A DNA stretch of 64,000 bases from the IMG/VR virus record IMGVR_UViG_3300032069_000007, positions 1 to 64,000 of that record; one strand, written 5' to 3'. Source of the stretch: a virus. The position numbers and the translations under genes were made by a program. Below the pieces are notes generated by a model. That model saw only the letters and a list, made by a program, of their open reading frames with translations. It was not told the origin of the DNA and made no database searches. Below, in pieces: positions 1 through 64,000 of this stretch; position 1 is the stretch's first letter, and each line of letters begins with the position of its first letter.

Positions 1-108
1 AAATAGAGCGGGCTATCGTCAAGGGGCAGATCGCGGGGCTGGAGGCGCGGCTGCAAGAGCTGGATCGGGTTCAGGCGATCCAAAGTTGAACGAAAGGGGG
101 AGATCGAG

Positions 109-489
109 ATGGTTGTAATGCACAGCGACAAAACTGGTCGCCGACTACTGGGCTGGGAGGATTACTGCATCGCCGAGTACGCGATGATCCCAGATTTGAC
201 GCTGGCCGCGCTTCACCGCTACGTGGAGGAGGGATGCCCGACCGGGGGTTTCCTTCGCGCGGTGTTGGTCCATGAGCTGTTCTGGGCCGTGGCGACCGCT
301 GACGCCCAGAACCTGGCCGCGCTCAGGAAAATATGCCTGCTGATCCACAGCTGCGCGCCGGGGGATTGCCATGGGTCCGAGAAGGCGGTTGACGAGTGGA
401 TTGCACTGGGCGGCTGCCGGGGCTGGGAGGCACAGCAGGCGCGGGTCAGGGAACAGCAGGAGGGCGCCAATGCTCTGCCAGCAGTGTGA
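109..489 (+). CDS. hypothetical phage protein
   Basis: ORF with purine-rich RBS (aaggggga); protein-like composition. Confidence 0.6.
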   Translation: MVVMHSDKTGRRLLGWEDYCIAEYAMIPDLTLAALHRYVEEGCPTGGFLRAVLVHELFWAVATADAQNLAALRKICLLIHSCAPGDCHGSEKAVDEWIALGGCRGWEAQQARVREQQEGANALPAV

Positions 490-546
490 GGACGCGGAGG
501 CGATGGTGCGGGAGCGCGAATCGGTCGCGACGATACAGAAGGGGGG

Positions 547-996
547 ATGAAATTGGAGGCTGTGACAACATTGGAGCTCGTGGCCGAGGGCCAGGCGGAG
601 GCCATCTCGGACGAGGAGGTAGTCCTGCTGGTTCTACGGACCCGGGAGTATGAGGCTACGGCGCGAGATGCGAGGAAGCAGGCCGAGAAGGAGCTCGAAA
701 AGCGGCTGCGCGCGCGGTCGGGAAGGGCGATAGTCGTTGACGACCTGGTTGCTTCTCTTAGGGCCGGCAGCAGGACGGAATACGACTACCCGGTGCTAGA
801 GCATTTGTATGACCTCGTTGGCGAGCGGGCAATCGCCCGGGTCGCTCTTGAAAACGCGAGCGGCGGGTTTGTCGATGCGCTACTGGAAGAGTATCCGAAC
901 GCGGCCGGAATCATCATCGCCGCCCGGGTCGTGACGGAGACTGAGGAGAGGATCAAGATCAAGAAGTGCAAACGGGGGAAGGGGGCGAGCGAATGA
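547..996 (+). CDS. hypothetical phage protein (helical)
   Basis: RBS gaagggggg before ATG; stop overlaps next start (ATGA). Confidence 0.65.
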   Translation: MKLEAVTTLELVAEGQAEAISDEEVVLLVLRTREYEATARDARKQAEKELEKRLRARSGRAIVVDDLVASLRAGSRTEYDYPVLEHLYDLVGERAIARVALENASGGFVDALLEEYPNAAGIIIAARVVTETEERIKIKKCKRGKGASE

Positions 997-1256
997 GCGA
1001 TGGGCAGAGGAGGAGCCCGGGCCTGAACCTCGTCGGTTGCTTTGGGGCCATAACCCTTGGCGCCCTGCTCTGGCTGGCGATCATTCAGGGCGTCCGGTGG
1101 TGTCGTGCAGTCCTTCAGGGGCCGTACGCCCACGAGTGCTTTGCAAATCTCTTTTGGATCGCCCTTGGCGTCCTGGCCCTCTGGTGCATGTGGCAACTAG
1201 CGCGGCTCGAAGCGCGAGGCCAGTCTGGACGGAAAGGAGGCACGCACAGACTTTAA
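993..1256 (+). CDS. small membrane protein (2 predicted TM segments)
   Basis: Two hydrophobic stretches; ATG at 993 coupled to upstream stop. Confidence 0.55.
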   Translation: MSDGQRRSPGLNLVGCFGAITLGALLWLAIIQGVRWCRAVLQGPYAHECFANLFWIALGVLALWCMWQLARLEARGQSGRKGGTHRL

Positions 1257-1341
1257 CTGATTTGGGCCTGGAAGCGGCTTCCCAGCCAACCCCCAGGCCC
1301 GCACTTAGGACATAGAGGAGACACAAGGAGTATAACACGAA

Positions 1342-2475
1342 ATGGCAACAGAAACAAGTCAAAAAGAGACGGCGCTCGCAACGTTCGGCGGGTTCGCGGT
1401 GGATGAGATTATCCCAAGGAAGCTCTATCGGGACCGCAAGTTCCGCGAGCACTTCAACGTCCTCTTTAGTGAGAGCGTGTTCGAGATGGTCCCACCAATC
1501 TACCGACCGATGATCGGGATGGTTGTGATTGACCTCTCGGGTGAGACGTACGCAATCCCCGGGAGCCAGGATCGCGGCCTCTCAAAGGTCGCTATCTCCA
1601 AAATCGGAAACGAGAGGGGCCTATCCTTCGAGGCTCCAATCCAAGTATCGCCCCACTCTGATGTGAACAACTACGAGTTCTGCTCCTTTGCCCTCGGTCG
1701 CGCGTACGATGGGAACTTCCAGCGCGTCCCCGGAACCGCGCACTGGCACTGGGAAGTTGCGCTGGATAAGAATGAGCGCATTGGGATCAAGAAGGGCGAG
1801 AAGGACCCGAAGGCATATGCGCTTCGCCGGACAAGGGAAGAGAGGGACTATGCAGCAGAGCGGACAGCCACCAGGTCGATGCTGAGCGCGGCGCGATTCT
1901 TCTGCTCGCTGAAGACTTCCTATACAGTCGAAGAAGTGAAAAAGCCGTTCCTTGTCGCCAAACTCGTCCCGAACACGGACGATCCGGCAATACATGCGGC
2001 GATGGTTCAGAATGCTGTCCTCGGGGTTCAGATGCTGTATCCCGCTGCGCCCCTGCCCGCCGAGCTCGTCGCGGCCCTGCCGGTTGAGGTCGCCCCAGAC
2101 CTCCCGAATGGCGATGAAAACCAGGAGGAGCCGCAAGCGACCACGGACCCCCAGAACCCCGAACCCCAGGCAACCGATGCCCCACCGCCGGTCGACGAGC
2201 AGGTGCCGGTTGACGCAGAGACCAGTGAAGGCGAACCCCTGAGTCTTGTCCATCCGACTCCAGCGGAACAGCGCCAGGCCGAGAAACGCGAAATAATCGA
2301 GGACCTGAACGCCTCGGCCGCTGGCGGACAACTTGACAAGGCCACGCTACGGGACATCATACGCGACGTCCTGGGTTTGCGGAACGGGCAGGCCACGCCC
2401 CACCTGTCGCTTCTCGACCTGCCGAGTTTGCGTAGCGTCCGGGCGCGTGCGAGAGAGGCGAAGGCAAGGGCATGA
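1342..2475 (+). CDS. conserved-looking phage protein with acidic/Pro linker; possible recombination (annealing) protein
   Basis: Strong RBS aaggag; position upstream of sbcD/sbcC; function inferred from context only. Confidence 0.5.
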   Translation: MATETSQKETALATFGGFAVDEIIPRKLYRDRKFREHFNVLFSESVFEMVPPIYRPMIGMVVIDLSGETYAIPGSQDRGLSKVAISKIGNERGLSFEAPIQVSPHSDVNNYEFCSFALGRAYDGNFQRVPGTAHWHWEVALDKNERIGIKKGEKDPKAYALRRTREERDYAAERTATRSMLSAARFFCSLKTSYTVEEVKKPFLVAKLVPNTDDPAIHAAMVQNAVLGVQMLYPAAPLPAELVAALPVEVAPDLPNGDENQEEPQATTDPQNPEPQATDAPPPVDEQVPVDAETSEGEPLSLVHPTPAEQRQAEKREIIEDLNASAAGGQLDKATLRDIIRDVLGLRNGQATPHLSLLDLPSLRSVRARAREAKARA

Positions 2476-3005
2476 TAACCAGAACTGTCGTGGACGGCGA
2501 AACGACGAGGCTGGAATTGTCCATAGAGGGAAGTGTCGATGCTCTGTGGGTTTCCCTGTCCAGTCTCCCGCAATCTCGCGACCGCTACCCGCACCTAGAT
2601 GAAATCCACCCTTTGAGTGTCGATCCGGTCATCAGGGGGTCAGTTTGGCTCACTGGGAACCAAAGCTGCGCTGCCGAGAAGAACGAACGCGGGCCGTTGC
2701 GGTTGATCTGTGTGCGCGGCGGGGATCACTCCTGGCCGGACGGGATCGAACCGCTTATCGTCGACCTTGGCCAGAACCTCATGGCGAGGGCCAACGAGGT
2801 CGAGCCCCTGGTTCGACTAATCGAGCAGCAGTCGCAATCACTTGTGGACGCGGTCCTCGGTATAGATGCGCAACTCGCCGAACTCCGAGAGAGGGCCGAC
2901 CTCTGTTGGGAACGTTCTCTACCGCCGAAACCAGCGACTACCGAACCGGGACGTGGCATCCGATGGCCGTGGTCTCTGCGCAGAAGGGAGCCGGAATCGC
3001 CATGA
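2472..3005 (+). CDS. hypothetical protein
   Basis: ATGA overlaps with both neighbours. Confidence 0.6.
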   Translation: MITRTVVDGETTRLELSIEGSVDALWVSLSSLPQSRDRYPHLDEIHPLSVDPVIRGSVWLTGNQSCAAEKNERGPLRLICVRGGDHSWPDGIEPLIVDLGQNLMARANEVEPLVRLIEQQSQSLVDAVLGIDAQLAELRERADLCWERSLPPKPATTEPGRGIRWPWSLRRREPESP

Positions 3006-4177
3006 GGATCGCTGCGTTTGCGGACTGTCACATTGGCAACTACGGGACAAAACTCGACCCCGAGACGGGTCTCAACGCGCGATTGATTGACTGCGTGAAC
3101 TCGCTGCGGTTTGTGTGCGAGGATGCCAAGGCGCGCGGGGCTGAGGTTATACTGTTCGCCGGGGACATGTTCCGATCGCCCACAGCAAAACCGACGCCGA
3201 CGGAGCTGGTGTTGGCGGCGGACGGCCTGGTCGGCGACCTCCCGGTGATAGGGATTGATGGGAACCACGACGTCCCCCGATCAATCGGAGAGGTAACTGC
3301 CCTGGCACCCTTGCCGAGCAACGGGTGGTCTGAGAGGACCAGGCCAGAGATTGAGATCGTGGAGTCAGAGGAGTGGCGTCTTCAGCTCGCCTACCTCCCC
3401 TGGCCGAACAGGTCGGCGCTGGCGGCAGCGGTGCCGGATTACCACAAGGTCTCGCCGCAGGATGCGGATCGGCTTGTCGCGGCGCATCTGCAGAGCATCC
3501 TGCGGGGCCTGGCGGCCCAACTCAATCCCTCGATGCCCTCGATCCTCCTGGCGCACATCTCAATAGACAGCGCAGAGGTCGGGGCCGAGCGGCAGATCAT
3601 GGCCGGGCGGGACATCACGATTCCGCTCTCGGCAATCCCGGAGGAGTTCGGGTTCGCGGTTCTCGGTCACGTCCACAAACCCCAGGACTTCGCGCGTCAG
3701 GGTAGGCCGAACGTGTTCTACTGCGGTTCGACCGAGCGGGTGGATTTTGGAGAGGAAACGGAAGAAAAGTCCTACGTCCTCCTGGACACGGACGCGGGAA
3801 CCTGGGAGCGAGTGCCGATTCCGTGCAGGGAATACAAGACGTTCAACTATGAACTTTGCGCGGACGGTCACGAGGGCGAGGATTTCGACTGCAACATGGA
3901 CCGCCAGGCCATCTGCCGTGTGAGGATCAAGCGCCCAGAGAACATGCGCCCAGATTATGCCAAACTCCAGAAATGGGCCGAGGAGTCCGGGTCTTGGGAC
4001 TTCAGGGGCTTCGTCGAGGAGGTCGAGCGCACCGCGGCGGTCCGGTCCAAAGAGATTGTTGAGGCCAAGTCGCTGACGGAACTCCTGGAGGTCTGGCACG
4101 AAGCAAAAGGCTGCGGTGTGCCGCTCGACCACCTTACCACCGCTGCGGTTAGCCTGGAGAGGACGGTGCTCAAATGA
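3002..4177 (+). CDS. sbcD: SbcD/Mre11-family metallophosphoesterase nuclease
   Basis: Motifs ADCHIG, AGDMF, GNHD, LAH, LGHVHKPQ, YCGS; true start ATG 3002 (MRIAAFADCH). Confidence 0.92.
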   Translation: MRIAAFADCHIGNYGTKLDPETGLNARLIDCVNSLRFVCEDAKARGAEVILFAGDMFRSPTAKPTPTELVLAADGLVGDLPVIGIDGNHDVPRSIGEVTALAPLPSNGWSERTRPEIEIVESEEWRLQLAYLPWPNRSALAAAVPDYHKVSPQDADRLVAAHLQSILRGLAAQLNPSMPSILLAHISIDSAEVGAERQIMAGRDITIPLSAIPEEFGFAVLGHVHKPQDFARQGRPNVFYCGSTERVDFGEETEEKSYVLLDTDAGTWERVPIPCREYKTFNYELCADGHEGEDFDCNMDRQAICRVRIKRPENMRPDYAKLQKWAEESGSWDFRGFVEEVERTAAVRSKEIVEAKSLTELLEVWHEAKGCGVPLDHLTTAAVSLERTVLK

Positions 4178-6288
4178 GACCCACTCGATTGACCCTACAG
4201 AACTATAGGAGCTTTCAAGACGTTGACCTGGACCTCTCGGGGATCGAGGCTGCGGCCATAACCGGGGCAAATGGCGCGGGGAAGAGCTGCCTCGCTGAGA
4301 GCGTTCTCTACGCGCTCTTTGGCGAGGGGCGCTCGTCAACCGTAGATGGGGTCGTCCGACTCGGGGAGCGCGACTCCAGCGTGAAACTGGAGTATCTCCA
4401 CGACGGCGCCACGTACTCGGTGATCCGGAAGCGCAGCCGGGGCCAGAAAAGTGAGCTGCAGTACCTAATGCGCGGGCGCGACGACGATCTTTGGCGGGCG
4501 CTCTCCGAGGCATCAATCGCAGAAACGCAGGCGAAGATCATCAAGGACTTGGCGATGGACGGCGCACTCTTCCGCCATTCCAGCTTCGTAGGCCAGGGGG
4601 AGAGCGCCGCCTTCTGCGAGGCGACGCCGGCTGAGCGTAAGGCCGTGCTCTACGGGATCCTGGAGGATAGACTTGCGCAATTCGCAGCGCTACACGAGGC
4701 CGCGAAGGCGACTGTGAAGGCACTCGACGAGGCGCTGGCGGTAGCGGCTGCCAGTCGTGAGCGGCTCCAGACCCTGGTTGCGATGCGTGAGACCACTGAG
4801 ACAGCGAGGGCTGGCGCCGAGGAACAACTCGATCTCGCCCGCGGCAAGGTTGCGAAGGAGGAAGAGCGGACAAACACCCTGCGTGAGTCGCTCGCACAGC
4901 ATGAGGCCGCCCTGAACCGCTTGGCCGCTGCCAGAGCGGAGTGTACCAAACTGGAGGGCGAGGGCGCCGATCTCGCACGCCAACAAGATGAGTGGCAAAC
5001 CATCCTCGATGCCGACCAGGCATTACTGCGGGAGGCCGAGGTCATCCGGCGAGATGCCGAGGTAGCCGACCGGCTGGAGGCCGACCTTAAAGAGTTTGCC
5101 GAGAGGCGGCAGGCACTGCAGTTGGCCGAATCTGCGCACGAACGCGCCGAGGCCGACTGCAAGGCCGCCCAGGATCAGTACAACCGGGCACTCGACCACG
5201 CAGGCGCGGCCGGTCGAGTCCCGTGCCTGGAGACGGACCTAGCGCCGCGTTGCCCCCTGCTGCTCCTTGCGCAGTCCACCGCATCCGACGACGAACTGAC
5301 GATCCTCGATGAGCACTGCAAGAAGGCAGACCAGGCCCACCGGGAGGCCTACGCCGCGTGGGAGAGTGCCGATAGCGCCTACGATGAGAGGGCCCACAGG
5401 GAGGCCCAGGCAGACTACGACACCCGCGTTTGGGCCCGGCCAGAACTCGCCAACCTGGCCGGTGCGGAGGCGCGCGCGGAGGGGGCGAAGACTGCCCTGC
5501 GGGAAGTCGCGAAGCGGCAGGAAACGACCGAGCGGGAATTGAGTGAACTCCGTCAGGAATGCACCGACCTGGACCTCAAGACCGCCGGTGCCGAGGCCCT
5601 CGCCGAATCTCTGCGCGTTGCTGAAGCACTCCTCGAGGCCGCGCGCTCCGAGGTCGAACAGTACACTCGCGAGGTCGCCATCAACGACGAGCGTCTGCGG
5701 CAGGTCGCGGAGGCCTGGGTCGAGCTCGAGCACGTCGAGCAAGAGGTTGCCAACCAAGGGCGGACTCGCACGATCTATGCGACACTCCAGGAGGCGTTTG
5801 GCCGCGACGGAATCCCCGCGCTCATCATTGATGCGACAGTGCCGGCGCTCGAGGAGATCGCCAACGACATACTTGCTGGCTTGTCCGATGCTGGGATGAG
5901 CCTGAAATTCGCCACGCAGCGGCTCAAGGTCACAGGCGGGATCGCCGAGACGTTGGACATCATCGTCTCAGACCAGCTCGGGGAGCGCCCCTATGAGGAT
6001 TTTTCCGGCGGCGAGAAACTCAGGGTAGACCTGGCTGTGCGCATCGCCCTGGGGCGGTTGTTGGCACAGAGGACTGGGGCGCCGGTCCAACTTCTAGTTT
6101 TGGATGAAGCCTGCGCGCCCCTGGATCAACCTGGTGAGGACGCGCTTGTGGACTGTGTCAACAAACTCTCCTCCACTTTCGCATGCATCCTGGCGATCAG
6201 CCATCGCGAATCACTCCGAGACAGGTTGCCGCAGCAACTTCTTGTCAGCAAGGGGCCGGGCGGTTCTGTGGTGGAGGTGGTGCAGTGA
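4174..6288 (+). CDS. sbcC: SbcC/Rad50-family SMC ATPase
   Basis: Walker A GANGAGKS, Q-loop VGQG, coiled coil, signature FSGGE, Walker B LVLDE, ISH. Confidence 0.93.
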   Translation: MRPTRLTLQNYRSFQDVDLDLSGIEAAAITGANGAGKSCLAESVLYALFGEGRSSTVDGVVRLGERDSSVKLEYLHDGATYSVIRKRSRGQKSELQYLMRGRDDDLWRALSEASIAETQAKIIKDLAMDGALFRHSSFVGQGESAAFCEATPAERKAVLYGILEDRLAQFAALHEAAKATVKALDEALAVAAASRERLQTLVAMRETTETARAGAEEQLDLARGKVAKEEERTNTLRESLAQHEAALNRLAAARAECTKLEGEGADLARQQDEWQTILDADQALLREAEVIRRDAEVADRLEADLKEFAERRQALQLAESAHERAEADCKAAQDQYNRALDHAGAAGRVPCLETDLAPRCPLLLLAQSTASDDELTILDEHCKKADQAHREAYAAWESADSAYDERAHREAQADYDTRVWARPELANLAGAEARAEGAKTALREVAKRQETTERELSELRQECTDLDLKTAGAEALAESLRVAEALLEAARSEVEQYTREVAINDERLRQVAEAWVELEHVEQEVANQGRTRTIYATLQEAFGRDGIPALIIDATVPALEEIANDILAGLSDAGMSLKFATQRLKVTGGIAETLDIIVSDQLGERPYEDFSGGEKLRVDLAVRIALGRLLAQRTGAPVQLLVLDEACAPLDQPGEDALVDCVNKLSSTFACILAISHRESLRDRLPQQLLVSKGPGGSVVEVVQ

Positions 6289-6321
6289 AAAAGTGCTCGA
6301 AGTGCGGGGAGGATACATCCG

Positions 6322-6576
6322 TTGGCTAAACGCGTAGGATTTCGGCAACCCCGTAGCTTGCAATGCGAGGGGAAGACGAACTATCACACGCAGGCGGCAG
6401 CGGAGCGGCGGGCCTTGAAACTAAGAGGGAGGTCTGGGACTCCCATCGGCGACTACCCCTGCCCCCATTGTGGCGGCTGGCACGTAGGTCATCGAAAGCG
6501 AGACAACTTTGGCCGGGGGTCGGGTCAAATGCGTACCCTGCAAACTGAAACTGTCCCCGACCCCCGGCCCGAATGA
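6322..6576 (+). CDS. small zinc-binding hypothetical protein
   Basis: C-x2-K...Y.CPHCGGWHVGH motif typical of small phage proteins; start uncertain. Confidence 0.55.
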   Translation: MAKRVGFRQPRSLQCEGKTNYHTQAAAERRALKLRGRSGTPIGDYPCPHCGGWHVGHRKRDNFGRGSGQMRTLQTETVPDPRPE

Positions 6577-6893
6577 AAGGAGGTTCGGATTTGAGCGAGA
6601 TTAGGAAATTCGTCTGCGACTTTTGCCGCGAAGAGTCTGCGGACCCGAGGACCTGGCTGGTCCTTGTCAGTGTCTTGGTGCAGCGTCTCAAGACGGGGAA
6701 AGAGGTGCTCAGGCGCAGGCGCGTGGAGTTCTGCGGGCCGGGTTGCCTCGACCACTGGCTGCATCGGGAGGTAGGGGAGGGCGTTTCCCGCACACGTGAC
6801 GGGGCACCCGAGGCCACTCACACGGGCACGCTGTCGGAGGCCCAGCTGCTTGCCGCCTGCGGTAAGGTCACGGCGGCAGCGCACGAGAACTGA
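6573..6893 (+). CDS. small Cys-motif hypothetical protein
   Basis: CDFC...FCGPGCL zinc ribbon pattern. Confidence 0.55.
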   Translation: MKGGSDLSEIRKFVCDFCREESADPRTWLVLVSVLVQRLKTGKEVLRRRRVEFCGPGCLDHWLHREVGEGVSRTRDGAPEATHTGTLSEAQLLAACGKVTAAAHEN

Positions 6894-6898
6894 GGGCG

Positions 6899-7105
6899 AT
6901 GGCGCATATCTGTGCGCACGAGTTGAAGAACGTGCCGCCCATCTGGGTGCCGCACGCGGACTGGGAGTGCCAGCACTGTTTCCGGCGGAGCGCGGCAGTG
7001 GCAAACAAGGGCCAGCGGCCTTACAGTCCACAGCGGCCAGCCAGAAACCAGGCACGGACGTTGGCAGATGAAGATCTGGAGGAGGAAGATGGGGAGTCCC
7101 TATAA
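6899..7105 (+). CDS. small hypothetical protein
   Basis: RBS gaggg; CAH...CQHC motif. Confidence 0.45.
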   Translation: MAHICAHELKNVPPIWVPHADWECQHCFRRSAAVANKGQRPYSPQRPARNQARTLADEDLEEEDGESL

Positions 7106-7547
7106 GCACGTGAGACTGGATTGGTTTCGGAAACACCTCGAGGGCCTGGACGCACAGGAGATGAAGGCCCAGGGGTGGCGGGCCAAACCCATTCAGGTGT
7201 GGGAGGACAGGGCCGGGTTCGAGTGCCAGTTCCGGCCGCTCTCCGTGACGCTCTCGGCCCATCACGTCAGCGGCCGACGATGGTTGCGACTGAACATCGC
7301 ACACCCGAGTTCTATTCCGACCTACCTCGATGTGGCGAGGCTGAAGGATTTATTCATCGGGGTAAGTCTCGTCGGCGTCCAGCCATTCACCCCACTCACG
7401 AGGCTGGCGAACGGACAGCGGAACTTCATCGATGTGTGGGCCTGCCTTGATGGACTTGACCGGGGTGCGCTCTTGGATTTCGATGCCGCATTGGACGGAT
7501 CCACAGCGCAGGAAGCTCCTTCTGTCGGGGCGTCGCTGGATGGCTAG
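7089..7547 (+). CDS. hypothetical phage protein (DUF7694-like pattern)
   Basis: RBS ggagga; WLRLNIAHPSSIPTYLDVARLKDLF resembles a common phage family pattern (W.H.S.S...R.PTW.E...K..F). Confidence 0.55.
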   Translation: MGSPYKHVRLDWFRKHLEGLDAQEMKAQGWRAKPIQVWEDRAGFECQFRPLSVTLSAHHVSGRRWLRLNIAHPSSIPTYLDVARLKDLFIGVSLVGVQPFTPLTRLANGQRNFIDVWACLDGLDRGALLDFDAALDGSTAQEAPSVGASLDG

Positions 7548-7803
7548 GGTTGTCGATCTCACTAAATTGCACGACGGTAAGGAGGCTTGGTACGAGTTCC
7601 GGATCTCCGCTGCGCCGGGGGATTTCGAGCGCACGATCGCGAAACTCAAGCAGTTCGTGCCCCACGAGGACGGGAGTCGCGTCTACGATCCGGAGCGGAA
7701 ACGATGGGCTGTTCGTGAGAAATATGCGGACGTCCTGGCCAGGATATTTGAGAACTTCCAGGCCGCCAGGGACGCGCTCGAGAGCCAGGGGGCGCTGTTC
7801 TGA
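7540..7803 (+). CDS. small HARP-like domain protein
   Basis: R.YDPERKRW.V motif. Confidence 0.55.
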   Translation: MARVVDLTKLHDGKEAWYEFRISAAPGDFERTIAKLKQFVPHEDGSRVYDPERKRWAVREKYADVLARIFENFQAARDALESQGALF

Positions 7804-7825
7804 CGAGGAGAGAGCGAGGAAAGTA

Positions 7826-7990
7826 ATGGGCTCTACGCTGATAGTGAAGAATTGCTACGGCACGGTGATCGCCGAGAGTTCAGACGAGAACGAGATCGCC
7901 GCGGCGGTTAGGGCCATTGGCCAAGTGAGGACGGAGAAGAAGCAGGAGAAATCTTCGGAGGTGGGAGATGGCCAGACGCAGAATGATTGA
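7826..7990 (+). CDS. small hypothetical protein
   Basis: RBS gagga; fills gap before initiator. Confidence 0.45.
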   Translation: MGSTLIVKNCYGTVIAESSDENEIAAAVRAIGQVRTEKKQEKSSEVGDGQTQND

Positions 7991-8918
7991 CCCCTCGATC
8001 TGGGATGATGAGGATGTGGGCTCCCTGTCGGACGGCGCGTTCCGCCTGTTTGTCGCCTGCATTTCCAGCGCTGACGACTACGGCAAACTTGAGGGGTCAG
8101 CGATCCGTTTGCGTGGGATTGCCTTCCGATTCCGCAGTATTTCGATCGCGCGAGTCCAGAAATCTCTGGATGAGTTGGCCACGAAGGTTCGCAGCGTGCG
8201 GCGCTACGGCGTCAACGGTCGGGAATACATAAGGCTCGTCAACTGGGCCAAGTACCAAACCATCAATCGGGAATTCCCCTCCAAAATCCCGGACCCGCCA
8301 AACAACTTGGACCGCGACGGCGGATCGGTCACTGATCGCTCACGACCGAGTCATGAACCACTCCATGAGCGCTCACGTACACCACAAAAAGAGTCCCGTT
8401 CACGAGGGAAAAATGATGAGTCATGCACCGATCATGCACCAATCATTAACCAATCAGCCCTAAGAGAGAGAGAGAGAGAGAACAAGTTAGATAAGTTAGA
8501 TAAGAAGAGAGAGAGACGCGCGCATGGGCGCGCGACCACTGCCACTCTCGCCAAAAAATCAACCACCGAATCAGAGGAGTTCTCTCCAGCATACCAGGTC
8601 TGGGATCAGATTGCACCCGGAACGCTGAACCACCAAGTCAAGGGGCAGATTGATGCTTGCTGCCGGATTGCCGGCATCTACGCCACAATCGGCGCAATGC
8701 GGAAGAGCAGGAAGCTCGACATGACTTATATCCACGGCATAGTAGTCCACTCCAGGGAGGAGGGGACACTACAGGATCTGGAACAACTGGGCGGCAAGCC
8801 CGACGGCAGGAACCTGCAATTGGACCCTAGAGATCAGATAGCCGCCGAGAAAGCGTTTCACGAATCCCTCGACAAGATAGCGCCCCGGCTGCGAAAGGAC
8901 AAACCCAATGCCAAATGA
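7968..8918 (+). CDS. phage replication initiator (N-terminal winged-helix, replisome organiser type)
   Basis: MARRRMIDPSIW.DE...ADDYG N-terminus; low-complexity centre with DNA iterons; directly upstream of DnaB. Confidence 0.8.
   Translation: MARRRMIDPSIWDDEDVGSLSDGAFRLFVACISSADDYGKLEGSAIRLRGIAFRFRSISIARVQKSLDELATKVRSVRRYGVNGREYIRLVNWAKYQTINREFPSKIPDPPNNLDRDGGSVTDRSRPSHEPLHERSRTPQKESRSRGKNDESCTDHAPIINQSALRERERENKLDKLDKKRERRAHGRATTATLAKKSTTESEEFSPAYQVWDQIAPGTLNHQVKGQIDACCRIAGIYATIGAMRKSRKLDMTYIHGIVVHSREEGTLQDLEQLGGKPDGRNLQLDPRDQIAAEKAFHESLDKIAPRLRKDKPNAK
8329..8520. repeat. putative replication origin: two arrays of 11-bp-period TCA-initiated iterons plus (AG)n tract
   Basis: TC(A/C) units at 8329, 8340, 8351, 8362, 8373 and 8421, 8432, 8443, 8454; AG dinucleotide run ~8463-8481; AAGTTAGAT x2. 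Confidence 0.7.
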
Positions 8919-10251
8919 GCATGTACGGGACCCTGAATGTGTGCCCCCACAGAACATAGACGCCGAGCAAGCCACACTCGGGTCAATGATGCTCGACCGG
9001 CTGGCGATTCGCGTAGCGTCAGACATCGTCCGGGAGGGAGACTTCTACAGGCCAACCCACGGCATCATCTTCGACGCAATGTGCGCGGTTGACGCACGGG
9101 ATGAGCCGGTTGACCTTATCACACTGAAGGACGAGTTAATCACACGGGGAAGGCTCGAGGAGATCGGCGGCGTCGAGTATCTGATGGCACTGATCTCACA
9201 GGTGCCCTCTGCGTCGCGGGTTGAGCATTACGCCAAGATAGTCGAGGAGAAATCCCTCCTCCGGAGGATCATCTCTTGCGGAGCCCAAGTCACCGGCCTT
9301 GGTTACGCAGAGACAGACCGCGACGAGGCAATCGCCCGGGCGACCCAGATCATCTTGGGCCTGTCTGAGACGGCGCGGCTGGACGGCTTCCGGCACGTTC
9401 GGGATATTGTGACAGGGGTTTGGGAGGCGGTGCGGGAGGCTAAAACGACCGGTTCCGACATCGCAGGTCTAAGGACTGGTGTGCCCGGGCTCGACCGGAT
9501 TACGTGGGGACTGCCAGCGGGACTCACCCTTATAGCAGGCAGGCCCTCAACAGGAAAGACCAGCCTGCTGCTGCAGATTATGACCCGGAATCCCGGACCC
9601 TTTGCGTTTTTCTCCTTCGAGACAACCGGAGAGGCCCTAGTCCGCCGGATCATCGCGGCCGGCGCCGACGTCGAGGTTGCTCAACTGCGCACCGGCAACC
9701 TCAGCGAAGATGAGTTCGACCGCGTTCTGCGAGCTGTGAACGATGTTTACCAGCTCGACATCTACATCAGCGATCGATCCTGCGACATTGGCCGCCTGAT
9801 TGCAATGGCGAAGCGGGCGGTGCTGCAGTACGGCGTGCAGGCGATAATTGTTGACTACCTTCAACTCGTTCGGCCAGGGGCCTCAAGCCGGAGAGAGAAC
9901 CGGGAGCAGGAAGTCGCTTCCGTGACAAGGGGACTCAAGGGTCTTGCCCAGGACCTCCAGATCCCGGTAGTTGCGGCATCACAACTCAAGCGGCCGGAAC
10001 GGGGCAAAGAAGACCAGGAACCGACCCTGGTGGAGCTACGGGAAAGTGGCGAGCAGGAGGCGGCAGCCGACGTCGTAGTGCTGATCCACAATCCCAAACC
10101 ACCCGGCGCGGAGGATGACGGCTCTCCACGGTCCGCCAAGTTGATCGTCGCCAAGCAGAGAGATGGCCGGACCGCGCGCTGTCCGTGCATGTGGCGCGGA
10201 GCCTGGCTGCGGTTTTACGAAGCGAGCGATCGAGAGGAGGAATCAGAATGA
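8908..10251 (+). CDS. dnaB: replicative DNA helicase
   Basis: PPQNIDAEQATLG, AGRPSTGKT, IIVDYLQL, SQL.R, LRESGEQEAAAD, VAKQRDG. Confidence 0.96.
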   Translation: MPNEHVRDPECVPPQNIDAEQATLGSMMLDRLAIRVASDIVREGDFYRPTHGIIFDAMCAVDARDEPVDLITLKDELITRGRLEEIGGVEYLMALISQVPSASRVEHYAKIVEEKSLLRRIISCGAQVTGLGYAETDRDEAIARATQIILGLSETARLDGFRHVRDIVTGVWEAVREAKTTGSDIAGLRTGVPGLDRITWGLPAGLTLIAGRPSTGKTSLLLQIMTRNPGPFAFFSFETTGEALVRRIIAAGADVEVAQLRTGNLSEDEFDRVLRAVNDVYQLDIYISDRSCDIGRLIAMAKRAVLQYGVQAIIVDYLQLVRPGASSRRENREQEVASVTRGLKGLAQDLQIPVVAASQLKRPERGKEDQEPTLVELRESGEQEAAADVVVLIHNPKPPGAEDDGSPRSAKLIVAKQRDGRTARCPCMWRGAWLRFYEASDREEESE

Positions 10252-10433
10252 AAGGCAACAGCATCGAGTTGGGTCTGACCAGGGCGATAATCCTACGGGG
10301 ACCAGGGAAGGGCCGGGTTGGGACTGTGCTGGACTTCTTTGGGCCGTCTCTGGTGTGGCTCAGGTTCGACGATGGGTGGGACACGCTAGTCTGGCTCAAC
10401 GCGATCGGGCCGGAGCCAGTCGGAGGAGTTTGA
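10248..10433 (+). CDS. small SH3/KOW-like hypothetical protein
   Basis: RBS gaggagg; GPGKGRVGTV motif. Confidence 0.5.
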   Translation: MKGNSIELGLTRAIILRGPGKGRVGTVLDFFGPSLVWLRFDDGWDTLVWLNAIGPEPVGGV

Positions 10434-10434
10434 A

Positions 10435-11028
10435 ATGCGAAAACTACTAACCGAAAGCGAACTGGCCGCGATCCAGGCGCGCCTTGACGCCTCCACCCCT
10501 GGACCGTGGGAGGCGGATTGGGAGGGGACAAACCATTTCGAGATAACGGCCCGTACCGCACATTCGCCGCGATACTGGATAGTCAACAACCTGGGGGAGG
10601 GATACGGTCCCGACTTCGATTTCATTGGCCACTGCCGCGAGGACGTACCCGCGCTACTCGCCGAGTTGCGCTACGAGCGCCGGAGACGGGAGGCGGCGGA
10701 GGAGGTACTGTACGACGGGTGCGCCGAGCTGCACATTTTTGAGCATCGGGCGGATTGTGGTTGCCCGGTGTGCCTATCCCGTGACGCCTGGCGCGCAATC
10801 GTGGAGGAGTGTGAGGACTCCTGGGGATTCCACAAGGAAATCACGTTGGTAGCGCAGAGTGACGGGGTATCCCACGAGGAGGCCACCAGGATCGTGCATG
10901 GGCGGGCACAGCGACTGGTGGAGGCGATATTTCCCGAACTGAAGGCCAAGGAGGAGCGGAGGCGGTGCGTCCTCTGTGGGAACACAAACTGCGCCGACCT
11001 GTACGAGGACGAGGAGTTAGGGCAGTGA
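10435..11028 (+). CDS. Ead/Ea22-like phage protein
   Basis: ASTPGPW...DFIGHCREDVPALLAEL pattern. Confidence 0.65.
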   Translation: MRKLLTESELAAIQARLDASTPGPWEADWEGTNHFEITARTAHSPRYWIVNNLGEGYGPDFDFIGHCREDVPALLAELRYERRRREAAEEVLYDGCAELHIFEHRADCGCPVCLSRDAWRAIVEECEDSWGFHKEITLVAQSDGVSHEEATRIVHGRAQRLVEAIFPELKAKEERRRCVLCGNTNCADLYEDEELGQ

Positions 11029-13313
11029 CGCCGTTCTATGCCGACGAGCCCGGGGCAGTTCGGCTCTACAACGCGGATTGCAGGGTTGCACTGGCCGAGC
11101 TGGAGGCGGAGTCGGTTCACTGTGCGTGTACCAGTCCACCTTATTTTGCTTTACGCTCGTACAAAGACGGCGACGAGCCGGTTGCGCCGGTGGTGTGGGG
11201 GGGCGATCCGGCATGTCACCACACCTGGGGGGAGCAGATTCCGGGCGATCCCCGCGGTGGTTCAGGGCCGAGTGCGAAGGAGCGCTACGGGGGCCAGGAC
11301 GGCGAGGAGATGTACGCGCGTAAGGTCGCACGCGGGTCGTTTTGCCGCCACTGCAACGCCTGGCTTGGCTGCCTCGGCCTTGAACCCACCGTTGACCTCT
11401 ACCTCGATCACCTTGTCGAGTGTTTCCAGGCGGTCAAGCGAGTGCTGAGAAGCGACGGAACCTGCTGGGTGGTGATTGGCTCCAGCCACGTTTCGTGCTA
11501 TAATGAATCAGATGAATACATCATTAGACCCGACATCACACCGCAGGAGAAGGCGGTCGCCCTCCGAGCGATTACTTGGGCCATCACACAGGCCGTGTCC
11601 CCAGTGCGGGAAGCGAATGAACCGGCAGAGCCAGATGTGCCGACAATGCTACCTCGTACAAATAGTCCGACCGCGGAACTATGTCCAGCGAACCTGCCGC
11701 AAGTGCGGGAGGGCATTCACGGTTCACAAGTGTCACGTGGAACGGGGACAGGCCAAGTATTGCAGCCGAGCCTGTGCCAGATCGGTGAGTACAAGGAAGA
11801 AACTCAGTCCGATGGTGGAGTGCCAAACCTGCGGCAAGCGCTTCAACAAGTTCAAGTCGGACATCAGGAAGAACCGGGGTACGAAGCACTTCTGCACGAC
11901 GGCCTGTTGGTACAGTTACAACCAGAGGGACAACCACTACTTGTGGACGGGCGGCGAGAACGAGAGGATGAACCCGGAGGCGGCGAGTTGGCGGAAGAAG
12001 GTGATGGACCGGGACAAGTGGCATTGCAGAGTGTGCTACGGAGGCAGGCAACTCGAAGCGCATCACATACACCCGTTCGGAACACACCGCGAACTCCGGT
12101 GGGAGGTGTCGAACGGGATAACGTTGTGCCATCGTTGCCACGTGCAATTTCGCCACGAGGAACTACAGCACGCCGAACTCCTGTCTTTCATAGCATCGGT
12201 CCCGCTAGTGGTCTGGAAGCCATAACAGTACCTCGCAACACCATCCCGCCCGATGTTCTGCATCTGTTCCAACCTCGCCATATCTGGAAGCCAAAGGATG
12301 ACGCCACCATCCCCTCCATGCTCGTCTCAGCACTCCGCGATGACGGCTGGATCGTGCGCTCGTTCATAATCTGGAGCAAGGGGCGCTCGTTCGACCCGGA
12401 CGGCGCGGGGTCGGTCATGCCGGAAAGTGTGGCCGGCTGGCGTTGGACGCGGCATAGGATCAAGGTCGGCAAGGAATGGCAGGACTGCCCCGGCTGTGCG
12501 AAGTGCGAACCGGAGGGCCTTGTGCTCCGCAAGGGTTCCTGGCGGCCCACTCACGCCTACGACGTGGTGCTCATGCTCGCCAAGACGGGGAGTTACTTTT
12601 CAGACGACGTCGCGGTGCGCGAGGCTGGCGTATTCCCGGCGGGCACACGGGCCGCGAAAGGATCGGCTTTGAGGGCTGGCGAGAATGGCATCAATGCGCG
12701 GCCCGACGAATACGCCACTTACTCCGGCACTCGCAATTTGAGAGATTGCTGGTATATCACGCCGCAGCCCAGGAAGGAAGCCCATTACGCGACATTCGCC
12801 GACAAGCTCGTGGAGACCATCATTAAGGCGGCAACTTCGGAGGCGGGGGTGTGCGCCAGGTGTGGTGCGCCCTGGGCGAGGCTCGTGCGACAGCATGTGC
12901 CGATACTAGCCAGGGATATACCGGCGGCGATCCGGCACAAGAACGAGGGTGCAGCCAGCGCACATAGCCCGACCTCTGCAATCCGCGTTTCACAGTCTGG
13001 AAACTGGTCACGGTGGAAAGCGGAGAACCCGAACGAAACGCTCGGCTGGCGTGCTACCTGCACGTGCGACGCCGGCGAACCTGTCCCCGCAACTGTCCTC
13101 GACCCCTTCTGCGGCATTGGCACGACGCTGCTCGTGGCCCGCGAACTCGGCAGGCACGCGGTCGGGGTCGAAATCTCGCAAGGTTATTGCCAGATCGCGG
13201 CGGCGAAGTTGGCCGGCCAGGCGGAGGAGTTCAAACGTCGCGCAGAGGAAGAAGCCCGCCGCGAGCGTGACCGGAACCTGGAGTTGAGATTAGAGTTGGA
13301 GAGAACGCGATGA
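11025..13313 (+). CDS. N6/N4 DNA methyltransferase (beta class) with large in-frame insertion
   Basis: TSPPY, VLRSDG.CW, KPKD...IP, IIWSK, MPES, HYATF, VLDPFCGIGTT; GTG start 11025 overlaps upstream stop. Confidence 0.88.
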   Translation: MTPFYADEPGAVRLYNADCRVALAELEAESVHCACTSPPYFALRSYKDGDEPVAPVVWGGDPACHHTWGEQIPGDPRGGSGPSAKERYGGQDGEEMYARKVARGSFCRHCNAWLGCLGLEPTVDLYLDHLVECFQAVKRVLRSDGTCWVVIGSSHVSCYNESDEYIIRPDITPQEKAVALRAITWAITQAVSPVREANEPAEPDVPTMLPRTNSPTAELCPANLPQVREGIHGSQVSRGTGTGQVLQPSLCQIGEYKEETQSDGGVPNLRQALQQVQVGHQEEPGYEALLHDGLLVQLQPEGQPLLVDGRREREDEPGGGELAEEGDGPGQVALQSVLRRQATRSASHTPVRNTPRTPVGGVERDNVVPSLPRAISPRGTTARRTPVFHSIGPASGLEAITVPRNTIPPDVLHLFQPRHIWKPKDDATIPSMLVSALRDDGWIVRSFIIWSKGRSFDPDGAGSVMPESVAGWRWTRHRIKVGKEWQDCPGCAKCEPEGLVLRKGSWRPTHAYDVVLMLAKTGSYFSDDVAVREAGVFPAGTRAAKGSALRAGENGINARPDEYATYSGTRNLRDCWYITPQPRKEAHYATFADKLVETIIKAATSEAGVCARCGAPWARLVRQHVPILARDIPAAIRHKNEGAASAHSPTSAIRVSQSGNWSRWKAENPNETLGWRATCTCDAGEPVPATVLDPFCGIGTTLLVARELGRHAVGVEISQGYCQIAAAKLAGQAEEFKRRAEEEARRERDRNLELRLELERTR
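11476..11504 (+). promoter_or_regulatory. internal sigma70-type promoter for nested HNH gene
   Basis: TTGGCT-17bp-TATAAT with TG extension (TGcTATAAT); ATG at 11512, 7 nt after the -10. Confidence 0.7.
11512..12225 (+). CDS. HNH endonuclease with Zn-ribbon repeats, nested in +1 frame inside the methyltransferase
   Basis: CPQCG, CRKCG..F...YCSRAC, CQTCG...FCTTAC, W.GG, WRKKV.DRD..C..C, LEAHHI, SNGITLCHRCH. Confidence 0.88.
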   Translation: MNTSLDPTSHRRRRRSPSERLLGPSHRPCPQCGKRMNRQSQMCRQCYLVQIVRPRNYVQRTCRKCGRAFTVHKCHVERGQAKYCSRACARSVSTRKKLSPMVECQTCGKRFNKFKSDIRKNRGTKHFCTTACWYSYNQRDNHYLWTGGENERMNPEAASWRKKVMDRDKWHCRVCYGGRQLEAHHIHPFGTHRELRWEVSNGITLCHRCHVQFRHEELQHAELLSFIASVPLVVWKP

Positions 13314-13792
13314 CTCGCAGATATGCAGCAGGCACCGACGTTTCGGTCGAGAAGAGTAAGGCCGAGGCCGACAGGATTGTGAGAGCACATGGCGCGTCCA
13401 AGGTCGGCGTAATGACGGATGGGAACGGCGGAGTGCTGCTCTTCGAGGTTGATGGCCAGGCGTACAAGTTCGAGGTCGCCAACCCCGACCCGCGCGATCG
13501 GGCGATTCGGGAGAACAAGGCCGGGTATGTGCTGCCCCAAGGGCAGATCACAGCACGGTATGAGGCCGAACTGCGCCGGCGCTGGCGAGTGCTCATTATT
13601 GCGCTCAAGGTTAAGTTCGAGATCGTCGAGTCTGGGGCGGCTACTATTGAGCGCGAGTTCCTGCCTTACGCGATGCTCCCCGGGGGGACTGTCGGAGAAC
13701 TCTTGGAGCCGGAGCTCGCGAGGGCGAGAGAATCGGGGGAGCGCCCCAATATATTCCAGACACTGAGAATGCTTCCGCCGAGGAGCGAGTGA
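13310..13792 (+). CDS. conserved-looking hypothetical phage protein
   Basis: YA.GT.VSVEKS...RRWR.L...KVK.E.VE.G...EREFLP pattern; ATGA coupling. Confidence 0.65.
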   Translation: MTRRYAAGTDVSVEKSKAEADRIVRAHGASKVGVMTDGNGGVLLFEVDGQAYKFEVANPDPRDRAIRENKAGYVLPQGQITARYEAELRRRWRVLIIALKVKFEIVESGAATIEREFLPYAMLPGGTVGELLEPELARARESGERPNIFQTLRMLPPRSE

Positions 13793-14145
13793 TGAGATCC
13801 GGAAATGTGGGAATTTCGGAATTTGGGGATTTGCGCTTCCGGCGTGGTCGAGACGGCACCCAAGAGGCCGATCTGATGGAGACCCTGCACTTGATTATCG
13901 GCAAGATGGAGCAAATGCACAAGGACGGCCTCCCCCGGCAGGCCGACAACCTGCCGGAGTCCTCAGCGCTCTGCTTCTTGGCCTTGCGGCGGCTAACTCA
14001 CGAACCGCTTGACCCGGCGCAAGCGCCGAAGCAACTGAGGCTTGTGTTGTTCCCGGACGGCAAGATGGAGTTTCAGGCACACGGCCTCCGGATCCCGATT
14101 ACCAAGCGCCTGGTCGAAAGAGCGTTCTCGAAGGAGACCCATTGA
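13789..14145 (+). CDS. hypothetical protein
   Basis: Translationally coupled ORF. Confidence 0.5.
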   Translation: MMRSGNVGISEFGDLRFRRGRDGTQEADLMETLHLIIGKMEQMHKDGLPRQADNLPESSALCFLALRRLTHEPLDPAQAPKQLRLVLFPDGKMEFQAHGLRIPITKRLVERAFSKETH

Positions 14146-14438
14146 GACCACCACAGAGCGGCATATACCCAGTAATCGTGATATTCCTCAACCGGGAGGA
14201 GCGTGATCGGCTGATCGCCGCTATGGTTCAATGGCCGAACGTCCCGACCCGCGTGCTCACCTTCCGGGAGCCGCACCACGGCCAGGTGCAATTCATCCTC
14301 TTGGAACCGGAGACCTGCAGCGGGACGGAAGGGACCAAGGTGGATCCTACGATCATCGGTCAAATCGGCGATGGGCCGCAGGAGAACCACGGGCACACCG
14401 ACGAGCCGGACGGCGGGGGAAAGAGTGATGCCGACTAA
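14142..14438 (+). CDS. hypothetical protein
   Basis: RBS aaggag; coupled ORF. Confidence 0.5.
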   Translation: MRPPQSGIYPVIVIFLNREERDRLIAAMVQWPNVPTRVLTFREPHHGQVQFILLEPETCSGTEGTKVDPTIIGQIGDGPQENHGHTDEPDGGGKSDAD

Positions 14439-15081
14439 GCGAACCCTACAGCCCGGTGACACCTTGTTTGTCTTAGGGATAGACCCCGGCAGCGACCTCG
14501 GGGCAGTGCTTCTCCGCGTCAGCTACGGCCTCTCCACAGAGCTCAGCCTTTTCGGGCCGTCTGGCGCTGTCAGCGTGGAGCGGGAGGAGATCCTCTGGCG
14601 AACAACAGTGCAGCGCAAGAGTCTGACGATGGCTCCCTTTCTGGCCCAACTGATTGCGGTCCTTGACCGGCATGGTGGCGCTGTGGCGACTGATCGGGTT
14701 GATATAGTGGCTTGCGAGCAGGCCCACCTGAGACGCTTCCGAACTAAGACAGGATCGGTGCCGAGCGTCGTGCCATTTGCGGCACTGAACCAAATCATCG
14801 GGGCTGTGATGGCCGTCGCCGCCCGGTGGCGCGCGGACTTTCGGCTTGTCCCACCAGCCACCTGGCGGCAAACTCTAACCGGCGCCGGCAACCCAACGCC
14901 CCGAAGGGTCGAGCTCGCCGTAGCCTCGCAGTTTCCCGGGATCCCAAAGCTCACAGAGCACGAGGTATCGGCCCTGGGCGTTGCGCTCCACGTGGCCCGG
15001 GTCGACGTCACTGGGCGGAAGATAGAGGCGCGGAGCAGGCGGCCGTCGCCCAGAAAACGGGCAAGTCAGGTGGCAACATGA
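14428..15081 (+). CDS. RuvC-like Holliday junction resolvase
   Basis: VLGIDPG, VACEQ, VPPATWRQ.LTG.G, HE..ALGVA. Confidence 0.78.
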   Translation: MPTKRTLQPGDTLFVLGIDPGSDLGAVLLRVSYGLSTELSLFGPSGAVSVEREEILWRTTVQRKSLTMAPFLAQLIAVLDRHGGAVATDRVDIVACEQAHLRRFRTKTGSVPSVVPFAALNQIIGAVMAVAARWRADFRLVPPATWRQTLTGAGNPTPRRVELAVASQFPGIPKLTEHEVSALGVALHVARVDVTGRKIEARSRRPSPRKRASQVAT

Positions 15082-15254
15082 GAAACGACGGCGACCTTCC
15101 TGTGCCTGCTCCCTTGATCGCCCGCTGGAACGCGCAATTTCGGACGCTCAACGACTGGAACATTCAGTACCTCGACAAGTCAGGTGCATCTGAAAGCGAG
15201 ATGCGGGAAACCCGCCGGAATCTTAGGCGACGCTCGTAAGTTTCTCAAGGATTG

Positions 15255-15283
15255 TTGCTAATTCCGCCGCTTGAGTGTATACT
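15255..15283 (+). promoter_or_regulatory. sigma70-type promoter upstream of ParB/terminase block
   Basis: TTGCTA-17bp-TATACT in AT-richer intergenic gap. Confidence 0.6.
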
Positions 15284-15316
15284 TGAGGTTGTAAGACGAA
15301 GGAGCGTGACGATGCG

Positions 15317-15865
15317 GTGGAAGACCTTATTCTCGCAAGCGGCATACCAGTCAACTGCGCCCACACCCGCATTGTTGCCACTGATAGCCTGAAGCCCCAT
15401 CCGAAGAACCCCTACATACACCCGGATGAGCAGGTCAGACTCATCGCTGTAAGCATCGTGCGCTCAGGCTGGAACGACCACATCGACGTCAGCGCGCGAT
15501 CCGGCACAATCGTAGCCGGAGAAGGCCGGTGGTTAGCCGCTAAAGGCGCTGGCCTCACCGAAGTCCCCATCGATGAGATGCGGTTCGCGACTGAAGATGA
15601 AGAATTGGTGTGGCTGATCGGCCACAATCGCACTGCTGAAATCAAGAAGACTGACTTCAACGCCCTCAAAGACCTACTCGTGGATCTCGACCGTGGTGAG
15701 ATCGATATGGACGTCACGGGCTACTCCGAAGCAGATCTCCACAACCTTCTCGCCATCGTCCCAGAGGCGCCCCATCCGGCGGAGCCGGAAGGCAAGGTCC
15801 GCACCGCAACTTGTCCCGGGTGTGGGCTGACGTTCGATCTGGACGCGCCCGCTGCGGCACTTTAG
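15317..15865 (+). CDS. ParB/Srx N-terminal domain protein
   Basis: LKPHPKNP..H, SI...GW, IVAGEGRWLAA, C-terminal CPGCG; common upstream of terS. Confidence 0.8.
   Translation: MEDLILASGIPVNCAHTRIVATDSLKPHPKNPYIHPDEQVRLIAVSIVRSGWNDHIDVSARSGTIVAGEGRWLAAKGAGLTEVPIDEMRFATEDEELVWLIGHNRTAEIKKTDFNALKDLLVDLDRGEIDMDVTGYSEADLHNLLAIVPEAPHPAEPEGKVRTATCPGCGLTFDLDAPAAAL
15853..15865 (+). promoter_or_regulatory. conserved motif TGCGGCACTTTAR copy 1
   Basis: Five copies, each before a late gene block. Confidence 0.65.
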
Positions 15866-15881
15866 CGATGGAGGCGGAGCC

Positions 15882-16271
15882 GTGCAAAAGCAACCCGCAT
15901 TTAGTGAACTGCTGCCGGAAATAAGGCGTAGGGTCTTCGAGATCGCAAAGAATTCTTGCACTTTCGGAAGAATTGCGGCCCAATTCCCAGGGGGGGAAGG
16001 CGCTACAGTCGAAATGACGAGCGGAACCTATCGTATGCCAGAGCTGGAGCACCTAGCACAGCGTTTCGACTCTGGTCTACTTGATCCCATAGAGGACCAG
16101 CTCGACGACTTGCGGCCCTATCTCATCTGGTTGGCCGCGCATCTGAATCCGCCGCTTATCGTTGGGGTGCTGGAGATTTCCATTGCCCACGGGGCAATGG
16201 CGAGCCTTGATGTTCACTATGGCCCCCAGTGCCGGAAGGGGCGGATTGAGCGATGCGACAAAGCGACTTAG
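15882..16271 (+). CDS. hypothetical protein
   Basis: RBS ggagg; ORF between ParB-like gene and terS. Confidence 0.55.
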   Translation: MQKQPAFSELLPEIRRRVFEIAKNSCTFGRIAAQFPGGEGATVEMTSGTYRMPELEHLAQRFDSGLLDPIEDQLDDLRPYLIWLAAHLNPPLIVGVLEISIAHGAMASLDVHYGPQCRKGRIERCDKAT

Positions 16272-16927
16272 CGATCTACGACAGGCTGCTGGACGAAACC
16301 TCGCGGGCGTTCCATGCTTTCTCGATCTACCGGGACGGTGGTCCGCGCCGCACCCTCAAGGCCGTGGATGAGGCGTTACGACCAAGTAGGCCACAAAGAG
16401 GCCATAAGGAGGCCACGGTTTCCGGTGTTGTTAAACGATGGAGTGCCAAGTACTGTTGGGTGGACCGCGCCAGGGCCTACGACAACCACGTAGACCAGGA
16501 GCGGAGAAGAATTCGCGAAGAACAGATACGCCAGACCGAAGAAGCGCACTTCAAGATCGGCGAAAAGGCGCTCGAGAAAGCAGGGCGGTCGCTCGACGTC
16601 TACCAGCCAGCGACCGTTACGCTTCAACAGGAGTCCGATGAGGAAGGTAGGATTCAGCTCGTCCGCGTGGTGCGGGCCAAGATCACTGCGCAGGGCATAG
16701 CGGCACTGATGAGGGCGGGAGTCGAAATCCAGCGGCTGGCCCTGGGTCTCGCTACGGGCAGGGAACATGATAGAGACGAGTATGTCGAGCAGTTTGCTGG
16801 ACAGCTTCAAAGACTTGCCAGCAAGCACGAAACTCCGAGTCCTCGCCCTCGCAGCAGCTCAGCCGACCCCGGCGCCGACCCCGGTCCCGACGTTGACGGA
16901 GTGGACGCTCGCGCACCGGCTGATTAG
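16253..16927 (+). CDS. terminase small subunit (putative)
   Basis: ET..AF.AF..YRD.GP.R.L and WS.KY.WV.RA.AYD HTH pattern; precedes terL. Confidence 0.75.
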   Translation: MRQSDLAIYDRLLDETSRAFHAFSIYRDGGPRRTLKAVDEALRPSRPQRGHKEATVSGVVKRWSAKYCWVDRARAYDNHVDQERRRIREEQIRQTEEAHFKIGEKALEKAGRSLDVYQPATVTLQQESDEEGRIQLVRVVRAKITAQGIAALMRAGVEIQRLALGLATGREHDRDEYVEQFAGQLQRLASKHETPSPRPRSSSADPGADPGPDVDGVDARAPAD

Positions 16928-18542
16928 GGGCAGCGTCTTCTCATTCGACGGACACGAATACCTCCGCGAGATTTACAGCGCACTCGACGGCTGGTACGAA
17001 GACACCGACGTCGTGATCGAGAAGGCTGCTCAGATGGGCGCCTCTGAATGGGCCATATCTGCGGCCTTCTGGTTCGCCGACGTGGTTCCGGGAACGCGCG
17101 TCATCTACTGGTTCCCTACGGACACCGACGTGGCTGACTTCTCGCGTGACCGGATCACGGCCGCTATTGCCGACAGCGAGCACCTACAGGAGATCGTGGG
17201 CGGCGGTCGTGCGATAGCCGAGGCCGCCAAACGTAGCCGCACCACGGGACCAGACGTCGACAATGTACACCTCAAGAGCGTCCGGTCGTCCCTGATCTAC
17301 TTCCGAGGGATGTTTGCCAAGAGGCGCGCAAAGAGCATCCCGGCGGACTTCCTGATCTTCGACGAGCTTGACGAGGCGCCGCCAAACAACCTGGCTCAGG
17401 CGCGGGAGAGAATGTCGCACAGCCCGTGGAAGTGGGTGGTCTCGCTGTCCACCCCTTCCCTGCCGGACTTTGGCATCGACGTGAGCTGGCGGCAGTCCGA
17501 CCAGCGCTTCCTACACCTGGAGTGCGGTTGCCGGGAGGGGACAGTCCTCGAGGATAACTTTCCGGAGTGCATCGGGCTGAGCGGCGACGGGCAGGACGTC
17601 TGGCTGCGCTGCCCCAAGTGCGGCAAGGAGCGGCTCGACCCGTGCTGGCTTGCGACCGTCGGCGAGTATGTTGGCTGGATCCCGCGCTATCCGGAGAAGA
17701 AGGCAAAGCGCGGTTACCACCTCTCGCAGCTTTTCTCGACGGCCATCTCTACCCGCGCGGTGTGGACCGAGTTCACCAGCCCCAAGGTCGACATCGCCGA
17801 GTTTCACAACTCGAAGCTCGGACTTCCCTATGCCGGCGACCGCGTTCCACTCACGCGCGAGCTGCTCGCACAATGCCACGGCGACTGGCCGCTTGCCGCG
17901 GTCGGGCAAGACGTCTGCATCGGCATAGACCAGGGAGATCAACTTCATATCGTCGTGACGAAGCCCGACTTCAATACCGGTCTCGTACGCGTCCTCAACG
18001 CGCGTATCATAGAAGAACGCGACCCCTGGCCAGAGGCGTACCGGCTGATCGACAGCTACGTCAACGCCACGATCGTCATCGACGCGCTGCCGAACAAGGC
18101 AGACGCGCGCCGGCTGGTTGACCGGTACAAGGGCCGCGCTTGGATGTGCTACTACTCCGACCAGCAAAAAGATGTCATCAGCCAGGACTCTGACGAAACG
18201 GATCCCGATCGCGGCTGCAAGGTCACGGCGCACAGAACCGAGACGCTCGACCGCGTTGTGGACGCCTTCAAGCGGACTGCCGCCGGCCTCAAGACGGGCA
18301 TTGTCCTGCCGCACGCCTCAGTCCCGATCAACAAGCCGATCTACGATCACCTGTGCGCCCTCGCCAAGATCAAGCGCCCCAAGGTCATCAGCATCGGCGG
18401 CACAACCCGCGAGACAGGCGAATACACCTACGTCTATATCGAAACCGGCCCCGACCATTTCGCCCACGCCATAAATTATAGTTGCGTGGCCCAAGCTCTG
18501 TACAGGCGACCCGACACCATCGAGTTCTGGGGTGCAGACTGA
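16782..18542 (+). CDS. terL: terminase large subunit (lambda gpA-like ATPase + nuclease)
   Basis: EKAAQMGASE, LIFDELDE, LSTPSLP, SDQR, CPKCG, GYHLSQL, IGIDQG, DHFAHA; start 16767/16782 uncertain. Confidence 0.92.
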   Translation: MSSSLLDSFKDLPASTKLRVLALAAAQPTPAPTPVPTLTEWTLAHRLIRGSVFSFDGHEYLREIYSALDGWYEDTDVVIEKAAQMGASEWAISAAFWFADVVPGTRVIYWFPTDTDVADFSRDRITAAIADSEHLQEIVGGGRAIAEAAKRSRTTGPDVDNVHLKSVRSSLIYFRGMFAKRRAKSIPADFLIFDELDEAPPNNLAQARERMSHSPWKWVVSLSTPSLPDFGIDVSWRQSDQRFLHLECGCREGTVLEDNFPECIGLSGDGQDVWLRCPKCGKERLDPCWLATVGEYVGWIPRYPEKKAKRGYHLSQLFSTAISTRAVWTEFTSPKVDIAEFHNSKLGLPYAGDRVPLTRELLAQCHGDWPLAAVGQDVCIGIDQGDQLHIVVTKPDFNTGLVRVLNARIIEERDPWPEAYRLIDSYVNATIVIDALPNKADARRLVDRYKGRAWMCYYSDQQKDVISQDSDETDPDRGCKVTAHRTETLDRVVDAFKRTAAGLKTGIVLPHASVPINKPIYDHLCALAKIKRPKVISIGGTTRETGEYTYVYIETGPDHFAHAINYSCVAQALYRRPDTIEFWGAD

Positions 18543-18559
18543 ATCTCGGACTCCGGGCC

Positions 18560-18589
18560 TTGACACATCGGCCTACGCCGTGATAAAGT
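18560..18589 (+). promoter_or_regulatory. promoter of free-standing HNH gene (leaderless)
   Basis: TTGACA-18bp-TAAAGT with TG extension; ATG 6 nt later, no SD. Confidence 0.65.
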
Positions 18590-18595
18590 ATTGGT

Positions 18596-19261
18596 ATGAC
18601 AGTCGAGAGCATTGTATTCAATGGCATAACATTCAGGCGATACCCAAACTCAAGCAAAAGAACGGACAGGGTATACTACTGTCCTGGGTCGGGTGAGAGA
18701 GCACGAGGCGTTCAGCGCCTGCACGAAGAGATCTGGAAGGCCCATAACGGTCCGATTCCGCAAGGATGCCATATCCACCACACGGACGGCAATCCGCTGA
18801 ACAATGAGTTGGCAAACTTGGCGTGCATCCCGGCAACACAACATCGAGAATTGCACTTAAAGGCGCTGAGTGCGCGTAGTCGCTCCCCAGAGAACGTGGC
18901 TTTCTTGAAGCGGATTCAGCCACTAAGTGCGGCTTGGCACAGGACGTCTGAAGGTCAGGCATGGCACAAGGAGAACGGCAAGCGAGCCTGGGCGCGGCGA
19001 CAACCTGTATCGAGGGTTTGCGACTATTGCGGCAAGACCTACATGTCGCTTGCGAGGCGTAAGTCCGACCGGTTCTGCTCGAAACGCTGCCTTTCCGCGG
19101 AGCGCCGTCAGGCTGGGATTGACAATGAATCTAGGATGTGCGCCAACTGCGGACTGCCTTTCCTGGCGAACAAATACAAAAGGACGCGGACGTGTTCCCG
19201 CACTTGCGCTTGGGTCCTTCGCCGCCTGAACGGTAAAACCGTTTCCCCCACCTCCTCATGA
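18596..19261 (+). CDS. free-standing HNH homing endonuclease with C-terminal Zn ribbons
   Basis: LHEEIW...GPIP.G.HIHH.DGNPLNN...NL; CDYCG...FCSKRC; CANCG...TCSRTC. Confidence 0.88.
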   Translation: MTVESIVFNGITFRRYPNSSKRTDRVYYCPGSGERARGVQRLHEEIWKAHNGPIPQGCHIHHTDGNPLNNELANLACIPATQHRELHLKALSARSRSPENVAFLKRIQPLSAAWHRTSEGQAWHKENGKRAWARRQPVSRVCDYCGKTYMSLARRKSDRFCSKRCLSAERRQAGIDNESRMCANCGLPFLANKYKRTRTCSRTCAWVLRRLNGKTVSPTSS

Positions 19262-19277
19262 TCCGCCTCTGACCCCC

Positions 19278-19299
19278 TGCGGCACTTTAGCAGTGTAAG
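19278..19299 (+). promoter_or_regulatory. conserved motif copy 2 (TGCGGCACTTTAGCAGTGTAAG)
   Basis: 22-nt identity with copy at 23505. Confidence 0.7.
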
Positions 19300-19320
19300 C
19301 TAACTCTTTGGAGGATACAA

Positions 19321-19695
19321 GTGCAACGAGTAACCGGAGCCGGCCTGCGGCGAGCTGCGGCGAGCCGAGTGGTTTCCTTTGCTAGTGTCGTGACTGCCAC
19401 CTTCCAGGTGCCAGCGGGATGCAACCATATCTCCCTCCAGCCCCAACTCCTCTCCAACGGCACTGCGCGCGTGCTCTACTCGCCCTCGTCGAGCGCGCCA
19501 ACGGCGACTGCGAACGACGGCGCTATGGCGCATGAGGAGCTTTGGTCGGATAGCGTGACGCCCGGTCAGTTTGTCACCCTTCGGCTTGTCAAGGCCGCTG
19601 ATTATACCGATCAGACGGGCGGCGCCGCCGACCAGACCGTGGTCGGATTCTACAGCGACCTGGCCGGCCGCAGCACCGGCGCGCCGAGCCCGTAG
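19321..19695 (+). CDS. putative small virion protein (beta-rich)
   Basis: RBS ggagg; first gene after motif. Confidence 0.55.
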   Translation: MQRVTGAGLRRAAASRVVSFASVVTATFQVPAGCNHISLQPQLLSNGTARVLYSPSSSAPTATANDGAMAHEELWSDSVTPGQFVTLRLVKAADYTDQTGGAADQTVVGFYSDLAGRSTGAPSP

Positions 19696-19704
19696 GAGCC
19701 CAAG

Positions 19705-20148
19705 ATGGCGATCACAGTTGAGGAGAAAAAGCCCCTGGGGACCGCCACGGGGCTTCCGAACGCCGATTCGGTCAGTGCCGGGAAGCTCGCGGGGCCTCTT
19801 GCGGCCCTGATCGAGGGCGCTCCCGCTATCAGCCAATCCGGAAACGACTACACGATCCAGCTCAAGGATGCGAAGGGCGTCAACATAGCCGGAAACTGGT
19901 TGGCCCGCATCTGGTGGTCTGACGTTGCCGCAGGTGCGGTGACTGCGGCGACGATCACGAACGCTGCCGTCTCCGGCGTGCGCCTGCGCGTCATCACCGG
20001 GACGGGCGACGCAAACTGCCGCGACATGGAGTGGGTCTCGACCTCCGGAGGCGTGGCCAAGTTCACGGCCACTGGTTCCGGAACCAACTGGCTGAACGTG
20101 GCCTGCCAGGGCAACGTGTACAGCGCGCAGTTCACCCTGGGGAGCTGA
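19705..20148 (+). CDS. Ig-like putative virion decoration protein
   Basis: QLKDAKG...WSD...T..G.AKFT...LNVA; homologous to N-terminus of next gene. Confidence 0.6.
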   Translation: MAITVEEKKPLGTATGLPNADSVSAGKLAGPLAALIEGAPAISQSGNDYTIQLKDAKGVNIAGNWLARIWWSDVAAGAVTAATITNAAVSGVRLRVITGTGDANCRDMEWVSTSGGVAKFTATGSGTNWLNVACQGNVYSAQFTLGS

Positions 20149-20150
20149 AG

Positions 20151-23100
20151 ATGTTTAAGGGTACACGTGCTCGCGGCGGCGGAGTAATCCCGACGGATGC
20201 GTCGGTCACTGTCGCAAAGCTGACCGCCGACGTGGTCGACGCGATCGTAGGCACGCCGGACCTCACCGTTTACGGCAACGAAGCGTCAACCCTCGAGGTC
20301 GTTTGCCAGCTCAAGGATGCGTCAGGCAACAATCTCACGCGCAAGACCGTCCTCCGCGCCTGGCTCTCGGACTCACCGGCCGCAGGTGTCACGACGGCCG
20401 CGGACTTCACCGCGTGCTGGGATCCCGCCGCGCTCGAAACGATTGTGGCCAACAAGGATTGGGACGTCCTCACAGACGCGAGCGGCAAGGCGACTGTGAC
20501 CGTTAGCAAGGTCGGGAACGCCGTTACCCTCTACCTCAACGTCGCGATCGAGGAGCAAATCACCTCTGTCGAGTTCACAGTTGGCTCGGCAGTCGAAAGC
20601 GTTGGGCAGTATGGTCTCTTCGAGATCGCCCCCACGGTTGAGACCGCTTCCGTCTATCCTTACTGGCCGTACGATACCTCCCCGAACGGCAACATCCCTG
20701 CCGGCGTCGGCGTCAGCATCGACGGCCTGTTCTCGAACGATAACTGGCAGACTTACGTCGTGCAGCCCGGGTTCTACTTCCAGGATTACACGCACGAGAC
20801 GAAGTACGACGGTGTCAATCCATACGACTGGATGTACCCCTCCGGCGAGCCCGGCTGGAGAATCAGGTTTACCCCGACCACGGTTGGGACCTGGAAGTAC
20901 AAGGTCAGGGTTAAGGACGCGGCTCACCCCGCCGGGGTGCTGAGCGACGAAAAGTCCTTCTACTGCCGGGCCAGCAGCAACCACGGCTTCATCAAGGTCA
21001 GCGCCAGCGACTGGCGCTATTTTGAGACCTCCGACGGCGCGTACGTCAATTTCATGGGCCTCTCTTATTGTCCGGGCACGCAGGATTTCAAGAAGGCACT
21101 TTTTGAGAAGTACGGTGCCAATCGAATAAACCTGGTTCGACCGTGGTGGGAGGGTTCTCAGGGCCCAGTCCTGTTCGGACTGAGCGGGCAGAATCTGGAC
21201 ATGGGCGAGTGGCAGGGCGATCCGAGCGACGATGTCAGCGTCGACTATGCCGAGGCCAGAAGCGGGGAGATATTCTCCGGCAAGATAGTCGCCAACGCGA
21301 CGGCCTTTATCAAGGCGCACGTAAAGCCGTCAACGACGTATAGATATGCGGCGTGGGTCAAGGCCGTGGGGGTCACTGGAACGGGAACGTATGGGGTCTA
21401 TCTCGAACCGGAGGCTACCCCCCTGGGAGATGCGGTTCATCCTACAGACTGGACGGAAATCTCGGGCAGCTTCACAACCGGCCCGACGACCTATCTGCTA
21501 AACTGGGTCAAGCTCATAATGGCCAACACGACTGCCGGCGCAATCCACTTCACAGATGTCTCGCTGAAGGAAGATCTCGGCGGCGGCACCTATGGCCCGG
21601 AGTTACTCAACGTGCCCAGCTTCAATAAGCAGACGTACATCTCCCAGAGGGAATCGTGGAAAGCAGACCAGGACGTAGAAGTCGCCAGGACGAACGGCGT
21701 TTACCTCAAGGTCGTGCTGCAGTGCAAACAGGATCGCATCTTCGGCAGCATTGCACCCAGCGGCGCAGGACAGGCGTTTGACCAGAGCGGCGTCACTGTC
21801 TATGCCAGCGACAGCCATGCAGGTCGCACGTACCAGCAGTATTACTGGCGCTATATCATCGCCCGGTACGGTTACGCCACAAATATCCACTCCTTCGAAT
21901 TCTGCAACGAGGGAGACGGATTCCTGGCGAGCTGTATTGCTGCGGTCGAGGCGTTTGCCTCCTACTTCCACAACAACGACCCGAACGACCACCTCTGCAC
22001 GACCAGCAACTGGGGCAGCGCTTTCCCCACGACGGAGATGTGGTCGGCTTTGGTAACACCGCACGTCGGGTATATGGATCGCCATCAGTACGTCGGCAAA
22101 GGCGCCGACCCGCCGCTTCAGTATGAGTACGGCTGGCACGACGACGGACATGGGGGGCTGGGAGACCTGCGGGACGCCGCGCAGTACAGGAGCTCGCCAT
22201 ACAGCCTCCACTTTGCAAAGTCGGAGGTTGACGGCAGCAACAGGACTATAAAAGCCTGGCCGATCCCGGTTACTCCTGGCCACGATTACACGCTCAGTTG
22301 GTGGCTAAAGGGTATAGATCTGACGCTATGCCCAGGCGTCAGTCAGGATTGGCAGTTCCCCAGCATCATAATTCACTGGGTCACCGGCTGGCAGTGCTGC
22401 TATACCGGCGATATGATACAGCCATCCGGGCCGAGCAAGCTGATCGGCACATTTGACTGGACTCACAGGACCATCCCCAACACGCAGCAGGGCGAGACGA
22501 CGTTCACCGCCCCGAGCGATGCCCACTACATAGAACTCATACTCAGCCTTGGCTATCTGCTCGGCGACGTCTGGTTCGACGATGTGACCTTGTTCGACGA
22601 GACGGACCAGGTGGCGGTCGAGATCCCAAACGGCAATTTCGATCAACCCAGCGGTACGCGGATGGAGTACGACACGGCACTCTGCCACTACTCTGTCGGA
22701 GGGGAACTCGGGTACGGAACCCGGAGGCAAGTCCACAAGCCGATGACGCGGGGAGAGTTCGCCATAACCGATGGGGTCGGCGATCACGACGAATTGGTTA
22801 ACGACAGTGAGGGAGTCTGGTTCAGGAAACTCGTCTGGGCGCACATCAACGCCTTCGGCGTGATCGATATGTACTGGTATCCGCAGAACCTGGATGCATA
22901 CAACCTCCACTACTACGTCAAGGCATATCAGGCGTTTATGGCCGGCATTCCGCTCTCCAATGGCCACTATGAGGACATCGCCGCCACCATCTCAGGCTCG
23001 GCAGCGCTCAGGGTCTTCGGACAGAAGGACCTTACGAACAACCAGCTCCACCTCTGGATTGACAACGCGAACGACACCTGGAAGAACGTCGTGGACAAGG

Positions 23101-23300
23101 TAGAGATCCCGCCGGCGTCCGGCCAAGTCCAGATCCCAGTGATCGACGACGGGTTTTACTACGCGGACGTGTACGACCCTGCTACGGGCGAAATCACAGG
23201 TCGCCTAGATGGCGTATACAACAATGGCCTGCTCACCCTCCAGGTGACCGACCTCATGACCGACATCGCCTACAGAATCTACTTAACGCCGAAAACCTAG
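20151..23300 (+). CDS. Ig-anchored glycoside hydrolase (clan GH-A/GH5-like, DUF5060-like domain, two CBM4/9-like inserts)
   Basis: WRIRFTP...GTWKY, GFIKVS..D.RYF, RYIIARYG....IHSFEFCNE, HLCTTS, D.HQY, KP..RGEF. Confidence 0.72.
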   Translation: MFKGTRARGGGVIPTDASVTVAKLTADVVDAIVGTPDLTVYGNEASTLEVVCQLKDASGNNLTRKTVLRAWLSDSPAAGVTTAADFTACWDPAALETIVANKDWDVLTDASGKATVTVSKVGNAVTLYLNVAIEEQITSVEFTVGSAVESVGQYGLFEIAPTVETASVYPYWPYDTSPNGNIPAGVGVSIDGLFSNDNWQTYVVQPGFYFQDYTHETKYDGVNPYDWMYPSGEPGWRIRFTPTTVGTWKYKVRVKDAAHPAGVLSDEKSFYCRASSNHGFIKVSASDWRYFETSDGAYVNFMGLSYCPGTQDFKKALFEKYGANRINLVRPWWEGSQGPVLFGLSGQNLDMGEWQGDPSDDVSVDYAEARSGEIFSGKIVANATAFIKAHVKPSTTYRYAAWVKAVGVTGTGTYGVYLEPEATPLGDAVHPTDWTEISGSFTTGPTTYLLNWVKLIMANTTAGAIHFTDVSLKEDLGGGTYGPELLNVPSFNKQTYISQRESWKADQDVEVARTNGVYLKVVLQCKQDRIFGSIAPSGAGQAFDQSGVTVYASDSHAGRTYQQYYWRYIIARYGYATNIHSFEFCNEGDGFLASCIAAVEAFASYFHNNDPNDHLCTTSNWGSAFPTTEMWSALVTPHVGYMDRHQYVGKGADPPLQYEYGWHDDGHGGLGDLRDAAQYRSSPYSLHFAKSEVDGSNRTIKAWPIPVTPGHDYTLSWWLKGIDLTLCPGVSQDWQFPSIIIHWVTGWQCCYTGDMIQPSGPSKLIGTFDWTHRTIPNTQQGETTFTAPSDAHYIELILSLGYLLGDVWFDDVTLFDETDQVAVEIPNGNFDQPSGTRMEYDTALCHYSVGGELGYGTRRQVHKPMTRGEFAITDGVGDHDELVNDSEGVWFRKLVWAHINAFGVIDMYWYPQNLDAYNLHYYVKAYQAFMAGIPLSNGHYEDIAATISGSAALRVFGQKDLTNNQLHLWIDNANDTWKNVVDKVEIPPASGQVQIPVIDDGFYYADVYDPATGEITGRLDGVYNNGLLTLQVTDLMTDIAYRIYLTPKT

Positions 23301-23326
23301 CATAGGGACTCGAGCGGCCGACCTCG

Positions 23327-23365
23327 TGACGCATCCTCAGTGCGTCATGACGCATCCTCTCTGCG
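23327..23365. repeat. TGACGCA direct/inverted repeat cluster
   Basis: TGACGCATCCTC at 23327 and 23348; perfect palindrome TGCGTCATGACGCA at 23341-23354. Confidence 0.7.
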
Positions 23366-23504
23366 TGCTTCTGGATCACGCAGTGGCCGCGTCCCTGATC
23401 CTCGCCTTGATCTCCTCGGCCTCAGCCTGTCCACAGCCGTTTCCACCGCCCAACAGGACGCTCCAGGTCGGCTCCTTCCAGGTCTATCTTCGGCCCCAAC
23501 TCCG

Positions 23505-23526
23505 TGCGGCACTTTAGCAGTGTAAG
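23505..23526 (+). promoter_or_regulatory. conserved motif copy 3, upstream of portal
   Basis: TGCGGCACTTTAGCAGTGTAAG. Confidence 0.7.
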
Positions 23527-23543
23527 GCGAAAGGGCGCACGGC

Positions 23544-25394
23544 ATGGGGCTCAGGCAACGACTCGCGGGCGCGTGGCACGCGCTCGTTGGGGGCGAACCA
23601 CAAATCACGCAGTTCATGACACCCGACGTCCAGCAGGCACTGGCGTCGCCTGAGCACGTCAGTCTCCTGTCGGCGGTATCTGAGATCGTGCCGACCCTCT
23701 TGCCGGATGTCGTCAAAGCCCTCCGCGGGCGCGATCCCCACTTCAAGCAGCTCACTGAGTTCGACTACGTCGGCCTCTACCAGGGAGTCCGCGAGCCATT
23801 CCAGATCACGACCCTGACCTTTGACCTCTTGCGCCAGGTCTCGGAGAAGTGCCCGCCAGTCGCGGCCGTCATCCTGACCCGCGCAAACCAGGTCGCCAGC
23901 TTTGCCCAGTTGCCGGACTCCAAGACCGATTCCGGCTTCAGGGTAGCGCTCCGGGAGCCCGAGGCAAAACCTTCCGCAGAGGACAAGCAGCGGATGCGCG
24001 CGCTCGAGGACGCCATCCTCGTGTGCGGCTTTACGCCAGGTGATGCATCCCGCGACGAGTATCCCGAATATACGAACTTCGAGCAGATGGTGCGAGCAGT
24101 CGTGCGAGACACGCTGACGCTCGACGCGATCTGCCTTGAAACGATCCCGGGCAGGAACGCGAAGGCGTATCCCGTCGTTCGCTGGTTTCCAGTCGATGCC
24201 GCAGAGATCCGGCTGACGAGGCCGGAGACGTACAGATCGACCCGCCAGCAGCAAGGCGATGCAGATCGGGTCATCCGGTATGTCCAGATGCGCGACGGCC
24301 GCCTCCTGTCCGAGTTTACGGCACAGGAGCTTTACTATTACAGGCGCAACCCATGCACCAACGTCCGGCGCGAGGGATACGGCACATCAGAGCTCGAGAT
24401 ACTGATCGGGGTCGTGACCGCGATCCTGTATGCGCTCGACTACAACCGCAGCTACTTCCATCGCGGCAGCGTCCCGCCCGGGATCCTCTCGCTAATCGGA
24501 AACTACTCAGACGAGCAGCTCCTGGAGTTCCGCCGACAGTGGCACGCGATGTGCCGGGGGGTCGGGAACTGGTGGAACGTGCCAGTCTTCGGCACGAGGG
24601 AGGGACAAGGCGCGGTCTGGACTCCGCTCAGAGCGACCTCGCGCGATATGGAGTACCACATGTGGCTCGCGTTCCTCATTACGATCACGTGTTCCGTATT
24701 CTCCATCCATCCGGAGGAGATCGGCATGCAGGCGTGGTCGCCCCAGAGCCGGGCGCCCCTTTCCGAACCATCGCCCGTTGCCCGGCTCCAGCAGAGTCAG
24801 GACAAGGGGCTGGTCCCCCTTCTCAAGAGCGTGCAGACGCTGATGAACGAGGCCATAGTGTGGCGGATCGAGCCCCGCTTCATCTTCAAATGGGTCAACA
24901 TCGACGACTTCGACGAGGAGCGAGACGTCCGACTCCGCCAACAGCGCCTCGCTGCAGGACTGAGCACAGTAAATGAAGAGCGCGCCGAAATGGACCTCGA
25001 GCCGTTCCCCAAGGACAAGTTCTACGGCGACGTGCCGCTGAACCCGATCTCCTTCCAGCTCTTCCAGATGTCGCCAGAGGCGCAAGAGGTGCAAGCACGC
25101 GCCCAGCAAATGATGGGCGGACCGCAGATGCCCCAGCAGGGCCAGGAAGAGGAAGAAGAGCAGCCCGGTGCCGACGAGATGCACGCCATCCTGGGCGGTG
25201 GGAAGGAACTGGCGCCGCCGGCCCCTCAGCAGGGCCAGAAGGTGCCCGGGGGCGGAGTGCCGCCGGGTGCTGGTTTGCGAGGAAAACAGATGCCGATCCA
25301 GCGGAGCCTGGCCGGGCCCAAGCGCAGGCTGTACAAAGCAGACCGTGACTATCGGATTTTCGAGGTAGTCGTTGATGACGAGGAGGAAAATTAG
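23544..25394 (+). CDS. phage portal protein
   Basis: VRDTLTLD, PVDAAEIR, GYG.SELE, YN..YF.RG..P.GIL, DMEY, TVNEERAEM.LEP. Confidence 0.9.
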   Translation: MGLRQRLAGAWHALVGGEPQITQFMTPDVQQALASPEHVSLLSAVSEIVPTLLPDVVKALRGRDPHFKQLTEFDYVGLYQGVREPFQITTLTFDLLRQVSEKCPPVAAVILTRANQVASFAQLPDSKTDSGFRVALREPEAKPSAEDKQRMRALEDAILVCGFTPGDASRDEYPEYTNFEQMVRAVVRDTLTLDAICLETIPGRNAKAYPVVRWFPVDAAEIRLTRPETYRSTRQQQGDADRVIRYVQMRDGRLLSEFTAQELYYYRRNPCTNVRREGYGTSELEILIGVVTAILYALDYNRSYFHRGSVPPGILSLIGNYSDEQLLEFRRQWHAMCRGVGNWWNVPVFGTREGQGAVWTPLRATSRDMEYHMWLAFLITITCSVFSIHPEEIGMQAWSPQSRAPLSEPSPVARLQQSQDKGLVPLLKSVQTLMNEAIVWRIEPRFIFKWVNIDDFDEERDVRLRQQRLAAGLSTVNEERAEMDLEPFPKDKFYGDVPLNPISFQLFQMSPEAQEVQARAQQMMGGPQMPQQGQEEEEEQPGADEMHAILGGGKELAPPAPQQGQKVPGGGVPPGAGLRGKQMPIQRSLAGPKRRLYKADRDYRIFEVVVDDEEEN

Positions 25395-26387
25395 ATGGCT
25401 GTAGAAGCCCAAGTGAAGTTAATCACGGATCGGGTAGCAGCGGGCCGGCAACTCGCCCGATCAAACTACGTTGATGGGCCGGGCGGCGACTTCTGGGCGT
25501 TGGTGGACGCCGCGCAGGATGAGACGTTCGAGAACCGCGTGAAGGGCACTAGCCTGACCGCCCTCGACTCGCGCCTGGCGCAGGGCACGGACTGGTCAAC
25601 GTCCGAACTCAGAACGATATTCGAGAACATGCGGGCCTACTTCCGGGACGACCTCGGGATAGCGCCGATCAGCAACAGCCATTTCGCAGGCTGGCTCAGG
25701 ACCTACCTCCCTGCGCAGAGCGTTCCGGGCGGCCACTGGCGCGTCCCCTGGGACTGTGCAGAGGCGCTCGTGGAGGCGCTTGGAGCATCCGACAAGTTGC
25801 CCGCATATTGCGTGTTCCCAAAGGGGACCCGGATCGACACAGGCAACCCGGCCAACGCTAAAATGCACCAGTTCGGCAGCCTTGACGCAAGCGGCGTGTG
25901 GACGGTCGTGGACGGCGCACTCGACAGCACGAAGATTGTCGGCGCGGGCGTCTGGGTTATCGCACTGGACGCCAACGACCTCCAGGCGATCTGGCGCTGT
26001 GTCTGCCAGAACGGGATAGACTACAAGGATATCGAGATCAGTTGGGCGATCACTCAGCAGTGGTCAAGGCGGCTCGCGGGCGCGCAGGCGCTCGCAGCCA
26101 ATGCGACCGTTGGGGCCACGACCATCCAGGTTGCCTCGACTGCCAACTTCACCGTCGCCGACTACATACTGCTCTACAAGTCCGACGCGGTGCAGGAGGT
26201 CGTCCAGGTGAAGGCCCTGCTGACCGGTCCCGTGCGCCTTGAGTTGGAAACGCCCATCGTGAACGCCTACGCCATAACCGTGGACCAGGCGATCCCGCTG
26301 TTTACCAACGTGAGCTTGCAGACAAGAGAGCTGGGCACCGGGGCTGCGGGCCTATATGCCTACCCGGACAGAATCATCGCACTATAA
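25395..26387 (+). CDS. putative virion structural protein
   Basis: Follows portal; C-terminal GATTIQVAST..F..D...E.V.V beta domain; similar to 62745..63593. Confidence 0.6.
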   Translation: MAVEAQVKLITDRVAAGRQLARSNYVDGPGGDFWALVDAAQDETFENRVKGTSLTALDSRLAQGTDWSTSELRTIFENMRAYFRDDLGIAPISNSHFAGWLRTYLPAQSVPGGHWRVPWDCAEALVEALGASDKLPAYCVFPKGTRIDTGNPANAKMHQFGSLDASGVWTVVDGALDSTKIVGAGVWVIALDANDLQAIWRCVCQNGIDYKDIEISWAITQQWSRRLAGAQALAANATVGATTIQVASTANFTVADYILLYKSDAVQEVVQVKALLTGPVRLELETPIVNAYAITVDQAIPLFTNVSLQTRELGTGAAGLYAYPDRIIAL

Positions 26388-26391
26388 CGGC

Positions 26392-27081
26392 ATGAGTAGG
26401 GGCGTTCTGATACGGCTGAAGGTTCCGCGCGACCAGGATCCGGAGAGCGCGCTCGCCGAGCTCGCGAAGGCCCTCGGGATGCACCACCCGGCCCGCCAGG
26501 CCGAGCGGGAGTGGGCCGAGCACGAGTTTCGGCTCGAAGCGGACACGTTCAGGCGGCAATTGGCCGATGACCTGACTCGGTACAGAGTTGGCGGCTTCGA
26601 GAAAGGTAGAAGCCAGGCCGAGTGGTGGATGAAGCGGCACATCCGGCAGTCGTACCTCCACGGGTTTGTCGAGGGCAAGATCGCCGCTGGCGGCTACGAG
26701 AGGATTGCCCTCAATCCTGAAGAGGAAAAGTGGCTCAAGAAACTGCGCTACGACGAGTACCGCTACCTGCGCAGGTTCCTGGACGACATCGACGCCCGGC
26801 GCGGCGTGATGGACTATCGGCGCCGCATGAAGATGTACGGCGATGCGATCTCCGGCCCCTACTGGGCGGGTTGGGCGCTCGCCAATAAGAGTACGCGCAG
26901 AATCATCAGGTGGGTATACGCGGAGGAGGCCGAGCACTGTGATACCTGCCTCGAATTGAACGGCCGGGAGTGGACAGCACCGGCGTTTGTGAAGTGGGTC
27001 ATGGAAACCGGGATCCTGCCAGGGCAGAACACGCAGTGCTTGTCGAACTGCAAGTGTCACCTGGAGGAGCGTTTTGTCTGA
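26392..27081 (+). CDS. head morphogenesis protein (MuF/SPP1 gp7-like)
   Basis: RW......EHCDTC..LNG and CLSNCKCHL motifs; near portal. Confidence 0.65.
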   Translation: MSRGVLIRLKVPRDQDPESALAELAKALGMHHPARQAEREWAEHEFRLEADTFRRQLADDLTRYRVGGFEKGRSQAEWWMKRHIRQSYLHGFVEGKIAAGGYERIALNPEEEKWLKKLRYDEYRYLRRFLDDIDARRGVMDYRRRMKMYGDAISGPYWAGWALANKSTRRIIRWVYAEEAEHCDTCLELNGREWTAPAFVKWVMETGILPGQNTQCLSNCKCHLEERFV

Positions 27082-27116
27082 CTGAATCTACTATTTGAAT
27101 CGGAGGTTTATCGAAG

Positions 27117-28880
27117 ATGAGATGGCTTGGAAATATGCTTTTGACCAGAGCGTTCAAGAACGACCATAAGGCCCTTATCATCCGCCCTGAGAAGGGGGAG
27201 CGGGTCGACACCCTCTTGGAGTTGCAGGACCAGCAAGGCGTGGCCAAGTTCGCGGTCGACTCCAACGGCTCAGTCCGCACGGACTTCAACGCGGAGGTGG
27301 AGCGGGCACCGGCACGCAGACTGAGGATTGAGACCTATCGAAACGTTGATGTCAATGGTGAGAGTATAGACCTGTGCCATGTCAGCAACGGAGTACTAGG
27401 TTTCGAGTTCCAGTATGGATATGCCTCGCCCTGGGCTAACTGCCACAACTACGTGACCATCTACGGTATTCGCGTAATGGGTTGTGGCGCCGATTATCTG
27501 TACTCTGATGGAGTTCAGGCAGGGGGGCCGTTCGCTGGGAGCATTTACGGTTCTGGGTTCTGGACTGCCATGACAGGATTGAAGTTCTTCAATTCTGCCG
27601 GTACTGAGATAGACCCTGATGGTCTCGATCCTACCGATACGAGTTTCTCGGTCGAGTTTACTCGTTGGATAGGGGCAAGTGTCGGGGCCACGACCAACGG
27701 CCCACAGTTTACCCTGACGGCCAACAAGACCCCGATGATTTACCTGGCCGACAAGGATGCCGCAGAGATATATCGCAATGACAAGAACACCTATGGAGAG
27801 GCATTGGTACTAGCTAGTGCTGGGGTAAACAGAGGGTTGATCGGCAAAGTGATTGATGTGGGCGAGGTTCGGTCACACGATGTAGCGCAAAACGAGAAGT
27901 ACAGGATTTACTTTTGGGTTCAGACTGTGACTGGTACGGGGGGCACCCTCACTGTTCGTATACATCCAGCCGCTAGGCTAAATACTGTGGGAGGATACCA
28001 CTTTGCAAACTACGCTTCCCTCAATTTCACCGCGGGGGGTGGAGGAGCATGGGCAGCAGGCGCATGGAATTATGTCGAGGTGTCCGCAGAGCATTTTCGT
28101 CCTGGCACGAACATGGTTGTTTTCGATGGTGGCGGTATGACCACACAGAACAATCTGACGATTGGGGTAGATACAACCGTCGTCACGAGTATGCGCAACA
28201 AGGCTTACCAACTCTACAACGCAGCCGGAGCCTACTGGAAGATGATTACCCACAAATACACCTTCTATCGTGACATGGATAAGATAGACATGGCCCCCAG
28301 TATCCACGGTTCGGATGCACAGAACGGTTATGCAGGCGTGGGGAAGTGTTGTCCTACCTACAACTTCGGTATGCTCCACAACTTCTACCGGTGGCCGACG
28401 CACGAAAACTTCGGCGAGAGACTCCGGCAAACTGGCTACAAATGGTACTCCCCGAACCGAGTTACTTACAACGGGGTTGACATCATTCCTGGCACGACTA
28501 TTCCTTGGACGGATACGGGAGGTGGATGGTTAGCAGGTGGCAATACTGTCCTGCGGATGGAGCCTCCAGCGTATGACCCATACGATGCCGCAGGAATCAA
28601 GTTCTGGAGAAGTGATGACCTCCGCAAGTCCGGGGTGATAACCGTCACTAAGGGCGCATCTACTGAAGACCTGAGCGTCGTCTTGGAGAAGTTTGTTGAT
28701 AGACCCTATTGGTGGGGTGTAGGTGATGTTCCTGCCGATGCTGCACAGTTCAATGACATTGTGTTGTACTTGGGACGTGTCTCAGGAGGGGTCTACGCTC
28801 GAAAGAATGACTATTTGAACACCGATGTCTTGCCGGTAGTGACACTTGACCTAAGCTCGATGGTGCGCTATTTCAAATGA
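27117..28880 (+). CDS. putative virion surface/adhesion protein with AT-richer C-terminal region
   Basis: Beta-rich Gly/Tyr/Trp/Asn composition; codon style changes after ~27330. Confidence 0.55.
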   Translation: MRWLGNMLLTRAFKNDHKALIIRPEKGERVDTLLELQDQQGVAKFAVDSNGSVRTDFNAEVERAPARRLRIETYRNVDVNGESIDLCHVSNGVLGFEFQYGYASPWANCHNYVTIYGIRVMGCGADYLYSDGVQAGGPFAGSIYGSGFWTAMTGLKFFNSAGTEIDPDGLDPTDTSFSVEFTRWIGASVGATTNGPQFTLTANKTPMIYLADKDAAEIYRNDKNTYGEALVLASAGVNRGLIGKVIDVGEVRSHDVAQNEKYRIYFWVQTVTGTGGTLTVRIHPAARLNTVGGYHFANYASLNFTAGGGGAWAAGAWNYVEVSAEHFRPGTNMVVFDGGGMTTQNNLTIGVDTTVVTSMRNKAYQLYNAAGAYWKMITHKYTFYRDMDKIDMAPSIHGSDAQNGYAGVGKCCPTYNFGMLHNFYRWPTHENFGERLRQTGYKWYSPNRVTYNGVDIIPGTTIPWTDTGGGWLAGGNTVLRMEPPAYDPYDAAGIKFWRSDDLRKSGVITVTKGASTEDLSVVLEKFVDRPYWWGVGDVPADAAQFNDIVLYLGRVSGGVYARKNDYLNTDVLPVVTLDLSSMVRYFK

Positions 28881-29028
28881 GGGTTGCGCCAAGGACGCGC
28901 AGATCTAAGTGGGCGCGCTGCTCACGATAACTTTGACGGGATCAACGGCGATTGGGCGCATCGTGGAGTCGCCGGTGACTTGGCTTGACCTCTACTACGA
29001 GGAGAAATAACCGAACCCGGAGGCATAT

Positions 29029-30264
29029 ATGGAAGCACAAACAACGTTCGCCGAGCGCTGGGCCGTAGCGAAGGGCATCAAGTCCGACCTTGCCGACGCG
29101 CTTGAAGATGAGGAAGAGGCCGTCGCGGATTACGACGAGCAACTCGAGGAGGCCGGCGAAGGCAAACTCAGGGAAGACCTGACGGAGATCCGCGATGACG
29201 AGAAGGACCATGCGCGGCGACTCCGGCGCCATCTCAAGCGGCACGTCGCGGGCAAGAGTTTTGCCGACCGCTGGGCCCTCGAAAAGTCCAACCCGAGCCT
29301 CATCCGCCGCACGCCAGGGCATCCTGCCCACCAGGCGTTGCTGGACGTTGGGGCGCGCTACCACGGCACGATTCGCGACCCGAGAAACGGGGCAGAGCAT
29401 CACGTTTACTCAGTGCCGCAGAAGATGAACTTCCAAGGCACGGCTATTTCGGCCAACACTGCCGCGGGGTGGCACCGCCTATCAGGGAACTGGGCACCCA
29501 TGGCTACGCCCTCCCGCCACACGCACCGCTGGTCGTCATTTGAAAACCCGGAGAGAACAGCCCGACACGTGCTCCACGGGTTCACAAACCCAGAGCATGC
29601 CGAGGCCGCACTCAAGGCGACTCATCGGTTGACGCAAAAGTGGCAGAAACCTGCGGCTCTGGGATCGCCCAAGAAGTCCTTCGCCGAGCGGTGGGAAGTG
29701 GAAAAATCCCACGTCAAAGGCCATTACCGCCAACGCGGCTCCAAGCGCTCTTGGGTCAAGCCGCACGAGCGGAAGGACACTCCGGGTGCCCCGCGGCAGG
29801 AACCAGCGGCGGGTATCCAAACCCCGTACCGCACGCGACAGGAAGTGGAGCGCGAGACGTCGGAACTCTTCCGGGATGCTGACGTGATCTCGACCTACAC
29901 CCGCAAGGACGCCCTGGCAGACGGCACGCTCGTTGACCTGACAAAGTGGGCCTCATCCGGGCCGGAAGGTATGATGGGCGGCTTCAAGGTTCCGGTCGCG
30001 GTAACGTCCGCTGTCTGGGGCGAGATCAACGACATCCCGAAGTCGAAGCAGGGAATTCAGGACGTTCGGGGTCGCGCGCACGATGTGCTCACGATGGCAG
30101 TGCTTGCGGCAAGGAGTGCGAAGCCGGGTAACAGCGAAGTCCTGTTCCGCGTCATCATGGACATCTCCGCAACCCGGGGCCGATACCAGACCTACAAGTT
30201 GAACATTGGGCCAGGGGATGTGGGCGAGCCCGTTGTGACCATTATGAGGCCCGAAGAGGACTAG
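29029..30264 (+). CDS. multidomain protein: ferritin-like helical hairpin + unknown + DUF6573-like domain
   Basis: E.EAV.DY...I.DDEKDH; YTR.DALADG.LVD...PVAVT.AVW...GPGD.GEPV.TIM.PEED; KSFAERW linkers. Confidence 0.65.
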   Translation: MEAQTTFAERWAVAKGIKSDLADALEDEEEAVADYDEQLEEAGEGKLREDLTEIRDDEKDHARRLRRHLKRHVAGKSFADRWALEKSNPSLIRRTPGHPAHQALLDVGARYHGTIRDPRNGAEHHVYSVPQKMNFQGTAISANTAAGWHRLSGNWAPMATPSRHTHRWSSFENPERTARHVLHGFTNPEHAEAALKATHRLTQKWQKPAALGSPKKSFAERWEVEKSHVKGHYRQRGSKRSWVKPHERKDTPGAPRQEPAAGIQTPYRTRQEVERETSELFRDADVISTYTRKDALADGTLVDLTKWASSGPEGMMGGFKVPVAVTSAVWGEINDIPKSKQGIQDVRGRAHDVLTMAVLAARSAKPGNSEVLFRVIMDISATRGRYQTYKLNIGPGDVGEPVVTIMRPEED

Positions 30265-30274
30265 GAGGGCCAGG

Positions 30275-30433
30275 ATGGCTGAAGCCGTTCCCGAACCCGC
30301 ATTGTGGGCAGCCAAGCCGCAGCCTGACCGCAACGTCGGCGACGGGTGGCCTGCTTGGGACATTGAGTGCGATCGCTGGCGCGACCCAGAACGACCAAGG
30401 GAGCAAAGATGGCGCCGACCGAAACCGCAGTAA
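30275..30433 (+). CDS. small hypothetical protein (52 aa, below ORF track cutoff)
   Basis: RBS ggaggg then ATG; MAEAVPEPALW...KPQ*. Confidence 0.4.
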   Translation: MAEAVPEPALWAAKPQPDRNVGDGWPAWDIECDRWRDPERPREQRWRRPKPQ

Positions 30434-33400
30434 AGCCCGTTCTGGATTTGCACGACCTCGAGAAGTCGAGGGTGAGGGCGTACACCCGGCGTGGATCGAG
30501 TGGTCAGCCAGTTCAGGTTGCCGAGTATCAGACGAAGGTCCAGAAGAGACCGCAAGCCCCCGGCGGGCCGCGTCTCACGGTCGCGCGTCAGCCAGCAACT
30601 CGCTCTGCCAGAAGCCGGTTAGCCTCTGCCTCGTCGATGCGCTTCCCATCGCGCAGAAGGTCGGCGTACAGGACGTCAGCACGCACCCAGTCCGCATCCC
30701 AGGGTGAGCGGCGCTCCACGGCATCCAAGGAGGTCTTGCCTTCGTCCTCCGACTCGACCCAGGAACGGCAGACGGTGTCGCCGTCCAAAACCCAGTATGT
30801 TAGTTCGCGGTCTGGCACTGTCCGGTCCACCCCCAAGGTCATTATACCACGAACAGCAGCGGCAACGACATCGGCGGCGCTCAGCCGCAGAATATCCAAC
30901 CTCGAGAGCACCGGCAACGGTCACGAGGTCGCAAAGTATGCGGCGGCGATCGCGGCTCACCTCAAGGACGCACCGACGCCCTTCAAGGGAACGTGGGAGG
31001 ACAAGCGACAGCCGACAGGCGACATCCCGGACCTACTGCAGCTTGCAGAGAGTGCCAAGCCGAACTTTGAAGCGAGTCTGGGGAGGATCGCTGATCGGCA
31101 CGGCGGGGCTAGTGCCTGCCGCATCAAGCAGGAACAAACGCTCAGGACGCGGATGCGCGACAAGGGCCGGCCCGCTGATACCGTGACGGACATTCTCGGC
31201 GGCCGGATCATCACCGATGACCCTGCGCACATCGCTCCCGTTCTTCGAGAGTTGCGAGAACTCTATCCCGTAGTAGAGGATGAAGATAAGTTCGCCCACC
31301 CTACGTCCTTTGGCTACTGCGCCCGGCACGTGCTGGTCAAACTGCCGAGCGGCCTTACGGCCGAAGTCCAGGTCAACCTCCGAGAATCCATCGAAATCCA
31401 GGATGTCGTCAGCCACCCGATCTACGAGGAGCTTCGCGCACCGAAGCGCAGGACCGTCGAAGAGCGCCAGGCGTTGCTCGCGAAGGTGGACGAGATACGG
31501 GGCCGGTACGCCGAGGTTCTGCGCAAGGCGACTGCGGCTCTCGGATTGGTGGTCAAGTCGCTCGTTGTTCGGTCCGTTGCGGCCTTCCAGGAGGCGAAGC
31601 ACCCGCGAGTGCCACAAGGGCAGCGGGATGCCGAGGGTCGAACCGGCGGCGAGTTCGCGCCCAACCGCACCGGCAGATATACGCGGAAGGTCGTGACGCC
31701 GCGCGGCAACGTCGTCTACGTGTACCCGAAGCGCGTGGCCCAGGCCCGGCAGTCGGCCAAGTTTCGAGGGATGCAGAAGTTGGCGGGAAAACTGCCGACA
31801 ATCCGCACTGCCCTCTCGCAGGATATCCGGCGCAGGGACCTCGAGGAGCGAAGAGTCTGCGCCGTTGCAGTCGCACTGATAGACAGCCTGCACTTCCGGG
31901 TCGGCACAGAGGGGGCCGAGACCGCCGGCGAGCCGACGTACGGCGTGACGACGCTTTTGGGTGACCACGTGCGCAACACGGACGCCAAGATCATCTTCCA
32001 GTTCCGCGGCAAGAAAGGGGTCCAATGGTCGCGGGAACTCCACAAGCCCGATGACCCGGATCTGGCGAGCGCCGTGGAGCAGATCTTGAGCGGCGTCGGA
32101 CCGGACGAGCGCGTTTTCCGCTTTCGGGGCGCGCGCGGTCTCGAGCCTCTGACCGGGTATCGTGTTGAGAAGTACCTCAAGAGGTGGAACACGACGCCGA
32201 AGGCGTTCAGGACATTGCACGGGTCATACCTGGCGCACAGTGCGCTGTCACAATTTGTCAGCCAGCACCGCGGTCAGCGGCAGTCCAGGAAGCAGGTGAA
32301 AGCAGATATTCGCGAGGTCTGTAGCTATGTTTCCGCGGAACTGGGGAACACGCCCGCGATCGCGAAGCGGAGCTACATAATGCCGGAGATCATCCGAAGC
32401 TACATTGAGTCCGAGGGCACAAGGGTCGAGCCAGACCTCAAAATGGGGAAATCATTGGACGTCTGCCAGCTCTGGATTTTGGCAAACGAGCACGGTCAGG
32501 TCCGCGGGTTCCTCCACAATGCGACGGAGCACGTCGAGCGGTTCGCGGACCAGCTCGCAAAGGCCCGAGTGGAGAAGTCCGACCAGGAGGTCGAGAAGTC
32601 ACAGTTGGGGCTGCCGTACCATCTCGAAGGCGGGGTTGGCTCGGCGCACAGGGGGGCCAAGAAGCGGCTCGGCAGGCGCGCGCTGATAGTCCGGACAGGC
32701 CGACAGCCAAAAGCGGCAGGCGATCCCGACCTGTCGCGGAAGATCAAGCGCATTGTCGGAGTCGTTGATACCCGCCAATACGAGGAGATCGGCGACACGT
32801 GGAAGCCCATCGCCGGTAGTGGGACAGTGAACCAATGTGCGCGCTGCGGGAAGGACCATGAGGTTCATGCGACGGTCGAGCTTCAGGACGGCACGCACGC
32901 CGTAGTCGGCACGAGCTGCATGAAGGCCGACAACATGGAGATGGCGCTGCGCTTCGAGAAGCTCGACCGGGCGGCCAGGCGGCTGCGGCAGCTCGAAGCC
33001 GAAAAAGCAAAGTACGATAGGGAAGTGCAGCAGTACCAGGGGGCGCTCGCGGAGGTCAGGGCGATGCCGAAGCCTCCGATCGAGGTCGTTATTGCTGAGG
33101 ACCACCCTTGGTCACGGTACGAGTACAGAATGGGCGAAGCTAGGTGCTGGGGCGAGAAGCCCGATGATCCAGAGCGGCGCATGTGCGTAACATCGAACTG
33201 GGAGACGAAAGAGCTCGTGAAGCGCGGGATCCCGCACGGGCGGCGTCCTTACCCACTCCACGAATTTGACAGGGAAATCGCCAAGGTGAAAAGGCGGATC
33301 GAGGCGGTCAAGGCAGAGTCGGAAGTCGAGAAGTCCTCTCTCTCGCGCGCGCGCAAGATAGTCACGGAGATGTACGAAAATCTTTCAAGCGATGCCACGC

Positions 33401-36400
33401 TCGAGTTCGCTCAAGACGGCGAATGGTATATCGTTCCCCGCATTGAGAAGGCCGGCGCTGCGACAGCAGAACCAAAACAGAAGGAGTGGTGGTCAGGAGC
33501 TGCGACCGGAGACGAGCGCTGGATCACCGTCCATCCGGACCCGGGCAGTCCTGAGAACTACCGCCACGTCAAGGTTCGGCTCAGGCCCTCCGGCAAGTGG
33601 CACATCATCGCCGGCGGAACCGGCCTCGAGCACGAAGAGATCGTTCCGAAGCACAAACTGACGCCGGAAGAACGGGAGCGCTACGAGGAGCGCCGGAAGA
33701 AGATGGAGGGGATCCGCAAGGAGCGCGAAAAGGGCCTTGAGCGGCTGACCGAGGTGCGGGAACAGCACACGAGCGTAAAAGCCGAGCAGATGGGGATAGC
33801 ACCCACACTGACCGAGGACACGCGGCGGGCCGTCGAGCACAGGGCAGAGACACGGGCGGAGGATGCCGGCCTGACCGGAGACGACCGGGACCGGTTTGTA
33901 GCCCGCGCTGTCCACGAAGCTGAGACGCGGCACCACGCTTACGTGCGCCGGGCTTGGGATCGCCTTTACTATCAGGCTCACAAGATCGCCCAGGCAGAGG
34001 ACCCGGAGCTCGCCGTTGGCGAAATAGCGAAACGGCACGACGAAGAGGAGGATCGGGCCGCTGATGAAGCCGCGGGCAAGGTGGAATCGAGCCTGCGAGA
34101 GATGATCGGCAAGCCGGCCTCCTCGGGTGAACCGGAGGCTGAGGAGCCGAAGGCTGAAGTTGCCATCGCCGAGACCGAAAGAGCTCAGCCGATTTACCGG
34201 CCGCCGAAGGTCAAGCCGATCTCCTCCGTGGAGCAGGCTATGAAGATCATTAGCCTGGAGAAGCAATCCCGCAAGATGATCGCAGAAGGCCGGAAGGAGC
34301 TTGCGAAGCTGCCCGAGGAGGAACTGTCCGGGACAGGAACGCTCGAGCAGTTTCAGATTACCGCAGAACTTGCGGACGAGCAGGGCGCGATGGCTGCTGC
34401 TATCCGCTCCGTCGACGATGCCAGGCGCGCCAGCCTCAACTCTACGCTGGTCCGCTTGGCCGACGAAACGTTCCGATCCGAGGAGGGAGCGTACGAGCGA
34501 TACGGCAAGAAGCGGTACGACATTGGCCGGGCACAGGTCACAGGCGCCCTGGATGCACTGACCGGGATCTCTACCCGGTTTATAGGTTCTTCTTTCATAG
34601 ACAGGCCGCTGGTGGAGGCGCTGGGAGTCGAGGCTGCGGCAATGCTCGCAACCCGCGAGATTCTGCAAAAGCGTGGGAGGCTCGACTTGGACGACGTCAT
34701 AGCCGATATGGAGAGCTACCACGCGGGCGAAGCGATGAGGATCGCGCAAGAGGCCGTAGCGCAGCACGACGAGCTCGAGGGGATGCGGAAGACGGTTGAC
34801 GAATCCTCTGCGCGCGCGCTCGTTGAGGGCGGGGAGACAGGAAGGCTTTTCTCCACTGCCCAGGCCCTCGCTTTTGACGGCGAACTGAACGTAGACGCCG
34901 TAAGACACTTGGGCACGGCGATAGGATCCTTGCATGCGTCCGCGACGGTCATGGCGATGCTCCGGGCGGCGAAGTCCGGGAAAGGCAAGCTCGACGAACT
35001 CAAAGTGAACATTACAGACGAGGGCGATGTCGCTCTCATTGACAGGATGTTGCACCTCCGCGGTCACTACAAGGTCACGCACGACCCTGAGACCGGCACC
35101 ACCTCGGTCCTGCTTAATCCAAAGTCGCTGGCCCGCTACATGAAGTTTGCAGCCAAGGAGCGCGAAGAGTCCGACTACGCGAAGGCCCTGCAGAACGGCA
35201 CAGCGAAAATTGATGTCTCGGCAGCGCCGGAGGGCTGGAAGGACCGGTACACAAGCCCCATAGACCGCCAGGAGAGAGACTTCCATTGGAAGCCGATCCA
35301 GCGGCGCGCACAGGAGTTTTTCCTCAGCCAATGCACCGGCGACGACGGCGGCGCCCTGATCGACCTGGAAGTAGGAGGCGGAAAGACGATAATGGCGCTC
35401 GGCGCGATGGGATTCCTCCGCGACCAGGGGAAAGTGCAAAAGATGCTTTACATTGCACCGCAGGAGTCCCTGGTGGGCCAGGTCCTCGGCGAGGTCGGGG
35501 GATTCACCGACTGGAAGTCGAATCAGGTGCGCGGAGGCGCAAGGGCAAGTCTTGACGACATCAGGGGGCGCTATTCCGACCCTTCGTTCGTTCAGGTGGT
35601 TTCTGCCCCTACGGTGGGCGCAGACGTCCGCCGACTGGAGCAGCTTGGGGTAAACCCATCGGACTTCTTCCGCGAGCTCGGGTACGATGGAATGGTGGCC
35701 GACGAGGCCCACAAGTTGGTGTCTGGCGTCGGGGGGGGCAAGAACGCCCGCGCGCTCAGGCGTATGCGTATGCGCTACAACCTGGCGATGACCGGCACGC
35801 TCGTGACCAACGCGATCTCTCAGCCCTTCGACCTTGTCCGGTGGGTCGCGGGAGCAAAGGTGGACAGCCGTGCGAAGATTCTGCGCAAGTATGGGGAGGT
35901 CGGGCTGGGAACCACGGCATGGCAGGACGCTGTCAACGCCGACGTCCGCCAACAGGTGGATCGGCACACATTCCACGGGGCCGGGACCATCAAAGCCAAG
36001 CTCTATCGTAACGAACTGAAGGTGGGCCTCTCGGAGACGCAGCGGCAGGACCTTGCCCAGGCGGTTAAGGCGGACAAGGTGCGCCGTGATGAGTATGCCA
36101 AGTCCAGGCCAGCCACTCCCGAAAAGGCCGAGCAGGCGCGCAGAAAACTCGACTTCGACCGCGACCGCGAGGTCTTCGAGATTCTCCACAACCGGGACTG
36201 GAAGCAGAACGACAGGTTGCGCGAGATCGCAAAGACGATCAAGCGGACGGTGGCCGACAACCCTTCACAGAAGTTCATCCTAGTGGCCGATACTGATTAT
36301 GGACTCTCTGCCATCCGGTCGGTCACGCGGATGCTGGCTGATCTGGGCTACGGCGACAGGACAGCACTTTTCGCGAGTCAGGACGCCTCCGGTCAGGCGA

Positions 36401-36711
36401 TCTCACAGAAGAAGATGATGCGCGAACAGGCCCGCTTCGCGGTCGATTCTAGCTGCCAGTTCGCGGTACTTGCCGCTCCGCAGGCGATCGGGCGCAATAT
36501 GGAGGCCGCCGGAGTCTTGGTACACGTCACGCTCCCGCCGGACGCCGGGTCGGAGAAGCAGCGGACAGGGCGCGCCTGGCGCGAGGGCCGGCAGGGAGAT
36601 GTGAACGAGACGCTTTTCTATACCGACCAACATCCGTTTGATATGAGCCGCCTGCTGCAACTGAGGCGGACCGCAGGTCCGCTCGCCGCCATATCAGGAG
36701 GCCAACCGTGA
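30409..36711 (+). CDS. giant polyvalent protein: RelA/SpoT-like nucleotidyltransferase + topoisomerase IB + SNF2-like helicase
   Basis: RIK...DILGGRI...GY.ARH...AEVQV; FRVG..YGVTT, F.GKKG, K.FRT, LGNT.AI...SYI; VGGGKT, ADEAHK, MTGT, QRTGRAWREG. Confidence 0.88.
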   Translation: MAPTETAVKPVLDLHDLEKSRVRAYTRRGSSGQPVQVAEYQTKVQKRPQAPGGPRLTVARQPATRSARSRLASASSMRFPSRRRSAYRTSARTQSASQGERRSTASKEVLPSSSDSTQERQTVSPSKTQYVSSRSGTVRSTPKVIIPRTAAATTSAALSRRISNLESTGNGHEVAKYAAAIAAHLKDAPTPFKGTWEDKRQPTGDIPDLLQLAESAKPNFEASLGRIADRHGGASACRIKQEQTLRTRMRDKGRPADTVTDILGGRIITDDPAHIAPVLRELRELYPVVEDEDKFAHPTSFGYCARHVLVKLPSGLTAEVQVNLRESIEIQDVVSHPIYEELRAPKRRTVEERQALLAKVDEIRGRYAEVLRKATAALGLVVKSLVVRSVAAFQEAKHPRVPQGQRDAEGRTGGEFAPNRTGRYTRKVVTPRGNVVYVYPKRVAQARQSAKFRGMQKLAGKLPTIRTALSQDIRRRDLEERRVCAVAVALIDSLHFRVGTEGAETAGEPTYGVTTLLGDHVRNTDAKIIFQFRGKKGVQWSRELHKPDDPDLASAVEQILSGVGPDERVFRFRGARGLEPLTGYRVEKYLKRWNTTPKAFRTLHGSYLAHSALSQFVSQHRGQRQSRKQVKADIREVCSYVSAELGNTPAIAKRSYIMPEIIRSYIESEGTRVEPDLKMGKSLDVCQLWILANEHGQVRGFLHNATEHVERFADQLAKARVEKSDQEVEKSQLGLPYHLEGGVGSAHRGAKKRLGRRALIVRTGRQPKAAGDPDLSRKIKRIVGVVDTRQYEEIGDTWKPIAGSGTVNQCARCGKDHEVHATVELQDGTHAVVGTSCMKADNMEMALRFEKLDRAARRLRQLEAEKAKYDREVQQYQGALAEVRAMPKPPIEVVIAEDHPWSRYEYRMGEARCWGEKPDDPERRMCVTSNWETKELVKRGIPHGRRPYPLHEFDREIAKVKRRIEAVKAESEVEKSSLSRARKIVTEMYENLSSDATLEFAQDGEWYIVPRIEKAGAATAEPKQKEWWSGAATGDERWITVHPDPGSPENYRHVKVRLRPSGKWHIIAGGTGLEHEEIVPKHKLTPEERERYEERRKKMEGIRKEREKGLERLTEVREQHTSVKAEQMGIAPTLTEDTRRAVEHRAETRAEDAGLTGDDRDRFVARAVHEAETRHHAYVRRAWDRLYYQAHKIAQAEDPELAVGEIAKRHDEEEDRAADEAAGKVESSLREMIGKPASSGEPEAEEPKAEVAIAETERAQPIYRPPKVKPISSVEQAMKIISLEKQSRKMIAEGRKELAKLPEEELSGTGTLEQFQITAELADEQGAMAAAIRSVDDARRASLNSTLVRLADETFRSEEGAYERYGKKRYDIGRAQVTGALDALTGISTRFIGSSFIDRPLVEALGVEAAAMLATREILQKRGRLDLDDVIADMESYHAGEAMRIAQEAVAQHDELEGMRKTVDESSARALVEGGETGRLFSTAQALAFDGELNVDAVRHLGTAIGSLHASATVMAMLRAAKSGKGKLDELKVNITDEGDVALIDRMLHLRGHYKVTHDPETGTTSVLLNPKSLARYMKFAAKEREESDYAKALQNGTAKIDVSAAPEGWKDRYTSPIDRQERDFHWKPIQRRAQEFFLSQCTGDDGGALIDLEVGGGKTIMALGAMGFLRDQGKVQKMLYIAPQESLVGQVLGEVGGFTDWKSNQVRGGARASLDDIRGRYSDPSFVQVVSAPTVGADVRRLEQLGVNPSDFFRELGYDGMVADEAHKLVSGVGGGKNARALRRMRMRYNLAMTGTLVTNAISQPFDLVRWVAGAKVDSRAKILRKYGEVGLGTTAWQDAVNADVRQQVDRHTFHGAGTIKAKLYRNELKVGLSETQRQDLAQAVKADKVRRDEYAKSRPATPEKAEQARRKLDFDRDREVFEILHNRDWKQNDRLREIAKTIKRTVADNPSQKFILVADTDYGLSAIRSVTRMLADLGYGDRTALFASQDASGQAISQKKMMREQARFAVDSSCQFAVLAAPQAIGRNMEAAGVLVHVTLPPDAGSEKQRTGRAWREGRQGDVNETLFYTDQHPFDMSRLLQLRRTAGPLAAISGGQP
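30588..30818 (-). CDS. nested antisense small protein, candidate antitoxin/immunity for the RelA/SpoT domain
   Basis: MPDRELTYWVLDG...W...G.RIDEAEANRLLA; own TGgTATAAT (30849-30841) and SD GGGGGTG; host frame is Ser/Arg/Thr filler over the same span. Confidence 0.62.
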   Translation of the reverse strand: MPDRELTYWVLDGDTVCRSWVESEDEGKTSLDAVERRSPWDADWVRADVLYADLLRDGKRIDEAEANRLLAERVAG

Positions 36712-36798
36712 CCGTTCGTGATAGAACGTGCGCGTTCATCCGCGCGGCGATCCGGGCCCACCTGAGACGCTATCGGGCATGGCCGAAGGGGGACAGCG

Positions 36799-37071
36799 GT
36801 GGCTGAAACAAAGCACCTATCGGGGCTCATCGCCCATCAGTCGCTCCTCACGCACCGGCTCGCAGGTCGCGAGAAGGACCTCGAGGAGCACATGGACAAG
36901 ATCGAGCAGGCACTCAAAGTCAACGCCGAACGACAAGAAGGTTGCCGACGCCAGGGGAATCCGGAAGAGCTTTCGCGGCTTGTGGCAGACGAGAAGAGGC
37001 TCACGGCTGCTTACCAGCGACTTGCCGAAGTCGTGGGGCGCATTCATATCGCCCCAGTGAACGAGGAGTGA
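36799..37071 (+). CDS. small helical hypothetical protein
   Basis: RBS aaggggg; coiled-coil composition. Confidence 0.55.
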   Translation: MAETKHLSGLIAHQSLLTHRLAGREKDLEEHMDKIEQALKVNAERQEGCRRQGNPEELSRLVADEKRLTAAYQRLAEVVGRIHIAPVNEE

Positions 37072-37077
37072 TAAACA

Positions 37078-37416
37078 ATGTTGATGCTTATGCTAAGCAA
37101 GGAAGAGCGGTCTGCCCTGATGCGGCAAGTAACCGAGCGGATGCGGACCGTCGTCAAGGACTATCGCCGGACGCACAACATCACTCAAGCTCGACTTGCA
37201 CGCCAACTTGATTGTGGGAGTCCCGCCGTGATTGGCAACTACGAGAACGGCAAAACTATTCCCCATTTCTTCACGCTGACCCAACTGTTTCTGGTGTGCG
37301 TACAGAATGCCCCGGAAGATGTCCTCGACATGATGAGGCGTCTGGGTTTGCCGGTCGACGAGGCCCTAGTAGAGATCCGATCGGGAAGGGGGGTCCCCGA
37401 ATGCCAGCGTGGTTGA
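37078..37416 (+). CDS. XRE-family HTH regulator
   Basis: ITQARLARQL.C....IGNYENGKTIP. Confidence 0.8.
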   Translation: MLMLMLSKEERSALMRQVTERMRTVVKDYRRTHNITQARLARQLDCGSPAVIGNYENGKTIPHFFTLTQLFLVCVQNAPEDVLDMMRRLGLPVDEALVEIRSGRGVPECQRG

Positions 37417-40349
37417 GAGCGGAAGACGAAGATAAGTGGGATAAGGCGAAGGCGGCGGCAAAGGAGTCCTATCCGGACATGAAGGAAGACGATGACCGCT
37501 ACTGGGCTATCGTCACATCCATATTCAAGAAGATCGGAGGCAAGGCCGGAAAGAAGTCGCTTGCCGCGCCGACGATGGTGGTCGCCGTCGGGGGGTATGA
37601 TCCGCTGTTCAAGTCCGAGCGGCCATCGGTTACCGAACAGGGCGATAAGTTGTACATCCGCACCCCGTACCACACTGGCTTCATAGGCGACATCAGGGAC
37701 ATTCCCGGTCGGAGATGGGATCCGGACCGCAAGGTCTGGATCGTCGGCAAGGAGCACAGAGAACGGGTCGACGGCATCATAGGCAAGCATTTCCGGGAAG
37801 AGGAGCACCCGCGCGCTCCTGCTGGCCTGCCCGAAGGTGGCCAATTTGTACCCAAGGAGGGCATTGGGGCCAAGGGCCAACAACAAGCACAACCGTCGGG
37901 GGGCACGGTCGAGGGGGCGAAGGAGCCACCCACGCAGAAACAACTGGACTATATGGGCAAGTTGGTTGCGGAGCTAAGACAGGATTTGACCGATCGGCGG
38001 TTTAGTCCGCCGACGTACAATCACGGCCCGTTGCCGTTTGAGAAGCAAGCAATCCTCAATCTAAGCGATGCCTTAGAGGCGCGGCAACCTTCCCAGAGGC
38101 TTATCGAATACATCGACCGCCGATTAGCCAGCAGTCTCTTGGAGGCTATCGAATCTATGCACGACATGCCAAGGCGGCAAGCCTCCCTCGTGATCGACGC
38201 ACTCCGCAGTGGTTCCCTCCGCCAACTCGCCCAAGCGGTTGCGAACACACCGGGTTATTCGGAGGAGGCGTTTGAGGGCGCTAAGCGACGGCTCGACGCT
38301 CGCAGCGTCGACATCGTGAAGGAACTGGCCCAAGAACTCGGGGTTACGTTGACTCCGAGTGATGCTCAGCCCAGTAAGTCCTTGCGCCTCGTGCTCAAGG
38401 GGCAGTTATTCGGAACGGGCGTCCCGACCATCTACATAGTCCGCCACGGCAAGACCCACATGAACGGGGAGGGTGAACAGCCGGATCTCGTCCGCGGCTG
38501 GCTCGACCCACCGCTCGACGAAAAGGGCAAAGATGAGGCGAATAGGCTCGCAAAGGTCTTCGATTCAGTCCCGCTCACCAAGGTGTACACTTCCGATCTC
38601 AAACGATCAGAGGAGACCGCCAAGGTAATAGCTGCCGAGACGTCTGCGCCCATAGAGGTCTCTAGGGCCTTCCGGCCCTGGAACCTTGGCCGTCTTCAGG
38701 GATCCAGCTCCAGGCAGTCCACGCCCACCATCCGAAAGTTCGCAGGACAGAATCCCACTACTCCCGTGCCAGATGGCGAGTCCTTCGAGGACTTCAAACA
38801 CCGTTTCTTGGATGGCCTCAAGGGGCTAATGGACGATCTGGAGTCCGGGAAACCGCGCAGCGTCGTTATCGTGACCCACTATCGCAACCTGAAGCTCGCA
38901 CACGCCTGGGCCGCCGATGGCGGCAAGGCCGAGAAGGTCGACGTGAAGACTTTCCTCGCTGACGATATGCCGACCGGATATATCGGCAAGCTAACCTACG
39001 AAGGCGGCAAGTGGCATTTCGGAGCTGCGGAGGCGCAGATAGACGGAGCGATGCCCGAGGCCAAGAAATCTGTTTGCGGAACATTGGTAGTCGTTCTTCC
39101 TTCCAAGCGTGCGCCGGGTCCTCGGTTGGTGCTGAAGGGCCACAAGTTGCACTACCAGACGGACTTCCAGGGGATCTCCGTGTCCGTTGAGAATCGCAAG
39201 GGCAGCATCCGCCGGGGCAAGCAGAAAGGTGGCAAGGAGTGGGAAATGAAGATGTTCTACCTGTACGGCCGGATCCCGTACACCAAGGGCAAGGACGGCG
39301 AGGCCGTTGACTGCTTCATCGGCCCAAACAAGGAAAGCCAGAAGGTCTTCGTTATTCACCAGCGGACGCCAGACGGCAAGCACTATGATGAGGACAAGTG
39401 CATGCTCGGGTTTGACGATGAGGAGCACGCCCGCGACGCTTTTCTGGCGCACTACGACTCACAGAAGTTCCTCGGCGAGATCACGGAGATGGGCATTGAC
39501 AAGTTCAAGGAGAAGCTCAGTGAGACCCGCGAGTCCCCTAAGATGATAAAGAGTTTGCCGCAGCAGATCATCGTCCAGAAGTGGCGCAAGATAAAAGTCA
39601 AGGATGGCTTGACCATTCGAGTCCCTGGGGGGCCGCCAGTGGCGCCCAAGGGCAAATGCTATAAGCTAGTCATCGCTGAGGGCGCGGCGATTCAATGCTT
39701 CGCCCGGAAGGCTGATGCGGCGCGAGCGGCCAGGAAGATGAACGGCCAGGACCTGTGCGGCTTCTCATACGTGGACATCCCGACGTACCCGGACGGCAGA
39801 AAGGTTCGGGTCCACAAAGCGTGGCCGGAAGGGTCCCGTGTAGGAAGTTCCAAGGATGTCCACCGGGCCCTAAAGGAGATGGGGCACGAGGTCATCACTG
39901 GCAAGGGCGGGTTTCACATCAGGGGCAAGGGTTTTGTCTCGCTCGCCCAAGCGCGCAGGATGACCGGGATAAAGGCACCCAAGCGGAACTTTCGCGGGAG
40001 GATCGGGCCGTACGGGGATCTGGCCTGGGTAGCGGCGATCAACAGGGTCCGGGTCGGCAAGGCGCTGGATAACCCAATTCCCGTTGTGTTGGTCGAGAAA
40101 AGCGACAAGACTGAGGGCATGACGATCCGCATAAAGCACCTTACGCCGGAACAGAAGGAGCGCATCGCGAACTTGATGGGTCCCTGGCAGTGGATGGGCC
40201 ACGTTGGGACATCGCGGCCAACGGTGTTCTTCGCCGATGGGGACCGCGACTTTGGTCCGCAGGTCGAGGTAGACGGAGCACGGGTTGGAGGATTAACCCC
40301 AGATCTCGGCAAGCAGTACGAGGCGCACAAGGGCGTATTCGAGGTTTAG
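37401..40349 (+). CDS. polyvalent protein: small helical (ChaB-like) + HARP-like + histidine phosphatase + inorganic pyrophosphatase-like + unknown domains
   Basis: RRWDPDRKVW; IVRHG, TSDLKR..ET, GES, VTH; VENRKGS.R.G, YG.I..T.G.DGE.VD, DE.K.MLGF. Confidence 0.82.
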   Translation: MPAWLRAEDEDKWDKAKAAAKESYPDMKEDDDRYWAIVTSIFKKIGGKAGKKSLAAPTMVVAVGGYDPLFKSERPSVTEQGDKLYIRTPYHTGFIGDIRDIPGRRWDPDRKVWIVGKEHRERVDGIIGKHFREEEHPRAPAGLPEGGQFVPKEGIGAKGQQQAQPSGGTVEGAKEPPTQKQLDYMGKLVAELRQDLTDRRFSPPTYNHGPLPFEKQAILNLSDALEARQPSQRLIEYIDRRLASSLLEAIESMHDMPRRQASLVIDALRSGSLRQLAQAVANTPGYSEEAFEGAKRRLDARSVDIVKELAQELGVTLTPSDAQPSKSLRLVLKGQLFGTGVPTIYIVRHGKTHMNGEGEQPDLVRGWLDPPLDEKGKDEANRLAKVFDSVPLTKVYTSDLKRSEETAKVIAAETSAPIEVSRAFRPWNLGRLQGSSSRQSTPTIRKFAGQNPTTPVPDGESFEDFKHRFLDGLKGLMDDLESGKPRSVVIVTHYRNLKLAHAWAADGGKAEKVDVKTFLADDMPTGYIGKLTYEGGKWHFGAAEAQIDGAMPEAKKSVCGTLVVVLPSKRAPGPRLVLKGHKLHYQTDFQGISVSVENRKGSIRRGKQKGGKEWEMKMFYLYGRIPYTKGKDGEAVDCFIGPNKESQKVFVIHQRTPDGKHYDEDKCMLGFDDEEHARDAFLAHYDSQKFLGEITEMGIDKFKEKLSETRESPKMIKSLPQQIIVQKWRKIKVKDGLTIRVPGGPPVAPKGKCYKLVIAEGAAIQCFARKADAARAARKMNGQDLCGFSYVDIPTYPDGRKVRVHKAWPEGSRVGSSKDVHRALKEMGHEVITGKGGFHIRGKGFVSLAQARRMTGIKAPKRNFRGRIGPYGDLAWVAAINRVRVGKALDNPIPVVLVEKSDKTEGMTIRIKHLTPEQKERIANLMGPWQWMGHVGTSRPTVFFADGDRDFGPQVEVDGARVGGLTPDLGKQYEAHKGVFEV

Positions 40350-40352
40350 AGA

Positions 40353-40550
40353 ATGCCAATGCCGAGCCGACACGTTTGCGCCGGATGCCGTCATCTTCGC
40401 GAGTGGCCCCGTTGCGCGGCTTTTCCAGGGGGCATACCGCAGGAGATACAGCGGCAGGAACACTTTCACATCGCGCCCTATCCGGGCGATCGAGGAATAC
40501 ACTTTGAGCGGAACAAAGAGATCAGGCATGAGAACCGAAGAGCTGCGTAA
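40353..40550 (+). CDS. small Cys/His protein (C..C.H...C.AFP.GIP family)
   Basis: CAGCRH...CAAFPGGIPQEI....H..PYPGDRGIHF. Confidence 0.7.
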   Translation: MPMPSRHVCAGCRHLREWPRCAAFPGGIPQEIQRQEHFHIAPYPGDRGIHFERNKEIRHENRRAA

Positions 40551-43296
40551 GAGCCACGTCAAAGGCCACTGGCGCAAGACGGGGAGGGGCAACAGGGTCT
40601 ACGTCCGCCCTTACGACACTAAGGTTCAGAAGAAGCCGACAGAAGGAGCCGGGCGCCCGAATTACCCCCGAATTAGCCCCGAATTACCCCCGAGTGCCCT
40701 CGCCCATCCGGAAATGGCCGCGGCCGTCGCCGCACCAGTCCTAGAACGCACCGGCCTGCTCGATGAGAACAAGAAGTACCGCCTGGCCTACAACGCCGAT
40801 GCCGGCATGATGTGGACCTTGCTCAGGCAGCAGCACTACAAATTCCCCGTTGCGGCCGCCGGGACAATTCGTGAGACCCTTCAGAACTCGCTGGACGCCA
40901 TTCGGAAGCGGATCGACGCCGGGGAGATAACCGAAGGTCGGTATTCGGTCACCTGGGACCCTGACGAGGATCGCCCCGGCTTCGGCAAGCTCACCATCGA
41001 GGATAACGGCGGCGGGATGGGAATAGACCAGATTCAGGATCTTTACCTGACGGCTGGCGGTTCCGGCAAGCGCGGAGACAAAGGCACTCTCGGCGGTTTC
41101 GGAGTTGCCAAGGTCATCATACTCGGCACGGTTGCGACGTCCGAGGCTGAACTCCTTGATGACCAGAAGGGAAAGACTGGCCGCTGGACGCTCGAGAGCC
41201 GCGACTACCGGATCACGAGCGATATGATGGGCCGGGCGGACATTCGCGGCAAGGAACTGAAGACTGACAGTTACCTCGATGGTCTGAAGCTGACCTTCGA
41301 GGGGTTCATCCAGGGTATGGACAAGTGGGGGGCAGATCAGGCCCTCAAGCAAGCCATCGAGCTAAGCGAGTTCCCCGACGACGTGAAAGTGACGTTCAAC
41401 GGGACCGAACTGCCATCGAAGTTGACGCTCTCTCCCGAAAACGAAAGCCCGTACAGTCTCCCGGAGGTGAAGGGCAACACGGTCGCATTGCACTGGGTTG
41501 CTGATGACAGGCTGTATGGCCTACAGACGGCCGTCCGCTTTTGCAAGGGCGACCAGAAGTTGTTTCAGTTCGTGGAGTCGCGAGGCGGCCCGATCGCTGG
41601 CTGGCTCGTAGTAGACGTCACGACACCTCACGCGCCAGCCGATGACGACTATCCCTTCAACACTGCGCGGTGCGCGCTGTCCTCAGAGATGAGAGAAGCG
41701 GTCAACGCCGTCGTGCAACATTACATCGCGGACCCGCTCTCGGCGACACTGCCCCCGCCGGACTACCAGAACGTCATGCGCATCTCCGCACACGACCGCC
41801 GGAACACGACAGGTCGGACAATTGTGCTCCGCGGCGAGAAGGGCCACCCCCTGACCGATTACGATTGGAAGAAGCACCAGACTGTTGTCAAACTGTGGGG
41901 CGATTTGGTCGAATCACTCTACAGGCAGGCGGGATATGAGGCGATGCCGGAGGTCGGGATCGACACACAAGAAGAACACGATGCCTGTCACATGAGCAAC
42001 CCGGACGGCACGTACGAGATCCTCCTGAATCCAGAGCACTTTCCAGAGCATTCCGAACCGATCACGCAGGCATTCTGGCTCAGGGACACCCTGATCCACG
42101 AAATGACGCACCGTAAGCGGCACGAGCACGACGAGTTCTTCGCAGCAGAAGAGAATTTGCTTCGCCATCGCCTCTCGGACCCGGAGGTGCTGGCCCGGAC
42201 GTTCGCGGCGCTGGCGCCGTTAGGCGACATAGGGTTCAAACTGCCGGAATCGCGGCGGGAGGCGGGGGAAGCACTTTATCGCGGACAGGCGGAGGGGTTT
42301 TATCCTAACGGGGTGTTCACGAACTACGAGGGTCATATTCGCCAGGAGCTGGCCGACCTCTACGAGGACTACAAGCATGACCTGCCAGCACCGACAGAGG
42401 AAGAGGACCTGACCTACAGCCTCCAGTTCGACCCCGGATACGAGGTGGACCCCCTCCGTGGACCGAGGCTGTTCACGCAGGATTGGTGGCAGAAGTGGTT
42501 CGAGTACCAAAAGGCGGACGACCTGTACCAAAACCCAAGCAGCGACAAGGCCAGAGCGATCATCCGGCGGGGGTTGCTGTACGGACTCGCGCTGCTCGTA
42601 GCCGGGGCGCAAGAAAGGTACAGAGCGCTGGAGGAGGGCATGCAAGACATTCCAATGGCGCAGAGGAATGCGGCGCAAGAGTCGGATCCCAAGGGCTACT
42701 ATCACCATCGCCTTGCGACGTTGCAACTTCACGCGAGAACCGCAGATGTTTGGAGGAGCTACTTTCAGACCCTCCCGGCGAAGGTCGCCAGGCTACTCAT
42801 GATCGAGCCAACCGTATTCGCCAAGCCGGAACCGCTGGGCACTGCCCGCCAAGCTACCCGGGCGCTCGTCGAGTCGGCGGCCGAGAAGGTGAGCGATCTC
42901 TTCTGGCGCAAATCAACAACGGCCAGCGACCCGCAAAAGTCCGACCTCTGGGATGAGGCACACCGCGCTGTGCAGCCAGGGAATTGGCGCTGGGCAGACA
43001 AGATGGAGACGTTCTCTTGGCTTGAGAAGACTGGCCTGGTCGGTGCTGACAATGCTGATCTGGTAGTCGAATACTTCCACGGGCTGGCGGGCGCCGCTGA
43101 CCTGCGTGCGCGAGATCACGAAAGCCAGCAGAGCAAGGCCGAGGCGCTGGCTTACAAGGCGACGGCGGATGCGATCGCCCTGGCCTGCCGAGGCAAATCG
43201 CCAGGCCGGACCGAAGACAAGCAGCCCGTGCTTTTCTCTCTGGGTCCATTGCCAGCCTTGTTCGGCTTGAATGAGGAAGCAGAGAGGGCAGACTGA
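40528..43296 (+). CDS. polyvalent protein: GHKL (HATPase_c) ATPase + zincin metallopeptidase + helical domain
   Basis: RETLQNSLDA, IEDNGGGM, SGK, GGFGVAK; LIHEMTH....H...F. Confidence 0.82.
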   Translation: MRTEELRKSHVKGHWRKTGRGNRVYVRPYDTKVQKKPTEGAGRPNYPRISPELPPSALAHPEMAAAVAAPVLERTGLLDENKKYRLAYNADAGMMWTLLRQQHYKFPVAAAGTIRETLQNSLDAIRKRIDAGEITEGRYSVTWDPDEDRPGFGKLTIEDNGGGMGIDQIQDLYLTAGGSGKRGDKGTLGGFGVAKVIILGTVATSEAELLDDQKGKTGRWTLESRDYRITSDMMGRADIRGKELKTDSYLDGLKLTFEGFIQGMDKWGADQALKQAIELSEFPDDVKVTFNGTELPSKLTLSPENESPYSLPEVKGNTVALHWVADDRLYGLQTAVRFCKGDQKLFQFVESRGGPIAGWLVVDVTTPHAPADDDYPFNTARCALSSEMREAVNAVVQHYIADPLSATLPPPDYQNVMRISAHDRRNTTGRTIVLRGEKGHPLTDYDWKKHQTVVKLWGDLVESLYRQAGYEAMPEVGIDTQEEHDACHMSNPDGTYEILLNPEHFPEHSEPITQAFWLRDTLIHEMTHRKRHEHDEFFAAEENLLRHRLSDPEVLARTFAALAPLGDIGFKLPESRREAGEALYRGQAEGFYPNGVFTNYEGHIRQELADLYEDYKHDLPAPTEEEDLTYSLQFDPGYEVDPLRGPRLFTQDWWQKWFEYQKADDLYQNPSSDKARAIIRRGLLYGLALLVAGAQERYRALEEGMQDIPMAQRNAAQESDPKGYYHHRLATLQLHARTADVWRSYFQTLPAKVARLLMIEPTVFAKPEPLGTARQATRALVESAAEKVSDLFWRKSTTASDPQKSDLWDEAHRAVQPGNWRWADKMETFSWLEKTGLVGADNADLVVEYFHGLAGAADLRARDHESQQSKAEALAYKATADAIALACRGKSPGRTEDKQPVLFSLGPLPALFGLNEEAERAD

Positions 43297-43547
43297 TGGT
43301 TGCCGGAAGCAGTCTAAGAGGTCTCAGGCCCGTACCGGGGGCACCGGGCCTGGACTGGGCGCGAATGGAAGTGTTTGAGGGCTGGCTCGTGTTTATCACG
43401 GACCAGATGAACTATGTCCAGTTCTTTGTCCCAATGGTCGCCGTACCCTCTGCGAGGTCTGTAGAATTCGCGGACGGCCTCGATTGGTGCCCGCCAGACG
43501 CCGTGACCACCGTGCTCGCTGAGTTGAGAAGGGAAGTGCTGAATTGA
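43296..43547 (+). CDS. small hypothetical protein
   Basis: TGATG coupling. Confidence 0.5.
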   Translation: MVAGSSLRGLRPVPGAPGLDWARMEVFEGWLVFITDQMNYVQFFVPMVAVPSARSVEFADGLDWCPPDAVTTVLAELRREVLN

Positions 43548-43828
43548 CTGTACAATATGACACTCCACCGGACATGATGCCGGAGATCAACCGCCTTCTG
43601 GTGCTCGCCGTCGGGTCGGTGAGGAGGGCGCATTTCGCGCAGGTGTTCCGGGCCGAGGTCGGGCCGCTGTTCGAGGGCCTGTCGAGCCTCCGGTACGACC
43701 AGATCGAGGAAGCGTTCCTGGACCAGATGGAGGCGGCATTCGACCTAGCTGGCAGTGTGCGGGATGCCTTTCAACTTAGAGATCGATTGACAGCGGAGAG
43801 TGACCCACAAGATGGCAACCGTGGTTAA
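43544..43828 (+). CDS. small hypothetical protein
   Basis: Coupled ORF. Confidence 0.5.
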   Translation: MTVQYDTPPDMMPEINRLLVLAVGSVRRAHFAQVFRAEVGPLFEGLSSLRYDQIEEAFLDQMEAAFDLAGSVRDAFQLRDRLTAESDPQDGNRG

Positions 43829-46800
43829 GGTCTTAGGCAGGCAGGGCAACCGGCTCAACATCGCGCGCCGGGAGTGCTCCTGCGAGGTCAAGTTGCCGTT
43901 TGGCCTGCGCTTCACCGACGGCGGCAAGATGCACCGGGTCCACGTCTGCCCGCAGTGCGAGCGCCTCCACGGGTACGAGGACATCCGTAAGGGAACCCTG
44001 CTGCGCAGTCAAGTCGTCTTCGCCCCCGGGTTGCCGCTCTTATCGAAGGCACTCGAGCTCAAGGCCGGCCAGCGCTGGGTAACGCTGCATCCGGATGCCG
44101 AGAACCCAGAAAACTACGTCCACGTCCTGATCCAAGAGCACCCCGATGGCACAGCAAGCGTCATTCGGGGAGCTGAGGGCAAGCTCAACTACCTGCGGCT
44201 GACAAAACTCAAATCGCCGGAGGACTGGCAGGAATCCGGAAAGCGCCTTGCCGAGGAGCGCGAGAGGCGGCGGAAAGAGCGTGAGGCCGCGATGACCGAA
44301 GAGGAGCGCCAGACCACGCACGACGTAGAAGCTGGCATACTGGCCCGCAAGGAGCTGGAGGACGCCAAGTACGTATCGCAGGTGATGGAGGCGCACGGGA
44401 TAGGCGAGTCCGACTGGAAGCTCGAAGAAAAGACCTTGGTAGCCCTGCCGGGGAAGTCACGCGAGATGGCCGAGAAGCAGCACCTCCGCAAGATGGTCAC
44501 GGTGGCGAACAAGCTCGTGGACCGCACGCGCAAGGATCTGCTGGACGCTCACGACCGATTGGCCGAAGCCGAGCTCGGCGATATGCCGCTCGGGGACGTA
44601 GGTATCGAGCGGCCACTCGAGGGCAAAGGAAGCGGGTATATCGCCGCAGTCGAGAACGCGGCAGAGGCGGCTGGTCTAAGCGTCAGGCAGAAGATCGCGG
44701 AGAAGGAGGACATAAGCTGGAGAGGGTTCCTTGACCGAAGCGACGGCGATCCTCTCAAGGCTGCCGAGAAGCTCGCAGCGGTCCAGCGCCTGCACGCAGC
44801 GCTCCGCGAGGTTCGTGAACCGATCAAGGAGCTCAGAACCGCCGGCCTATTGGATAGGCCGCTGAAACCGGAACTTCCGCCAACCGAGAAGATCGCTGAC
44901 ATCCTCGTGGCGCAGAAGCAGCACACCGACTACGAGCGGCAGTACCGACAGGTGAAGGGTGAGATAGAGGAACACGGGGTTCCCAAGGCCGCTCTTGAGG
45001 TCGTGACGGAACTCAGGCCGGAGGAGGTCGAGGAGATCATCAGGGCCGCTGCCGCAAAGCCCTTAGACGAGGAAGCCGCCAAGGACAAGGTCGCCGAGGA
45101 ACTGGCCGAGGATGCGATGCAGCGTGCGGCCGAGAGGCTGCTTGCGACCGCCGACAAGGAGGAGGCCCTTCAGCCACTCCGCAAATACGTGACGATGGGG
45201 CATTACGACAGTTTGAACCGCTCCTGCCTCGCGGCAACGCGCACCCCCCTGCCCCTCGGCCGTCTTCAGGCCGACATCCTGGGACCAGAGGCCAGTGCCC
45301 AGGTGCTCGCCGCCCATCTCAGAGAAACGCTCTCGGACACGGATTACAGGGCAGCACTCCACGGCGTTGCCAACTACCATCGCAACTATCAGCGGCAGGC
45401 AAGCGAACAGGCCCTCCAGTCGTACGCGTCGACAAAGCAGCAGGCCGACGAACTCTCCGAGCGCCCGATATCCGACATCGGGTCTCTTGTTGAGGCACAG
45501 GTTGCGAATGCCGACCGGATTGACCTCGTTGACGAGGCGCGGGAGACTCTCGGCGTGGCGCTCGGACGGCTGGAAGCTACGGCTGCGCTTGTCCAAGCGC
45601 TTGAGCTTCAACACGCACGCAAGGGAGTGCCGGAAGAGCTGCGGGTTCCGCTCGGTGCTATCTCAAATCAGCAGGCCATTGCGCAAGCGCGCGTGCTGGG
45701 ACTCAGCCACCCTGTCATGGAGGAGATGGAGCCGGGGGTGGAACCCGATTACCGAATCGACTCCGACGGCGTCAACAAGTTCCTGACTATCTTGCCGAAC
45801 GGGGCAGCCAAGCTCGTGACGAAGCCCGATCGGGAGCTCGCAGAGAAGCACGCACTCGCAACCGAGATCAAATCAGGTAGGCGGGATCAGAGGCACTGGC
45901 TCCCCGCAGGAATTGTCTCGAGGCCGCAGAGCACATTCGAGGATCCCGAGAAGCGCGCGGTGCAGTTCTCGGAACCGCTCGAACTCAGGCCCAAAATGCG
46001 GTATGCGGAGGTCAACCGCGGACTCAAGCACTATATCGCGCGGCGTCTAGCGGACGGCCAGGACCCTGAGAGCCTGCGTTCCGACCTGCTTTCGGCAGAG
46101 TTCACCGCGGACCTGCCGGACGATCTTCTGGGAGACGGCGGCGGATCCTACTACAAGGCCCTAAGCGACCTCGGCTGGTTCACCTACAACCAGGTAGAAA
46201 ACAAGTCCCCGGAGGGGCTGGAGGCCATAGCCGAACACGCAGTTGAGGAGTACGAACGCGAACACGGGGCGTCTGAGGAGGTCGCCGCCCTCAACTCGCA
46301 GTCCATCCCACTGAAAGACAGCCCGGTGTGCTACGAGGCTCTCTACAGGGCCGTTGCGGCTCACCCCGAAGCCAGGGTAGCGTTCAAGGCTCTCTCCGAG
46401 CTGACGCCGGAGGAGCGCGGGCTGATCCAGCGCTTCTTCTACCGGGTCATGACCGAGGAGAAGTCGCCCCAGGAAGAGGCTGAGGAGAAGAGGCTTACCG
46501 CAAGACCGACCCAGGCCCCGGCTAGGCAGGAGGCGCTGTGGGCCGAGCAAGAGGTGCCCGCAGAGACGACGGAGGCCCGGAAACCCGCCAAGCCAGGACG
46601 CGAGACCCCGTGGACCCGCTACGTCAAGGCGCAGGGATCTGTCCAACATGCCTATGAGAGTGTCCAGGACGTCATGAGAGGCGCCGTCTCGGCGCAGTTC
46701 GCCAAGCACATGGGAGGCATACTTGGCCGCGAGCTGAAGACCGGCAACAAGCGCATCGCAAACTGGGATGACCACCTTCTCGGGCTCGTTTCTCCAGAAC

Positions 46801-49800
46801 GACAACAGCAGCTCCTGGAGGCGCGGCAGGCAGAAATGGCGCGCAAGCACGCGAGGGTCGCGACTCGCGCCCGGGGCAAGTTCGCAACGGAGGAGCGGCT
46901 CGGCATCAGGCGTGAACGCGCGGAGGCCCTCGATCGGGCCATCCGTGGAGCTGCGCTCTCGCTGTTCAAGGAGAAGCCGCTGCCCGCGATCGAGCGGGTT
47001 ACGATCGGCGCCCGGGCGGAGAAACAGCTCCAGTCCATCTTCCCCTACGTTGCCCAGAACTTTGAGGTTGACCGGCCGGTAGACATCCCTCACGATGTAA
47101 ATATGAGCGAAGGTGAGATGGTAAAGCAGCAGCGCGCGGTGAAGCTGATCGAGGGCCTGAAGCGGCTTTCGCTCAACCTGGGCGTCGGCACCGGCAAGAC
47201 CCTGGTCGCGTTGGGCAGCTTCTCAGACCTGCAAGCACGCGGCGCAGTCAACCGCGCCATCTTCGCTGTGCCAGCCAGCCTTACGGCGCAGTTCGGGTGC
47301 GTTCGGGGCGACACGGAACTCTGTGACCCTATCCGCGGACTCACCATGACATTTGAGGAGTGGCTGCTTTCGGGCCTGAGGCCCTTTGTCTGGACCCGGG
47401 CCGCGGGTGGACAAGTAACCATCGAACTGGCGTCTCGCCCATTCCTGAAGGGCCTTGATCGGATGTATCGCGTGGAGACGGACGATGGAGCGTCAATTGT
47501 TGTGACCGCAAAGCATCGCTTCCTTACGCCGAAGGGTTGGAGGCCGTTGTGCGAGTTGCCCGTCGGCTCGCTTGTTTCTTGCGCCGTCGCTCTGAAGCGT
47601 GCAACAAGCGATGCTCACGGTGGCTCCCGAGCAACTGGAGATTATCGATCCGGTTGTCATCCTTTTGGCCATTACGGTGATGAACGAGCTCATCCGGCTC
47701 CAGATAACGGCCAACGTGCTTTTCCATTATCAGGCGGTGCTCGAGATAGTAACCCAGTGAATTTGCCTGAGGGTGGTCCGGCACAAACAACGCGATGTAG
47801 CCAGCAGAACGCCGAATCCGACCTCCCTTCCAGTTGTTTGCCTTTTCGCCCTTGTGACGGTTGGCATTGCCGAGTCTTGGAACGTCGAGCTTCTTCAGGC
47901 GAAGCCGAACCGCATCCTCGCTTGCGCCGTTATCCAAAATGCGGGCTATCTCCGAACACGACCGCCCCTGCTCAGCCAACTCTCGCAACCGCTCGTCGCT
48001 CCACTCGTACCCAGGTGGCCTGCGCCCGTTCAGGCGGAGTTTCCGCATTCGACGAAGGACGGTCGCTTGTGTTGTCCCAAAGTAACGAGCCAGCCAAGAT
48101 AGCGATCTCCCTTCTTGAACGAAGCGGCGGAGGTCGTTCTCATCTATGGAATGAGGTCGACGACCAGTGCGCAGAGCCTCGGAAAGCCCAAGAGCCCTCA
48201 CCCGACGAGCCAAGTAGCTCTGACTCCTCCCGGTCTGCCGTGACATCCAAATGCAGGTTCGATCCTCGGCAACCCAATCCCGCAGTTGCTGATCCGGGAC
48301 GGCGGCGTATTCTGGGAGACTTGGCGGAGTCAGTCCCAATTCAAGCAAGCGCCGCCGAAGCGTGTGCCGTGCAAGGCCGAATTGGCGCTCCATCCAAGCC
48401 AGCGACCTTCCCTGGCTGTGGTAGCGCCTCAATGCCGTTTCATCAACCTGTTTCGTCGGTTGGCTCATGCACCCAGTATAGCACAATTCGCAACATCTCG
48501 GAAGTGGGGCTTGCCCTTGTCTTCGACATCGCAGTTGCACGGACACACAACTACTGGGCTGGCGGGTTCTGGAATCACAATTCGGAAGCCTTGAGGTTCT
48601 ACGAACCTGGCAGGTTCAAATGGTTCGCCGACCCGACGGCCAGCGCTGAGGACCGCCGGGCCGCCTATACTGATCCCGATCGGCAGATATGCGTTGTCAC
48701 CCATCAGGCCCTCAGAGACGACCTCGTCTGGGCGGTGGGCCAGGATCGGTTCGGGGGCAATGTACGAAAAGCGGAAGACTGGATGCGTGCGGCTCCCGAG
48801 GACGAACGCAGGCACGAGGTACGTGCGGCAGCGGAGAAACAAGGGTGGAAGTGGGACATGTGTTTGCCGTACGAGGCTCCGGTGGCGATGGCGGACGGAA
48901 CAACTCGCAGGATCGGAGATCTCGTGGAATCCCGATCAAGCGATCCCGTGCTGTCACTCAACCTTCAGAGCGGTAGGTTGGAGGCCAAGTCAGTGTCCGA
49001 TTGGTTGCGCTTGGAGTGCCCGCACCCCCAACTCTACCGAATCCTCGCGGGCGAAGCAAGCGTGATATGCACAGGTGATCATAAGATATGGACACTCGGT
49101 AGGGGGTATGTCCGCGCTTGCGAGGTGCGAGTAGGTGACCGACTTTTGGCTTTACAACCGACCGACTCTCTGCTAGAATTGGAACACGATACCTTGAACC
49201 GGGGTGACAGAAATGGCAGTGAGGGATATGTTGGTCGGAACGCTTCTGGGCGATGCCTCGATGGGCCAGAGCGCTGCCGGGACGCCGCGAGTAACGATCA
49301 AGCACTGTCCCGCGCAAGAGGATTATCTATTCCACAAGTACGATCGACTGAGATCAATATGCCCATCTGCGCCGAAGTTCGTCAGGAACGGGGGATGGGG
49401 CGGCGACCTCTGGGTCTTTCAGACGAGCTGCCTGGATTGGTTGCGGCAGTACCGGGAGATGATGTGGCGCGACGGGAGGCGTCGGATTGCCGACGCCGTG
49501 AAGGATCACTTGACCCCGGAGGCACTGGGTTACTGGTATATGGACGACGGTTCGCTGTCGAACGGGTGTGCCACACTCAGCACACACAGGTATTTGCGGG
49601 AAGATCAACGGAAGCTGCGATCTTGGATCCGCCAACTGTACGAGATCGAGGTTCTGGAACGCTACGACCGAAGGCACGACCGGTTTTATATGGCGATGCG
49701 CAGAGAGGCGACGCGCCGGTTTGTGGCACTTCTGAGTCCCCACGTGCCGGAGTCCATGAGATACAAGCTGAATGTGCCGAATGCGGAGTTGCTGCCGTAC

Positions 49801-51371
49801 ATAGCGCCAACCCCGGAGGCCCTGCCGGGACGACTGTGCGTGATCTGCGGTCAGCGGTATGCCTTTCAGCAGGTCTGCGACTCTCCGGAATGCAAGCAGA
49901 CCAAGAGGGACTGCGACAACCGGCGTTGGTACGACGCGCACGCTGCCGAGATCTCGGCGAGAACTCACGAGGAGCATCTGCGGAATCTCGGAGAGGGAAC
50001 GTGCGAGGTGTGCAAGAGTCAATTCCTCCGCACCAGTCGCCTCCATGTACGCACGTGCTCGGCGGCATGTCGAGCGGAGTGGAAACGCCGTCGGGCCCTG
50101 GCATGGTACTACCAGAACTGCGATGCCATGAAGCACCAGTAACCTCAGTCGAGTTCACAGATGCGCCTGCGTTTGTCTATGACATAACGGTGGAGGAGAA
50201 CCACAACTTCTTCGGCTACGGCCTCCTCGTCTCCAACTGTCTTGTTGATGAGGGTCAGGATATTCTCCGCCGGCTTCATAAAGCCGACAGCCTGATGCAG
50301 CACGCCATCGACGCTCTGTCATATCACACTCCCTATTACATCTATTCCACGGCCGACCCCGTCAAGAACGACTGGTCGGAAGTCCACGACGTTTTGGCAA
50401 AGGTAGCACCCGACCGTTATCCCGCCGCCAGCCGGGAGGAGTTCCACCGCCGTTACGGAATCGACTGCCTCCAGACTCAGCAGGCGCTCAGACAGGAAAT
50501 GCACCCATTCGCCTATGCCGAGCGTATTCCTCTGGGCATCGTGGCAAGCAGGAGGCAGGAGCCAGTGCAGCTCTCTGCCCCAGAGCAATCCGAGTACGAC
50601 GGTGTCCTCCAGGCATATCGAACCGCGCAGACGGCACGGCGCGCCGGAAAGGTAGACGATGCCGTCCCCGCGTTGCGGCAGATGAACCCCCGTGCCTTCG
50701 AGGGCAAAAACGAAGCCGAACAGCGGACAGAGGCGGGGAGGATGTTGCAGTTCCTCTCGGCCGCCAGAGACTCCGCGCTGGACCGAATCGTCAACGCAGG
50801 TTCGGTGCGCGGGGCAGGCGTGCGCATACCGGCCAAACTTGAAACATTGCACGCGTTCGTGCAGTCACGAATAGCAGAGAAGGGCGCTGGCCTCGTCTTC
50901 GCGCACTCGATAGAGGCGCAGAACCAGATCGCGGGATACCTCAAGAGCAAGGGGATCAAGGTGGGCACCCTCTCAGGGTCTGACCCCGGGGCGAAACGCG
51001 AGCGCACGCGCCAGGACTTTCAGGCCGGCAAGTTTGACGTCCTCTGCCTCAGCGATGCTGGATCGACGGGGCTCAACTTGCAGAGGGCCGCATTTTGCTG
51101 TAACTTCGACTCGCCGTATACGGCGAAGACCTACGAGCAGCGGATCGGCCGCATGGAGCGGCTGGGCCAGACCAACCCTGATATGAAGGTTCTGGATCTG
51201 GTTACGACCACTCCCTACGAGCGCGGCCGGAGGCGACTCCTGGAGCGCAAGGGGAAGCTGCGGGAGGCGCTGACCGCGCCTTACGAAATGCTTGATGACA
51301 CCGATTTGGGGAGAGAAATCGCTGAGGCGCGAAGCAGTGAGATCGAGAAGGCAGTACTTAAAGCCGCTTAG
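43812..51371 (+). CDS. giant SNF2-like helicase protein with two inteins
   Basis: [49 protein letters not shown]. Confidence 0.88.
47524..48468 (-). CDS. HTH-repeat HNH endonuclease encoded antisense within intein 1
   Basis: Four ~45-aa HTH repeats, G....[39 protein letters not shown]. Confidence 0.88.
48475..48503 (-). promoter_or_regulatory. antisense promoter for nested HNH (leaderless)
   Basis: TTCCGA-17bp-TATACT with TG extension; ATG 6 nt later. Confidence 0.65.
49151..49179 (+). promoter_or_regulatory. internal promoter for nested LAGLIDADG gene
   Basis: TTTACA-17bp-TAGAAT with TG extension; SD GGGGTGA at 49201. Confidence 0.72.
49213..50142 (+). CDS. LAGLIDADG homing endonuclease with C-terminal Zn ribbons, in +1 frame within intein 2
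   Basis: [11 protein letters not shown]...[24 protein letters not shown]; CVICG, CEVC...TCSAAC. Confidence 0.9.
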   Translation: MAVRDMLVGTLLGDASMGQSAAGTPRVTIKHCPAQEDYLFHKYDRLRSICPSAPKFVRNGGWGGDLWVFQTSCLDWLRQYREMMWRDGRRRIADAVKDHLTPEALGYWYMDDGSLSNGCATLSTHRYLREDQRKLRSWIRQLYEIEVLERYDRRHDRFYMAMRREATRRFVALLSPHVPESMRYKLNVPNAELLPYIAPTPEALPGRLCVICGQRYAFQQVCDSPECKQTKRDCDNRRWYDAHAAEISARTHEEHLRNLGEGTCEVCKSQFLRTSRLHVRTCSAACRAEWKRRRALAWYYQNCDAMKHQ

Positions 51372-51372
51372 T

Positions 51373-51639
51373 ATGGATCACCAAGAGGTTCGTAAGATGC
51401 TTGGTTGGCAGCGGCAACTAGCCCTTATATTCGACGCGTTCGAGCGTGTGCGTTGGGCCGAGGTCATGCGAGAACTTCGGAGGCTCGTCTCCGGCGGCAC
51501 AAGAATGGCTGAGGTGATGCAGCACTGGGTTATCGTCGAAGATGCGTGCGGTCTACGCCTGATGACGCGCGAGCGGGCGGAGGCCGAGTTGGAGGCTTGT
51601 GTCGTGATTCCGCAGGACTTGTACAGACCGCACGGATAA
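51373..51639 (+). CDS. small hypothetical protein
   Basis: ATG immediately after helicase stop. Confidence 0.5.
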   Translation: MDHQEVRKMLGWQRQLALIFDAFERVRWAEVMRELRRLVSGGTRMAEVMQHWVIVEDACGLRLMTRERAEAELEACVVIPQDLYRPHG

Positions 51640-51669
51640 GATCGTCACTCATTGACAACTGAATAAGCC

Positions 51670-51713
51670 GAACTGTCGAGGACAAGGGGCTTCGAGAGCT
51701 GAACTGTCGAGGA
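51670..51713 (+). repeat. 13-bp direct repeat GAACTGTCGAGGA (31-bp period)
   Basis: Copies at 51670 and 51701. Confidence 0.8.
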
Positions 51714-51716
51714 TAG

Positions 51717-51752
51717 AGCGCTCACCCTCCCGTTGGGGGTGGGCGCTTTTTT
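51717..51752 (+). terminator. intrinsic terminator
   Basis: AGCGCTCACCCTC/GGGGGTGGGCGCT stem followed by T tract. Confidence 0.8.
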
Positions 51753-51770
51753 GTTCCCGGGAGGAGGGCA

Positions 51771-52076
51771 ATGGCAAAGAAGCAAGAGCCACAGGACTCA
51801 ACAGAACGGCTGCGGGGCGCGATGGCGGACTCTGCTGTCCGCCTCTCGCACAGCAGGCATCGTGCGGAGGTCATAGCCGGATGTGCAGACAGGCTGCATG
51901 ACCGGGCCGCAGAGCGGATCGGCGAGCTGCGCCAACTTATCGCTGCGGCCAGGTCTGACGCGGATCGCGAGGCGCTGGAAGGCGAGTACCTGACCTTACT
52001 CGCGGCGCGGGCCCGGGCGGCGCAAGTCAAGGGCCTGGCACAGCGTGACGTAGAGCGGCTCTCGGGGGTGGCGTGA
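51771..52076 (+). CDS. small helical hypothetical protein
   Basis: RBS ggaggagg. Confidence 0.6.
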   Translation: MAKKQEPQDSTERLRGAMADSAVRLSHSRHRAEVIAGCADRLHDRAAERIGELRQLIAAARSDADREALEGEYLTLLAARARAAQVKGLAQRDVERLSGVA

Positions 52077-52077
52077 C

Positions 52078-52707
52078 ATGATTGCGCAGGACCCAACCCA
52101 CCAATCCACGCCGCACGAGTTGTTCGACCGCTACCAGATGCTCGCCCACAAAATGGCCGGCCTCGCCAAGGTTGACCCAGAGACGAGAAGAGACCTGGAC
52201 CAAGAGGCCCTGATCGCTCTCTATGAAGCCAGCCAGAAGTACGATGCCGGACGTAGGTTGCCATTCCCCAGTTTTGCGCGCATCTACATCCGGGGGAGGA
52301 TAAATCACTATCTTCGCGACCACCTCGACATGATCCGAACGCCCTGCCGTGTCTGGGAGGGGGGCGGCCCACCAGTGCCCTGTATTTTGGAAGCCGACTA
52401 CGGCTTCCAGACGCTACAGAAACAAGCAGATTTTGACGGGTACGACTGGCACCCGGGCCTCGATAATCTGCCGGACCAGGGACGGGGGCAAGTCCTCAGG
52501 GCGATAACGAGAGCTCTGGCCGCGATCCGAGTAAGCGCAGTCGACCGCCGGATACTAGCCGCAGTTTTCTTGGAGGAACGCGAGCCGGAGGAGACCGCGA
52601 AGGTCCTCGGGGTCGCTCCTCAGCGGGTGCAGGATGCCATAGACAGGCACCTCGGCAAGCTCAGATGGAGGGTGGCCCAGATGCTGGAGTTCTATGCGGC
52701 ACTTTAA
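52078..52707 (+). CDS. phage-encoded sigma70-family sigma factor (regions 2 and 4)
   Basis: DL.QEA.IAL.EA..KYD......F.SFA...IRG.I.HYLRD; C-terminal HTH E.AK.LGV. Confidence 0.85.
   Translation: MIAQDPTHQSTPHELFDRYQMLAHKMAGLAKVDPETRRDLDQEALIALYEASQKYDAGRRLPFPSFARIYIRGRINHYLRDHLDMIRTPCRVWEGGGPPVPCILEADYGFQTLQKQADFDGYDWHPGLDNLPDQGRGQVLRAITRALAAIRVSAVDRRILAAVFLEEREPEETAKVLGVAPQRVQDAIDRHLGKLRWRVAQMLEFYAAL
52695..52707 (+). promoter_or_regulatory. conserved motif copy 4, upstream of prohead protease
   Basis: TGCGGCACTTTAA. Confidence 0.65.
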
Positions 52708-52793
52708 AGGTGGTAACGTCACGGCTGCACCTGCGGCCGGGGTTAGGTATCCCGTCAGGGGTAGACCGGCCCCGGCCGTGGGGCTTGACCTAT

Positions 52794-54974
52794 ATGGCAC
52801 AAGAAAGCTTCAACATCCCACTTGAGATCGTCAAGGCCGAGCGGACCTCAGACGGCCAGATGCGCATTCACGGCATCGCGAGCGACGAGAGCCTCGACCT
52901 GCAGAACGAGGTCGTCAAGGCAAGCGGCCTGGCCGAGTCCCTCGAATACCTCAAGACCTGGGGCAAGTTCAACGACGACCATAAGCGGATTTTTCTCGGC
53001 GATATAGATCAAGCTGAGATTACGACACGCGGGGCGCTTGCGGCAAAAGGCCTGCCCTGCAGGCCGGACCAGGTTAGCACGCCGTGTGTCTACGTTGCTG
53101 GCTATCTCTTCCCCAAGGTCGCCAGGGCGAGACACTATTGGGACGTAATCCAGTCCGGTGGCCGGGTCGGGATGTCGGTACAGGGAAGACCGCTTGCTGC
53201 GCCGATAACCGTCAAGAGCGGGGACGGCCAAAGCGAGCACCGCATGTGGACTAAACTCTTCGCCAACCAGGTTGCACTGACTGTCCAGCCCATCAATACC
53301 TCCACATGGGTCGGAATACAGAAGAGTTTTGAAAGGAAGTTTGGTGTCAAGATACCGAGGCGCCTGCGTTGCATATCCCGCAAGGTAGTGCCGGGTCGAA
53401 AACAGCGACTGTACGAGTTCGCCTCTTCGACTCCCGGGATTCACGCGGGGCAACTCGCCGATGGACTGCGCCGAAAAGGCCATGTGGTAAGCGTCCATCC
53501 CGCGCCTGTGAACCTGGGCATGCCGCACGTGATAACGACCCGCACCAACCGGGGCACTGAATATCGATTCCATATCTACCAGCGCTTCGGGAGGTCGCTC
53601 GGCACCGGCAGCGCCATAGTGGGCCCGGGCACGCCTGAGCCTGCAGGCGCTGCCCTTCGGACTCAGAGCCTAGAAGGGGCGGTTAAACGACTGACACCGA
53701 GGCTGACCATCAAGAAGAAGAGGAAAAAGAAAATGCAGAAATCCATTGAAAGGCGCGAGGACGTGTCCGCGGCCGAGAAGAAGCGCGCCGCCGGCGAATA
53801 TGGCGACGTGACCTACGCCGATCCGGTCAACAAGAAGTACCCACTGGACGCCGAGCACATCCACGCAGCGATAGCCTACTTTTCCAAGCCTAAGAACCAG
53901 GCGAAGTACTCGCCGGAGGAGCGGAAGCTCATGTGGGGGCGCATCAGGCGGGCGGCGAAGAAGCACGGCGTCGAGATGGCGAGCAAGAGTTTCGGCGAGC
54001 GATGGGGCATTGTCAAGGGACTAATAGACGACGAGCGATATGGATCGCACGTTGCGGCCGAGGCAGGAGTGAAGCACATCGGCACGCGGCACGACCCTGG
54101 CGAGACTGCGGATAACCCCAATGTTCATCATACCTATCGCTCGAAGAACCCCAAGTCTGGTGCTGAAGCCATTCAGTATCACCTCAACCGATACGCGAAT
54201 AGACGCGATGCTCTGCGGGTTGAGCATGACCCGAACGGCCAGTGGTCGAAAATCGTGCATACCAGGCCCGGACTCCCGACCCACACGCACCTCGTTACAA
54301 GAGGTAGGCACGTTCAGAAATCACAGGGCTACGACGGGCAGTACGACCTCACGCAATGCGTTTCCGAGGAGGAGGCAAAGAGTCAAGTGCCAACTTTAGA
54401 TTTTCAGTCCATCGGGACGATGACGCCGGGCGAGATCGTGAAGGCGTGGCGGTCGGTTACACAGCCGAAAGAGGCAGTCCTGCACCCGCCCGAAGAGCTC
54501 AGGGCCTACAAGGTGGCCTTGGGAGCGGCCGCCCGCGAGCACAGTCCCGCCTGGGCTGCGGGAATCGCGAAATCCCAGGGCTGGTCGCCAGCGGCCGATA
54601 TGACGGAACTTGACATCGGCGTCTGGATGGCACTCGCCGAGATGTCAGAAGACGATGTCGCCAAGGCCATTTCCAGGGGCGAGGCAGAGGTCTGCAAGTC
54701 GCTTTCGGCAGGCTACGGCCTGGACCAAGCCACAGTCCATGACGGTTGGCAGGACCTGCTCAAGAAAGCGGTCGCCGGAAACCAGTCGGGGTGTGACCTC
54801 GAGGCACCGGAGAAGCCGCTTGACGACAGCCGATCTCAAGGCGAACTGCCGGATGAGAAGAAGCGCAAAAAGAAAAAGCCGACCGAACCGGGCGACAACG
54901 ATCTGGAAGGCGTGCCCGATCCGCCGGAGAAGCCACTCGACGATAGCCGCTCGCAGGGGAAGTTTCCGAGTTAG
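52794..54974 (+). CDS. prohead protease with long multidomain C-terminal extension (includes DUF6582-like domain)
   Basis: GIASDESLDLQNE, GKFNDDH, GMSVQG, VALT..P.N; YADP..KKYPLD..H..AA..YF. Confidence 0.82.
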   Translation: MAQESFNIPLEIVKAERTSDGQMRIHGIASDESLDLQNEVVKASGLAESLEYLKTWGKFNDDHKRIFLGDIDQAEITTRGALAAKGLPCRPDQVSTPCVYVAGYLFPKVARARHYWDVIQSGGRVGMSVQGRPLAAPITVKSGDGQSEHRMWTKLFANQVALTVQPINTSTWVGIQKSFERKFGVKIPRRLRCISRKVVPGRKQRLYEFASSTPGIHAGQLADGLRRKGHVVSVHPAPVNLGMPHVITTRTNRGTEYRFHIYQRFGRSLGTGSAIVGPGTPEPAGAALRTQSLEGAVKRLTPRLTIKKKRKKKMQKSIERREDVSAAEKKRAAGEYGDVTYADPVNKKYPLDAEHIHAAIAYFSKPKNQAKYSPEERKLMWGRIRRAAKKHGVEMASKSFGERWGIVKGLIDDERYGSHVAAEAGVKHIGTRHDPGETADNPNVHHTYRSKNPKSGAEAIQYHLNRYANRRDALRVEHDPNGQWSKIVHTRPGLPTHTHLVTRGRHVQKSQGYDGQYDLTQCVSEEEAKSQVPTLDFQSIGTMTPGEIVKAWRSVTQPKEAVLHPPEELRAYKVALGAAAREHSPAWAAGIAKSQGWSPAADMTELDIGVWMALAEMSEDDVAKAISRGEAEVCKSLSAGYGLDQATVHDGWQDLLKKAVAGNQSGCDLEAPEKPLDDSRSQGELPDEKKRKKKKPTEPGDNDLEGVPDPPEKPLDDSRSQGKFPS

Positions 54975-54984
54975 CCGCAGAAGA

Positions 54985-55003
54985 TGCGGCACTTTAGTAG
55001 TGC
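54985..55003 (+). promoter_or_regulatory. conserved motif copy 5, upstream of scaffold/capsid
   Basis: TGCGGCACTTTAGTAGTGC. Confidence 0.68.
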
Positions 55004-55044
55004 AGATAGCCGTGGCGTGCCTGTGATGCAGGAGGTACGCAGTT

Positions 55045-55683
55045 ATGGGAAAGCGTAAGGACGAAGACGTCGACGACATCCTCGATCGCCAAGCTGAGGA
55101 CGAGGACGAGGAAGAGTTGGAAGGCGAAGGCGACGAGGAGGAAGAGGGCGACGAGGAGGAAGAGGGCAACGAGGAAGAGACCGAGGAGGAAAAGAGGCGT
55201 TCGGCCAAGCGCAAGTCCCTCACAGATATTCTGAGGGAGGACGAGCAGTCGGCTGAGGCGCTCGACGTTGCACCGTTCCTCACGGAACTGTCCCAGGCCA
55301 TCGGCAAGTCGCTTGAGACGATGGAGGGCCAGATCGTCAAGAAGCTCACCAAGCACATCGATTCCCGGCTCGCCGAGATCGGAGACGCGGTGCTTGACCA
55401 GGGCGCGACCGTCAAGGAACAGGCCGAACTCATGAAGAGCTTTGGGGAGGCCATTGAGCAGATCGGGAAGGAGCCGCAGGCGCGAAAGAGCAAGCCCTAC
55501 GGCGTCAACACACCTCTGATCGAGAAGTCGGACGGTGGCCGCTCGCGCGAGGAGATGCAGAAGCTCATCATGAAGGCGTGCCAGGATAGGAAGCTGGAGG
55601 CCGACTGGGTCACCAGGGCAGAGGACCCCGCGTACCCGGACGACCTTCTTGCCAAGGCACTGGCCAGCATCGCCGTCGAGTAA
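55045..55683 (+). CDS. putative capsid scaffolding protein
   Basis: Acidic, coiled-coil, many KS sites, P..RKS motif; between protease and capsid genes. Confidence 0.7.
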   Translation: MGKRKDEDVDDILDRQAEDEDEEELEGEGDEEEEGDEEEEGNEEETEEEKRRSAKRKSLTDILREDEQSAEALDVAPFLTELSQAIGKSLETMEGQIVKKLTKHIDSRLAEIGDAVLDQGATVKEQAELMKSFGEAIEQIGKEPQARKSKPYGVNTPLIEKSDGGRSREEMQKLIMKACQDRKLEADWVTRAEDPAYPDDLLAKALASIAVE

Positions 55684-55772
55684 CCGCAGTGTGACAACCG
55701 AGCAGCCCCACGTTACCAGAGCAGCCGTAGTTTGACGTTGCCCACGAATACTACGCAAAGGAGGAAGCGTCA

Positions 55773-57257
55773 ATGATTGGCGTTTCAGACCAGTTCGTGG
55801 GTCTTGCGAACTACACGGACCTGATGGGGGGCTTCGGAATCTCCAGCGCCTTCGAGGTGCAGGAGCTCCAGAAGGCCCTGACAACCGGGCAGGATATCGT
55901 CGCGGCCGGCCCACAGGGCGGCCAGGCGCTTCGAGTACAAAGCCTGGAAAATACGCTTAAACTTCTCACGTACAGGGCTTCAGATTTGGCCCTGTGGCAG
56001 AGGATGGCGAAGAAGACGGCGTTCTCGACTGTCGAGGAGTACAGCCGATTGGACAAGCTGGCGATTGAGATGCCGGCGTTCGTCGGTGAGAACCCGGACC
56101 AGAACGTAGCCGCCGAGCGGTGGGTCGAACAGGACCAGAGCTATAGCCGACAGGTCGCAACCGTGCGGTTCATGGCCATCAAGAAGGCCGTGACCCTCGC
56201 CGCGACGTTCGTGCGGAACATCGTCCAGGACATCGAGGCGCACCAGACCCAGATAGGAACTCTGGAGCTCCTGGGGCGCGTCGAGGCTGGGATGTTTTAC
56301 TCCGACAACCGGGTGAACCTGTTGGCCTGGGACGGCTACCCGGCGTTGATGCAGAAGTTCACGGGCGTCGTGCCGTACACCGGCACCTACAACAGCGTGG
56401 CGTACACCACTGCCGCGTGGCCGAGCGGTGACTTCAAGGACATCATCGTCGACTGCGAGGGCAACCCGCTCTCGGAGGAGTATCTGGAACTCGGGCAGCA
56501 GATCACGAGAACCCACTACGGAAAGCTCGACGTGCTCTTCATGAGTCCGAGGGCGAAGTCCGATCTCTACAAGCAGCTCTATCCTGCTCAGCGGATAATG
56601 ATGCCGCCCACTCCGGATGGCCGCGTTGGGATCAACTTCAGCTTCTACATGGGTTCCAACGGAGAGTCGGAGCTCCTTTCCGACGTGTTCATTGGACTCC
56701 GAAGGCCGAAGGCTGTTGCGGATAGCGGCGCTCCGACCGCGCCCCAGAACGGCACCAACATCACGATTGCAGCGGCCTCGTCCGCCACATCGAAGCTGGA
56801 GACCGACACCTACTACTACTATCTCTCGAGCGTCGACGGACAAGGCCGGGAGTCAGTCACGACGTCGAAGAACCAGGCGGCGACAGTCGGCCAGAAGATA
56901 ACCCTGACCGTCAAGACGGCGTCCTGGCAGACAGGCGCGGTTCAGTGCCGGGTCTACAGGAACAAGGGCACTGACGATATCACGAAGGCATCGCTGATCG
57001 TGACGCTGCCGAAGCCTGACAGCGGCGACATCGCCTACGTGGACGAGAACCAGTCGAGGGAGAACTGCTCAATTGCGATGGGGTTCACCTGGGACGCCGA
57101 TCAGGTGGTTGCGTTCAAGCAACTCGCACCGCTGATGAAGCTCCCCTTGGCCATCGTCAGCACGGCCAAGCCCTTCTTGATCCTACTGTACGGCACTCCG
57201 GTGCTGTACGCTCCGAGCAAGTGCATCCTCTATTCCAACGTAGGGATGCTGACGTAG
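55773..57257 (+). CDS. major capsid protein (SPO1/Twort-like)
   Basis: LQKALTTG, GGQALRVQSLE..LK.LT, STVEEY, inserted Ig-like domain, LAPLMKLPLA, LLYG.P. Confidence 0.9.
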   Translation: MIGVSDQFVGLANYTDLMGGFGISSAFEVQELQKALTTGQDIVAAGPQGGQALRVQSLENTLKLLTYRASDLALWQRMAKKTAFSTVEEYSRLDKLAIEMPAFVGENPDQNVAAERWVEQDQSYSRQVATVRFMAIKKAVTLAATFVRNIVQDIEAHQTQIGTLELLGRVEAGMFYSDNRVNLLAWDGYPALMQKFTGVVPYTGTYNSVAYTTAAWPSGDFKDIIVDCEGNPLSEEYLELGQQITRTHYGKLDVLFMSPRAKSDLYKQLYPAQRIMMPPTPDGRVGINFSFYMGSNGESELLSDVFIGLRRPKAVADSGAPTAPQNGTNITIAAASSATSKLETDTYYYYLSSVDGQGRESVTTSKNQAATVGQKITLTVKTASWQTGAVQCRVYRNKGTDDITKASLIVTLPKPDSGDIAYVDENQSRENCSIAMGFTWDADQVVAFKQLAPLMKLPLAIVSTAKPFLILLYGTPVLYAPSKCILYSNVGMLT

Positions 57258-57285
57258 GTGACCTAGACGAGGGCGGCAGAAACTG

Positions 57286-57318
57286 GGGCCGGAGGCGGAG
57301 GACCAGGACCTCCGGCCC
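57286..57318 (+). other. 10-bp stem-loop after capsid gene (no U tract)
   Basis: GGGCCGGAGG...CCTCCGGCCC. Confidence 0.55.
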
Positions 57319-57339
57319 TGGGCCCTCCAGGAGGATAGC

Positions 57340-57735
57340 ATGAGAGAAAAGGTAGCACGGTACGACATGGCGACGGCGCTCGGCTACAGGCCCGCAGGCG
57401 TCACGATCGTGAACTTGGAGAAGCTCGGAACCATCAGTGCAGCGGATGGGCTGGACTACTTCGTCGTTCCCTACAAAGGTGAAATCGTCCATGCGCAGAT
57501 GAGCTTGAGTAGCACCGGCGGGACCAGCGGGACCAACACGGCCGAGCTTAACCTGAACGGCGTTGCGCAGTTCACAGGGAGCATCGATTGGAACGCCTCG
57601 GTCAAGTACAAAGACCTGGGCGTCAGGGCCATCAAAGTCAAGAAGGGAGACATTCTCCACCTTGATATCAACGCTGTGGCAACTAGCGGGTCACCAGCCG
57701 ATATGAGGCTGAAGTTGCTCCTTGCCCTCAGTTAA
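57340..57735 (+). CDS. putative head decoration/structural protein
   Basis: RBS aggagg; beta-sandwich composition; follows capsid gene. Confidence 0.6.
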   Translation: MREKVARYDMATALGYRPAGVTIVNLEKLGTISAADGLDYFVVPYKGEIVHAQMSLSSTGGTSGTNTAELNLNGVAQFTGSIDWNASVKYKDLGVRAIKVKKGDILHLDINAVATSGSPADMRLKLLLALS

Positions 57736-57742
57736 GGAGACG

Positions 57743-58288
57743 ATGATCGTGATGTACGCAATACACGTCGATGGGCTGTCCGGCGAGGTGGAAACCTCGT
57801 ACGGGACTGTGGTCTTCGACGAGAACGGCGACGGGATCTGCACGCTGGACCAGACGTGGGCGTTCGCCGGCGATAAGGGGTTCTGTGTTCAACTCCTGCC
57901 GGGTCAGGCGCCCGAGGAGGGGTCTCCCGTCGAGGATAGCCTCACCCTTGGCGTCGTGGTCGAGACCATTCCCGTTGAGACCGAGCCCATAGTGATCCCA
58001 GACCCAACGGCACAAGACCCGGCCATTCCCATTGACCCTAGAGAGGCAGGGAATACCTCGCCGCTCGAGGAGGGGGAGCCCCCGGTCGGTCTGGAGGGGA
58101 ATCCGATCGCCGTTGGCGAACTGGCGGCCAACGAGCCGGACGCTGAGGGCGAAGGCACAACCCCGGGCGTTGTGGGGAGCAGCTATGCGGACCTACGGGC
58201 AATGGCGACTGCACGCGGGATCAAGTACGTCGGTGTGACGAAGGCCGACCTCATTGCGGCACTAGAGGCCGGTGAAACGCCGGCCTAG
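57743..58288 (+). CDS. acidic protein with C-terminal HeH/Rho-N-like motif
   Basis: YADLRAMATARGI......KADLIAAL. Confidence 0.65.
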   Translation: MIVMYAIHVDGLSGEVETSYGTVVFDENGDGICTLDQTWAFAGDKGFCVQLLPGQAPEEGSPVEDSLTLGVVVETIPVETEPIVIPDPTAQDPAIPIDPREAGNTSPLEEGEPPVGLEGNPIAVGELAANEPDAEGEGTTPGVVGSSYADLRAMATARGIKYVGVTKADLIAALEAGETPA

Positions 58289-58321
58289 CGCCGACAGGGG
58301 CCGCGCAAAACGGAAAGTAGC

Positions 58322-58555
58322 ACGCCGACGGTTTGCACCCGGTGCGGATACTGCTGTTGGGACTGGAAAGGCGGCGATCCGCAGAACAAATGTGAATACT
58401 TGGCGGAGGACATGCGCACTTGCACGGTCTATGATCGGCGGGAGGAGGTTGGTAGGGGATCATGCTGCATCTTCCCGAGCGATCCTCGGATACCCGTTGA
58501 CCTGCCCGAGCATTGCGGATACGTTCGCCACTGGGGTGACCAGGGATTGATCTGA
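58322..58555 (+). CDS. CxxCxxCC (YkgJ/YcgN-like) metal-cluster protein lacking a canonical start codon
   Basis: CTRCGYCC...CEYL.....CTVYDRR...C...P...LPEHCGY; TGA overlaps next ATG; not in ORF track. Confidence 0.65.
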   Translation, partial: TPTVCTRCGYCCWDWKGGDPQNKCEYLAEDMRTCTVYDRREEVGRGSCCIFPSDPRIPVDLPEHCGYVRHWGDQGLI

Positions 58556-60123
58556 TGCCGACGTATTACCTCTCGGACACTGACATAACCGCGCTGACCC
58601 TGGAGCAGTTGGCGACTTCGGCCCCTTCGGCGTTAGATGAGGCTCAGGGTTGGACGGTCGATAAGAAAGTAGCCCTTGCATCAGCCTATAAGCCGGACAC
58701 GATCCGGGCAGCAACTACCTTTGTTACGGAGCCTACCGCGTTCAGTGCGCTTGGCTACAGGACAGTCGCGGTGCTCTCCGGCAACTTCGCCGCTGGGAAT
58801 TGGGTTCTGTCCTGGAGGGTCAAGTCTAATGCCTACTACGCGCAGAAGGGGTATGTCAAGTTCCGGCTGTGGCGGAGTACGAACGCCGATGGATCGGGCG
58901 CCACACAGATAACGCCGGGCTGGCAGAGCTCGATCGAGATCGGGTTCACGGCTGCCGGCCAATATCAGACCGGCACCGTTACCTGGGCTAGCGGTTCAAC
59001 CGTAACCCTGACCAACGAGTATCTTTTCCTTGAGGTTGAATGGTATGCCACGGTCTCCGGCGGAAACAACGCGGCGGCTGTCTACTGGGTCCACAACGAG
59101 GGAGCGGCGGAGCAACTTGTCACTCCGGCCCTGGGACAGAGTTACAGCCGCTCGGCCTCGGCGGGGATAGGGGTAGTTGCTGTTGCCACACGGCAGGTGG
59201 CTTATGGACGTGCGGCAAGCGCTTCAGTCAGCTCCGCGGCTTCGTCGGGGAGAGGTGCCGTTCTGGCAAGATCGGGGGGCGCATCCCTCTCAGTCGCTGC
59301 TGCAGCGAACAGGGTTCTTGGCAAAGTGAGATCAGCGGCGGCGGGGATTGGTGTGGTAGCAACGGCGGTGAGGGCAGTTGCTTTCGGGAGAAGTGGATCG
59401 GCGGGGATAGGGGTCTCACCTTCGGCAGCCAGGGCTTTTAGCGGCTTTCGGTCGGCATCAGCAAGTGTAAGTGTGGCCGGAACTGCATCAAGAACGTTCT
59501 CAGGAATTAGGCTGGCTACGGCCTCGATGTCCGTAGCGGCGTCAGCGGCCAGAATCTACGGCGCACTGAGAGAAGCCGCAGCCTCCATTTCCGTTGACGC
59601 GATTGCGGAGGCTATCAAGAGCGGCGGGCAGGCATTCTTCAGGACAGCAGAGGCCGCCATATCGGTGATTGCAACCGCCACAAGGCAGGTCAGTCTGAAC
59701 AGGTCGGGGGCGGCCTTGGTCTCAGTCGGTGCGGGGGCAGATAGGATTATCGGCAGGATCAGATGGGCGGCGGCCAACATTAGTGTGGCAGGGTCGGCAG
59801 CGAAGGTGGTCAGCTTCGGGAGGACCGGTTCGGCGGCTGTAGGCGTCTCGGCATTAGGGACAAGAGCCGTCGGCGCAGTTCGTTCGGCGTCGGCGAGTGT
59901 GAATGTGGCCGGAATCGCAGCACGAGTATTTGCCGGCAGGAGGCCCGCAGCAGCCAGTGTTGCTGTCTCGGCGTCGGCATCACGAGCGTTCTCGGCATTC
60001 AGGCGGGCGGCAGCAACAATCCTTGTGGGTGCTGTGGCCTTGGCCTACAAGGGCGGAGGCGGAGTTGGCAAACACCTCCACATGGGCCTAGACAAACTAC
60101 GGAAGGTATTTGGAGGGATATGA
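58555..60123 (+). CDS. putative fibre protein: N-terminal beta domain + fifteen ~20-aa Ala/Ser-rich repeats
   Basis: Repeat RSASA.I.V.A.A.R..... Confidence 0.65.
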   Translation: MPTYYLSDTDITALTLEQLATSAPSALDEAQGWTVDKKVALASAYKPDTIRAATTFVTEPTAFSALGYRTVAVLSGNFAAGNWVLSWRVKSNAYYAQKGYVKFRLWRSTNADGSGATQITPGWQSSIEIGFTAAGQYQTGTVTWASGSTVTLTNEYLFLEVEWYATVSGGNNAAAVYWVHNEGAAEQLVTPALGQSYSRSASAGIGVVAVATRQVAYGRAASASVSSAASSGRGAVLARSGGASLSVAAAANRVLGKVRSAAAGIGVVATAVRAVAFGRSGSAGIGVSPSAARAFSGFRSASASVSVAGTASRTFSGIRLATASMSVAASAARIYGALREAAASISVDAIAEAIKSGGQAFFRTAEAAISVIATATRQVSLNRSGAALVSVGAGADRIIGRIRWAAANISVAGSAAKVVSFGRTGSAAVGVSALGTRAVGAVRSASASVNVAGIAARVFAGRRPAAASVAVSASASRAFSAFRRAAATILVGAVALAYKGGGGVGKHLHMGLDKLRKVFGGI

Positions 60124-60614
60124 TGATTAAGACTAGCAGAGAAGCCAAGGCACGAATATGTGTTCGTGGCTCTGTCCTGGTCGAGCACAGGAACAAAGAG
60201 GGCAAACTGCTCTTTCGTAAGCGGTTTGAGAACACGGTCATGCTCCACGGCCTGACCTGGCTACGGGCGCGCGCAGGCAATGGCAGCGTAGACCCAGCAA
60301 ACTACATCGGCCTGTCGTCAAACACGAGCGCGCCTGCCAACACAGCGACCGATCTACTCGCGACGGTCTTTACTGATGATGGGCTTGCGCGGGCGTTAGG
60401 AGCTTATGGCGTAAGTGGAGACTACGCTTTCACGATCTATAAACTGTTCACGAAGGGCGCGGGGGCAGACAAGACGGTTGGCAGCCTTGGACTCTACTAC
60501 GCCGCCGCCACGCCAGACAACCTGTTTGCCGGCGTCGTTTGCACGCCGTCCGCCATTCTGACAAACGGAGATACGCTGGCGATTACATGGACCGTGACGA
60601 TGGCGGCTACATAG
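60120..60614 (+). CDS. putative fibre subunit/structural protein
   Basis: N.V...G, YIGLS, P....T.L, L..GDTL.ITWTVT. Confidence 0.6.
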   Translation: MMIKTSREAKARICVRGSVLVEHRNKEGKLLFRKRFENTVMLHGLTWLRARAGNGSVDPANYIGLSSNTSAPANTATDLLATVFTDDGLARALGAYGVSGDYAFTIYKLFTKGAGADKTVGSLGLYYAAATPDNLFAGVVCTPSAILTNGDTLAITWTVTMAAT

Positions 60615-60623
60615 AGGACTGAG

Positions 60624-61154
60624 ATGCCCGAAGCCTATCTGGACCAAGCAAGATGGCTGTCGATCCTCGTCACAGACATGCAGGACGTAGGCATAACCGG
60701 CCTCGCGTACACCGATGTGGCGGTGTATTACCAGAAGAGCGATGGGACCGTTACTGAACTTGCGCTCACCGCTCAGACCTGGCGAGAGGCCGGCCGTGGG
60801 CTTTACGACGCATACTTCCCCGCTGGCGCCTTCGACACCCTTGGCGGGTTCGTCTGGTGGTGCGTCGCTGCCGGCGCGACCGACTACAGGGCAACCGTTG
60901 ACGTCATGGTGCCCGTTGCAGGGGCTGGATCGGTCCAGAGGACCATCGCGCTTCTCTGCGGTGGCAATCCCGTCATTGGTGCAGAGGTCTGGCTCACAAC
61001 CGACCCTGCGGGTGGGAACGTGGTTGCAGGGACAGAGACGACCAACGACGCAGGCCAGGTAACATTCCTGGTCGATGTCGGCCTTACCTATTACGTTTGG
61101 TGCAAGAGCGCAGACGCTCGATTTTCAAACCCAACACCCTGGCAGGTGACCTAG
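60624..61154 (+). CDS. putative structural protein (Ig/transthyretin-like folds)
   Basis: GITGL, W.E...GLY, P..GAEVW, T...GQV.F. Confidence 0.55.
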   Translation: MPEAYLDQARWLSILVTDMQDVGITGLAYTDVAVYYQKSDGTVTELALTAQTWREAGRGLYDAYFPAGAFDTLGGFVWWCVAAGATDYRATVDVMVPVAGAGSVQRTIALLCGGNPVIGAEVWLTTDPAGGNVVAGTETTNDAGQVTFLVDVGLTYYVWCKSADARFSNPTPWQVT

Positions 61155-61155
61155 T

Positions 61156-62028
61156 ATGGCGGATCTGACGATACAGGGTACGCCGATTGGCGGGGCGGTT
61201 CCGCCGATAGCACCGGAATTGGTCGCGGTAGACGACGTCAAAGCCGAGCTTGTTATGAACACGACGAATGAGTTCACGAGCTTCATGGCAGTGATGGGCA
61301 ACCAGAGCCAGCAGGAGGAGGCGATTCAGAACGCCATCAACTGGAGCGTTTCCAGGGCTGAGCGCGAACTCAAAAGCGACCTCCGGAAGAAGGTGATCAA
61401 GTGCTATCCTGCGGCGAATCTGGTGAAGGGCGTGGATTACGACGTCGACGAGGATCCATACGATTTCTTCCATACGGACTATCAATCCTTCGGCTATATG
61501 GTCCTGCGCCATCGCCCAGTCCAGAGCATCCAGAAGGTTGACCTTCGGTATGGACCGGCCTTTGAGATACTGACCTACCCGATGGATTGGATCAGGTGCA
61601 ACCGGAAGTTTGGGCGGCTCTCCGTCCTGCCGACAGCGAGTGCCTTTGGTGCGATCGGGCCTATAGTTTTGGCCTCCGGCTATTTCTTCCTCCCGATGAT
61701 GCTCGGGTGGGTCCGAGACATCGTGCCACAGATGATCTGCGTTGACTACACGAGCGGCGTTGATGCCACCGACCCAGAGTTCGCCGAACTGAGGCACCAG
61801 GTGGCAAGGCTCGCGACCGCCGAGATCTTCCGGATCATCGGCAGGGCCTATAAGCCGGGTATCGGCAGTTACTCCGTTGGAGAGGACGGGGCAAGCGAGT
61901 CGGTGTCGCTGACGCGCGGGGCAGGCGTTCTTTTCCAATCAGAGATAGCGCTGATCGAGCAGGACTGGGCGCGCTTTGTGGCCCGCTGGTTTGAGAGCCA
62001 GATGCCGATCCAATTCCAGGTAATTTGA
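61156..62028 (+). CDS. head-tail adaptor/neck protein (putative)
   Basis: AEREL, LRHRPV.SI, VDYTSG, S.S...DG.SES.S. Confidence 0.7.
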   Translation: MADLTIQGTPIGGAVPPIAPELVAVDDVKAELVMNTTNEFTSFMAVMGNQSQQEEAIQNAINWSVSRAERELKSDLRKKVIKCYPAANLVKGVDYDVDEDPYDFFHTDYQSFGYMVLRHRPVQSIQKVDLRYGPAFEILTYPMDWIRCNRKFGRLSVLPTASAFGAIGPIVLASGYFFLPMMLGWVRDIVPQMICVDYTSGVDATDPEFAELRHQVARLATAEIFRIIGRAYKPGIGSYSVGEDGASESVSLTRGAGVLFQSEIALIEQDWARFVARWFESQMPIQFQVI

Positions 62029-62029
62029 C

Positions 62030-62731
62030 ATGGCAACGCCAGTCGATTTCAGCGTAGCCCGACATCGTGATTTCATCAACCGCCGGGGCGAGGCGATCAC
62101 GTGGCAGAGGGCCCTCCCCTGCTCCTGCCGTAATCCGATCTCGGGCGAGTACGACCGGACGCACACACCCTGCGGCGGCACAGGGTATCTGTACACGCCC
62201 CAGGCCGTTTCCGACTACCGCGCGCTACTGAGAGACGTGTCGCATAACCAGGTGCTTGCGTCATTCGGCGCCTTGATGCTGGGCGACATCATCTGCACAA
62301 CTATGCCGGACGAGATAGCGATCGCCGTGGGCGATCTCATCGTAATCCCAGGCCGAACCTTCCGGACGGCGCACAACGTCGTTCGCGCCCGCGGTAACCC
62401 GCCGGTCGACACGAAACTCGATGCCCTGAGATGGACTCCGGTTAAGTCCATCACGAGGGTTTGGCAGGCTGGCCACGGGGATTACACACAGAACGGCGTC
62501 GGCGTCGTGGATCCGGAGTACGAGCTTTCGGGGGACAGCGTTAAGTGGCTCACGCCAGATGGCAGCGTCCATAACCCCGCGGTTGACTCGGTTTACAGTG
62601 TCGAATACGCATATTCGCCAACATATATCGCGATCCCGGAGAGAGTCTCTCTGCGGAGGCCGATCGAGGGTGTCTTTATGCCGCAGAGGGCCGTTCTGCG
62701 GCTGAAGAACCCGGAGGACTTCAGGACGTAG
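62030..62731 (+). CDS. head closure/neck protein (putative)
   Basis: G..I.W.RA..C.C........C.GTGY.Y and YSV.Y...P.Y. Confidence 0.7.
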   Translation: MATPVDFSVARHRDFINRRGEAITWQRALPCSCRNPISGEYDRTHTPCGGTGYLYTPQAVSDYRALLRDVSHNQVLASFGALMLGDIICTTMPDEIAIAVGDLIVIPGRTFRTAHNVVRARGNPPVDTKLDALRWTPVKSITRVWQAGHGDYTQNGVGVVDPEYELSGDSVKWLTPDGSVHNPAVDSVYSVEYAYSPTYIAIPERVSLRRPIEGVFMPQRAVLRLKNPEDFRT

Positions 62732-62744
62732 TTGACGACAGGCC

Positions 62745-63593
62745 GTGGCGCTACCAAGGAGGGCGACCTTGAGTCAACTCTTACAACCAGTAAACGTAAA
62801 GACCCTGACGGATAACATGGCCAGGGTGTACGAGCGCCTGGACACCATTCTTCAGTTGAACGTCGGCGAGGCGAACCTTCATGCGCTGGCTGCCTACGCG
62901 GTGATACTCGGTCTCGGGACGGGGCTTGACGACTACTACCCGACCAAGGATATGCTCGACGCGATGAAGGGCATGGCGGACAACGTCGAGACCGCTGCGG
63001 CCACCGCCTCGATGATGCAGGCCGCGCTCGCGGCCGTGGACCAGCACATGAGTCTGCGCGGTACAACAGATGACGCACAGTCCGGCATCGTTGACATCGC
63101 CACGTACGCGACTTACTACAACAAGTCGCCTGCCGACCCCACCACGATGCTTTACGTCCCGGAGTTCGGTGACCTCTACAACGCTATCAAGGGCCGATAT
63201 ATGGACGTCAAGAACGTCTCCGGGTATGACCACGCGGACATGGGCCACTGGACAGTGGCCGGAAGTTTCGTGGACGGAAGCGCCCTTGACGACACCAAGT
63301 ATGGGCTCGTCAAGCCGAAGCTCGTGGTTACGGGCGGGGGGTTCACGTCGAGCGACCACGTAGTCGTCGTCGTGACGGGCAAAAACCACCTGGGAGCCAC
63401 GGGCGTCCTGTGGCACTATACCAGTCCGGGCACGGATCTGGGTGACGGCACTTACTACTTCACCGAAGCACCGGAGAACGGCACTCAGGTTCAGTGGATC
63501 CGTGACGTGACCGGCATCGCGATCACCGGAGGTGGCCTGGCCGGCAGCGGCACGGCGAAGGTAACAGGATCGCGGGCCAGAGTCCTCCCGTAG
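62745..63593 (+). CDS. putative virion structural protein, paralog of 25395..26387
   Basis: VKTLTDNMA, WTV...VDG.ALD.TK shared segments. Confidence 0.55.
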   Translation: MALPRRATLSQLLQPVNVKTLTDNMARVYERLDTILQLNVGEANLHALAAYAVILGLGTGLDDYYPTKDMLDAMKGMADNVETAAATASMMQAALAAVDQHMSLRGTTDDAQSGIVDIATYATYYNKSPADPTTMLYVPEFGDLYNAIKGRYMDVKNVSGYDHADMGHWTVAGSFVDGSALDDTKYGLVKPKLVVTGGGFTSSDHVVVVVTGKNHLGATGVLWHYTSPGTDLGDGTYYFTEAPENGTQVQWIRDVTGIAITGGGLAGSGTAKVTGSRARVLP

Positions 63594-63623
63594 AGGGGAC
63601 ATCTTAGAGGGACACACCGGCCA

Positions 63624-64000
63624 ATGACTGCAATCCTCGACATGGACGGACTCGGCGAGTTCAGGGAGACGCTCAACCGCATACGGGCGCGAGTATCGGA
63701 TCTGCGGCCTTATCTGAATCGGGTCGCCATCGAGGTTCGTAAGGGCTTTGCCGAGATGTTCAACACCGAGGGGGCGGCGGGCGGCGAGAGGTGGAAGCCG
63801 CTTGCCCCCTCGACAATCGCGGCCAAGCAGCAGATGTTCGAGGCCGGGGAGATACGCGGCCGCATCCGGGGGATTCGCGCACGCCTGCGGGCCAGCCAGT
63901 TGCAGGCGGGAGAGATGCCCGGGATCCTGATCCGCACGGGCGCGCTCAAGGACAGCGTCGTGAGGCGCGGGTTCAGGGGCAACATCCACAGGATCGGGGG
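63624..64000 (+). CDS. phage virion morphogenesis (Mu gpG-like neck) protein, truncated by window end
   Basis: F..EG......WKPLAPSTI..K...IL.RTG.L..S. Confidence 0.75.
   Translation, partial: MTAILDMDGLGEFRETLNRIRARVSDLRPYLNRVAIEVRKGFAEMFNTEGAAGGERWKPLAPSTIAAKQQMFEAGEIRGRIRGIRARLRASQLQAGEMPGILIRTGALKDSVVRRGFRGNIHRIG

Follow-up and report, generated by a model that had tools for sequence, protein, structure and literature searches.

A homing endonuclease gene lies out of frame inside an intein that interrupts the SNF2-like helicase gene of an uncultured phage, within a window (the whole stretch of DNA analysed) of 64 kb. At the level of sequence, this layout is confirmed as real and under selection. 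Taking expression, homing and lineage together as one explanation, we consider it probable that the element, intein 2, is an authentic intein of class-1 type, set at the Walker B motif of the helicase, and that the endonuclease is not a domain of its polypeptide. Agreement between assemblies, stop avoidance, the GC pattern and nine recurrences of the layout indicate instead that the nuclease has a gene to itself, which overlaps the open linker of the intein. The coordinates of all features are collected in Table 1.

Table 1 Features of the helicase gene and its two inteins (positions in the window)
Feature	Position	Strand	Details
Host gene, SNF2-like helicase precursor	43800..51371	+	2523 codons, uncultured phage (ORF list)
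Intein 1	47298..48581	+	428 aa, C...HN/S
HNH+HTH endonuclease ORF in intein 1	47524..48546	-	340 aa
Intein 2	48861..50237	+	459 aa, host residues 1688-2146; Cys1 ... Ser-Asn459, then Cys+1
N-terminal splicing region	48861..49163	+	intein residues 1-101, with Cys1 (block A) and TGDH at 49071 (block B)
Putative sigma-70-like promoter match	49151..49179	+	TTTACA-17-TAGAAT with TG extension, 10/12 matches
Host-frame filler	49164..50102	+	intein residues 102-414, ~313 codons, open
Shine-Dalgarno-like GGGGTGA (sequence match)	49201..49207	+	5 nt ahead of ATG 49213, overlaps GTG 49204
Nested homing endonuclease gene	49204..50142	+	+1 frame, 312 aa; GTG 49204 or ATG 49213; TAA 50140-50142
LAGLIDADG core	49204..49773	+	residues 1-190, I-SceI family, monomeric two-motif type
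C-terminal tail, two Zn-ribbon-like repeats (CxxCG..F..C..xxC)	49837..50070	+	CVIC..CDSPEC at 49837-49893, CEVC..CSAAC at 50002-50070
C-terminal splicing region	50121..50237	+	~residues 421-459; ...[21 protein letters not shown]
3' extein patch, only in intein-bearing allele	50238..50435	+	~200 nt; Cys+1 and DEGQ (50247-50258) inside

Two inteins interrupt the host gene, and the spliced product would comprise ~1632-1636 aa, intein-less homologues measuring 1624-1630 aa. Helicase_C was found in the C-extein, and the intein-less allele P0024 harbors contiguous SNF2-rel_dom and Helicase_C domains. The host ORF junctions of intein 2 read ...KWDM/CLPYEAP...GLLVSN/CLVDEGQ..., placing the insertion between ...GWKWDM and (C)LVDEGQ, three residues ahead of the DEGQ Walker B or motif II. 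Pfam Intein_splicing covers intein residues 8-459 (E 4.6e-14) and, together with the junctions, bears out the position directly before Walker B proposed in an earlier note on this DNA. The penultimate residue is Ser, where His is usual. In the structural model, the HINT fold is assembled from residues 1-100 and 420-459, with a disordered middle; VIA Z reaches 21.5 against the Mtu RecA mini-intein and 18.4 against the Spl DnaX mini-intein. The beta-rich N-terminal splicing region (pLDDT 81-94) is matched by residues 1-100 of many inteins, and its T71 is invariant in alignment A2, while the C-terminal region (pLDDT 80-91) forms a block common to L006, L025, L051 and P0086. Between them, the filler is modelled at pLDDT ~30 without secondary structure, and no family match was obtained for it. 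What it encodes is the nested gene's shadow, LLVYGRR for instance lying over WYMDDG, and the shadow residues V226, G228 and R229 are conserved. The earlier note had described an open filler of ~330 codons; the host frame is indeed open, over a somewhat shorter extent (Table 1).

The nested ORF matches Pfam LAGLIDADG_2 over the whole model (1-168/168, E 2.4e-28) and carries both motifs, GTLLGDAS (49237-49260) and YWYMDDGS (49531-49554), which along with the Cys clusters of the tail upholds the prior reading of a two-motif LAGLIDADG protein with a Zn-ribbon tail in the +1 frame. All family-invariant residues are present (G16, D17, W111-G116, Y187, K188), both catalytic Asp positions included. 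The AF2 model of the nuclease core has a pLDDT above 90, and Foldseek returned I-WcaI (6x1j) and I-SceI (5a0m/1r7m) as best hits (TM 0.75-0.76, rmsd 2.2-2.3 A), with intein-borne LAGLIDADG enzymes ranking far below; phmmer likewise links the nuclease to I-SceI (E 6e-4). The enzyme thus belongs to PF03161 (I-SceI/intron-encoded) and not to PF14528, the usual intein family. It shares with I-SceI and I-WcaI the fold, the full-length family profile and both LAGLIDADG motifs with their acidic residues. Those enzymes come from group I introns in the rRNA genes of organelles and have no Cys-rich tail, whereas the nuclease described here is nested in an intein, overlaps another reading frame and carries ~120 extra residues with two Zn-ribbon-like repeats. 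The tail is modelled with low confidence; one to four copies of the Zn-ribbon module occur in the tails of related nested endonucleases (L006, L008, L011, L016, L025, L052, L055).

Both frames bear traces of coding constraint. Over the nested ORF, the host frame contains no stops compared with a mean of 8.7 in synonymous-codon shuffles, only 0.05% of which were free of stops (P ~5e-4). T-ending codons ahead of AA/AG/GA codons number 0/72, versus 44/240 elsewhere (Fisher P = 7.8e-6), and are therefore avoided exactly where host-frame stops would arise. The host frame has been cleared of stops by selection, so that the host mRNA is readable through the whole insert. The usual coding GC pattern of the phage is found in the nuclease frame only, tail included (GC1/2/3 of 0.59/0.48/0.735, like its other genes), and is inverted in the host-frame filler (0.73/0.59/0.48). 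In intein 1 of the same gene, the filler is the reverse complement of the HNH+HTH endonuclease ORF, and the host frame again has no stops, against 7.7 expected.

The layout recurs. Among 80 LAGLIDADG_2 loci in IMG/VR, nine lie inside ORFs of 926-1128 aa whose frame is one base upstream, and eight of these nine host ORFs match Intein_splicing across the nuclease. The nine contigs show no host-frame stops where 5-18 would be expected; their inteins sit at Walker B, in terminases and DEAD-like helicases. In a control set of 80 cellular loci, any other frame was open in two. Among these loci, L011 is the nearest to intein 2 in nuclease as well as splicing domain (33% and 26%, respectively). A +2 version, not annotated, is present in the cultured Xanthomonas phage FoX3, L045 and L049 are in-frame relatives with the same endonuclease type, and L017 carries an in-frame fusion of endonuclease and Zn ribbons with the C-terminal splicing block.

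Comparison of alleles at this site yielded near-identical phages in which the intein is precisely missing. In run X2, from another study, a 66-kb contig with a depth of 15.9 lacks both inteins precisely, and low-depth contigs (2-2.8) of the same run are identical to intein 2; intein 1 is also precisely missing from P0024. Outside the insertion sites, the spliced host protein and P0024 are identical at 1149/1152, 75/75 and 308/311 positions, compared with 40/80 around site 2. At the DNA level, the intein-less L167/L169 match 45/45 nt upstream to the insertion point, then 16/24 and 15/36 downstream. The 3' patch of the intein-bearing allele, rich in T-ending codons, has ~50% protein identity to three intein-less alleles, which agree among themselves. 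Motif II reads DEGQ in the intein-bearing helicase and DE(G/A)H in all intein-less relatives, so the helicase of this allele could be impaired. Such a foreign patch in an otherwise 99.7% identical protein would fit a signature of homing or gene conversion, as co-conversion would leave, although precise intein loss, or ordinary recombination of phage lineages with no nuclease involved, would account for the alleles equally well.

The record being a metagenome assembly, two compensating indel errors might have displaced the middle of a canonical intein whose LAGLIDADG domain is really in frame; the in-frame versions in L045 and L049 lend this some plausibility. Yet a Logan contig from a second assembler (likely source run) spans 8.3 kb with three substitutions and no gaps, and short contigs of run X2 are identical across 48927-49197 and 50111-50261. 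A true +1 frame predicts ~9 host-frame stops where none is present, the bias of codon choice against such stops is significant, and the same layout occurs in nine contigs from unrelated samples. Indels, moreover, could not produce the opposite-strand endonuclease of intein 1. We regard the artefact as close to refuted and its probability as minimal; the earlier statement that the arrangement is no frameshift error holds, on the second assembly, stop avoidance, the GC pattern and the +1 layout of nine other viral contigs. A separate question is whether the nuclease is a recently inactivated relic, with selection acting on host-frame openness only and vertical descent plus ordinary recombination replacing homing. 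A single copy at this identity level stands behind the nuclease-frame evidence, the tail is poorly modelled, and the intein-less allele predominates in X2, a run in which the element is therefore not sweeping. Any argument for present-day selection on the nuclease rests on intactness, invariant residues and composition: the 312-codon ORF is uninterrupted, every family-invariant residue is kept, the core is confidently modelled and the normal GC3 signature of the phage runs through the nuclease frame into the tail. With the Zn-ribbon module conserved across relatives and the foreign 3' flank, these features make a relic improbable.

How the nuclease gene is expressed is more evenly balanced. 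The promoter-like and Shine-Dalgarno-like sequences reported earlier were located as sequence matches, and both are statistically unusual. The putative promoter sits in the coding sequence of the intein N-domain, 25-34 nt upstream of the nested start, and is one of five sites scoring 10/12 or better when both strands of the window (128 kb) are counted, against 1.8 in shuffles. The match is to a sigma-70-like consensus, which the host bacterium may or may not share. The nuclease might have no promoter of its own and be initiated internally on the helicase mRNA, TTTACA-17-TAGAAT being fortuitous, to which we assign slightly less than an even chance. No obvious promoter- or SD-like signal is shared by the related nested genes ahead of their starts, published cases invoke SD motifs only, and a start-occluding hairpin on long transcripts was not significant (z = -1.06). 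Against this stand the rarity of a match of this quality with a TG extension so close to the nested start, and the SD-like GGGGTGA at its short distance from the ATG. Internal initiation would mean no temporal uncoupling of the nuclease from the host gene, and the earlier idea that the nuclease is made before a late host protein is pure conjecture. As to origin, the arrangement might have arisen by frameshift in an intein whose LAGLIDADG_2 domain was originally in frame, and not by invasion of a mini-intein by a free-standing gene. The in-frame relatives L045 and L049 and the fused L017 speak for this, and the one frame relation common to all nine viral relatives agrees with one ancestral event, whichever its kind. 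A sudden shift, however, would bring 5-18 stops into the host frame, a lethal change in an essential gene; the nuclease, with a start of its own, is of PF03161 rather than PF14528, and the other frame of FoX3 suggests more than one event. We hold a frameshift origin to be unlikely, although the host-frame stop problem affects the invasion model too.

Out-of-frame and antisense endonuclease genes inside inteins have been described (Gorbalenya 1998, as cited by the two preprints that follow; bioRxiv 10.1101/2025.01.02.630785; bioRxiv 10.64898/2026.09.14.751524). In the cyanobacterial DnaX intein, the LAGLIDADG homing endonuclease is encoded out of frame ("+2ORF"; Gorbalenya 1998, likewise as cited; Phillips, DeSimone & Gogarten, bioRxiv 10.64898/2026.09.14.751524), for which the latter paper proposes secondary invasion of a mini-intein. 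Both inteins have, between their splicing blocks, a LAGLIDADG gene on the same strand but in a shifted frame; both also have a host-frame stretch predicted to be disordered, SD-like motifs before the nested start, and intein-bearing and intein-free alleles coexisting in natural populations. The Spl DnaX mini-intein structure has the highest identity in the list (31%, at Z 18.4), but by sequence it is not specially close to intein 2 (E 5.5e-4). The DnaX host is a subunit of a cellular clamp loader, the one here an SNF2-like phage helicase; intein 2 has a promoter-like site, a second non-canonical intein lies in the same gene, and the enzyme is of the I-SceI family (PF03161) with two Zn-ribbon repeats.

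Actinobacteriophage inteins favour the terminase large subunit and nucleotide-binding sites and carry LAGLIDADG or Vsr-like endonucleases in antisense, or an endonuclease VII-like one in a different frame (frame 3), with an origin by an invading free-standing endonuclease gene proposed (Gosselin, Arsenault & Gogarten, bioRxiv 10.1101/2025.01.02.630785). Intein 2 is likewise a phage intein whose in-frame middle has no recognisable structure, but it comes from an uncultured non-actinophage virus in sediment. The actinobacteriophage list contains neither a same-strand out-of-frame LAGLIDADG nor an antisense HNH, both of which occur in this one helicase gene; the stop-avoidance statistic and the intein-less alleles with a co-conversion-like patch go beyond that study. 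In phage-like metagenomic DNA, a DNA-metabolism gene has been described whose intein coding region contains an endonuclease gene of free-standing type, equipped with control elements of its own (PMC2677866, 2009). There too the nested gene overlaps the downstream coding region, but the host gene is in two ORFs that must trans-splice, whereas the host frame here is continuous, and the endonucleases are GIY-YIG or Vsr-like, not LAGLIDADG; L017 resembles that arrangement. The ShiLan insertion in actinophage DNA methylases conceals an HNH endonuclease that is out of frame (Arsenault, Gosselin & Gogarten 2025, PMC11855218) and similarly stays open in the host frame with a homing-like distribution, but it has no splicing domain, whereas a complete intein surrounds the nested gene here.

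Within the precursor, intein 2 would be an ordinary HINT domain joined through ~310 residues of disordered linker, and it would splice itself out, restoring ...[13 protein letters not shown]... in the helicase. The I-SceI-like LAGLIDADG enzyme with its Zn-ribbon tail would be translated independently from its own start, on a transcript from the internal promoter-like site or on the host mRNA. It may cut intein-less helicase alleles at ...GWKWDM/ALVDEGH..., and repair templated by the intein-bearing copy would transfer the intein together with the nested gene and part of the 3' flank. The out-of-frame layout is a further example of a rare kind already described in cyanobacteria and actinophages, and intein 2 would belong to a lineage of Walker-B-associated phage helicase and terminase inteins that keep the +1 arrangement.

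A single ORF of 2523 codons encodes an SNF2-like helicase (Walker A GVGTGKT, motif II DEGQ, Helicase_C domain) and runs through two insertions with intein termini, so that the gene is not broken into two ORFs at an intein. The IMG/VR record, of which the window is the first 64 kb, comprises 80,287 bases and is rated 93% complete; genes for a sigma factor, a prohead protease and the capsid follow downstream of the helicase. The second insertion, intein 2, is placed in frame three residues before the DE of motif II. It carries an N-terminal nucleophile and a block B (Cys1 at 48861, TGDH at 49071), with T71 invariant in an alignment of intein splicing regions, and its C-terminal junction reads GLLVSN/C (slashes mark splice junctions), with a penultimate Ser versus the common His. 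Pfam Intein_splicing (PF14890) spans the element (E 4.6e-14), and no endonuclease family was found by Pfam in its host frame. Exactly its 459 codons are missing from the helicase proteins P0024-P0028 and from the loci L167 and L169, and they are skipped in a contig of sediment-metagenome run X2, which stems from another study; in P0024, an allele lacking the intein, the SNF2-related domain runs without interruption. The +1 position is Ala in the intein-less alleles and Cys in the window allele.

AlphaFold2 modelled residues 1-100 and 420-459 of intein 2 with pLDDT of 80-94, together forming a HINT domain, and residues 102-414 with pLDDT of about 30 and without secondary structure. Comparison of the model with VIA yielded the Mtu RecA mini-intein (Z 21.5, 141 residues aligned at 2.4 A), Npu DnaB (Z 21.0) and the Spirulina DnaX mini-intein (Z 18.4 at 31% identity); nearly all of the 31 chains with Z of at least 8 are inteins or Hint/BIL-type relatives. 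A sequence search of solved structures returned weak intein matches (E 3e-5 to 1e-3), among which the DnaX mini-intein was not specially close. We assign the insertion to the inteins, HINT-domain protein-splicing elements, and its splicing is predicted from sequence and model.

The modelled gap separating the splicing domain's two halves coincides with a nested ORF that begins 343 nt past the start of intein 2 and stops 95 nt short of its end. This ORF gives a Pfam hit to LAGLIDADG_2 (PF03161) along the entire model (E 2.4e-28) and holds the catalytic acidic residues of both motifs in one chain (LLGD, D17; YMDDG, D114/D115). In an alignment of 23 family members, all invariant columns are kept in the nested endonuclease, including the acidic residues of both motifs, and the AlphaFold2 model built from this alignment exceeds pLDDT 90 over residues 1-190. 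Best Foldseek matches of the core are the intron-encoded I-WcaI and I-SceI (E 1e-13 to 3e-12, TM 0.75-0.76, rmsd about 2.2 A), whereas scores are poorer by orders of magnitude for intein-borne LAGLIDADG enzymes such as PI-PfuI, PI-SceI and Tli VMA; phmmer also matches I-SceI. By sequence, the endonuclease is closest to proteins of 216-240 aa that are free-standing or of intron type, at no more than 37% identity. The nested product thus classifies as a LAGLIDADG homing endonuclease of the I-SceI family (PF03161) with a pseudo-dimeric alpha-beta-beta-alpha-beta-beta-alpha fold and predicted cleavage activity. A candidate target is the junction ...GGGACATG/GCCCTCGTGGACGAGGGCCAC... of the intein-less loci L167 and L169. 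The tail of 120 extra residues contains two CxxCG..F..C..xxC modules, is poorly modelled, and yielded no Pfam match at E below 0.1. We nevertheless take this Zn-ribbon tail as real because the Cys pattern is conserved in related nested endonucleases, whose tails carry the module one to four times. Scans of viral_contigs with single proteins (C-extein, nuclease, or the UvrD-type helicase P0094) returned distant relatives or none.

Coordinates of the helicase gene, its inteins and nested genes, and of related loci in other genomes
Feature	Position	Strand	Description
SNF2-like helicase ORF	43800-51371		contains both inteins
Intein 1	47298-48581		C...WNHN/S, 428 aa, same helicase gene
Antisense ORF of intein 1	47524-48546	-	340 aa; HNH_3 (E 3.8e-10) and several HTH matches
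Intein 2	48861-50237	+	host residues 1688-2146, 459 aa; Cys1...TGDH...GLLVSN, then Cys+1
Promoter-like match	49151-49179	+	TTTACA-17-TAGAAT, TG-extended
GGGGTGA	49201-49207		5 nt before ATG 49213
Nested endonuclease ORF	49204-50142	+	+1 frame, own start and stop
Motif II of the helicase	50247-50258		DEGQ
FoX3 gp40	L166:1743-4277		annotated "putative DNA helicase"
FoX3 nested LAGLIDADG ORF	L166:2342-3100		+2 frame, 252 aa, unannotated
L017 ORF 1	L017:1713-2492		N-extein and N-splicing block
L017 ORF 2	L017:2489-4372		LAGLIDADG_2 core, Zn-ribbon repeats, C-splicing block, C-extein

The constraint on both frames was examined by shuffling synonymous codons within the nested ORF and counting host-frame stops. 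None is observed versus a mean of 8.7 expected, and only 0.05% of the shuffles are free of stops. A host-frame stop arises only where a nested-frame codon ending in T is followed by one starting with AA, AG or GA; codons ending in T occur at 0 of the 72 positions preceding such codons versus 44 of 240 elsewhere in the nested ORF (Fisher P = 7.8e-6). GC content by codon position is 0.59/0.48/0.735 in the nested frame, also over the endonuclease tail, compared with 0.56-0.70/0.43-0.47/0.72-0.83 in other phage genes; the host frame of the same DNA gives 0.73/0.59/0.48, the same pattern shifted by one position. The phage-like pattern in the nested frame and its shift in the host frame therefore indicate protein-level coding in the former. 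Across the nested gene the host frame, open and structurally featureless (pLDDT about 30), appears to be merely kept open. Signs of purifying selection on the nested frame are indirect, and consist of the intact ORF, the invariant residues, the GC pattern and the conservation in relatives of the host-frame reading over the nested WYMDDG motif.

Contigs of three sediment-metagenome runs were also compared with positions 43500-51800. An independent assembly of the likely source run covers all of this region with three substitutions and no gaps, and short contigs of run X2 are identical to the window inside intein 2, including 48927-49197 and 50111-50261. The gapless second assembly and the identical contigs from another study effectively exclude a double-indel assembly artefact. 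In run X3, a single contig of low depth (2.5) has one base missing at each of 48924 and 48930, in the N-domain of intein 2, and a minor contig of run X1 has an extra AGG after 44787; these small indels may be errors or variants of relatives. The earlier note had described the intein, the +1 LAGLIDADG ORF, TTTACA-17-TAGAAT and GGGGTGA, all of which were recovered where it had placed them, and its view that the out-of-frame gene is real and separate rather than a frameshift error is borne out by stop avoidance, the nested-frame GC pattern and the gapless second assembly.

The TG-extended promoter-like match is among five in the window that score 10/12 or better, versus 1.8 in shuffles. Its position, 25-34 nt ahead of the nested start, is suggestive of a putative promoter of the nested gene. 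No common upstream signal was seen before the nested starts of related elements. The nuclease could be made either from a transcript of its own or from the helicase mRNA through internal initiation, and its early timing, raised in the earlier note, is a conjecture. Occlusion of the ribosome-binding site is known for T4 endonuclease genes. The minimum-energy RNA fold here pairs the -10 region with the ATG; this fold was rejected as evidence for a start-occluding hairpin, as 28 of 200 shuffles gave an equal or better one (z = -1.06).

Intein 1 of the same gene likewise carries a second coding frame, with its antisense HNH ORF being the reverse complement of the intein filler. Its host frame has no stops versus 7.7 expected, and none of 2000 shuffles was free of stops. 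This element is precisely absent from the run X2 contig and from P0024, and the non-canonical types listed in the intein papers cited below do not include an HNH in antisense orientation. Long featureless intein fillers are also seen in the helicase homologues P0029 (same site as intein 1), P0033 (after TADPVKND) and P0076 (P-loop), where they probably hide further nested endonuclease genes, as judged from protein sequence. In the homologue P0048, the P-loop holds an intein of the canonical kind, with LAGLIDADG_3 in frame.

Alleles with and without the inteins coexist. In run X2, a 66-kb contig (depth 15.9) represents a near-identical phage from which both inteins are precisely absent, and low-depth (2-2.8) contigs identical to the inteins occur beside it; an exact search for the 38-mer of the run's intein-less junction found nothing in viral_contigs or metagenome_contigs. 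Outside the insertion sites, P0024 (1630 aa) is identical to the spliced host protein at 1149/1152, 75/75 and 308/311 residues, but at no more than 40/80 over the stretch around site 2 that spans -13 to +66. The divergence is one-sided in L167 and L169 (intein-less, 93-94% protein identity), which share 45/45 nt with the window up to the insertion point versus 16/24 and then 15/36 nt directly past it. The three intein-less alleles have ...ALVDEGHDLLNRKGKPNS... in common, where the window differs and shows many T-ending codons, and GC content over intein 2 and the 3' patch is 0.55-0.60 versus 0.62-0.65 in most of the exteins. Motif II reads DEGQ in the window versus DE(G/A)H in all intein-less relatives examined (P0024-P0029, L167, L169 and P0086), and the foreign 3' patch thus alters a normally conserved helicase residue.

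This presence/absence polymorphism, with both alleles in one run and a foreign 3' flank in the intein-bearing allele, fits mobility. Homing or gene conversion from a diverged, lower-GC donor, with co-conversion on the 3' side, would leave such a flank. Precise intein loss or ordinary recombination is the alternative to homing as the source of the two alleles.

Scanning IMG/VR with a profile of the endonuclease alignment placed intein 2 among relatives. In 9 of the 80 best loci the endonuclease ORF lies inside a same-strand ORF of 926-1128 codons, always +1 relative to it, and Intein_splicing matched across the nuclease in 8 of these 9 host ORFs, which encode terminase large subunits, DEAD/Hel308-like helicases and unknown proteins. 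Host-frame stops number 0 versus 5-18 expected, in genomes of 34-59% GC. The related inteins are placed at Walker B (e.g., VVDE/C...HN/CH and VVY/C...SN/CDE) and have the C-terminal block D-x-x-V-E-x-NHNFFA-x-G-V-L-V-[SH]-N in common with intein 2. The host-frame shadow of the nested WYMDDG, LV[YH]GRR, is conserved and also present in the database proteins P0086 and P0094. P0086 is from this helicase family too, and its intein is shifted downstream by one codon (GFQ/C-VDEGH versus WDM/C-LVDEGQ in the window). Its residues 150-570 are the closest relative of the intein 2 splicing domain, with 36% identity by phmmer; by BLASTP, identity is 32% across 237 aa and reaches 51% in the C-terminal block. 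The start of P0086 is the end of another intein, at the P-loop. From protein-level shadow similarity, nested genes are suspected in P0029, P0033, P0076, P0086 and P0094. The 80 best LAGLIDADG_2 loci of cellular genomes, for the most part from Patescibacteria, Aquificota and others, served as a control, and a further open frame occurs in only 2; the open frame of one of them (L092) has no Pfam match, and no cyanobacterial dnaX locus is among these 80.

The cultured Xanthomonas phage FoX3 (MT161383.1) has a comparable element in gp40, with an intein at DE/CH (CIVGDS...GILVHN/CHH) and no host-frame stops versus 3.2 expected (P = 0.0065). An in-frame version of the same endonuclease type is found in L045 and L049; in L045 (IMG/VR contig IMGVR_UViG_3300017963_000254), one long ORF around 2501 includes an in-frame LAGLIDADG_2 intein ending ..THRYFASGILVSN/C. 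Further downstream, this ORF has another intein-like insertion (CIAGSS...TADHRF...VWDITVEDDESYVAHGF), whose filler of ~400 residues is GC-rich and featureless and possibly hides a further endonuclease. In L017 a terminase-like gene is split at the intein into two ORFs with a 4-nt ATGA overlap, the second of which reads from the nuclease through the C-splicing block (..DNHTYIANNFIVSN/S) in a single frame. Candidate readings of L017 are a fractured gene or split intein, a frameshift, and an intermediate that links nested to in-frame forms.

The layout of intein 2 is rare but already known. For the Synechocystis DnaX intein, Gorbalenya 1998, as cited in later papers, proposed endonuclease ORFs that use alternative frames, and Phillips et al. 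(bioRxiv 10.64898/2026.09.14.751524) modelled the DnaX "+2ORF" LAGLIDADG and showed that its dN/dS is low and that alleles coexist in Microcystis. Gosselin et al. (bioRxiv 10.1101/2025.01.02.630785) described 63 actinophage inteins with non-canonical endonucleases, of in-frame HNH, antisense LAGLIDADG or Vsr-like, and frame-3 EndoVII-like types, and argued for invasion by free-standing endonuclease genes. Arsenault et al. (PMC11855218) reported a hidden out-of-frame HNH in a non-splicing insertion, and Dassa et al. (PMC2677866) a split-gene version, in which the host gene lies in two ORFs, unlike the single continuous ORF of the window helicase. Because the layout has already been published for cyanobacterial dnaX and actinophage inteins, we open no new category. 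Several points go beyond these papers: the endonuclease is assigned to the I-SceI family and has Zn-ribbon repeats; viral metagenomes hold a Walker-B lineage whose +1 frame is constant; stop avoidance is put in statistical terms; a single gene carries two non-canonical inteins of different type, with an antisense HNH in intein 1, a pairing absent from the lists in the cited papers; and there are natural intein-free alleles with a one-sided foreign flank.

Taken jointly, these observations suggest a reading that we hold with about even confidence. Intein 2 would belong to a widespread lineage of Walker-B-associated inteins, hitherto not described as such, in helicases and terminases of phages, in which an I-SceI-type endonuclease with a Zn-ribbon tail is carried as a nested +1 gene (+2 in FoX3), with at least 10 instances at 34-62% GC. 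L045, L049 and L017 would capture steps between free-standing, nested and canonical-domain forms. The element would be actively homing in this phage, because both alleles occur in one sediment run, and may use its own internal promoter.

Such nested genes are missed by annotation, as in FoX3 gp40, and are apparently not rare in viral metagenomes, given the 9 of 80 best loci. FoX3 is a possible laboratory model, and the intein-bearing and intein-free alleles of one phage, with the foreign 3' flank of the former, provide natural material for a test of homing and co-conversion. The nested endonucleases are also a possible source of new meganuclease specificities with a predicted accessory Zn-ribbon DNA-binding module. 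An intein and an intron-type endonuclease gene, each of them complete, occupy two frames of one stretch of DNA, with selection visible on both, if indirectly on the nested one, which makes intein 2 a clean natural example, with statistics, for the view that the splicing domain comes first and the endonuclease invades later.
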